A DNA stretch of 20,000 nucleotides from an uncultured virus (IMG/VR IMGVR_UViG_3300037400_003073) (lineage: Duplodnaviria; Heunggongvirae; Uroviricota; Caudoviricetes), in the IMG/VR virus record IMGVR_UViG_3300037400_003073. One strand, given 5' to 3'. The position numbers and the translations under genes were made by a program. Position 1 is the stretch's first letter. Each line of letters begins with the position of its first letter. Positions 1-20,000 of this stretch are shown in pieces. Under the pieces are notes generated by a model, which saw only the letters and a list, made by a program, of their open reading frames with translations, ran no database searches and was not told the DNA's origin.

Positions 1-2
1 CG

Positions 3-956
3 TCCGCATTGCGCTATTGTTGCGACTTTGTCATCCCGGATGCTTCCGTAAATTTCCCCGGCTATAGTGGTTCGTTACAAGGTATGTTCTCAAGGTGCGA
101 CAATCTTGAAGTTTTCCCGCATATAGACATTTCAAATCTTAGAAGCGGAATCAGTTATCTCGCGGACAGTTGCACCAAACTAACCACGATAAAACCGCCT
201 ACTATACGTTCAATAGTTGGAGGAAGCATTGCCACGATTAGTGCATTTGAAAATTGCCCGAATGTGGAACGCGGTGCAGCGGAGACATACTCGGTTTTAA
301 AAAACATATCGAATTCCGGCAGCCATGACTGCTTTACGAATTGCGGCGTGAATAAATTAACAGGCGTTTCCGACTTGTTCAAGATTCCGACAAGTTGGGG
401 CGGTTTAGGATTGGTCTCGGAAAAAGCCATTGTCTTTGCGTTCGGTGACGAAAATTACAACCCGTCAACCGCAGGTGTTGGCGCAGGTGGTACATGGACT
501 GAACTTGCCGATAACCCGACAGAATTCAATATTTGGACGTGGACGAAATCCGGCAACGACTGGAGCGGCGAACTTGAAAACGCATTTACAGACGAAGTAA
601 ACAAGCCGTACATACTCGCGATAGGCTCAACAGGCCTCGTTTCAAATGTTGACAACTTCCTCAATGGAAGCACGTATGTTCGTCACGGCGCGCTCGATAT
701 GTATCGCCAAATGAGCGGACGGGCGACTCCTCCGAGCAACCACGAAAAGACGTTCCACGATTGCGGAAAACTTACGGAGCAGGGGCTTTTCGAACTTTTG
801 CAAATTCCGGTAAATTGGGGCGGCGATGTTTTGACATTCTGTATTGAGAACAACCTTGTCGCATACTTGCCGGACGAAAATCAAACGGAAGTTATCGTGC
901 AGAGCATACGTTACTATCAAGACGTTTTCCGCATGATGAAGAATAGCGATTTGTAA
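3..956 (+). CDS. 3' part of a probable tail/surface structural protein with an LRR (BspA/DUF285)-like segment and two IPxxWGG-ending repeats; 5' end lies outside the window
   Basis: Frame is open from base 3. LRR-like text (MFSRCDNLEVFPHIDISNL). Two related units: VERGAAETY...CFTNCG...KIPTSWGG and VRHGALDMY...TFHDCG...QIPVNWGG. Lies in the tail region upstream of the lysis genes. Confidence 0.65.
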   Translation, partial: SALRYCCDFVIPDASVNFPGYSGSLQGMFSRCDNLEVFPHIDISNLRSGISYLADSCTKLTTIKPPTIRSIVGGSIATISAFENCPNVERGAAETYSVLKNISNSGSHDCFTNCGVNKLTGVSDLFKIPTSWGGLGLVSEKAIVFAFGDENYNPSTAGVGAGGTWTELADNPTEFNIWTWTKSGNDWSGELENAFTDEVNKPYILAIGSTGLVSNVDNFLNGSTYVRHGALDMYRQMSGRATPPSNHEKTFHDCGKLTEQGLFELLQIPVNWGGDVLTFCIENNLVAYLPDENQTEVIVQSIRYYQDVFRMMKNSDL

Positions 957-993
957 CAAAAAAAAAACTTATATTACTACTAGGAGATTTTAT

Positions 994-2064
994 ATGCCAT
1001 ACCCGCCGAGACAAATTCCAGATGCACCGCTCCCAATGTCGATGGCTCCGCAAGCGGAAACACTTACGGGGAACGACATCGTTGTAATCGTCCAGCCGCT
1101 GAACGCACCAGGTCGAAAAACACGTTCCATGACACTTTCTCAACTGGCATCGTTTATTGCTGCCGGTGAACTTGGAGAAATCGTTTTCGTGAACGTGAAC
1201 GGCTTCCGCTCCACGGTCGGAAAGAACGGCTATAGCTATCACCACGATGCAGACCAGTCCTACAACGCGAACCTCGACTACGCGATAGATAGCAACGGAA
1301 TCCACGCCGTTCTTGCAATTTCGGGATATTCAAAGCGCTTTGAAGCCAACGGCAACAGCGTGTTATTTTCGAAGACAACAAGCGGGCTTGTGGACAAGGT
1401 AGAAATCTTCGAGAGCTGCATACAGATTTCGCACCAAACCAGGAACGGCGCCAATGTAATCACGCATACAAGCCGCATCGCTTGGGACCACATGAGGACG
1501 CCGGAAGTGCGCGTCATGCAGGACGAAAACAACTACATCCCGATAAAGTGGGACTCCGCAAATAACGAGTTCGTCGTTTGGCAAAGGGCAAATAGCGGGA
1601 AGGTGGCAGTTCCTAAACTCCATGTTTACGGTACGCTAGAAGTCGAAAAAGACACCACAATAAGAGCGGACGTGAACATAACCAAAACAATTACAGTAGC
1701 AGATAGAGCGGACTTTAATGGAAACTTTACAGTTATAAAGAATTTATACGCAACTGATTACGCGGAAACTTATTGTAGGTTAAAAACGGCAAGACTCAAT
1801 CTTAAAAATGAAAAAAGCTATTTTACAGTATCATCAAATACAAATATAAACACTTTAATTGCTGGAGTTTCCGAACAAATTGCAGTTGCCGAGGGTGATA
1901 TTGTGACTTTAAGAAATAATAGTAACACGGATATAGAAGTTGTAATGGGTCTTCGCAAAGTTACCTTGAACGCTTTTTGCGCTATGCAATTTATATGTCA
2001 TGGAACAGATGGGACCAATACACAATGGGCACCACTTGGAAACGCCACGGTTACTTTGGCATAG
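994..2064 (+). CDS. Probable tail fibre / minor tail protein
   Basis: 356 aa ORF with GGAG RBS, beta-strand-rich composition, N-terminal LTGNDIVVIVQP...TRSMTLSQLA motif typical of tail-fibre heads, position before lysis cassette. Confidence 0.6.
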   Translation: MPYPPRQIPDAPLPMSMAPQAETLTGNDIVVIVQPLNAPGRKTRSMTLSQLASFIAAGELGEIVFVNVNGFRSTVGKNGYSYHHDADQSYNANLDYAIDSNGIHAVLAISGYSKRFEANGNSVLFSKTTSGLVDKVEIFESCIQISHQTRNGANVITHTSRIAWDHMRTPEVRVMQDENNYIPIKWDSANNEFVVWQRANSGKVAVPKLHVYGTLEVEKDTTIRADVNITKTITVADRADFNGNFTVIKNLYATDYAETYCRLKTARLNLKNEKSYFTVSSNTNINTLIAGVSEQIAVAEGDIVTLRNNSNTDIEVVMGLRKVTLNAFCAMQFICHGTDGTNTQWAPLGNATVTLA

Positions 2065-2103
2065 AGAATTTAAAAAAGAAAAACCTAAACGGAGGTTATA
2101 CAA

Positions 2104-2154
2104 ATGTCGAATAAAGAAATCCTGCTAGGAAATGCTACGGTAACTTGGTCGTAA
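2104..2154 (+). pseudogene. 16-codon mini-ORF MSNKEILLGNATVTWS, probable remnant of an internally deleted tail-gene paralogue
   Basis: GGAGG RBS upstream. Its end LGNATVTWS matches the C-terminus LGNATVTLA of 994-2064 at protein level, with synonymous DNA differences. Confidence 0.55.
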
Positions 2155-2166
2155 AGGAGATAAAAT

Positions 2167-2598
2167 ATGGCGAATACATCCGGTGAATTTAGCGTTGTTC
2201 ATTACTTTGATGCTGAAAAGAATGATCTTATGTTTGTCCGTTTTTGGGTAAACGGTCATGAGGTTCTCATGCCTTTGTCCGAACTTGTGTACGGGCTGAA
2301 AGACGGAAAAGACATTGAAGTCGTAATACCCGAAGATACAAGCGAAGAAAACAAGCTCGTAAACATGAACGAAGTCCTTGAGGCTATCGGGCGCTTGCAG
2401 GAAGTGACAACGCTTGCGGTTGCCAACAGAAAGGCGGTTGAAGCTACAAGGAAGAAGGCGCTTGAAGAAAGCAAGAAGAATTTGAACTTGAAGGACATCG
2501 CCGAAATTGAAGGCGTTGAACCCGATACGGATACCAAAGAAATTAAGGTTTCCGAAACAAAGAAATTAAACAAAGTACAGGAGGCAGAAAATGTCTAG
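2167..2598 (+). CDS. Tail-associated protein sharing its N-terminal domain with the downstream receptor-binding protein
   Basis: AGGAG RBS. TSGEFSVVHYFDA...IPEDTSEENKLVN aligns by eye with TSGDLSIVHYADA...IPEGTSEQNPLVN of 2591-4072. Confidence 0.75.
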   Translation: MANTSGEFSVVHYFDAEKNDLMFVRFWVNGHEVLMPLSELVYGLKDGKDIEVVIPEDTSEENKLVNMNEVLEAIGRLQEVTTLAVANRKAVEATRKKALEESKKNLNLKDIAEIEGVEPDTDTKEIKVSETKKLNKVQEAENV

Positions 2599-4072
2599 CA
2601 ACAACGTATTGCCGCAGACCAGTGGCGACTTGAGCATCGTACACTATGCAGACGCTCAAGGAAACGAGAACTTTTTTATCCGTGCATGGGCGAAAGGCAG
2701 CAAAGTGCTTATCCCGTTGAAGGAAGTGATGGACGATGTAAATGCGTCAATCGAAAACATCAAGAAACTTATCCCTGAAGGAACAAGCGAACAGAACCCG
2801 CTTGTAAACAACTTAAAACTCTACAAGGAGTTGCACCGCGTACCCAACGGCGGCACCTTGCTTGCAGGTGCGAAGGTGGGCGACATCCTTTGGGTGGACC
2901 CGAATAACGGCGACAAGTACTTCTTTGACAAAGCCGTCTATCCTGTATCGCAGGCAGTCTCTGACGGGCTTGAATCCGTTGGCGTGGTGGCGGACGTTGA
3001 CGGAAGAAAGCTTCTTATTCTCCACAAGGACGAATCCGCCGATTTGCAGTTCGCCAACTGCTGGTTGTTCAAGGTAACCGGCATCAATCTTGACGGAACA
3101 ACCAACACGCTCAATATGCAGCAGCACGCATCCAACGATTCCGCGGTTCCGGCAGGAACATTCACGGACAGCACTTCCACGACGCTTGCCGAGTTCTGTA
3201 CGGCGCTTGATACGTGGCTTCGCGAGCACCAAACCGTGGCAGGGGCTTCCGAGACCGACTGGCATTGCGAACTGATGCCAGATGCCGATGGCGTGGACTC
3301 ATGCTTCATCGTTGTAGATACCAACAGCTATCAGAACCGATTGGCACCGATTGCAAGCGGTTCAACGGCAACGGCTACACTTTATATGTGGCAATTTGCC
3401 GGACAGACGACTGACAGAACAATGATACTTCGAAACAACGGCTCCAGTGTCTATTACGCCGGATGGAACAAGGAACGACTTATCGAATGGTTCAGCAACC
3501 CTGCTAACGCATCCATCTCGCCGACAAACGACCCGAACGGAGATGGACTGCTCAACTTGACGGACTTCAACGGCACAAACTATCCTGCCGTGAAGGAGTA
3601 CTACGACGACTACGAGACCTACATGGAGGCCATGATGATGAAGTGGCCGAGCGAAACTGGGTCACAGGCTGCATTTGCCGGAACGGGTAAAAACATCGGG
3701 CTTGTATTAGGAACGCATACGCACAAGAACCTCGCTGGAGAATCGGTCTACACGTTCCCTGCTAACAGATACTCTTATACGAGAGCCACGGAAGCGACAC
3801 GCAAGAGCGATGACCTGGGCGATGGTGGTTGGTACTTGCCGGACGTTGTAGACTCGTTTAAGGTGTTTTCAAAGATGAAAGTTGACGGTACGGACGCGAT
3901 AAACAATAGTTTGTCTGCAATTTCATCGCGCCGCGCGTTGTCGGTGTCGCGCTGGTGTGGCTCGCGTTATAACGGCAGTAGCAGTTGGTTTATATACTCC
4001 AGGGGCAATTTCTACCGCTCCTACTTCTTCTATAGCGTTAGGTGCTGCGCGGTTGCGCTCTTGGAATATTAA
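2591..4072 (+). CDS. Putative DGR target protein (receptor-binding/tropism protein with a C-terminal C-type-lectin-like variable region)
   Basis: GGWYLP motif, then C-terminal RWCGSRYNGSSSWFIYSRGNFYRSYFFYSVRCCAVALL, the aromatic/Ser/Asn-rich pattern of CLec-fold DGR targets. Followed by a hairpin and an avd-like gene. Confidence 0.8.
   Translation: MSSNNVLPQTSGDLSIVHYADAQGNENFFIRAWAKGSKVLIPLKEVMDDVNASIENIKKLIPEGTSEQNPLVNNLKLYKELHRVPNGGTLLAGAKVGDILWVDPNNGDKYFFDKAVYPVSQAVSDGLESVGVVADVDGRKLLILHKDESADLQFANCWLFKVTGINLDGTTNTLNMQQHASNDSAVPAGTFTDSTSTTLAEFCTALDTWLREHQTVAGASETDWHCELMPDADGVDSCFIVVDTNSYQNRLAPIASGSTATATLYMWQFAGQTTDRTMILRNNGSSVYYAGWNKERLIEWFSNPANASISPTNDPNGDGLLNLTDFNGTNYPAVKEYYDDYETYMEAMMMKWPSETGSQAAFAGTGKNIGLVLGTHTHKNLAGESVYTFPANRYSYTRATEATRKSDDLGDGGWYLPDVVDSFKVFSKMKVDGTDAINNSLSAISSRRALSVSRWCGSRYNGSSSWFIYSRGNFYRSYFFYSVRCCAVALLEY
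3950..4069 (+). other. DGR variable region (VR); boundaries approximate
   Basis: 21 of 24 codons at 3968-4039 end in C or T (TAT AAC GGC AGT AGC AGT ... TAC TTC TTC TAT AGC GTT), as expected for mutagenised AAY template codons. GC-rich 3' end (GGTGCTGCGCGGTTGCGC). Confidence 0.7.
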
Positions 4073-4086
4073 TTATTAACTTATTT

Positions 4087-4106
4087 GCAATCCCGTAAGG
4101 GATTGC
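4087..4106 (+). promoter_or_regulatory. DGR target-recognition hairpin/cruciform
   Basis: Perfect GCAATCCC-GTAA-GGGATTGC (8-bp stem, 4-nt loop) 14 nt after the target stop codon, with no U-tract. Same geometry as the hairpin downstream of VR in Bordetella phage BPP-1. Confidence 0.75.
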
Positions 4107-4116
4107 GGAGCTTAAT

Positions 4117-4265
4117 ATGAACAAGGACTACAAGGCAAAGCTTCTAGAAAAGGCTGGAATTTATGTAGACTGTTGCCAGCTTCTCAAGTGCGTGTACAAG
4201 TTGCTTTTTCAATGCCGAAGAAAGACAGGGTTATTATCGGTGACAAGATTATAGAATACAACTTG
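4117..4265 (+). pseudogene. avd: Truncated, frameshifted Avd (DGR accessory four-helix-bundle protein), N-terminal half
   Basis: GGAG RBS and ATG at 4117. Adding one T to the T5 run at 4205-4209 gives MNKDYKAKLLEKAGIYVDCCQLLKCVYKLLFSMPKKDRVIIGDKIIEYNL, with the IY...MPKxxR...G..I pattern of Avd-family proteins. Confidence 0.7.
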
Positions 4266-4402
4266 TCCAGTTATATAAAAATATTGAACAAAAACGAAGG
4301 ATGTGGCTATTTGTCGAAAAGGCTTTGTCCAAGTTCAAAAATGTATTATATTGGAATAGTGAGAAAAATTCTTTTTCGACAAAGGAACTAAAGCACTCAT
4401 GA
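4262..4402 (+). pseudogene. Orphan 3' end of a deleted gene, possibly the DGR reverse transcriptase C-terminus
   Basis: Stop-free frame 4244-4402 (LVQLYKNIEQKRRMWLFVEKALSKFKNVLYWNSEKNSFSTKELKHS*) whose TGA overlaps the next ATG (ATGA 4399-4402). Identity as RT is inferred from position only. Confidence 0.45.
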
Positions 4403-4737
4403 CCCCGGAACTCATTACCGCCATAATCGCTTGTCTAGGTGCCTTGACTGCATTTCTCAAGGCACGTTCCGACGTGACGGAAATCAAGAAGGAACGGACG
4501 GAAACGAAGACAGAACGTGACCGCGACTCGCAAGAACTGCACGACAACGTTATAAAGCTGCAATGCACGTGCGAGACACACAGGGCGATTATCGATAGGC
4601 AGCAGGAAATCATAGACAAGAGCAACAACCAGATTTTCATGCTCAACAACCAGCTCGCGAAAGTTATCGTCAAGATGGAGAACATCATCGACTGCCTCAA
4701 AGAACTAAAGGACGACTTCAAGGACAAGGGGAAATAG
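4399..4737 (+). CDS. Holin-like membrane protein (N-terminal TM helix plus coiled coil)
   Basis: ELITAIIACLGALTAFL hydrophobic helix followed by a heptad-rich region; first gene of the lysis cluster. Confidence 0.6.
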   Translation: MTPELITAIIACLGALTAFLKARSDVTEIKKERTETKTERDRDSQELHDNVIKLQCTCETHRAIIDRQQEIIDKSNNQIFMLNNQLAKVIVKMENIIDCLKELKDDFKDKGK

Positions 4738-4739
4738 AA

Positions 4740-4805
4740 ATGAACTTGTTGCTTGTAATATTCGCTATCGGTTTCGTTATAACGGAGTTCGTCAATGACG
4801 ACTGA
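4740..4805 (+). CDS. 21-aa hydrophobic peptide MNLLLVIFAIGFVITEFVNDD
   Basis: AAGGGG RBS-like sequence; begins 2 nt after the previous stop; single TM-like segment. Confidence 0.5.
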   Translation: MNLLLVIFAIGFVITEFVNDD

Positions 4806-4875
4806 GTGGTTGCTTTTGGCAGCTTATGTCGCAAACATCGTCGCTTTCGTGTACTTTATCCTGGAGGAATCATGA
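4795..4875 (+). CDS. 26-aa hydrophobic peptide MTTEWLLLAAYVANIVAFVYFILEES
   Basis: GGAG RBS; stop overlaps next start (ATGA 4872-4875); single TM-like segment. Confidence 0.55.
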   Translation: MTTEWLLLAAYVANIVAFVYFILEES

Positions 4876-5378
4876 GTAGAACAAAATGCACGGTCAAAAG
4901 CGTAAAGGCTTCGCCGTTCATTACAACAGCAGGTCGCCCGTTTACATTCATTGGCGCCGCGCGCATTGCGATAGAACTGGCTCGAACCTATACGGACGGC
5001 AAAACCGAAAAAGCGTTGCTTACCATAAAAATTCGTCCCGGCTACAAAACAGACGGGGCAAGCACATTTTTTCCTATTTCGTTGCTTGTGCCGCAATGGG
5101 TTCCAGGTGACGACAATTACAACGCCGCCCCGGTTGCTCACGATGTGCTGTACATGCTCGGTGGTATAGTCGCGGGTGAACACGAGCCCGTGAAGTTGAG
5201 CCGCGAGGAAGTGGACGACATTTTGCGCGGAGTTTGGCGTTGCTGGGGAATGTCCCGCTTTGTTGCAGGGTGCGCAGACAAGGGCGTCGAGGTTTTCGCG
5301 GGCGGAAAAGATCACTGGGGCAATGACGGGTACGGCGTGCGGCAATACGCAAGCGCAACATGGACGGTGCTGGAATGA
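4872..5378 (+). CDS. DUF1353-family protein
   Basis: PGYKTDGAS...APVAHDVLY...SREEVDDILR motifs. GGAGG RBS favours ATG 4872 over the upstream GTG. Confidence 0.8.
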   Translation: MSRTKCTVKSVKASPFITTAGRPFTFIGAARIAIELARTYTDGKTEKALLTIKIRPGYKTDGASTFFPISLLVPQWVPGDDNYNAAPVAHDVLYMLGGIVAGEHEPVKLSREEVDDILRGVWRCWGMSRFVAGCADKGVEVFAGGKDHWGNDGYGVRQYASATWTVLE

Positions 5379-5794
5379 CCCTCGTGGAATATGCGGAAAA
5401 GTTTATCGGGCGTCCGTATGTTTGGGGCGGCGACGGCTCCGGTAAGTTTGGCGGCGGGTTCGATTGCTCGGGCCTGGTGCTCGAAGCTCTCAAGACCACG
5501 GGATATATCGGGAACGGCCAGGATTTGACGGCCCAGGGCTTGCACGACGCCTTGAAGAAATCCGGGTGGGTGGAAGTGCCTCTCGCGCTAATGACGGCAC
5601 AGGACGTGCTATTTTGGGGCAAGTCCGGGAAGGCTATCACGCACACGGCGATAGCTATTGGGCGCAGCCAGTACATAGAGGCGGGCGGCGGAGGTTCTAA
5701 ATGCACCTCCCCGGAGAAATCCACCGGCATGGTCCGGGTCCGTCCATTAGGTGCAAGAGAGGCGCCCGTCGCGATCTTGAGGGCGCCTGTGTAG
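5375..5794 (+). CDS. NlpC/P60 cysteine peptidase, probable endolysin
   Basis: GRPYVWGG...GFDCSGLV (catalytic Cys) and HTAIAIG (catalytic His); ATGA overlap with the upstream gene. Confidence 0.9.
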   Translation: MTLVEYAEKFIGRPYVWGGDGSGKFGGGFDCSGLVLEALKTTGYIGNGQDLTAQGLHDALKKSGWVEVPLALMTAQDVLFWGKSGKAITHTAIAIGRSQYIEAGGGGSKCTSPEKSTGMVRVRPLGAREAPVAILRAPV

Positions 5795-5820
5795 ATTTGT
5801 TGGCCGGGGAACCAACAGCG

Positions 5821-5851
5821 AGGGGCCGGGGAGAGATCCCCGACCCCTTTT
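5821..5851 (+). terminator. Intrinsic terminator of the late/lysis operon
   Basis: AGGGGCCGGGGA-GAGA-TCCCCGACCCCT stem-loop (one mismatch) ending in a short T run. Confidence 0.6.
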
Positions 5852-5977
5852 ACTTCAACAGCTCCAGCAAGAGCCCCAGGAACTCCAGGGCGCACGAAAC
5901 GGAGCAGGCAAGGAACATGAGTCCCAGGAACAGGAAGACCGCGATCCGACCGGGTGTTTTCTCTTTCCGTCCTTCAT
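5850..5977 (-). pseudogene. Possible ~42-aa membrane peptide on the - strand with a 1-nt frameshift
   Basis: MKDGKRKHP from ATG 5977 joins RIAVFLFLGLMFLACSVSCALEFLGLLLELLK* if one base is added; codons are strongly GC3-biased. Confidence 0.35.
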
Positions 5978-6049
5978 CGTAAGGGCGGATTGTCCCCGCT
6001 CACCTCCCAAGTGTTTATCTTATAAGGTATATATTTCTTTATTATTAAT

Positions 6050-6078
6050 TTGCATAAGTGCAAATAAATTTCTATATT
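6050..6078 (+). promoter_or_regulatory. Sigma70-type promoter, partial relative of the repeated early promoter
   Basis: TTGCAT-17 bp-TATATT. Shares CAAATAAATTTCTATAT with copy B. The -35 lies inside the inverted repeat ATTTGCA-TAAG-TGCAAAT (6048-6065). Confidence 0.55.
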
Positions 6079-6115
6079 TGAAAAATAAAAAGAAAAAAAA
6101 AAGGACGTTTTTAAA

Positions 6116-6382
6116 ATGGCTATCATACAAAGTAAAGAAAGACTTGCAGCGGTGAGAAAGCACTACCCGGATGACGAATTGTTGATTGCTGCATGCGATC
6201 ATCTTTTTAACTTGTTCGACAAGGAAGAAGACCTCAAGCGTGAGATCAACGTATGCAACGGTGCGTGGGTCCACTTTTTGCGCGGAAAATCACGGCAAGG
6301 GGTGCGGCTGGCGATCATCAATCGTGCCGCTCGAACGGCCATTCATGACTGTCTGCTGGGTCATGAATGTAAAAAGACGTAA
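6116..6382 (+). CDS. Hypothetical protein
   Basis: 88 aa ORF with AAGGA RBS downstream of the promoter. Confidence 0.65.
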   Translation: MAIIQSKERLAAVRKHYPDDELLIAACDHLFNLFDKEEDLKREINVCNGAWVHFLRGKSRQGVRLAIINRAARTAIHDCLLGHECKKT

Positions 6383-6404
6383 ACAAGATTGTGTTTTTTG
6401 AGCG

Positions 6405-6534
6405 AAAAACGGCAATTTCTGAAAATTCTTGAAAAAAATTTTGTTTTACCTATTGACGGGCGGTTTAGAAAATTCTATATATAGAAACGTGAGCGGGAAC
6501 GAACCCGCCACGAAAAACAAGAGGTAACAAAATG
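6405..6534 (+). promoter_or_regulatory. Repeated early promoter-leader unit, copy A
   Basis: AAAAACGGCAATTTCTGAAAA box (6405-6425), TTGACG(6453)-17 bp-TATATA(6476), leader ending CAAGAGGTAACAAAATG. Confidence 0.85.
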
Positions 6535-6834
6535 AAAATCATCAATTACACTGTCAATACTAGAGGTTTTGACGAAACTTTTAAAACGCCTTCCTTCGAA
6601 ACGAAATCCGATGCGAATGTAAAAATCCATGAAATTGAAGAAGATTTGTATGGTAAAAAGTATTACCTTAATCATGGTGAGTACGCACGCCCGGAATTTA
6701 AGGCGCAGCGATACAAAGACGGTTGGGGTATAAAGGTTTTGTATCATTACCTTACAGGGACTTGCCACGCGCCAAAAGACGGAAGGTTTACTTCTAAAGA
6801 TCGTTTTTTCGAAAGATTCTTCGATGAAGCATAA
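6532..6834 (+). CDS. Hypothetical early protein
   Basis: 100 aa ORF directly behind promoter copy A. Confidence 0.8.
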   Translation: MKIINYTVNTRGFDETFKTPSFETKSDANVKIHEIEEDLYGKKYYLNHGEYARPEFKAQRYKDGWGIKVLYHYLTGTCHAPKDGRFTSKDRFFERFFDEA

Positions 6835-6891
6835 GGGGGTCGGATCATGAAAACGCAAATTTCCACTCTTCGGCCCTAGACAAGCCCGCCC

Positions 6892-6921
6892 GCCGGGGGC
6901 GTTCCCCGGCACATTTTTTTT
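6892..6921 (+). terminator. Intrinsic terminator/attenuator
   Basis: GCCGGGG-GCGTT-CCCCGGC followed by ACA and T8. Confidence 0.65.
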
Positions 6922-6939
6922 ACTCAAGAGGTACTGAAT

Positions 6940-7197
6940 ATGTGCATGGATGATTACTGTTTTCGAAAAGTCGAGAACAAGGACCGTGAACGAAACGAAC
7001 GCCTTGACGCTGCCGTGTATGCCAGGAAAGGTGCGGAGATTGCCCGAACCTCCATACAAGAAGATACCGCCGAATACGTCATTTTGGCCGCATATCCGGG
7101 CGCGGACGATTTCGAGGTGCTGGGAGTAGGCACGAAGAAATTCGGCCTTGAATTGGGCCTTAAAATGGATCGTGACGTTAATCTTTTGTTTATGTAA
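6940..7197 (+). CDS. Hypothetical protein
   Basis: 85 aa ORF with CAAGAGGT RBS. Confidence 0.7.
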   Translation: MCMDDYCFRKVENKDRERNERLDAAVYARKGAEIARTSIQEDTAEYVILAAYPGADDFEVLGVGTKKFGLELGLKMDRDVNLLFM

Positions 7198-7206
7198 GGA
7201 ATTTAT

Positions 7207-7422
7207 ATGAAAGCAGTAATTACGAACAAAGAAGGCGGCTTCGTTATCAATTCCGATGGGTTCCAAGTCGAAATCCATCCCAATGGAAAAGGCGGCGTTG
7301 ATGTTTGCTTTTTCGGCAAAGTGCCAAGAAAACTGAAATACGTTGTCGAGAAGCACAAGAACTTGTTTGTAAATCCCGACATTGCGAGGACGCTAGTTTG
7401 TAACGAAATTTCTCGATTGTGA
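7207..7422 (+). CDS. Hypothetical protein
   Basis: 71 aa ORF with TAAGGA RBS. Confidence 0.7.
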   Translation: MKAVITNKEGGFVINSDGFQVEIHPNGKGGVDVCFFGKVPRKLKYVVEKHKNLFVNPDIARTLVCNEISRL

Positions 7423-7428
7423 GTATTT

Positions 7429-7573
7429 GGCGAAGGCGGGCTTGTTACCTCATCACCTCAATGTTTCCCGCCTTCGCCTTCTGCTTTTCCCGCGCCCGAT
7501 CCATTGCGCGGGTTTCTCCGCCCCGGAGTGGCTTCTTTGTTACCTTTTGGGCCGCTCCGGGGTCCTTTTTTTT
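7429..7573 (+). ncRNA. Candidate antisense RNA: three GC-rich stem-loops with anti-RBS loops, ending in a terminator
   Basis: Stems 7429-7440/7467-7478 (12 bp perfect), 7489-7495/7506-7512 (7 bp), 7521-7532/7551-7562 (12 bp, one G-U), then T8. Loops contain TTGTTACCTC and TTTGTTACCTTTTG. Confidence 0.6.
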
Positions 7574-7621
7574 ATGTTTCTTAAATGTAAATTTTATTTA
7601 ATAAAGTGGCGAAAATAGAAC

Positions 7622-7738
7622 AAAAACGGCAATTTCTGAAAAATATTTTTCAAAACTATTGACCGTGAACAAATAAATTTCTATATATAGAAATGTGAGA
7701 GCGATAAAGCCCCACAAAAAACAAGAGGTAACAAAATG
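7622..7738 (+). promoter_or_regulatory. Repeated early promoter-leader unit, copy B
   Basis: Same 21-bp box (7622-7642), TTGACC(7659)-17 bp-TATATA(7682), CAAGAGGTAACAAAATG. Confidence 0.85.
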
Positions 7739-7954
7739 AAAAGAATGACTTTCAAAACGATTTGCGAAAAGTTAGCCGCAAAATCCATCGTAAAGATTAG
7801 CACTACTTGGGGATGGCAGATTTGCAAGTCCGAAGAAATTAAGATTGATTCCAAAAAGAAAATTTTCGAAATTCCTGCATTTAGCAAATATTGGGGAGCG
7901 TATATGCACCCCGTGCGTTGCGGCGAAGTCATTTCTATTGAGAATGCAGCATAA
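7736..7954 (+). CDS. Hypothetical early protein
   Basis: 72 aa ORF directly behind promoter copy B. Confidence 0.75.
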   Translation: MKRMTFKTICEKLAAKSIVKISTTWGWQICKSEEIKIDSKKKIFEIPAFSKYWGAYMHPVRCGEVISIENAA

Positions 7955-7965
7955 GGGGGCGGATC

Positions 7966-8265
7966 ATGATTTCTTTGCATAACAGAATCGAACGCGATTT
8001 CCGCGAATGGCTCGCCAAGAACGGCGAAGCCGGGGCAACCTTCGGGGAGCAGGGCCGATATACGGTCATTACCCTTACCAAAGATGCAGAAGGTGATTTT
8101 GCCGCCTACCTCGAAGAATTTTGCAAGGCCGAAGCCTTCGACATTAAGAATTCGATTGGCCTTTATCGCTCCCCGGAATTTTTCTTCCGCGATGCAAAAA
8201 CCTTGATGTTCCAGCGTCATTTCACAACGGAACGTCCCACGAAACAACTTTGTGAATTTATTTAG
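7966..8265 (+). CDS. Hypothetical protein
   Basis: 99 aa ORF with AAGGGGG RBS. Confidence 0.7.
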   Translation: MISLHNRIERDFREWLAKNGEAGATFGEQGRYTVITLTKDAEGDFAAYLEEFCKAEAFDIKNSIGLYRSPEFFFRDAKTLMFQRHFTTERPTKQLCEFI

Positions 8266-8273
8266 GTGGAAGC

Positions 8274-8501
8274 ATGACACGCGAAGAATTTATCGAGTAC
8301 ACCAAAAGGGCCCTTGCGCCTACGCTGAAAAGGCGCAAGCTGAAAAACGGAAACCTCATGATTTTCTACATCAAGAATCAATACGTAGAAATCCCGCCGG
8401 AGGTTTGGAATTTCCAGCCGGAGGACACTTGCGAAGCTAAGCGTCAAGAACGCCTTGCAGGTGTTTTCTATGATCTTTTCACCGCAAAAAATAAGAGGTA
8501 A
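8274..8501 (+). CDS. Hypothetical protein
   Basis: 75 aa ORF tiling between neighbours. Confidence 0.65.
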   Translation: MTREEFIEYTKRALAPTLKRRKLKNGNLMIFYIKNQYVEIPPEVWNFQPEDTCEAKRQERLAGVFYDLFTAKNKR

Positions 8502-8505
8502 CAAA

Positions 8506-8802
8506 ATGAATACAAATGAACAAAAATTCGACTGCCTTTCAGTCACTCACGTCGAAGTTTCAGTTTTCAAGCAAGGGGCTTATCTTGGAAAGCTTCGCGG
8601 ATTTGCTACGATTGTCTTGAACGGCCAATTGCAGATTCGCGGCTTGATGATCATGGATTCTGAAAATGGCCTTTACGTCGGTTATCCGACCGATCCGTAT
8701 TGCCGCGAAGACTTCCAGCACATGGTTCTTCCGATGACGCGGGCACTTCGCGAACACATCGAAAATTGCGTTCTTGAAAAATACCAGCAGGCGATAGGCT
8801 GA
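8506..8802 (+). CDS. spoVG: SpoVG-family nucleic-acid-binding protein
   Basis: VTHVEV...KLRGFATIVLNGQLQIRGLMIMDSENGLYVGYP...PMTRALREHIENCVLEKY matches the SpoVG pattern; AAGAGGTAACAAAATG start. Confidence 0.85.
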   Translation: MNTNEQKFDCLSVTHVEVSVFKQGAYLGKLRGFATIVLNGQLQIRGLMIMDSENGLYVGYPTDPYCREDFQHMVLPMTRALREHIENCVLEKYQQAIG

Positions 8803-8804
8803 TT

Positions 8805-9638
8805 ATGGCGAAGTCTTCGACAAACGAAATAGCGAAAATTCTCGACCGCATACAAGGTTTCGATACTTACACGGTTATCCGTGACTTTTTCGAGATTTCC
8901 GCCATTTCGATTAGGAATAACGTAGATTATGGCAAGGAGCGCGATTCGTACGAACAACGTTATCTAGCCATAATCAAGAAGTACAGAAAGGAAGATTTGG
9001 CCGTATTTGTCGAAGCGTTGGGCGTGTTCATGGGATTGATTCAGAAGGCTATGGACGGCGATATTCCTTTTCGCGATTTCGCTGGCGAAATCTACATGGA
9101 TTCGGGCACCAGCAGCGGCAAGGCCGGTCAATTCTTCACGCCTTACCATGTGTCGCACCTCATGGCCGAAGTCAACTTCGACAAGGACAAACTAAAGGCC
9201 GAAATCGCGGCGGACCCGGATCACGTTATCACTATCGCCGAACCGACTTGCGGCGCGGGCGGGCTTATCGTCGCTGCAATCGACGTTCTCAAGGATGCGG
9301 GCATTAATTATGCTTGGAACGCCTTCGTGGATTGTGGCGACATTGACGCCCGATGCGTACACATGACGTATCTTACTTTGTCATTGCTTGGCGTCCCTGC
9401 CGTTGTGCGCCGTGGCGATGCGCTGGCCCTTGACTACTCCGAAACGTGGTACACGCCCGCGTATATCTTCGCTTGGCCGCACTTCAAGAGCCGTTTGCGT
9501 GGCGGCAAATATCCGTCAACCCCAACGGTGCAGGAAGCCCCGCAAGAGCCGCAGACGGCCCCGGTCGTTGAAGTTCCGCAGGTTGTCCCGGCTCCCATCC
9601 CGTTGATGGACGAGAACGGCCAACTTTCACTTTTTTAG
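8805..9638 (+). CDS. N6-adenine methyltransferase-like protein (HsdM/N6_Mtase-like) lacking the NPPY/F motif
   Basis: GQFFTPYHVS (motif X), EPTCGAGG (SAM-binding motif I), CGDID, GDAL; no NPPY/F; Pro-rich tail ending GQLSLF. Confidence 0.8.
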   Translation: MAKSSTNEIAKILDRIQGFDTYTVIRDFFEISAISIRNNVDYGKERDSYEQRYLAIIKKYRKEDLAVFVEALGVFMGLIQKAMDGDIPFRDFAGEIYMDSGTSSGKAGQFFTPYHVSHLMAEVNFDKDKLKAEIAADPDHVITIAEPTCGAGGLIVAAIDVLKDAGINYAWNAFVDCGDIDARCVHMTYLTLSLLGVPAVVRRGDALALDYSETWYTPAYIFAWPHFKSRLRGGKYPSTPTVQEAPQEPQTAPVVEVPQVVPAPIPLMDENGQLSLF

Positions 9639-9648
9639 CGAGGTAACT

Positions 9649-9951
9649 TTGCAGAATTGGGAACAACTTATTGCGGATAAGGTAGCTCCCGAATGGAGAA
9701 GGCACCGCCTAGAAGTTCAGAAGGCTTGGAAGGCAAGAAAAAGGGCAGAAAAAAAGGAGCTTGAAAAAATGAGAACAAATGCAAAAGTAGGCGACACGAT
9801 CCGAATTATCGAAATGAAGGGCGAACCGCGCTATGATGGAAAAATTGGTGTTGTCGAGCATATCGACGACATCGGACAAGTTCACGGCACTTGGGGCGGA
9901 TGCGCTATCCAGCCGGAGCGCGACACCTTCGAAATCTTGCAACACGCATGA
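9649..9951 (+). CDS. DUF4314-domain protein (start could be ATG 9769)
   Basis: VGDTIRIIEMKGEPRYDGKIGVVEHIDDIGQVHGTWGGCAIQPERDTF resembles DUF4314. Confidence 0.7.
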   Translation: MQNWEQLIADKVAPEWRRHRLEVQKAWKARKRAEKKELEKMRTNAKVGDTIRIIEMKGEPRYDGKIGVVEHIDDIGQVHGTWGGCAIQPERDTFEILQHA

Positions 9952-9960
9952 GGTAAATAA

Positions 9961-10338
9961 ATGAAGTTTGAAGAAATTTATAAAAAAGTTCTTGATAGTG
10001 ATAAAAAGTTTAAAGGGCTAGGCATCCCAATAAATTTAGATTTTAAGATTGAAGATTTGCGTGACGCTCTTATAGAATCAAATGATAAAATCGAAGAACT
10101 AAAATCCATTAATAAAAAAGAGCTTGATGCGCTCCGAAAGGAAAACGCCTACTTGCGGCGGCTTGTAGCTCACGCCTTGAGCGGGTGGGCTATGGGAATG
10201 AGCATGGCAAACGTTTATCTTTCAAAAGGTTCAAGAGAAAAGCAAATTAAATATTATATGGTGTTCAAAAAATTCGAAAACCTGCACAATATCGAAAAGG
10301 ACAAGTGGAGAAAAGAAAAAGCGGAGTCATACAAATGA
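9961..10338 (+). CDS. Hypothetical coiled-coil protein
   Basis: 125 aa ORF with GAGGT RBS. Confidence 0.7.
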   Translation: MKFEEIYKKVLDSDKKFKGLGIPINLDFKIEDLRDALIESNDKIEELKSINKKELDALRKENAYLRRLVAHALSGWAMGMSMANVYLSKGSREKQIKYYMVFKKFENLHNIEKDKWRKEKAESYK

Positions 10339-10475
10339 ATGAAAAAGTCTTCCCGACTATACTTATCATTCTCGATTTCTTCGCCGCCGTACCGTATGGC
10401 GTAAAGGGCGATCTCAAGATGTTTGTCTATTGGGTGGCGGCTGGAGTGTTGACTTTATCCGTAACTTGGCTATAA
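10335..10475 (+). CDS. 46-aa two-helix membrane protein
   Basis: MNEKVFPTILIILDFFAAVPYGVKGDLKMFVYWVAAGVLTLSVTWL; GGAG RBS and ATGA overlap. Confidence 0.7.
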   Translation: MNEKVFPTILIILDFFAAVPYGVKGDLKMFVYWVAAGVLTLSVTWL

Positions 10476-10485
10476 AGGAATACAA

Positions 10486-10671
10486 ATGAATAATGCAGAA
10501 TTAAAAGGGAAATATCTTGAAACAGTTATTCGTCAAGAAGGCCGCCATGTTACACTTGAATTTTTTCCGAACAACAGGCATAATGCTTTTGTCTGTAACA
10601 TGAAGCGGATCGCGAAAGAATTTCACCTCAAAGTAATTTGGAAACAAAAAGATTATGAAAAATCCAGCTAG
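10486..10671 (+). CDS. Hypothetical protein
   Basis: 61 aa ORF with AAGGA RBS. Confidence 0.65.
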   Translation: MNNAELKGKYLETVIRQEGRHVTLEFFPNNRHNAFVCNMKRIAKEFHLKVIWKQKDYEKSS

Positions 10672-10864
10672 ACAACATAGGGCCGAATCAATGTGGTGCA
10701 AGATTGCTCCATATCGTGACAAACTAAAAGAGGATTGCCCCCCAAAAATCAAGCTCATTTTAATGGTGAATAGATGGATCAACCCTTGGCACGCTTTGCA
10801 GGACCTCGAAAAAGAAATCCCGTTCAAGCGTAGGCAGGAATTGAAAAAGGTTATTGGCTTATGA
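10655..10864 (+). CDS. Hypothetical protein
   Basis: 69 aa ORF overlapping both neighbours. Confidence 0.6.
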   Translation: MKNPARQHRAESMWCKIAPYRDKLKEDCPPKIKLILMVNRWINPWHALQDLEKEIPFKRRQELKKVIGL

Positions 10865-11034
10865 AAAATTCAGAACTACATAACGAAGGCTTTATAGAGT
10901 ACATGGCTTGCCAGGTTTGCGGTTACGTCAAGTATTGCAAGGCAACGCCGCGCGGCTGGATTTGCCGTTCATGCGATAGAATCGCAAAGGAAAAGAAAAA
11001 TGAGGTAATGACTGATGGCAGCGATTCCGAATAA
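10861..11034 (+). CDS. Small zinc-ribbon-like protein (57 aa)
   Basis: CQVC...CRSC pairs; ATGA overlap. Confidence 0.6.
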   Translation: MKNSELHNEGFIEYMACQVCGYVKYCKATPRGWICRSCDRIAKEKKNEVMTDGSDSE

Positions 11035-11347
11035 GATGTTTACGCATAAGCGAATACAGAAGATGCTGGAAGCATACCGCGACGATACAAGCGTTTTCGC
11101 GACAGAAACGGAATACTATCTTGCCTTGTATGCAAAGGAAATGTGGCAGCGTTTGAACGCGCTGAAAGAGTGGACGGAGCGGTATAGGCTGAACACCGAA
11201 AGCATCGAAGCGTTCATGAAACGAGAAACGGCGAAGCCAAAAAAGAACCGCGTGGATTGGCCCACGTTTGAGAAGTTTATGCACAAGCGTAAGTTGGCCC
11301 TGCACGATTGCGAACTTGGCCGACGCGAAATCATGGATATTGAATAA
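11015..11347 (+). CDS. Hypothetical protein
   Basis: 110 aa ORF with GAGGT RBS. Confidence 0.7.
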   Translation: MAAIPNKMFTHKRIQKMLEAYRDDTSVFATETEYYLALYAKEMWQRLNALKEWTERYRLNTESIEAFMKRETAKPKKNRVDWPTFEKFMHKRKLALHDCELGRREIMDIE

Positions 11348-11364
11348 AGATAAGGAATATAAAA

Positions 11365-11475
11365 ATGAGCAAATTTAGTTGGTTCACAAGTACAGAACGA
11401 TACGATGGCGGTTGGTATAAATGCAATGCCCGCGTAGAACTTATTGGTAATACGTTATCATTTACCGACTCTTGA
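11365..11475 (+). CDS. 36-aa ORF, possibly truncated
   Basis: TAAGGA RBS; MSKFSWFTSTERYDGGWYKCNARVELIGNTLSFTDS. Confidence 0.4.
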   Translation: MSKFSWFTSTERYDGGWYKCNARVELIGNTLSFTDS

Positions 11476-11524
11476 TCCTAAACGTATTAACCAAATTAAC
11501 CGAATAAAAAAAAGGAGGTCGCAC

Positions 11525-11575
11525 ATGGCTTGCGGTGGCAAGAAATCCGGCGGCAAGAAACCGCCGAAAAAGTAG
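11525..11575 (+). CDS. 16-aa basic micropeptide MACGGKKSGGKKPPKK
   Basis: AAGGAGGT RBS just upstream of the ATG; last ORF before the terminator. Confidence 0.65.
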   Translation: MACGGKKSGGKKPPKK

Positions 11576-11594
11576 CATTCGTTTGGATGCAAGA

Positions 11595-11630
11595 AGGGCG
11601 CATGGCTGATGCCGTGCGCCCTGTTTTTTT
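11595..11630 (+). terminator. Intrinsic terminator facing the integrase 3' end
   Basis: AGGGCGCATGGC-TGAT-GCCGTGCGCCCT then G and T7. Confidence 0.85.
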
Positions 11631-11662
11631 AGGATTGGATTGATTGAGTTTGATATAATGTT

Positions 11663-12682
11663 TTATGCGAGGTTAACCGCGTCCGTCAAGTCTTCCTTGA
11701 GTACGTGAGAGTACACAGACAAAGTGATCATGGGCGTAGAGTGGCGTAAAAGCCGCTGGGTCGTGACGACGCTTGCGCCGCCCCTCAAGAGGTTGGACGC
11801 GAAAGAATGGCGGAAGCGGTGACAGTTTGCGCGGCCTTCGAACTTTATCCCGGCTGCTGCACATGCCTTCTTGATTTCCCGATTCGTCGCCGTATTCGTC
11901 ACCTTGTCTGTAAATATTGCCCCGGACCCCGGCACGGTTGCACCGTCCAAGAAGCGGCACATTTCCGCGCGTAATTTCGCCGATACGGGCACTTTGGCGA
12001 ACTTCCCGCCCTTACCCATTACCTTTATGAAATCGCCCTCGAAATCGCCCCAAACGGCCTTTTGCGCTTCGAAAAATCGGAACCCCGCGTAAGCCATGAT
12101 CGCAAAGCAGAAGCGAAACTCTTTGTCCTTTTCTGCATCAAGAATTTTTTCGACTTGCTCCGGGGGCCAAAAACTTTTTTCAGTCTTGCGTATCTTCGGG
12201 TACTTTATACGTGAAAAAGGATTTTCGGCCTTGAGATCCCACGTCTTGAAACACCATTTGAAGAAAAGGCGGCAGACCTTCAATTTTTGGGCGATGGTGT
12301 TCGGCTTCAATCCCTTGAATTTGCATATAAATTCATTCGCCAAGTCAAAAGACAAGTCCGTTATAGATTGCAATCCGTATTCGTCCGCAAAGCTAGCGAG
12401 CGGCGTCAATTGGCTATTGTAATTTCGAATTGTCAAGCCGTCGCCCTTCGTCATTTGCGTGTCATCGAGAAATGCAAAGAGGGCTTTTCGGAACGTCGGG
12501 GCCTTCGCCCAATCTTGCCCCATTAATTCGCCGTTTTTCTGCGTCAAGATGCGGTGGGCTTCGTTCCTGTTTTCCGTTTTGAGCGACTTGTAGCGCATGG
12601 ATTTCGTCTTCGGATCGTACCAGCGCAAGAACCAAGTATAAATTCCCTTCGACCTGTTTTTTTGCTCGATTTCGTATTTCAT
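11663..12682 (-). CDS. int: Tyrosine recombinase / phage integrase
   Basis: Catalytic set GFRFFE (R), GKGGK (K), HRFRHSFA (HxxR), LLRHS (H), SVYSH (Y); N-terminal arm-binding-like WFLRWYDPKTKSMRYKSLKT. Confidence 0.95.
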   Translation of the reverse strand: MKYEIEQKNRSKGIYTWFLRWYDPKTKSMRYKSLKTENRNEAHRILTQKNGELMGQDWAKAPTFRKALFAFLDDTQMTKGDGLTIRNYNSQLTPLASFADEYGLQSITDLSFDLANEFICKFKGLKPNTIAQKLKVCRLFFKWCFKTWDLKAENPFSRIKYPKIRKTEKSFWPPEQVEKILDAEKDKEFRFCFAIMAYAGFRFFEAQKAVWGDFEGDFIKVMGKGGKFAKVPVSAKLRAEMCRFLDGATVPGSGAIFTDKVTNTATNREIKKACAAAGIKFEGRANCHRFRHSFASNLLRGGASVVTTQRLLRHSTPMITLSVYSHVLKEDLTDAVNLA

Positions 12683-12707
12683 GCGGTGCCTTCTGAATTT
12701 ATATTCT

Positions 12708-12941
12708 TCAATCTTCCGGCGTATGCCCGGAGCGTCTAAGCATGGAATCTACTTTGCCTATAATGATGTAAAGAGACTTGTTTATCTCCTTCATTTCTTT
12801 TTCGAGATTATCGAAACGGCTGTTGCCTTCGTCAAGTCTCTTGCTCAATTCCTTGACCCGTGTATAGAGCCAAAATATCAAGAGCATTGCAGGGTAGCCA
12901 AGAACGTTTCCTATATCGCTGAATGCGGACAAATTTTCCAT
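12708..12941 (-). CDS. Small membrane protein (TM helix plus coiled coil, YvrJ/holin-like)
   Basis: IGNVLGYPAMLLIFWLYTRV followed by heptads; AGAGGA RBS; co-oriented just upstream of int. Confidence 0.7.
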   Translation of the reverse strand: MENLSAFSDIGNVLGYPAMLLIFWLYTRVKELSKRLDEGNSRFDNLEKEMKEINKSLYIIIGKVDSMLRRSGHTPED

Positions 12942-13048
12942 GTTGATTCCTCTAAGGTGGTTTCTTTATCCCAAATATACGTTTTTTGATTACAGATAGA
13001 GCTTAATTTGCTTGAAAAGTAGATACGTAAAATAAAAAACGAACATTA

Positions 13049-13112
13049 AAAACATAGATAAAAAAATAGAAAACATAGATAATTTATTTTTAAAACCGCT
13101 AAAAATAGCGGT
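13049..13112. repeat. Direct repeats and palindrome in the divergent AT-rich region upstream of int
   Basis: AAAACATAGATAA at 13049-13061 and 13070-13082 (21-bp period); ACCGCTA-AAAA-TAGCGGT at 13095-13112. Confidence 0.7.
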
Positions 13113-13139
13113 AAAAAGTATATCATAATGTAATTACAC

Positions 13140-13268
13140 AAGGGCGAAAACCGGGGGCGGCGGACCATCCAGCCGGAGCGGGCGGGATGGTAACAATTTG
13201 CCGCCGCTGGCGAAATGATCGCCGTCTACTCACATTTAGGGCTTTTTCGACGCACTTTTTTTGTTTTT
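13140..13268 (+). ncRNA. Candidate small structured RNA
   Basis: GC-rich island in AT-rich DNA after CATAAT (13124). Stems GCGGCGG/CCGCCGC (13157/13201), ACCATCC/GGATGGT (13164/13185), GGCGA/TCGCC (13209/13219), CGAAAA/TTTTCG; ends in a T-rich tract. Confidence 0.45.
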
Positions 13269-13309
13269 ATGAGTGTAATTTTTTTTTAACTAATTCCCGA
13301 AAATAGAGC

Positions 13310-13437
13310 AAAAACGGCAATTTCTGAAAATTTTTGAAAAAAGTTAATCCGAACTATTGACCGACTAAAAAGAAAATTCTATATATAGAAACGTGAGAGC
13401 GACAAAGCCCCGCAAAAAAACAAGAGGTAACAAAATG
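13310..13437 (+). promoter_or_regulatory. Repeated early promoter-leader unit, copy C
   Basis: Same 21-bp box (13310-13330), TTGACC(13357)-17 bp-TATATA(13380), CAAGAGGTAACAAAATG. Confidence 0.85.
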
Positions 13438-14241
13438 GAATACAAAATCATCAAGAACGAAGAACATAACGGCTTGGAAATCTACTTCGACGCAAAGCCG
13501 ACCGAAGAAGTCCGTTCCGCACTCAAGGAAATCAAGTTCCGCTGGCATGGCGTGAAAAAGTGCTGGTATGGCCGCGCTGAACTTGCAACCGTTGAAAATA
13601 TTCTTGGCGGAAAGATTGTCGAAATGAAAACCGCCCGCGCCGAAATTTTGAATAAGTGCTTCTGCAAGACCGTTGACGCATACCTTGACACGGACGGCGG
13701 GTATAAGGGCAGCAATTCCCACGTAAGCGCGTATGACGTGCCGGACAAGGCTCGCGAGATTATCAAGGCTTGCGGCATCAAGGGCGTCACCGTATCGAAA
13801 AAGTGCGCTTCTATGTGCGTCGAAATCATCGTGAAAGTCCGCCTTTTGGATGGCGACGTGAAGCCGTTCGAGGAATGCCGCGAAGCCCTTGAGGACGTGA
13901 ACGCCAACGGCTATCTTCATGGCGGCTGGATCGTGGACCCGGACGACAATCACGAAGTTCATTTTTGCTATTGGAATGAATGGGACGGTGAAAAGCAGCG
14001 CCGCGCCGTGGCTCTTTGGGCTAGAAATAAGTATGAAACATACGTCAACGGCTACCCGTTCAGTATTACTCACGGCTGGCAGCTCAAGCCGGAAGAAGCC
14101 CCGATGTTCACGGAGCAGTTCTTCGACCGCTGGCAGGCCATGACGAAGATTATTTCCTCTTTTAATTGGAATCGGAGCAATAGCCAAGTAGATTACTTCG
14201 ATGTGAATTTCTACGAAGAATGGATTATCAAGGCCGCATAG
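13435..14241 (+). CDS. Polyvalent-protein-associated domain protein (LPD29-like C-terminus)
   Basis: N-terminal GLEIYFDAKPTEEVRSALKEIKFRWHGVKKCWY and C-terminal FNWNRSNSQVDYFDVNFY motifs, recalled from large polyvalent proteins of phages and conjugative elements. Confidence 0.65.
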   Translation: MEYKIIKNEEHNGLEIYFDAKPTEEVRSALKEIKFRWHGVKKCWYGRAELATVENILGGKIVEMKTARAEILNKCFCKTVDAYLDTDGGYKGSNSHVSAYDVPDKAREIIKACGIKGVTVSKKCASMCVEIIVKVRLLDGDVKPFEECREALEDVNANGYLHGGWIVDPDDNHEVHFCYWNEWDGEKQRRAVALWARNKYETYVNGYPFSITHGWQLKPEEAPMFTEQFFDRWQAMTKIISSFNWNRSNSQVDYFDVNFYEEWIIKAA

Positions 14242-14266
14242 CGGCAGGCGTGGCCCGCCACGGTGC

Positions 14267-14299
14267 GCCCGACACCCTCAACAAACGGGCATCTTTTTT
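14267..14299 (+). terminator. Weak terminator/attenuator-like hairpin
   Basis: GCCCG-14 nt-CGGGC then ATC and T6; preceded by CGTGG-CCCG-CCACG. Confidence 0.4.
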
Positions 14300-14325
14300 A
14301 ACAAAATAAACAAGAGGATAAAATC

Positions 14326-14619
14326 ATGATGGTTCAGTTTGACGGATTGACACGCGAACAAGTTCTTTGCGCTCTCTACAACTTTTCGCGTCCTCAAGGA
14401 ATGGGTTTTCTCAACTATGACCCCATGCCCTTGAAAATTTCCGAAGCAAAGGAAACGCTATCTAATGGCGAATACGTTGATTACTTGAAGGGCCGCGTTA
14501 TCAAGGTTAGATTGAACGAAAATGCCAAGGAATTTGACGCGCGTCTATATGATCGCGATTGCGGACAAGGTGCAGCAGAAGCAGCTATTAAACGTTATAA
14601 AAAACTTGGATTTTTTTAA
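14326..14619 (+). CDS. Conserved phage hypothetical protein
   Basis: VLCALYNFSRPQGMGFL...DYLKGRVIKV...LYDRDCGQGAA pattern recalled from unnamed phage proteins; CAAGAGG RBS. Confidence 0.75.
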   Translation: MMVQFDGLTREQVLCALYNFSRPQGMGFLNYDPMPLKISEAKETLSNGEYVDYLKGRVIKVRLNENAKEFDARLYDRDCGQGAAEAAIKRYKKLGFF

Positions 14620-14625
14620 TAAACG

Positions 14626-14890
14626 GCGGTCACCTTGTCACAACCAATTATCACACAAGCCCATATTTGGCACGGTGGCCGTCCCCATTTCGAAATTCGA
14701 TTTTTGGTTCTAGAGCGCAGCAAACGTGAACTAGGTAAAGTAATTGACGGGGTTTGCACGTTCCTTTTACCTGCATTACTTCCGCTCGAATTTCGGCTCC
14801 GGGCCCCGGAGGATAGGGGCAACCTTTTCCCGGCTCTCTTTCCCCTCTTGAGAGAGTTTACCGACGCCCGGCGGTGCGTGGGAATACCGC
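14626..14890 (+). ncRNA. Candidate ~265-nt structured RNA / leader
   Basis: Stems 14626-14634/14674-14682, 14691-14700/14786-14795 (10 bp perfect), 14733-14740/14765-14772, GCAA-tetraloop hairpin 14811-14830, 14834-14839/14851-14856, 14871-14876/14885-14890. Confidence 0.5.
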
Positions 14891-14925
14891 TACAAGTTTT
14901 GAACACTTAACTTATAGGTAAATGA

Positions 14926-15633
14926 ATGGCAAAAGAAAGAACCCCATTTGAAAAGACCGCAGCGGCTTTAAAAATCATGGGAAAGAAAATCGCTGCAAAG
15001 AAAACAGAACCGCGGCGTGAGCTGCAATGCGTTTGGATCGAAAATAAATCGGGCTATGCCGTGGCGACTGACGGGCACGTTTTGGCGGTCCTCAACCTTA
15101 ATTGGTGGGATCATCTTTCACGCGCTGAAATGCTCCCGGAATTGGCTTTCTATGCGGATATGCAGGAACTCAAGTACATCAACGGTTCGGCCTTGATTTC
15201 TGCCGACAAGAAAGATGAATTTGTAAAAAGTTTCGGTCACGGCATGAACGTAACGCCGGATTATGCTGAACTTGATATTGATACGAAAATCCCTTATCCC
15301 GATTGGAAAAGGCTTATTCCAAATGCTGAAAACTTGCAGCACGTCACGAAAACGGGGGCGACATTCTATCCCGGTCAAATCGGGGTCCTCGACCTTATCC
15401 CGCCCGCCTTCGACGATATGGTGACGGATTCAAGCACCATTGCAAACGGACTTTACGGCGAGCATGCAAACGGTTTTCATATTGCCATTTATCCGGGGCT
15501 TTTGCTGGCGGCGGTCCCATTAATTTATAAAGAAGATAAAGTTTCTATCGTTCCGTCAAAAGACGATGTTGAAGCATTCTTCAAGCCCGCCAAATCCGAA
15601 CAATTAGAAATGGAGTTTGATACAAATGAATAA
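14926..15633 (+). CDS. Protein with DNA polymerase III beta-clamp-like motifs
   Basis: AVATDGHVLA and YPDWKRLIP resemble the ATDGHRL and YPDYxRVIP motifs of the DnaN central domain; too short for a full DnaN. Confidence 0.6.
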   Translation: MAKERTPFEKTAAALKIMGKKIAAKKTEPRRELQCVWIENKSGYAVATDGHVLAVLNLNWWDHLSRAEMLPELAFYADMQELKYINGSALISADKKDEFVKSFGHGMNVTPDYAELDIDTKIPYPDWKRLIPNAENLQHVTKTGATFYPGQIGVLDLIPPAFDDMVTDSSTIANGLYGEHANGFHIAIYPGLLLAAVPLIYKEDKVSIVPSKDDVEAFFKPAKSEQLEMEFDTNE

Positions 15634-16204
15634 TACGTTGATGATTGACCTTGAAACCACGGGCAAGGCCCCCGGATGCTGCATCCTAACCATCGGTGCG
15701 GCTGGAATCGACAAGAACGGCCTAGAAGTCAATTTCTACGCCCGTATTCACCACGATAAAAGTAAGGACGAAGGCTTTGACGATGATCCCGAAACTCTCG
15801 CTTGGTGGCGAAAGCAGGACCCCGCGACACTCAAAGAAGCGTTCGCCGGGACGACCGAAGGACCGCAAGACGTTGTGAACGAATTTGTTGATTTTGTAAA
15901 CAAGAATTTCGACACGTCTGCAAAAGATTTCACCGTGTGGAGCAAGGGCAGCGATTTCGATTTCCCTATCTTGAAAGCCTACCTTGACGCTTACGATCTC
16001 GCGACACCGTGGCCGTTTTGGTTCCAACGCGATTACAGGACGCTTCAAGCCGTTTTTCCGTTCCTCAAGGCCGAAGAAAAGAACGGCGAAAAGCACAACG
16101 CCCTTGAGGACGCAAAAGCGCAAATGCGCGGCCTTGAGCACTTCATGAGCCTTGAAGCTGTCTTTAAGGAAAAGCCGAAGAATGTAAACAAAATCATGGT
16201 ATAG
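15626..16204 (+). CDS. DEDDh 3'-5' exonuclease (Rv2179c/DUF5051-like)
   Basis: MIDLETTG, WSKGSDFDFPIL, RDYRTL, HNALEDA. Confidence 0.9.
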   Translation: MNNTLMIDLETTGKAPGCCILTIGAAGIDKNGLEVNFYARIHHDKSKDEGFDDDPETLAWWRKQDPATLKEAFAGTTEGPQDVVNEFVDFVNKNFDTSAKDFTVWSKGSDFDFPILKAYLDAYDLATPWPFWFQRDYRTLQAVFPFLKAEEKNGEKHNALEDAKAQMRGLEHFMSLEAVFKEKPKNVNKIMV

Positions 16205-16294
16205 AAACCTTTTTCGTGACCTCACGAAAATGATGGCGGAAACGCCGCCGCCCGTCATGGGAGTTTGTTTGAATTTTCGCCCATGACGGTAAAA

Positions 16295-16368
16295 CGTGCA
16301 TAACATGGCCGGATCGCGTTTTTGTTTAGGTTATCGCGGTTCTGTCGGTTCGAATCCGACTTGCACGA
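16295..16368 (+). ncRNA. 74-nt tRNA-like element with T-arm and acceptor stem but no canonical D or anticodon arm
   Basis: GTCGG-TTCGAAT-CCGAC (16344-16360); CGTGCA/TGCACG acceptor-like stem; GGATCGCG/CGCGGTTC stem with 16-nt U-rich loop; no CCA. Confidence 0.6.
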
Positions 16369-16530
16369 TAAATGCTTCATGAACAAACGAATTGAAGCAT
16401 GCAAAACGTGTGAAACTTTCAACCTTAAAAACAAGGAAAAAAAATCATTGTTTCTATGTTGGAAAATTCTCTATTATTTTATTTATTTGTTGAGCACGTT
16501 TTGCAACAATTTAAAAGGAGTAGTAATAAA

Positions 16531-16677
16531 ATGAATTGGCGCGTTGAAGAACTTGTAAAGCAGGGTATGAGCGTACGCGGTGCGTATAAGAAGGCTAAAG
16601 CGGAAGGCGTGATTCTTCACAAAGACGAAGCTGCCGAAGAAAAAGGATACAATTATAGCAAGGGTCAATGGGTATGA
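16531..16677 (+). CDS. Hypothetical protein (48 aa)
   Basis: AAGGAG RBS before ATG 16531. Confidence 0.65.
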   Translation: MNWRVEELVKQGMSVRGAYKKAKAEGVILHKDEAAEEKGYNYSKGQWV

Positions 16678-16808
16678 AAACTGTATTATTTATTGGCGGT
16701 TTATTTTGTTTCGGGTTCTCAATTTATACAAACTTAAAAGAAGATCCACTGACAGGAATCGTGAGCGGCGTTGCTGCAATGGTCTTGATTGCCTTGAGCC
16801 TTTTGTAA
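16674..16808 (+). CDS. 44-aa membrane protein
   Basis: MKTVLFIGGLFCFGFSIYTNLKEDPLTGIVSGVAAMVLIALSLL; ATGA overlap. Confidence 0.6.
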   Translation: MKTVLFIGGLFCFGFSIYTNLKEDPLTGIVSGVAAMVLIALSLL

Positions 16809-16824
16809 ATTGGAACACAAATAA

Positions 16825-17039
16825 ATGACGCTCGAAGAACTAGAAAAAATTCAAGATGCAATATGTGATACGCACAAATGCGGTCCTAATTGCCCGAATC
16901 GCCGTCAAAAATTAATAATTGGGACGGTTGCGCTTTTTGCTCAACTGTTTACCGTTACCCCGGTTACGAAGATTGGCTGAAAAGGCATCCCATAATTTTA
17001 AAGAAGGCTTTGGACCGAATCAAGGAGAAAGAAAAATGA
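16825..17039 (+). pseudogene. Cys-rich ~71-aa gene broken by a 1-nt deletion (or sequencing error)
   Basis: Adding one A to A5 at 16907-16911 gives MTLEELEKIQDAICDTHKCGPNCPNRRQKINNWDGCAFC...RIKEKEK*, ending in an ATGA overlap with 17036. Confidence 0.6.
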
Positions 17040-17344
17040 ACAAACAACATATAAAGAACATTGATTTGATTTGCGCAGAATTTGAAAAAGCGTGCAAGAA
17101 GCACCCGAAATTTTGCGATTATTTTATAAATAATCTTTCTAATTGGGATCGCCTAGAACACATGCAGAAAGTTGTTAATAGCGAACCCCCGGAATATGGC
17201 GAAAATATTTTACTAGAAGAATTTGCCGAAGCAATGAACGCATACCAACACGGCGACAAGAAACAATGCTTTCAAGAGCTGGCTCAATGCGGGGCGGTTA
17301 TTTTGCGCATGATGGAATTTGTACAAAAGGAAATTGAAAAATGA
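17036..17344 (+). CDS. MazG-like NTP pyrophosphohydrolase-fold protein
   Basis: ILLEEFAEAMNAY...FQELAQCGAVILRM (EExxE...ELxQ); AAGGAG RBS. Confidence 0.65.
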   Translation: MNKQHIKNIDLICAEFEKACKKHPKFCDYFINNLSNWDRLEHMQKVVNSEPPEYGENILLEEFAEAMNAYQHGDKKQCFQELAQCGAVILRMMEFVQKEIEK

Positions 17345-17574
17345 AGTTTAAGTTCGGTGAAGTTTTCTTTTTTCTTTTAATGCTTTTAGGAATTGTAATG
17401 TGGGCCTTAGCATTGATTAGTTCTATTTTCTGCATCGACACTCACACTATTTTCTTTTTGCTTCTTGGCGGGCAGCTTGTAAAATTAGGTTACACTTATG
17501 GAGATTGCAAATCCGAAGCCGAATGGCAAGAAAAAATTATTGACATTCTTCAAAATTTTATAAAAAAGGTTTAA
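17341..17574 (+). CDS. Membrane protein
   Basis: Two hydrophobic segments; ATGA overlap. Confidence 0.65.
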   Translation: MKFKFGEVFFFLLMLLGIVMWALALISSIFCIDTHTIFFLLLGGQLVKLGYTYGDCKSEAEWQEKIIDILQNFIKKV

Positions 17575-17576
17575 AA

Positions 17577-17813
17577 ATGCACTTTATCAAACTTGGCAAA
17601 AAGTATATCAATCTTGACAACGTAACAACCATTGAGCCGTGCAAAGACGGTCTTGGATATGAAGCAAACTTTGTTGGATCGACCAAATATCTTAAAATAT
17701 GCGAAGCCGACATGGTGGATATTAACAACGTTATAAGACTTTCGAATCTTCACGAAATTATTCTTGGATCGTCCGAAATAAGCGAAGCTGACAACATTGA
17801 ATCAAGGAGGTGA
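17577..17813 (+). CDS. Hypothetical protein
   Basis: 78 aa ORF beginning FIKLGKKYINLDNVTTI. Confidence 0.7.
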   Translation: MHFIKLGKKYINLDNVTTIEPCKDGLGYEANFVGSTKYLKICEADMVDINNVIRLSNLHEIILGSSEISEADNIESRR

Positions 17814-17814
17814 T

Positions 17815-18192
17815 ATGAAGTGCGATAAATTGACACAAAGGGAACACCCTAACGTACACTTTCCCGATGACCCATTCTGTTATTCTGTTGATGAAGTGGA
17901 CGAAGCCATCGTTGAATTAAAGGCGGAAAATAAAACACTTTCGGACGATATAGCGGATAAAATAGAAAGTATTACTGAATTGCAGAAACTTGTCGAAAAG
18001 TACAAATCCGAAAACAAGCGGCTCCGTTATGCGCTCTTGAAATTGCGTGAGTTTATGTGGAAGTATTGCAATTTCGATTTTACAGACGATTGTCCGCTGG
18101 ACAAACTCAAAGCGGAAAGATTAGATGACATCGCAGATTATTGGATTGACAAAGTGGAAAAGGCGAAAGCGGAAATTATGGATGGAAAATGA
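17815..18192 (+). CDS. Hypothetical coiled-coil protein
   Basis: AGGAGGT RBS before ATG 17815. Confidence 0.75.
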   Translation: MKCDKLTQREHPNVHFPDDPFCYSVDEVDEAIVELKAENKTLSDDIADKIESITELQKLVEKYKSENKRLRYALLKLREFMWKYCNFDFTDDCPLDKLKAERLDDIADYWIDKVEKAKAEIMDGK

Positions 18193-18434
18193 ACGATAAC
18201 ATTCAAGAACCGACAAGCAGGCTGCACGGATGGGACTACATCTATTCGCTCATGAATCCTTGCAAGATATGCGGGCAAAAACCAACGCTTGCAAGATCCG
18301 CGAATAATGAAGGTTGGCAAGTTACTTGTTTCAATCAATGTTGCGGAAATTTTGAGCAAAGTATTGTAACAAAAGGATTCGGCTGCATCGTCGATTGGAA
18401 CAATAAAAATAAAATAAAGGAAACGCAAAAATGA
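18189..18434 (+). CDS. Lar-like (restriction alleviation family) zinc-ribbon protein
   Basis: PCKICGQKP...WQVTC...C...DWN pattern. Confidence 0.55.
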   Translation: MNDNIQEPTSRLHGWDYIYSLMNPCKICGQKPTLARSANNEGWQVTCFNQCCGNFEQSIVTKGFGCIVDWNNKNKIKETQK

Positions 18435-18676
18435 AAACGATATATCACCCGGCTCAAGTAATCATAAAAGATGCTCTATGCGATAATTGCGGCCACTCAC
18501 TCAAGTACGTCAAATCCGATTTTTCACGACAAAAATTTTGTTGGCTGCACTTTTGCGAAAAATGCCACAAATCATACTGGCTTGACAATAGATACCCTTT
18601 GACAGATTACATGGTCGATTTAAGCAATACATTGACAAACATTAAAACTGATCCGATTGAATGCGAAGAAGGATAA
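18431..18676 (+). CDS. Zinc-ribbon protein
   Basis: CDNC...CEKC. Confidence 0.65.
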   Translation: MKTIYHPAQVIIKDALCDNCGHSLKYVKSDFSRQKFCWLHFCEKCHKSYWLDNRYPLTDYMVDLSNTLTNIKTDPIECEEG

Positions 18677-18679
18677 AAA

Positions 18680-19093
18680 ATGAACATAATTTTGTCTATC
18701 AAACCGAAGTGGGCCGAACTGATTTATTCCGGCAAGAAAACTATCGAATGGCGAAAGAGTTGGCCAAAGTATAATATGTTTGAGTTCCAAAGAGTCGAAA
18801 GGGTTTTCTTGTATGAAACGGCCCCGGTAAAAAAGATTACAGGCTTTTTTATATTAAACGATCCGCCCGTCTTTCTTGTTTCTAATCTTGATTCTCCGAA
18901 TAATCAATGCCTTCTTGAAATGGGGTGCGTCCAAAAAGAGGATTTGAAAAAGTACAAAGGAAATAATGATGTTTTGTTCGGCTGGATGATTGGTAAAGTA
19001 ACAAGATTTCCCGAACCTTGGGGCCTTGAAATGGTGAACTTGAAAAGACCGCCGCAAAGTTGGTGCTATGATTATAGCGATTTGCCGTTCTAG
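18680..19093 (+). CDS. ASCH-domain protein
   Basis: ILSIKPKWAELIYSGKKTIEWRK (GxKxxExR)...YETAPVKKITG...RPPQSWCY. Confidence 0.9.
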   Translation: MNIILSIKPKWAELIYSGKKTIEWRKSWPKYNMFEFQRVERVFLYETAPVKKITGFFILNDPPVFLVSNLDSPNNQCLLEMGCVQKEDLKKYKGNNDVLFGWMIGKVTRFPEPWGLEMVNLKRPPQSWCYDYSDLPF

Positions 19094-19101
19094 GAGTTTG
19101 T

Positions 19102-19254
19102 ATGAAAAACAACCGAAAAAACAGAAAGAAATTCATGCTGCATAAATGCAATCATTGCGGGCAAACTTTCCGCGCTTTTCGTTGTCCTTATATCAATCTT
19201 ACAATTTGGCTTCGTAATTGTCCGAATTGTGGATATATACCGTTGCCGTTCTAG
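19102..19254 (+). CDS. 50-aa zinc-ribbon protein
   Basis: CNHC...CPNC; AGGAG RBS. Confidence 0.65.
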   Translation: MKNNRKNRKKFMLHKCNHCGQTFRAFRCPYINLTIWLRNCPNCGYIPLPF

Positions 19255-19262
19255 GGGCTTAT

Positions 19263-19541
19263 ATGCAATTATCTTTTTTGCCGCAAATTCTACCATCAAA
19301 GCACGATTATATTTTAGATCGTTTGAAAAAAAATGATTGCTACGATTTGCGCGATGACAAAAAACTAAATGATCGCGATATTGTGGGATTTTGCCGAAAG
19401 TGTGGCCGTCCTGTTTCCGTCGATGACATTAAATGCGTAAATGCAATTACGTTCACTCGTAAGAAACTTGGACCGAATGCAAACGGAATACTTTCAATTT
19501 CTCAAGAGTACGAATGCTGGGGTGTTGGGTGTAAAAAATGA
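19263..19541 (+). CDS. Hypothetical Cys-containing protein
   Basis: ATG 19263 after AGGGG; CRKC...CWGVGC. Confidence 0.6.
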   Translation: MQLSFLPQILPSKHDYILDRLKKNDCYDLRDDKKLNDRDIVGFCRKCGRPVSVDDIKCVNAITFTRKKLGPNANGILSISQEYECWGVGCKK

Positions 19542-19628
19542 TTGAACAAAAAAAATTTTTTTGAAATAAATAAAATTATTTTGAATCCAGCAATAGATAA
19601 ATTTGTTTAAACAAATACTTAATTCAGT

Positions 19629-19892
19629 ATGATTCCCGATTATTTTCTTTCGCGTTGCGTTCTCGACTATACAGGCGGCTCCCATCGGACGGCAAACAAA
19701 CGATACTTCGTTTGTTGCTCATGCGGTGCCGCTTTTTGTTATGGATCAATCAATGACAATCACCCCGGAGAACAGGCAGCGGCGACCGCGTTCAAGGCAC
19801 GTATAAGGCACAAGGACGGTTGCAGGGCTTACGGCTTGTGGAAGCATGAACAAGGCTTTGTAACCATGCAGAAGGTCGCTGAACGACGTTGA
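19629..19892 (+). CDS. Hypothetical protein
   Basis: 87 aa ORF with CCSC...HKDGC. Confidence 0.55.
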   Translation: MIPDYFLSRCVLDYTGGSHRTANKRYFVCCSCGAAFCYGSINDNHPGEQAAATAFKARIRHKDGCRAYGLWKHEQGFVTMQKVAERR

Positions 19893-19956
19893 ATGTGCGC
19901 ATGGTGACGGGCACCATCCCGACCATGGCGGCAGCGGTTGCACCCCCCCCCGGTTC

Positions 19957-20000
19957 GGGTCCTCCCAAGGGGGGTAGGGGGCCTAGCGGGTCGGGGCGAG
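19957..20000 (+). other. Lambda-like cos packaging region (cosQ plus start of cosN-like sequence)
   Basis: GGGTCCT (the lambda cosQ heptamer) at 19957-19963, then 24 nt later GGGTCGGGGCGAG, in a G/C-run non-coding stretch after the last early gene. Confidence 0.5.

What the first reader, a model, noticed from the sequence alone, without database searches (positions are those of the whole stretch)
7429..7573. Candidate multi-target antisense RNA whose loops pair with the shared early-gene RBS
Seen: two 12-bp GC stems display TTGTTACCTC (7442-7451) and TTTGTTACCTTTTG (7536-7549). The latter can pair over 14 nt (one G-U) with CAAGAGGTAACAAA, which directly precedes the ATG at 6518, 7722 and 13421, and with TAAGAGGTAACAAA before spoVG (8492). 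GAGGTAAC also precedes 9649. The G-U pair in stem 3 and the T8 tail favour the + strand, so the RNA would be the 3' end of the promoter-A transcript. Established: P1 C4 and P4 CI RNAs control phage genes through loop pairing. Inference: a phage-encoded RNA that shuts off a regulon through a standardised RBS, giving negative feedback or repressor-free immunity. I do not recognise it as a described family.
Basis: partly seen in the sequence, partly recalled or inferred. Interest (0 to 1): 0.85.

Follow-up and report, generated by a model that had tools for sequence, protein, structure and literature searches.

The report
Phage hairpin RNA mirroring early RBS
A conserved three-hairpin RNA at the end of a rumen phage's first early operon carries loop sequences complementary to the identical ribosome-binding site that heads its early operons, so it probably turns down their translation, although nobody has yet shown that the RNA is made.

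Summary
Window 7429-7573 (+) folds into three GC-rich hairpins followed by T8 (MFE -70.2 kcal/mol, z -7.6). Its loops hold antisense copies of the ribosome-binding site (RBS) string AAGAGGTAACAAA, which precedes four early genes. There is no Rfam match. I found 8 distinct complete versions in rumen phage contigs. All keep the three hairpins and the T-run. All fold better on the + strand, and all three stems show compensatory changes. Loop 1 keeps two anti-RBS motifs: motif A is 11-12 of 12 Watson-Crick in 9/9 versions, and motif B is 11-12 of 12 in 6/9. Loop 3 is a 15-nt anti-RBS in 5/8 versions; all its internal differences are C-to-U changes that keep G.U pairs. In 3/8 versions it has diverged or degenerated. 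With accessibility included, the four cassette start regions rank 1-4 of 38 gene starts as targets. My best reading (about 0.5) is a 3'UTR-borne, terminator-sharing antisense RNA that gives feedback repression of early translation. It works like P1 c4, RNAIII or LhrC but belongs to none of those families. Expression is not shown. The RBS is invariant (21/21 cassettes), so loop/RBS covariation cannot be tested. The idea of repressor-free immunity is unsupported.

The parts
7429..7478 (+). Hairpin 1: a 12-bp GC stem (7429-7440 with 7467-7478) and a 26-nt loop. The loop carries anti-RBS motif A (TTGTTACCTC, 7442-7451) and motif B (ACCTCAATGTTT, 7455-7466).
   Evidence: Fold. Covariation at 3 of 12 pairs, with a G.U pair that exists only on the + strand. 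Motif conservation. The covariance model R1 hits one site per genome.
7489..7512 (+). Hairpin 2: a 7-bp GC stem and a 10-nt loop (CCGATCCATT). In relatives L155 and L010 the loop is TCCCTCCTATG, which contains a CCUCC core.
   Evidence: Pair 3-28 occurs as CG, UA and AU, and 97.4% of cells are paired.
7520..7563 (+). Hairpin 3, the terminator hairpin: a 13-15-bp stem, with TTTGTTACCTTTTG (7536-7549) in the loop. That sequence is antisense to CAAGAGGTAACAAA with one G.U pair.
7564..7573 (+). U-tract (TCC plus T8) completing an intrinsic terminator.
   Evidence: A T-run of 6-8 follows stem 3 in 8 of 8 versions.
7207..7422 (+). Upstream gene (71 aa, no known family). Its stop codon lies 6 nt before hairpin 1, so the element is its 3' UTR.
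   Evidence: All 9 related metagenome loci that have sequence after this gene go on into the element.
6518..6534 (+). Predicted target 1: the RBS CAAGAGGTAACAAA plus ATG of gene 6532-6834, the first gene after promoter cassette 1.
   Evidence: total -12.9 kcal/mol, rank 2 of 38.
7722..7738 (+). Predicted target 2: the same RBS plus ATG of gene 7736-7954, after promoter cassette 2.
   Evidence: -13.7 kcal/mol, rank 1 of 38. The RBS is predicted to be unpaired.
8492..8508 (+). Predicted target 3: TAAGAGGTAACAAA plus ATG of the SpoVG homologue.
   Evidence: -12.3 kcal/mol, rank 4 of 38.
13421..13437 (+). Predicted target 4: the same RBS plus ATG of gene 13435-14241, after promoter cassette 3.
   Evidence: -12.8 kcal/mol, rank 3 of 38.
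6425..6515 (+). Promoter cassette 1: TTGACG, a 17-nt spacer, TATATA inside the palindrome TTCTATATATAGAA, then a 5' UTR hairpin. It is the likely source of the transcript that ends in the element.
   Evidence: Repeat family D1; sequence; cassette table. That it acts as a promoter is inferred.
7631..7721 (+). Promoter cassette 2, directly downstream of the element.
13329..13419 (+). Promoter cassette 3.

Best explanation
The element is the structured 3' end of the first early transcription unit of a temperate rumen phage. That unit starts at promoter cassette 1 and contains genes 6532-7422. Hairpin 3 plus the U-tract ends the transcript. Hairpins 1 and 3, and hairpin 2 in some relatives, display single-stranded pyrimidine-rich loops. 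The loops pair with the invariant, unstructured leader AAAACAAGAGGUAACAAAAUG that heads three promoter cassettes and the spoVG gene. Pairing covers the Shine-Dalgarno sequence (SD, the part of the RBS that the ribosome recognises) and reaches to within 0-2 nt of the start codon. It would therefore block 30S binding, and it might also invite RNase cleavage. The RNA is made together with the early mRNAs and has stable hairpins at both ends, so it should outlast them. It would accumulate and give delayed negative feedback on translation of the first gene of each early operon, shutting off the early phase and buffering leaky expression. It could act in trans, either as the whole mRNA or as a processed 3'UTR fragment of about 145 nt. 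It could also act in cis on its own leader or on read-through transcripts. What the data show: the structure, its conservation, its strand preference, the terminator anatomy, the specificity of the complementarity, and the predicted accessibility of loops and targets. What is inferred: that the RNA is made, that it accumulates, that it pairs in vivo, that pairing represses, and when it does so.
For: Structure. Three hairpins, MFE z -7.6. I found 8 distinct complete versions, and 9 for hairpin 1, at about 70-88% DNA identity in the neighbourhood. All 8 fold into three hairpins plus a T-run. Compensatory changes occur in all three stems. Stem 1 has 3 of 12 pairs changed on both sides, with 93.5% of cells paired against 86.3% when shuffled (0/500 shuffles as high). 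Stem 2 pair 3-28 occurs as CG, UA and AU. Stem 3 has 5 of 13 pairs changed on both sides. Sliding the partner columns removes or greatly weakens the signal: none remains for stem 1, a little for stem 2, and for stem 3 the -1 slide still shows 3 pairs.

Strand. The + strand fold is more stable than the minus strand fold in 8/8 versions, by 3.8-14.1 kcal/mol. Stem 1 pair 5-58 is G.U in 5 of 9 versions, which would be an A-C mismatch on the other strand. The T-run follows stem 3 in 8/8. Every neighbouring gene is on the + strand.

Loops. Motif A is 11-12 of 12 Watson-Crick to the leader in 9/9 versions, and motif B is 11-12 of 12 in 6/9. Loop 1 beats 500 of 500 composition-preserving shuffles in 8/8 versions. 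Loop 3 pairs over 15 nt (12-14 WC, 1-2 G.U, 0-1 terminal mismatch) in 5/8. In those five, every internal difference from the perfect antisense is a C-to-U change opposite G, and these fall at three different C positions. That pattern is what RNA-RNA pairing on the + strand tolerates.

Specificity. Loop 3's four best + strand duplex sites in the 20-kb window are the four cassette RBSs. With opening energies included, the four cassette start regions rank 1-4 of 38 gene starts (-13.7 to -12.3 kcal/mol, next best -7.9; the 1st percentile of 296 random windows is -10.2).

Target. AAGAGGTAACAA is invariant in 21/21 distinct cassettes, while the 5' hairpin, the spacer and the downstream genes vary. 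The RBS is predicted to be unpaired.

Placement. There is one copy per genome in two phage records that are 97% and 94% complete, always directly after the same gene.

The RNA must start upstream of stem 1. Covarying pairs include stem position 3, so the full 5' arm belongs to the RNA. This fits a 3'UTR origin better than a start at a -10-like box that ends only 2 nt before the stem (inference).
Against: No expression evidence exists. The only RNA run that holds related sequence is contig-level and does not cover the hairpins. The RBS never varies, so the decisive loop/RBS covariation test is impossible with the sequences found. Loop 3 complementarity is absent in L155 and L010 (TTCTCCTTCTTT; no better than shuffles) and degraded in L174. 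Some loop 1 changes break pairing: CCGC in L158, a CC insertion in L154 and L159, and motif B at only 8-9 of 12 in the window, L151 and L153. Stem covariation rests on 6-9 related sequences and few independent events, and the tool warns that related sequences can beat the shuffles without any structure. A terminator-like hairpin at 6892-6919 lies between cassette 1 and the element, so how much transcription reaches the element is unknown. The regulator would be made from the same promoter type as its targets, so repression needs an untested difference in stability.
Confidence: 0.5

Rival explanations
1. The element is only a terminator and RNA-stability module. The three GC hairpins stop transcription before promoter cassette 2 and protect the 3' end of the mRNA. 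On this view the loop similarity to the RBS has no function, for example as a relic of an inverted cassette fragment.
For: Hairpin 3 plus the T-run is a textbook intrinsic terminator in 8/8 versions. The element sits exactly between two transcription units. Loop 3 is free to diverge in 3/8 versions. Other GC hairpins with T-rich loops exist in relatives.
Against: This view does not explain why loop 1 keeps two antisense motifs at 11-12 of 12 in relatives whose stems, spacers and hairpin 2 have diverged. It does not explain why the loop 3 differences are all wobble-preserving, or why the complementarity beats composition-matched shuffles. Loops of 26-38 nt are not what termination needs. The other terminator-like hairpin in the window (6892-6910) has a 3-nt loop with no anti-RBS sequence.
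Confidence: 0.2
2. The motif is read by a protein. One version is an RNA-binding protein that recognises both the leader and, in some way, the loops. Candidates would be the phage SpoVG homologue or a host factor binding U-rich or CU-rich loops. The other version is a double-stranded-DNA-binding regulator that recognises GGTAACAA in either orientation at the cassettes and in the element.
For: The 12-nt core is invariant in 21/21 cassettes, which is more than an SD needs. As double-stranded DNA the loop motifs are the same sequence inverted. The phage encodes a SpoVG homologue behind the same RBS. That SpoVG proteins bind nucleic acids is recalled, not tested here.
Against: The motifs sit in the loops of hairpins with covarying stems, which points to single-stranded display. 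An RNA-binding protein would see opposite sequences in the leader and the loops. The C-to-T changes at three positions of the loop 3 copy would each alter a DNA motif, yet all keep RNA pairing.
Confidence: 0.15
3. The element is a generic anti-SD RNA. On this view the loops imitate the 3' end of 16S rRNA (ACCUC, and CCUCC in some relatives) and soak up SD sequences broadly, on host mRNAs or late phage mRNAs, rather than a dedicated early regulon.
For: Loop 1 always carries ACCUC, or a close variant of it, twice. L155 and L010 carry CCCUCCU in loop 2 and UCUCCUUCUU in loop 3. GAGGTAA-type RBSs precede further genes at 6940, 9649, 9961 and 11015. The similarity to the 16S 3' end is recalled, not tested.
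Against: The complementarity extends well beyond the SD into cassette-specific flanks (AAAACAAG and UAACAAAA). Non-cassette gene starts score far worse. The loop 3 versions with C-to-U changes lose the CCUC core yet keep pairing to the cassette.
Confidence: 0.1
4. The element is a minus-strand transcript that displays RBS-like loops as a decoy for ribosomes or for a translational regulator.
For: The minus strand also folds into three hairpins (z -4.8). In L010 a T-run follows stem 1 on the minus strand.
Against: The minus strand fold is less stable in 8/8 versions. G.U pairs become A-C mismatches on that strand. No T-run follows on the minus strand in the other versions. The loop 3 variants would read AAAAGG, AAAAGA or GAAGTA in place of GAGG, which are poor SD mimics. 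No minus-strand gene or promoter was found nearby.
Confidence: 0.04

Closest known systems
c4 antisense RNA of phages P1 and P7
   Same: It is a phage-encoded structured RNA made from the same transcription unit as its target. Its loop sequences pair around a ribosome-binding site to block translation (review PMC12197685, passages read).
   Different: There is no sequence or structure match: the Rfam scan returned nothing at gathering score and no C4 row at E<=10. c4 lies upstream of a single target operon (ant/icd) and serves immunity. Here the RNA lies at the 3' end of an operon, shares its terminator, and its predicted targets are four identical leaders on separate operons.
CI RNA of satellite phage P4
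   Same: It is a small phage RNA cut from the transcript that it controls, and it acts through short complementary sites repeated in the leader. This is recalled; I read no paper on it.
   Different: P4 CI causes premature transcription termination and confers immunity. Here the target is the RBS itself, and no immunity role is supported. There was no Rfam hit.
3' domain of Staphylococcus aureus RNAIII
   Same: Several GC hairpins, including the terminator hairpin, display C-rich loops that pair with the SD regions of several mRNAs through loop-loop or loop-strand contacts. The source is PMC2837412, of which I saw only the search listing and the start of the abstract; the details are recalled.
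   Different: RNAIII is a chromosomal quorum-sensing effector with its own promoter, and its targets share only a generic SD. Here the targets share an identical leader of about 20 nt, and the RNA is a phage 3' UTR. There was no Rfam hit.
Listeria LhrC and Mycobacterium 6C small RNAs
   Same: They carry redundant CU-rich or C-rich sites in loops, including the terminator loop, and bind AG-rich RBS regions without needing a chaperone (LhrC abstract read; 6C listing). The redundancy matches the two or three sites seen here.
   Different: They are host stress sRNAs with short UCCC-type seeds. Here the complementarity runs 10-15 nt and is cassette-specific. There was no Rfam hit.
PeSL promoter-terminator cassettes of T4-like phages
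   Same: They are repeated composite early-promoter and stem-loop units that head different genes and act as points of modular exchange (abstract of PMC4122927). Here 21 distinct cassettes head different genes.
   Different: PeSLs are described as recombination and regulatory motifs, not as targets of an antisense RNA. This family has sigma-70-type TTGAC/TATATA boxes, an operator-like palindrome and an invariant RBS. No homology was tested.

Membership tests
Rfam families of phage or Gram-positive antisense RNAs (C4, IsrK/P4 CI-like, RNAIII, LhrC, 6C; the list of names is recalled) | A match to the family covariance model at or above its gathering score. | tested here: not met
   cmscan of the whole window against 4227 families gave 0 matches at gathering score. 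In 7300-7750 at E<=10 there were only 10 weak, unrelated rows (mir-483, HgcG and others, all far below gathering score), and none was from these families.
Intrinsic (Rho-independent) terminator | A GC-rich hairpin followed directly by a U-tract on the transcribed strand. | tested here: met
   Stem 3 (13-15 bp) is followed within 1-3 nt by T6-T8 in 8 of 8 versions.
Conserved structured RNA | Helices maintained by compensatory substitutions across homologues. | tested here: met
   Pairs changed on both sides: stem 1 has 3 of 12, stem 2 has 2 of 7, stem 3 has 5 of 13. The covariation score exceeded the shuffles in 500/500, 497/500 and 500/500 trials. Slid controls fall to zero for stem 1, to low values for stem 2, and to about half for stem 3 at -1. 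Caveat: only 6-9 related sequences.
3'UTR-derived base-pairing sRNA | The RNA lies in the 3' UTR of a coding gene and shares that gene's terminator. | tested here: met
   Hairpin 1 starts 6 nt after the stop codon of gene 7207-7422, and the same arrangement holds in all 9 related metagenome loci with downstream sequence.
3'UTR-derived base-pairing sRNA | A discrete stable RNA species accumulates, by processing or from an internal promoter. | not testable with these tools
   The one RNA run is kept as contigs only and does not cover the hairpins.
Trans-acting antisense regulator of translation | An accessible seed complementary to an accessible site that overlaps the SD or start codon of the targets. 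| tested here: met
   Loops are open in the MFE and centroid structures. The RBS is unpaired in the leader folds. The cassette start regions rank 1-4 of 38 with opening energies included.
Trans-acting antisense regulator of translation | Co-variation of seed and target across homologues. | tested here: inconclusive
   The target core is invariant in 21/21 cassettes, so there is nothing to co-vary with. The only supporting pattern is that the loop 3 substitutions are all wobble-preserving.
Trans-acting antisense regulator of translation | Repression of target translation that depends on the pairing. | not testable with these tools
   This needs a reporter assay or toeprinting.
PeSL-like mobile promoter cassette (for the repeated target units) | A repeated early promoter plus stem-loop unit that flanks variable genes. 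| tested here: met
   There are three copies in the window and 21 distinct cassettes in the window and its relatives, heading different genes. Actual recombination at the cassettes is not shown: the apparent 6508-to-7718 joint is explained by cassette variants.

The most novel reading that the evidence does not exclude
A temperate phage has standardised the leader and RBS of its early operons into one invariant cassette, and it encodes an RNA in the 3' UTR of the first early operon with two or three redundant loop sites against that cassette. A single terminator-sharing RNA would then set the translation of a whole early regulon. This would be a phage-internal 'one antisense, many operons' switch. 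It would also explain why the cassette RBS is frozen while everything around it shuffles.
Probability: 0.45. Interest if true: 0.75.

Novelty: new variant of a known kind. Interest (0 to 1): 0.6.

Why it matters
Base-pairing RNAs that hide an RBS are well known, and phages P1 and P4 use them. What has not been described, in the review passages I read or in the hits of my three literature searches, is a phage RNA that shares the terminator of an early operon and addresses several operons through an identical, portable promoter-leader-RBS cassette. If real, it would give a simple post-transcriptional timer for the early-to-middle switch in an uncultured rumen phage lineage. It would also link regulatory logic to the modular shuffling cassettes of phage genomes. 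Finally, it would offer a compact, orthogonal repressor/target pair (an RNA of about 145 nt and a leader of about 20 nt) for synthetic biology. It is also a reminder that 'terminator' hairpins with large conserved loops in phage intergenic regions deserve a second look.

Tried and rejected
Rfam: nothing at gathering score; only weak noise at E<=10.

tRNA/tmRNA: none.

INPHARED phages: no near or distant DNA match to 6380-8500.

Whole genome of the window: not held.

Pattern TTCTATATATAGAAA in viral contigs: too unspecific. It gave 121 loci, and only the three known relatives were useful.

Single-protein locus searches found one relative each. A second protein alignment (A6) again found only the same three viral contigs.

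The protein search of genome contigs found nothing.

L161-L165 are unrelated response regulators and were dropped.

Sequencing runs: 24 runs listed, mostly bovine or goat gut. One RNA run had a 0.06 share of the sampled words. I laid X24, X2, X3 and X4. The RNA contigs do not cover the hairpins, so the data say nothing either way about expression. The 'skips 1209' joint (6508 to 7718) in X3 is at a contig start and is explained by a cassette 2 that carries a cassette-1-type 5' hairpin, as in L151. I do not read it as a deletion of the element.

The GC-rich region 13130-13260 carries a sense GGTAACAA, but that motif is not conserved in L182, L004 or L021, so I treat it as a coincidence.

Whole-loop duplex scans without accessibility gave noisy top hits for the long loop 1, so I replaced them with the accessibility-corrected ranking.

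Coding potential: open frames cross the element in all versions, but the peptides and frames are not conserved and the lengths differ by non-multiples of 3 (138-155 nt).

An internal promoter (TTGTAA, 17-nt spacer, TGT plus GAGTAT, ending 2 nt before stem 1) was considered. It is weak, confounded by the coding sequence, absent in L010, and would start transcription inside the covarying stem, so I rejected it as the main source.

Host: the 46-kb relative is binned in a 'Bacteroidales' MAG. However, SD motifs precede 22 of 38 gene starts against a 10.8% background. I treat the bin label as weak evidence.

Full report
**What is in the sequence**

Window 7429-7573 lies between the stop codon of a 71-codon gene (7207-7422) and the second copy of a repeated promoter cassette. 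Folded as + strand RNA, 7420-7580 gives three hairpins with open loops. These are 7429-7478 (12-bp stem, 26-nt loop), 7489-7512 (7-bp stem) and 7520-7563 (13-15 bp), followed by T8. The MFE is -70.2 kcal/mol against -44.7 for shuffles (z -7.6, 0/200 as good). The minus strand folds less well (-63.1 kcal/mol).

AAGAGGTAACAAA occurs exactly four times on the + strand (6519, 7723, 8493, 13422), each time directly before an ATG. It occurs twice in antisense, inside loop 1 (2 mismatches) and loop 3 (1 mismatch). That is 6 matches against 0.75 expected, and no shuffle of 200 reached 6.

**Context**

The window is part of a temperate phage. It holds tail and lysis genes: a DUF1353/tail-chaperone-like gene at 4806-5378 and an NlpC/P60 gene at 5360-5794. 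Small early genes follow on the + strand, including a SpoVG homologue (8506-8802), an N6-methyltransferase (8805-9638), a minus-strand integrase (11663-12682) and an exonuclease (15617-16204). No genome is held for the window. Runs that hold the sequence are mostly bovine or goat gut metagenomes.

A unit of about 110 nt is repeated three times, at 6425-6531, 7631-7735 and 13329-13434. It consists of TTGAC, a 17-nt spacer, TATATA embedded in the palindrome TTCTATATATAGAA, a small 5' hairpin, an A-rich spacer, and CAAGAGGTAACAAAATG. The spoVG gene carries only the 3' part of the unit. The element therefore sits at the 3' end of the unit started by cassette 1, immediately before cassette 2.

**Relatives**

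Nothing similar is in the INPHARED phage collection or in Rfam.

Exact-pattern and protein-anchored scans found relatives at roughly 70-88% DNA identity:
- three IMG/VR contigs;
- ten related metagenome loci, found through the upstream gene. Five further hits were unrelated response regulators and were dropped;
- one 46-kb contig in a goat-reticulum MAG.

Of the ten metagenome loci, nine have sequence after the gene, and all nine continue into the element. Seven are complete and two are cut by the contig end. After removing duplicates there are 8 distinct complete elements and a ninth complete hairpin 1.

A covariance model of hairpin 1 finds exactly one + strand site in each of two phage records that are 97% and 94% complete, and one in the 3.5-Mb MAG.

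**Is it a structured RNA, and on which strand?**

All 8 versions fold into three hairpins plus a T-run. In all 8 the + strand is more stable than the minus strand, by 3.8-14.1 kcal/mol.

On hairpin-wise alignments, the stems behave as follows.
- Stem 1 has 3 of 12 pairs changed on both sides (UA/CG, CG/AU, GC/UA). It also has a pair that is G.U in 5 of 9 sequences, which is possible only on the + strand. Cells paired: 93.5% against 86.3% in shuffles (0/500 as high). No covariation remains when the partners are slid.
- Stem 2 keeps 97.4% of cells paired although its sequence is largely replaced. Pair 3-28 occurs as CG, UA and AU.
- Stem 3 has 5 of 13 pairs changed on both sides. One lineage has a bulge that shifts the register, which lowers the count.

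The sample is small and the sequences are related, so this is moderate evidence, not proof.

Open reading frames cross the element because it lacks stop codons. Their peptides and frames are not conserved, and the lengths (138-155 nt) differ by non-multiples of three.

**Are the loops really anti-RBS?**

Compared with the perfect antisense of the leader:
- motif A of loop 1 (UUUUGUUACCUC) is 11-12 of 12 Watson-Crick in 9/9 versions;
- motif B (ACCUCUUGUUUU) is 11-12 of 12 in 6/9 and 8-9 of 12 in the window, L151 and L153.

Loop 1 beats all 500 composition-preserving shuffles in 8/8 versions.

Loop 3 pairs over 15 nt in 5/8 versions (12-14 WC, 1-2 G.U, at most one terminal mismatch). In those five, every internal difference from the perfect antisense is a C-to-U change opposite a G, and the changes fall at three different C positions. 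This substitution pattern preserves RNA pairing on the + strand. On the other strand it would spoil an SD mimic.

In L155 and L010 loop 3 is instead UUCUCCUUCUUU, which scores no better than shuffles against the cassette. In L174 it is a degraded copy (10 WC, 3 G.U, 2 mismatches).

Some loop 1 changes also break pairs: CCGC in L158, and a CC insertion in L154 and L159.

Each element nevertheless retains at least two strong sites, a redundancy also described for LhrC (abstract).

**Target side**

Across the window and its relatives I collected 21 distinct cassettes heading different genes. AAGAGGTAACAA is invariant in 21/21. The preceding C is present in 19/21 and the following AAATG in 19/21. 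Meanwhile the 5' hairpin covaries and the A-spacer changes length.

The RBS is predicted to be single-stranded in all three leaders of the window.

A duplex scan of the 20-kb + strand with loop 3 puts the four cassette RBSs first (-18.9, -18.8, -18.8 and -16.2 kcal/mol; next -16.1). With opening energies for both partners included, the four cassette start regions rank 1-4 of 38 putative gene starts (-13.7 to -12.3; the fifth is -7.9; the 1st percentile of 296 random windows is -10.2).

**Mechanism I consider most likely (about 0.5)**

The element is a 3'UTR-borne RNA that shares the operon's terminator. Its loops pair with the shared leader across the SD and up to the start codon, blocking initiation on the first gene of each early operon. 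It is co-made with those mRNAs but capped by stable hairpins, so it would give delayed negative feedback. Whether it acts in trans or in cis is open.

The covarying base of stem 1 means the RNA must begin upstream of the stem. That fits a read-in from the gene better than the weak -10-like box that ends 2 nt before the stem.

Expression, accumulation, pairing in vivo and repression are all inferred. The only RNA run available is contig-level and does not cover the hairpins.

**Rivals**

- Plain terminator or stabiliser (0.2). This explains hairpin 3 and the position of the element, but not the conserved, wobble-tolerant antisense loops.
- Protein-read motif, as RNA or as inverted double-stranded DNA (0.15). 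This fits the frozen cassette and the presence of a phage SpoVG. It fits poorly with loop display on covarying stems and with the C-to-U pattern.
- Generic anti-SD sponge (0.1). This fits the doubled ACCUC and the CCUCC and UCUCCUU loops of L155 and L010. But the complementarity reaches into cassette-specific flanks, and other gene starts score poorly.
- Minus-strand decoy (0.04). The fold energies, the G.U pairs and the T-run all argue against it.

I find no support for it. All cassettes share an operator-like palindrome over the -10 box. One relative encodes an HTH_3 protein next to cassette 1. The RNA would be silent whenever its own cassette promoter is repressed.

**Comparison with known systems**

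In function, the closest described systems are these:
- P1/P7 c4 RNA, which pairs through its loops around an RBS and is made from the same transcript (review passages);
- the RNAIII 3' domain;
- the LhrC and 6C small RNAs, which have redundant C/CU-rich loops, including the terminator loop, directed against SD regions (listing; LhrC abstract);
- P4 CI RNA (recalled only).

The element is not a member of any of these families by the Rfam models.

The repeated target cassettes resemble the PeSL promoter-terminator cassettes of T4-like phages in being repeated early-promoter and stem-loop units that head variable genes (abstract).

**Verdict**

The element is a real, conserved, + strand structured RNA with specific and redundant complementarity to a standardised early RBS. 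The regulatory interpretation is plausible and well motivated but untested, and the immunity part is unsupported. I rate it a new variant of a known kind, with interest 0.6.

Noticed in passing
window 6425-6531, 7631-7735, 13329-13434: A promoter, 5'-hairpin and RBS cassette is repeated three times. It has a perfect 14-bp palindrome, TTCTATATATAGAA, over the -10 box, which looks like an operator. Across relatives there are 21 distinct cassettes heading different genes, with AAGAGGTAACAA invariant in all 21 and the 5' hairpin covarying. They resemble PeSL-type shuffling units.
   Followed up: partly
window 13130-13262: A GC-rich structured stretch (z about -3 on either strand) lies behind a conserved box, TATATCATAATGTAATTACACAAG. 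It sits between integrase-side direct repeats and cassette 3. Its beginning is conserved in three relatives, and its GGTAACAA is not. It may be a second non-coding RNA or an att/ori feature.
   Followed up: partly
window 13042-13082: Tandem 20-nt direct repeats (AACATTAAAAACATAGATAA and AAAATAGAAAACATAGATAA) lie next to the integrase region. They could be arm-type binding sites.
   Followed up: no
window 8506-8802: A phage-encoded SpoVG homologue (Pfam E 1.2e-14; NCBIfam hit below the curated cut-off) is led by the same RBS string, with T in place of C at the first position.
   Followed up: partly
window 6892-6919: A terminator-like hairpin (GCCGGGG GCGTT CCCCGGC, then T7 after 4 nt) lies between the first and second genes of the unit that ends in the element. 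The next gene has a related RBS, CAAGAGGTAC.
   Followed up: no
G001:C1 32314-32347; G002:C1, flipped coordinates 29820-29862: These are homologous GC hairpins with covarying stems. Their minus-strand loops are CU-rich (TTGTTTCTCCTT and ...CTCCTCTCCTTCTT) and are followed by T-rich runs. Their + strand loops are the best duplex partners of loop 3 of the same phage's element. It is unclear whether this is chance or a loop-loop partner.
   Followed up: partly
L174/L182 (contig JAFSJF010000065.1) and the window's gene starts: A 46-kb relative is binned in a MAG labelled Bacteroidales. However, 22 of 38 gene starts in the window have GGAG, GAGG or AGGA upstream (background 10.8%), and the promoters are of the TTGAC/TATA type. 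The true host is therefore more likely an SD-using bacterium.
   Followed up: partly
window 9649, 9961, 11015, 6940, 14326: Further genes use GAGGTAA-type or CAAGAGG-type RBSs (GCGAGGTAACT, ATGAGGTAAAT, ATGAGGTAATG, CAAGAGGTACT, CAAGAGGATAA). They would be weaker partners of loop 1 motif A.
   Followed up: partly
window 13435-14241: The 268-aa first gene of cassette 3 is strongly conserved among relatives (88-90% identity). Its only lead is similarity by protein-language-model features to clusters that partly carry LPD29 (scores 0.82-0.92), which is a lead only.
   Followed up: partly

Follow-up and report, generated by a model that had tools for sequence, protein, structure and literature searches.

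The window, by which we mean the whole stretch of DNA analysed here (20,000 nt), is part of a temperate rumen phage, with tail and lysis genes at the left and many small genes, as judged from Pfam and PHROG. A close relative, G002, is a 45-kb record in which the translations point to genes for terminase, portal, capsid, and a contractile-type tail. Fibrobacter is the probable host: among named relatives whose host would suit, the closest is a prophage of Fibrobacter sp. UBA4375 (49% identity), and parts of the window were matched in 94 of 151 genomes of the Fibrobacter family, the best at 71% over ~810 nt and many at the SpoVG gene only. Against this host stand one close relative in a Bacteroidales MAG and one marker protein named from a Clostridia MAG, two assignments that may be misbins. 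The phage-encoded SpoVG itself (PF04026) lies at 8506-8802 and has matches in many Fibrobacter genomes; a tiny Lys/Gly-rich ORF at 11524-11574 is also present in prophage L049. Five features frame the locus:

6425-6515, 7631-7721, and 13329-13419: 91-nt promoter-plus-leader repeat (TTGAC..TATATA), three copies with an identical terminal RBS
11663-12682: tyrosine integrase (Pfam)
15626-16204, + strand: 3'-5' exonuclease gene (PF16473, E = 1.8e-38; PHROG 255), directly upstream of the array
16211-16400: hairpin array
16531-16677, + strand: 48-aa ORF, found after the array in the window, L003, and L004 (4 homolog clusters)

The exonuclease gene appears to be the last gene of an early block that starts at the promoter-like repeat 13329-13419 and would be co-transcribed; a fourth copy of the repeated early RBS lies at 8488. 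The 48-aa ORF has no Pfam or PHROG family, and neither IMG/VR nor the 151 family genomes yielded a locus for this marker protein; the 3 homolog clusters looked up comprise 33 member sequences. Upstream of this ORF, an AT-rich stretch at 16450-16490 resembles a phage promoter motif (AAATTCT ahead of a -10-like hexamer) and is possibly the promoter of the 48-aa gene. The array between the two genes consists of hairpins placed around a tRNA-like unit:

16211-16230, strand not assigned: H1, an 8-bp palindrome, TTTTCGTG-ACCT-CACGAAAA, the same in 3/3 copies
16235-16249, + strand: H2, a small GC hairpin (fold), the same in 3/3 copies
16252-16289, + strand: H3, a 10-bp GC stem with a variable U-rich loop (fold, z = -4.28), 5 nt before the predicted RNase P site
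16295-16368, + strand: D-armless tRNA-like RNA, 74 nt (fold, 3-copy comparison, descriptor fit)
16295-16301/16361-16367: its acceptor stem, CGTGCA/TGCACG, 6 bp plus U-U at 7:66
16302-16310: its joiner, 9 nt, AACATGGCC, with GG at 16307-16308
16311-16342: its central hairpin, an 8-bp stem with a 16-nt U-rich loop (16319-16334), followed by 1 nt
16344-16360: its T arm, GTCGG-TTCGAAT-CCGAC, consensus
16368: its discriminator, A73; CCA is not encoded
16372-16400, + strand: H5, an 8-bp hairpin with a 13-nt A-rich loop (z = -3.59), starting 3 nt past the discriminator

Folding recovered every part of the array that the original prediction had named, each in its place, and gave a z of -2.90 for the array as a whole. 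H3 was read there as a 10-bp stem, which stands, and a loop GTTTGTTTG, which is too short, the loop having 18 nt. H2 admits two pairings, one of 4 bp with GAAA as tetraloop and one of 5 bp that leaves 5 nt in the loop. The H1 family palindrome also occurs on its own in Porphyromonas phage ORFs and in Fibrobacter genomes, and 18 of the 19 matches to Fibrobacter genomes fall within query positions 2-40; H1 belongs to a widespread family of short palindromes and is not specific to this module. On the minus strand, the palindrome at 16209-16233 reads HFREVTK. Across the three copies (window, L003, and L004), variable columns number 0/20 in the H3 stem, 4/19 in the H3 loop, and 0/29 in H5, whose loop is 11/13 identical to a loop in the syntenic L001 array (14/5000 shuffles). 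The array holds no + strand terminator that we could find. Reading frames that would span the array, or join H5 to the 48-aa gene, were considered and rejected as not conserved, their stops differing among the window, L003, and L004.

The tRNA-like unit has the upper half of a tRNA and lacks the lower. An acceptor stem of 6-7 bp and a 5-bp T stem with a TTCRANY loop are present in 3/3 copies, and a D stem-loop and a 7-nt anticodon loop are absent, as seen in the folds, in the lack of any ARAGORN call, and in the lack of an RF00005 match. Without a D stem or an anticodon loop, the element is not a tRNA. When the 20-kb window was dinucleotide-shuffled 1000 times, a T arm with a closing acceptor arose twice. 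Folded alone, the unit has a z of -1.74, and the minimum free energy structure of the L004 copy partly opens the T stem. ARAGORN found 0 genes, as the original prediction had expected, and in permissive mode returned noise only; an Rfam scan, C4-type models included, gave 0 matches at E<=1 among 4227 families. The element is a real, conserved, and unannotated tRNA mimic that belongs to none of the known classes compared (C4, CI, and the tmRNA domain). That it mimics a tRNA had been proposed from the letters alone, and the proposal is now backed by its anatomy, by the conservation of its structured columns, and by a covarying second family of look-alikes, both described below; its processing is a prediction.

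Exonuclease searches retrieved seven close relatives in which the end of the gene is intact (L001, L003, L004, L006, L007, L008, and L010), along with L002, where the gene is cut short, and three distant relatives. The whole array, with the 48-aa gene behind it, is present in two of the seven, L003 and L004. L001 and L008 fill the slot with other hairpins, whose loops are U-rich and which have U runs behind them:

L001 5582-5810 and L008 1140-1209: the hairpin cassettes that take the place of the array behind the exonuclease gene

In L006, L007, and L010, the exonuclease is followed by other genes, with no hairpins in the slot. Because relatives hold either hairpins and U runs or nothing at this point, the slot looks like a transcript-end module. 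The functional tie to the exonuclease that had been suggested is not supported, since 5/7 close relatives carry the gene without the element. Two exonuclease genes are themselves irregular: that of L006 carries an in-frame stop, and L006 was omitted from protein alignment A1 for this internal stop, while at L002 5001-5261 the gene breaks off at codon 87, where it is fused to the region matching window position 19040.

Conservation of the element was measured by comparing the window with L003 and L004, three copies that are ~95% identical, in column classes defined after the data had been seen. Structured columns are variable at 2/141; the two are the partners of pair 7:66, unpaired in 2/3 copies and G-C in L003. 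By comparison, the variable fraction is 24/77 at four-fold synonymous sites of the exonuclease (p = 1.7e-10), 12/136 in downstream intergenic columns (p = 0.005), and 6/35 in loop columns (p = 0.0009). The low variation of structured columns suggests selection, and the low divergence could partly come from recent module exchange. The element stems show no covariation among the three copies. A fourth copy lies on a contig of run X7, which covers 16211-17011 with 36 differing letters and 7 gaps. No contig piece listed for runs X1, X5, and X6 spans the element; its absence from the pieces listed for the RNA-labelled runs counts neither for nor against a transcript, and contigs do not reveal RNA ends. 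Beyond these, exact element patterns found nothing in IMG/VR; looser ones gave 44 loci, in all of which but L078 and L085 ARAGORN called a tRNA (42 loci), and another looser pattern matched at least 118 stretches. A descriptor run over 226 records yielded, among the matches listed, ARAGORN-negative and clean D-armless fits in the window, L003, and L004, and poor fits in L101 and L202. Model R1 had two weak matches in 101 genomes of the genus, one coding and one an RNA of prophage L049. Both ends of the element resemble this L049 RNA, a remodelled class II (Leu-like) tRNA that scores 24 bits with R1, which suggests a tRNA ancestry; because of this resemblance, the 8-bp hairpin may be an enlarged variable arm that remained once the D and anticodon arms were lost.

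The same resemblance would suit a decayed or rearranged tRNA gene carried as a neutral passenger on a recently swapped module, as would the lack of covariation and the broken 7:66 pair. We consider such decay quite improbable: a clean 8-bp helix has replaced the lost arms, the total length has stayed tRNA-like (73-74 nt), the stems are far more conserved than neighbouring sites, and the reduced shape recurs with covariation in the look-alike family found beside tail genes. Decay would also lead one to expect a canonical tRNA in relatives, and no intact cloverleaf was found in the slot of any of them. tRNA 3' ends are common att sites, and the window encodes a tyrosine integrase, so that the element could in principle be an attP core copied from the 3' end of a host tRNA. 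This we hold to be extremely improbable. The element lies 3.6 kb from the integrase, its 5' acceptor strand is present and paired, and it is missing from the same five relatives. The 19 matches to 101 Fibrobacter genomes all leave the T arm and acceptor uncovered, and the T-arm pattern occurs in 1/101 genomes, within a prophage-like stretch; a host tRNA 3' end serving as att core is excluded to the extent that the host is among the 101 genomes searched.

A second set of such RNAs emerged from a T-arm scan of Fibrobacter prophage stretches, which found ARAGORN-negative look-alikes in L276 (1447-1522), L277, L275, L288, and L291. They share a layout of 6-bp acceptor, GG-bearing joiner, long hairpin, and T arm; L270 is similar but is called Ser by ARAGORN. 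A model built from six look-alikes retrieved seven more (L331-L337) among the 101 genomes, for a total of 13. All 13 follow a tail-tube-like gene and 12/13 closely precede a second tail ORF, L291 being followed by another gene; these tail genes were assigned by PHROG in L276 and by translation likeness elsewhere. In the six aligned look-alikes, 60/60 acceptor and T cells are paired and 5/10 pairs show double changes, a result reached by 0/500 shuffles, which the relatedness of the sequences can inflate. An upstream hairpin ends 2-5 nt before the acceptor in 10/13 look-alikes, as H3 does in the window. When folded freely, 7/13 take the topology of the window element and 6/13 form a short helix within the joiner. 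The T loop is unusual in several of the 13 (ATCGA..). Rfam returned nothing relevant for the look-alikes searched (7/13 loci at E<=2 or E<=1, plus L277 and L275). They have no detectable homology to the window element, to which model R3 gives 14.8 bits, a score like those of ordinary tRNAs; for this reason, the family supports the architecture and not the job of the window element.

Many other tRNA scaffolds in Fibrobacter prophages also escape ARAGORN, with the top half intact and the lower arms remodelled (L011, L049, L078, L246-L248, L253, and L323). In these and in L242, the D arm is kept and the anticodon arm is replaced by a long insert or by a second T-arm-like hairpin (for instance, L011 11702-11833); two scaffolds of L049 (1757-1643 and 1632-1508, minus strand) share the loop AATGTAAG. 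Elsewhere, L314 (G012) and G005:C52 133743-134167 carry T-arm/acceptor units in tandem, spaced by ~200 nt and each with a terminator-like hairpin behind it; they may be what is left of att sites or a further tRNA-like array.

The abundance of such scaffolds is what one might expect if these RNAs were decoys for host defences that attack tRNA. The original prediction had named anticodon nucleases as the enemy, which is unlikely for this unit, as a 7-nt anticodon loop is missing and the loop that it does have tolerates indels. Likelier opponents would be enzymes that work on the acceptor end, and toxins of this kind include a nucleotidyltransferase, a pyrophosphokinase, and an acetyltransferase. 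In favor of a decoy, the long hairpin of most tail-gene look-alikes has retained CTTGA, reminiscent of a Ser anticodon loop, and irregular tRNAs near toxin-antitoxin systems are described in PMC5389517. The window element itself has no anticodon-type loop, however, and its loop length varies; Pfam and PHROG scans of window proteins showed no recognisable defence or toxin gene, and a decoy leaves the abutting hairpins unexplained. Overall, we regard it as improbable.

The loops of the array were also searched for partners. The complementarity of the H3 and H5 loops noted in the original prediction is a real 9-bp match (2 G-U); its pairing energy is -8.1 kcal/mol in the window, at p about 0.01-0.02, and the L004 value is -7.8. 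As a kissing pair it is weak and not conserved, since in L003, where the H3 loop has changed and the H5 loop has not, the pairing is broken and reaches only -4.5 (p about 0.2-0.3). When loops were tested for pairing with RBSs, that of the tRNA-like unit had 0, 0, and 1 of its top 5 sites on RBSs for the window, L003, and L004, respectively (p = 1.0, 1.0, and 0.18), the L003 and L004 loops being scored against window genes, as their contigs are short. The H3 and H5 loops also fail this test, whose counts are approximate because the gene caller missed ORFs shorter than 40 codons and the start at 8506. Individual sites do exist. The tRNA-like loop can form a 14-nt pairing with AACCTAAACGGAGG at 2082, the Shine-Dalgarno of a 16-codon ORF (-13.1, compared with -13.2 at a coding-region site), and it pairs with 16184-16196 in the window (-9.9, p = 0.007), a match not kept in L003 or L004 (p = 0.18 and 0.38).

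Elsewhere in the window, a different RNA has loops that do find RBSs:

7429-7563, + strand: three-hairpin RNA (covariation, target test), with copies at L012 1302-1441, L010 818-966, and L013 931-1094

Across these four phages, double changes affect 6/29 pairs, with 0/500 shuffles reaching the covariation score and 26/500 the pair count. The loops are antisense to the repeated early site AACAAGAGGTAACAAAATG (6514, 7718, 8488, and 13417), and of the five best sites for the loops at 7441-7466 and 7533-7550, 4 and 3 fall on called RBSs (reached by 0 and 1 of 100 shuffles, respectively). For the first loop in relatives, the count is 3/5 in G001 and L010 and 1/5 in G002 (p = 0.27), and the third loop of L010 fails the RBS test. 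One loop of 7429-7563 contains ATCACCTC, matching the RBS at 17806. Along the same lines, a hairpin in the post-exonuclease slot of L001 is antisense to the early RBS, with 3/5 top sites (2/100 shuffles). The array at 7429-7563 has no Rfam match, and model R2 found no further copy of it in 151 genomes, its single match being a tRNA. The 7429-7563 RNA is likely an early-gene shut-off sRNA. A separate loop, TTTGATGCCTTT, is shared by hairpins that lie at different sites in unrelated phages (the upstream hairpin of L270 and L331-L336, and L010 921-966), hinting at a common target or binding protein.

Since this phage family makes anti-RBS hairpins (7441-7466, 7533-7550, and the L001 slot hairpin), the tRNA-like unit might likewise be a regulator akin to C4 and CI, excised by the RNase P and RNase Z cuts set out below, with the U-rich loop as its business end shutting genes through RBSs or flanks. 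Its topology is like that of C4, an RNA with stem-loops, RNase P maturation, and a variable target loop (PMC5320573), and targets on both sides are a trait of CI (PMC4825925). The pairings with the Shine-Dalgarno at 2082 and with 16184-16196 would fit such a role, but the former is no stronger than the coding-region site and the latter is lost in both relatives. The element's own loops fail the RBS test as scored against window genes, no covarying loop target was found in G001, G002, or L010, and no C4-type model of Rfam matched. Antisense regulation is compatible with the punctuation role that we set out next, and as the function of the element it strikes us as rather unlikely.

The reading that we prefer, with confidence a little short of even, is that the element is a punctuation cassette for RNase P and RNase Z, which would leave hairpin-protected mRNA ends and a free 74-nt RNA. 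RNase P recognises the stack of acceptor and T arm together with the elbow; in precursors without CCA, RNase Z cleaves 3' of the discriminator. The tRNA-like features of the element are confined to the parts that tRNA-processing enzymes read, namely the 7/5 stems, TTCGAAT, and a GG five nt into the joiner, at a position that matches the host tmRNA (CTCT-GG). The trailer, A73 followed by TAA, is as in host tRNA genes: the pattern of T arm, N10, and ATAA occurs in 127/151 family genomes, compared with 3 control matches. The host tmRNA also lacks an encoded CCA; a count of 0 CCA in 45 called tRNAs is biased by the choice of loci and was left out of the argument. Counting against an RNase P cut, C at +1 and A at -1, as in the element, form a non-preferred context for this enzyme.

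In general terms, the proposed reaction can be divided into three steps. (i) Folding: the acceptor stem and the T arm would form one stack, and the joiner's GG would dock with the T loop, taking the part that the D loop plays in tRNA and in the tRNA-like domain of tmRNA. (ii) Cleavage: a read-through transcript would be cut by host RNase P before 16295 and by RNase Z after 16368, with CCA possibly added thereafter. (iii) Release: the early mRNA would be left ending in H3, 5 nt upstream, which would cap its 3' end, the downstream RNA would start with H5, 3 nt downstream, which would cap its 5' end, and a stable 74-nt RNA would be set free. Transcription, cleavage, end protection, and a role for the released RNA are what we infer; the fold, the conservation, the flanking hairpins, and the recurrence are seen in the sequences compared here.

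A broader scheme, which we find possible yet doubtful, is that armless tRNA mimics have arisen repeatedly in Fibrobacter phages to serve as RNase P/RNase Z punctuation inside protein-coding operons, at the end of the early block and at the boundary between tail-tube and tail-chaperone genes. The cuts would set mRNA ends and gene ratios, and some released hairpin RNAs would silence the phage's own early genes through their shared RBS. If true, phages would be recruiting the host's tRNA-trimming enzymes for mRNA cuts at marks that tRNA finders and Rfam miss, a little-described route to operon ends and gene ratios. It would also account for a set of tRNA-shaped RNAs in rumen Fibrobacter phages and would provide a natural minimal substrate of RNase P and RNase Z, 74 nt long, usable as a transcript separator in synthetic biology.

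A partial literature search returned no description of the element, the tail-tube family, or the anti-RBS array; PMC5737381, which describes a search covering Fibrobacteres intergenic regions, has a supplement that may bear on novelty. Among known systems, C4 of phages P1 and P7 and CI of P4 are phage RNAs of ~75-80 nt that are cut from a longer transcript, have a closing stem, stem-loops, and a variable loop, and are RNase P substrates (PMC5320573 for C4, PMC4825925 for the targets of CI), such cutting being predicted here. Unlike them, the element has a true tRNA T arm and no Rfam match, no conserved flanking targets emerged from the copies compared, and it follows an exonuclease gene, whereas theirs precede an antirepressor operon. 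Its predicted 5' end is CGU, whereas the RNase P site of C4 is GGW (PMC5320573). The irregular tRNAs and allo-tRNAs of Mukai et al. (PMC5389517) are non-canonical tRNA-shaped RNAs of bacteria and phages, some of which have no use in translation. They keep the cloverleaf, with an 8/4 or 9/3 acceptor branch and, in the allo-tRNA form that we looked for, a long V arm, whereas the branch of the element is 7/5 and both the D and anticodon arms are missing.

In overall plan, the element resembles the tRNA-like domain of tmRNA. Compared with the host tmRNA, the element has the same acceptor stem, unpaired GG joiner in place of the D stem, single long helix, and T arm. The two differ in that pair 3:70 is U-A in the element and G-U in tmRNA, the joiner has 9 nt instead of 12, and the linker is 1 nt instead of GAC; the element, 74 nt in all, has no tag-encoding part or mRNA-like domain. 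In mitochondria, tRNA-type ends release RNAs from a long transcript, an arrangement known as tRNA punctuation, and mitochondrial tRNA-Ser lacks the D arm. Those cases belong to organelles, whereas here a lone armless unit, unable to decode, stands among the protein genes of a temperate phage; if our broader scheme is right, it would be the bacterial, mRNA-level counterpart of mitochondrial tRNA punctuation.
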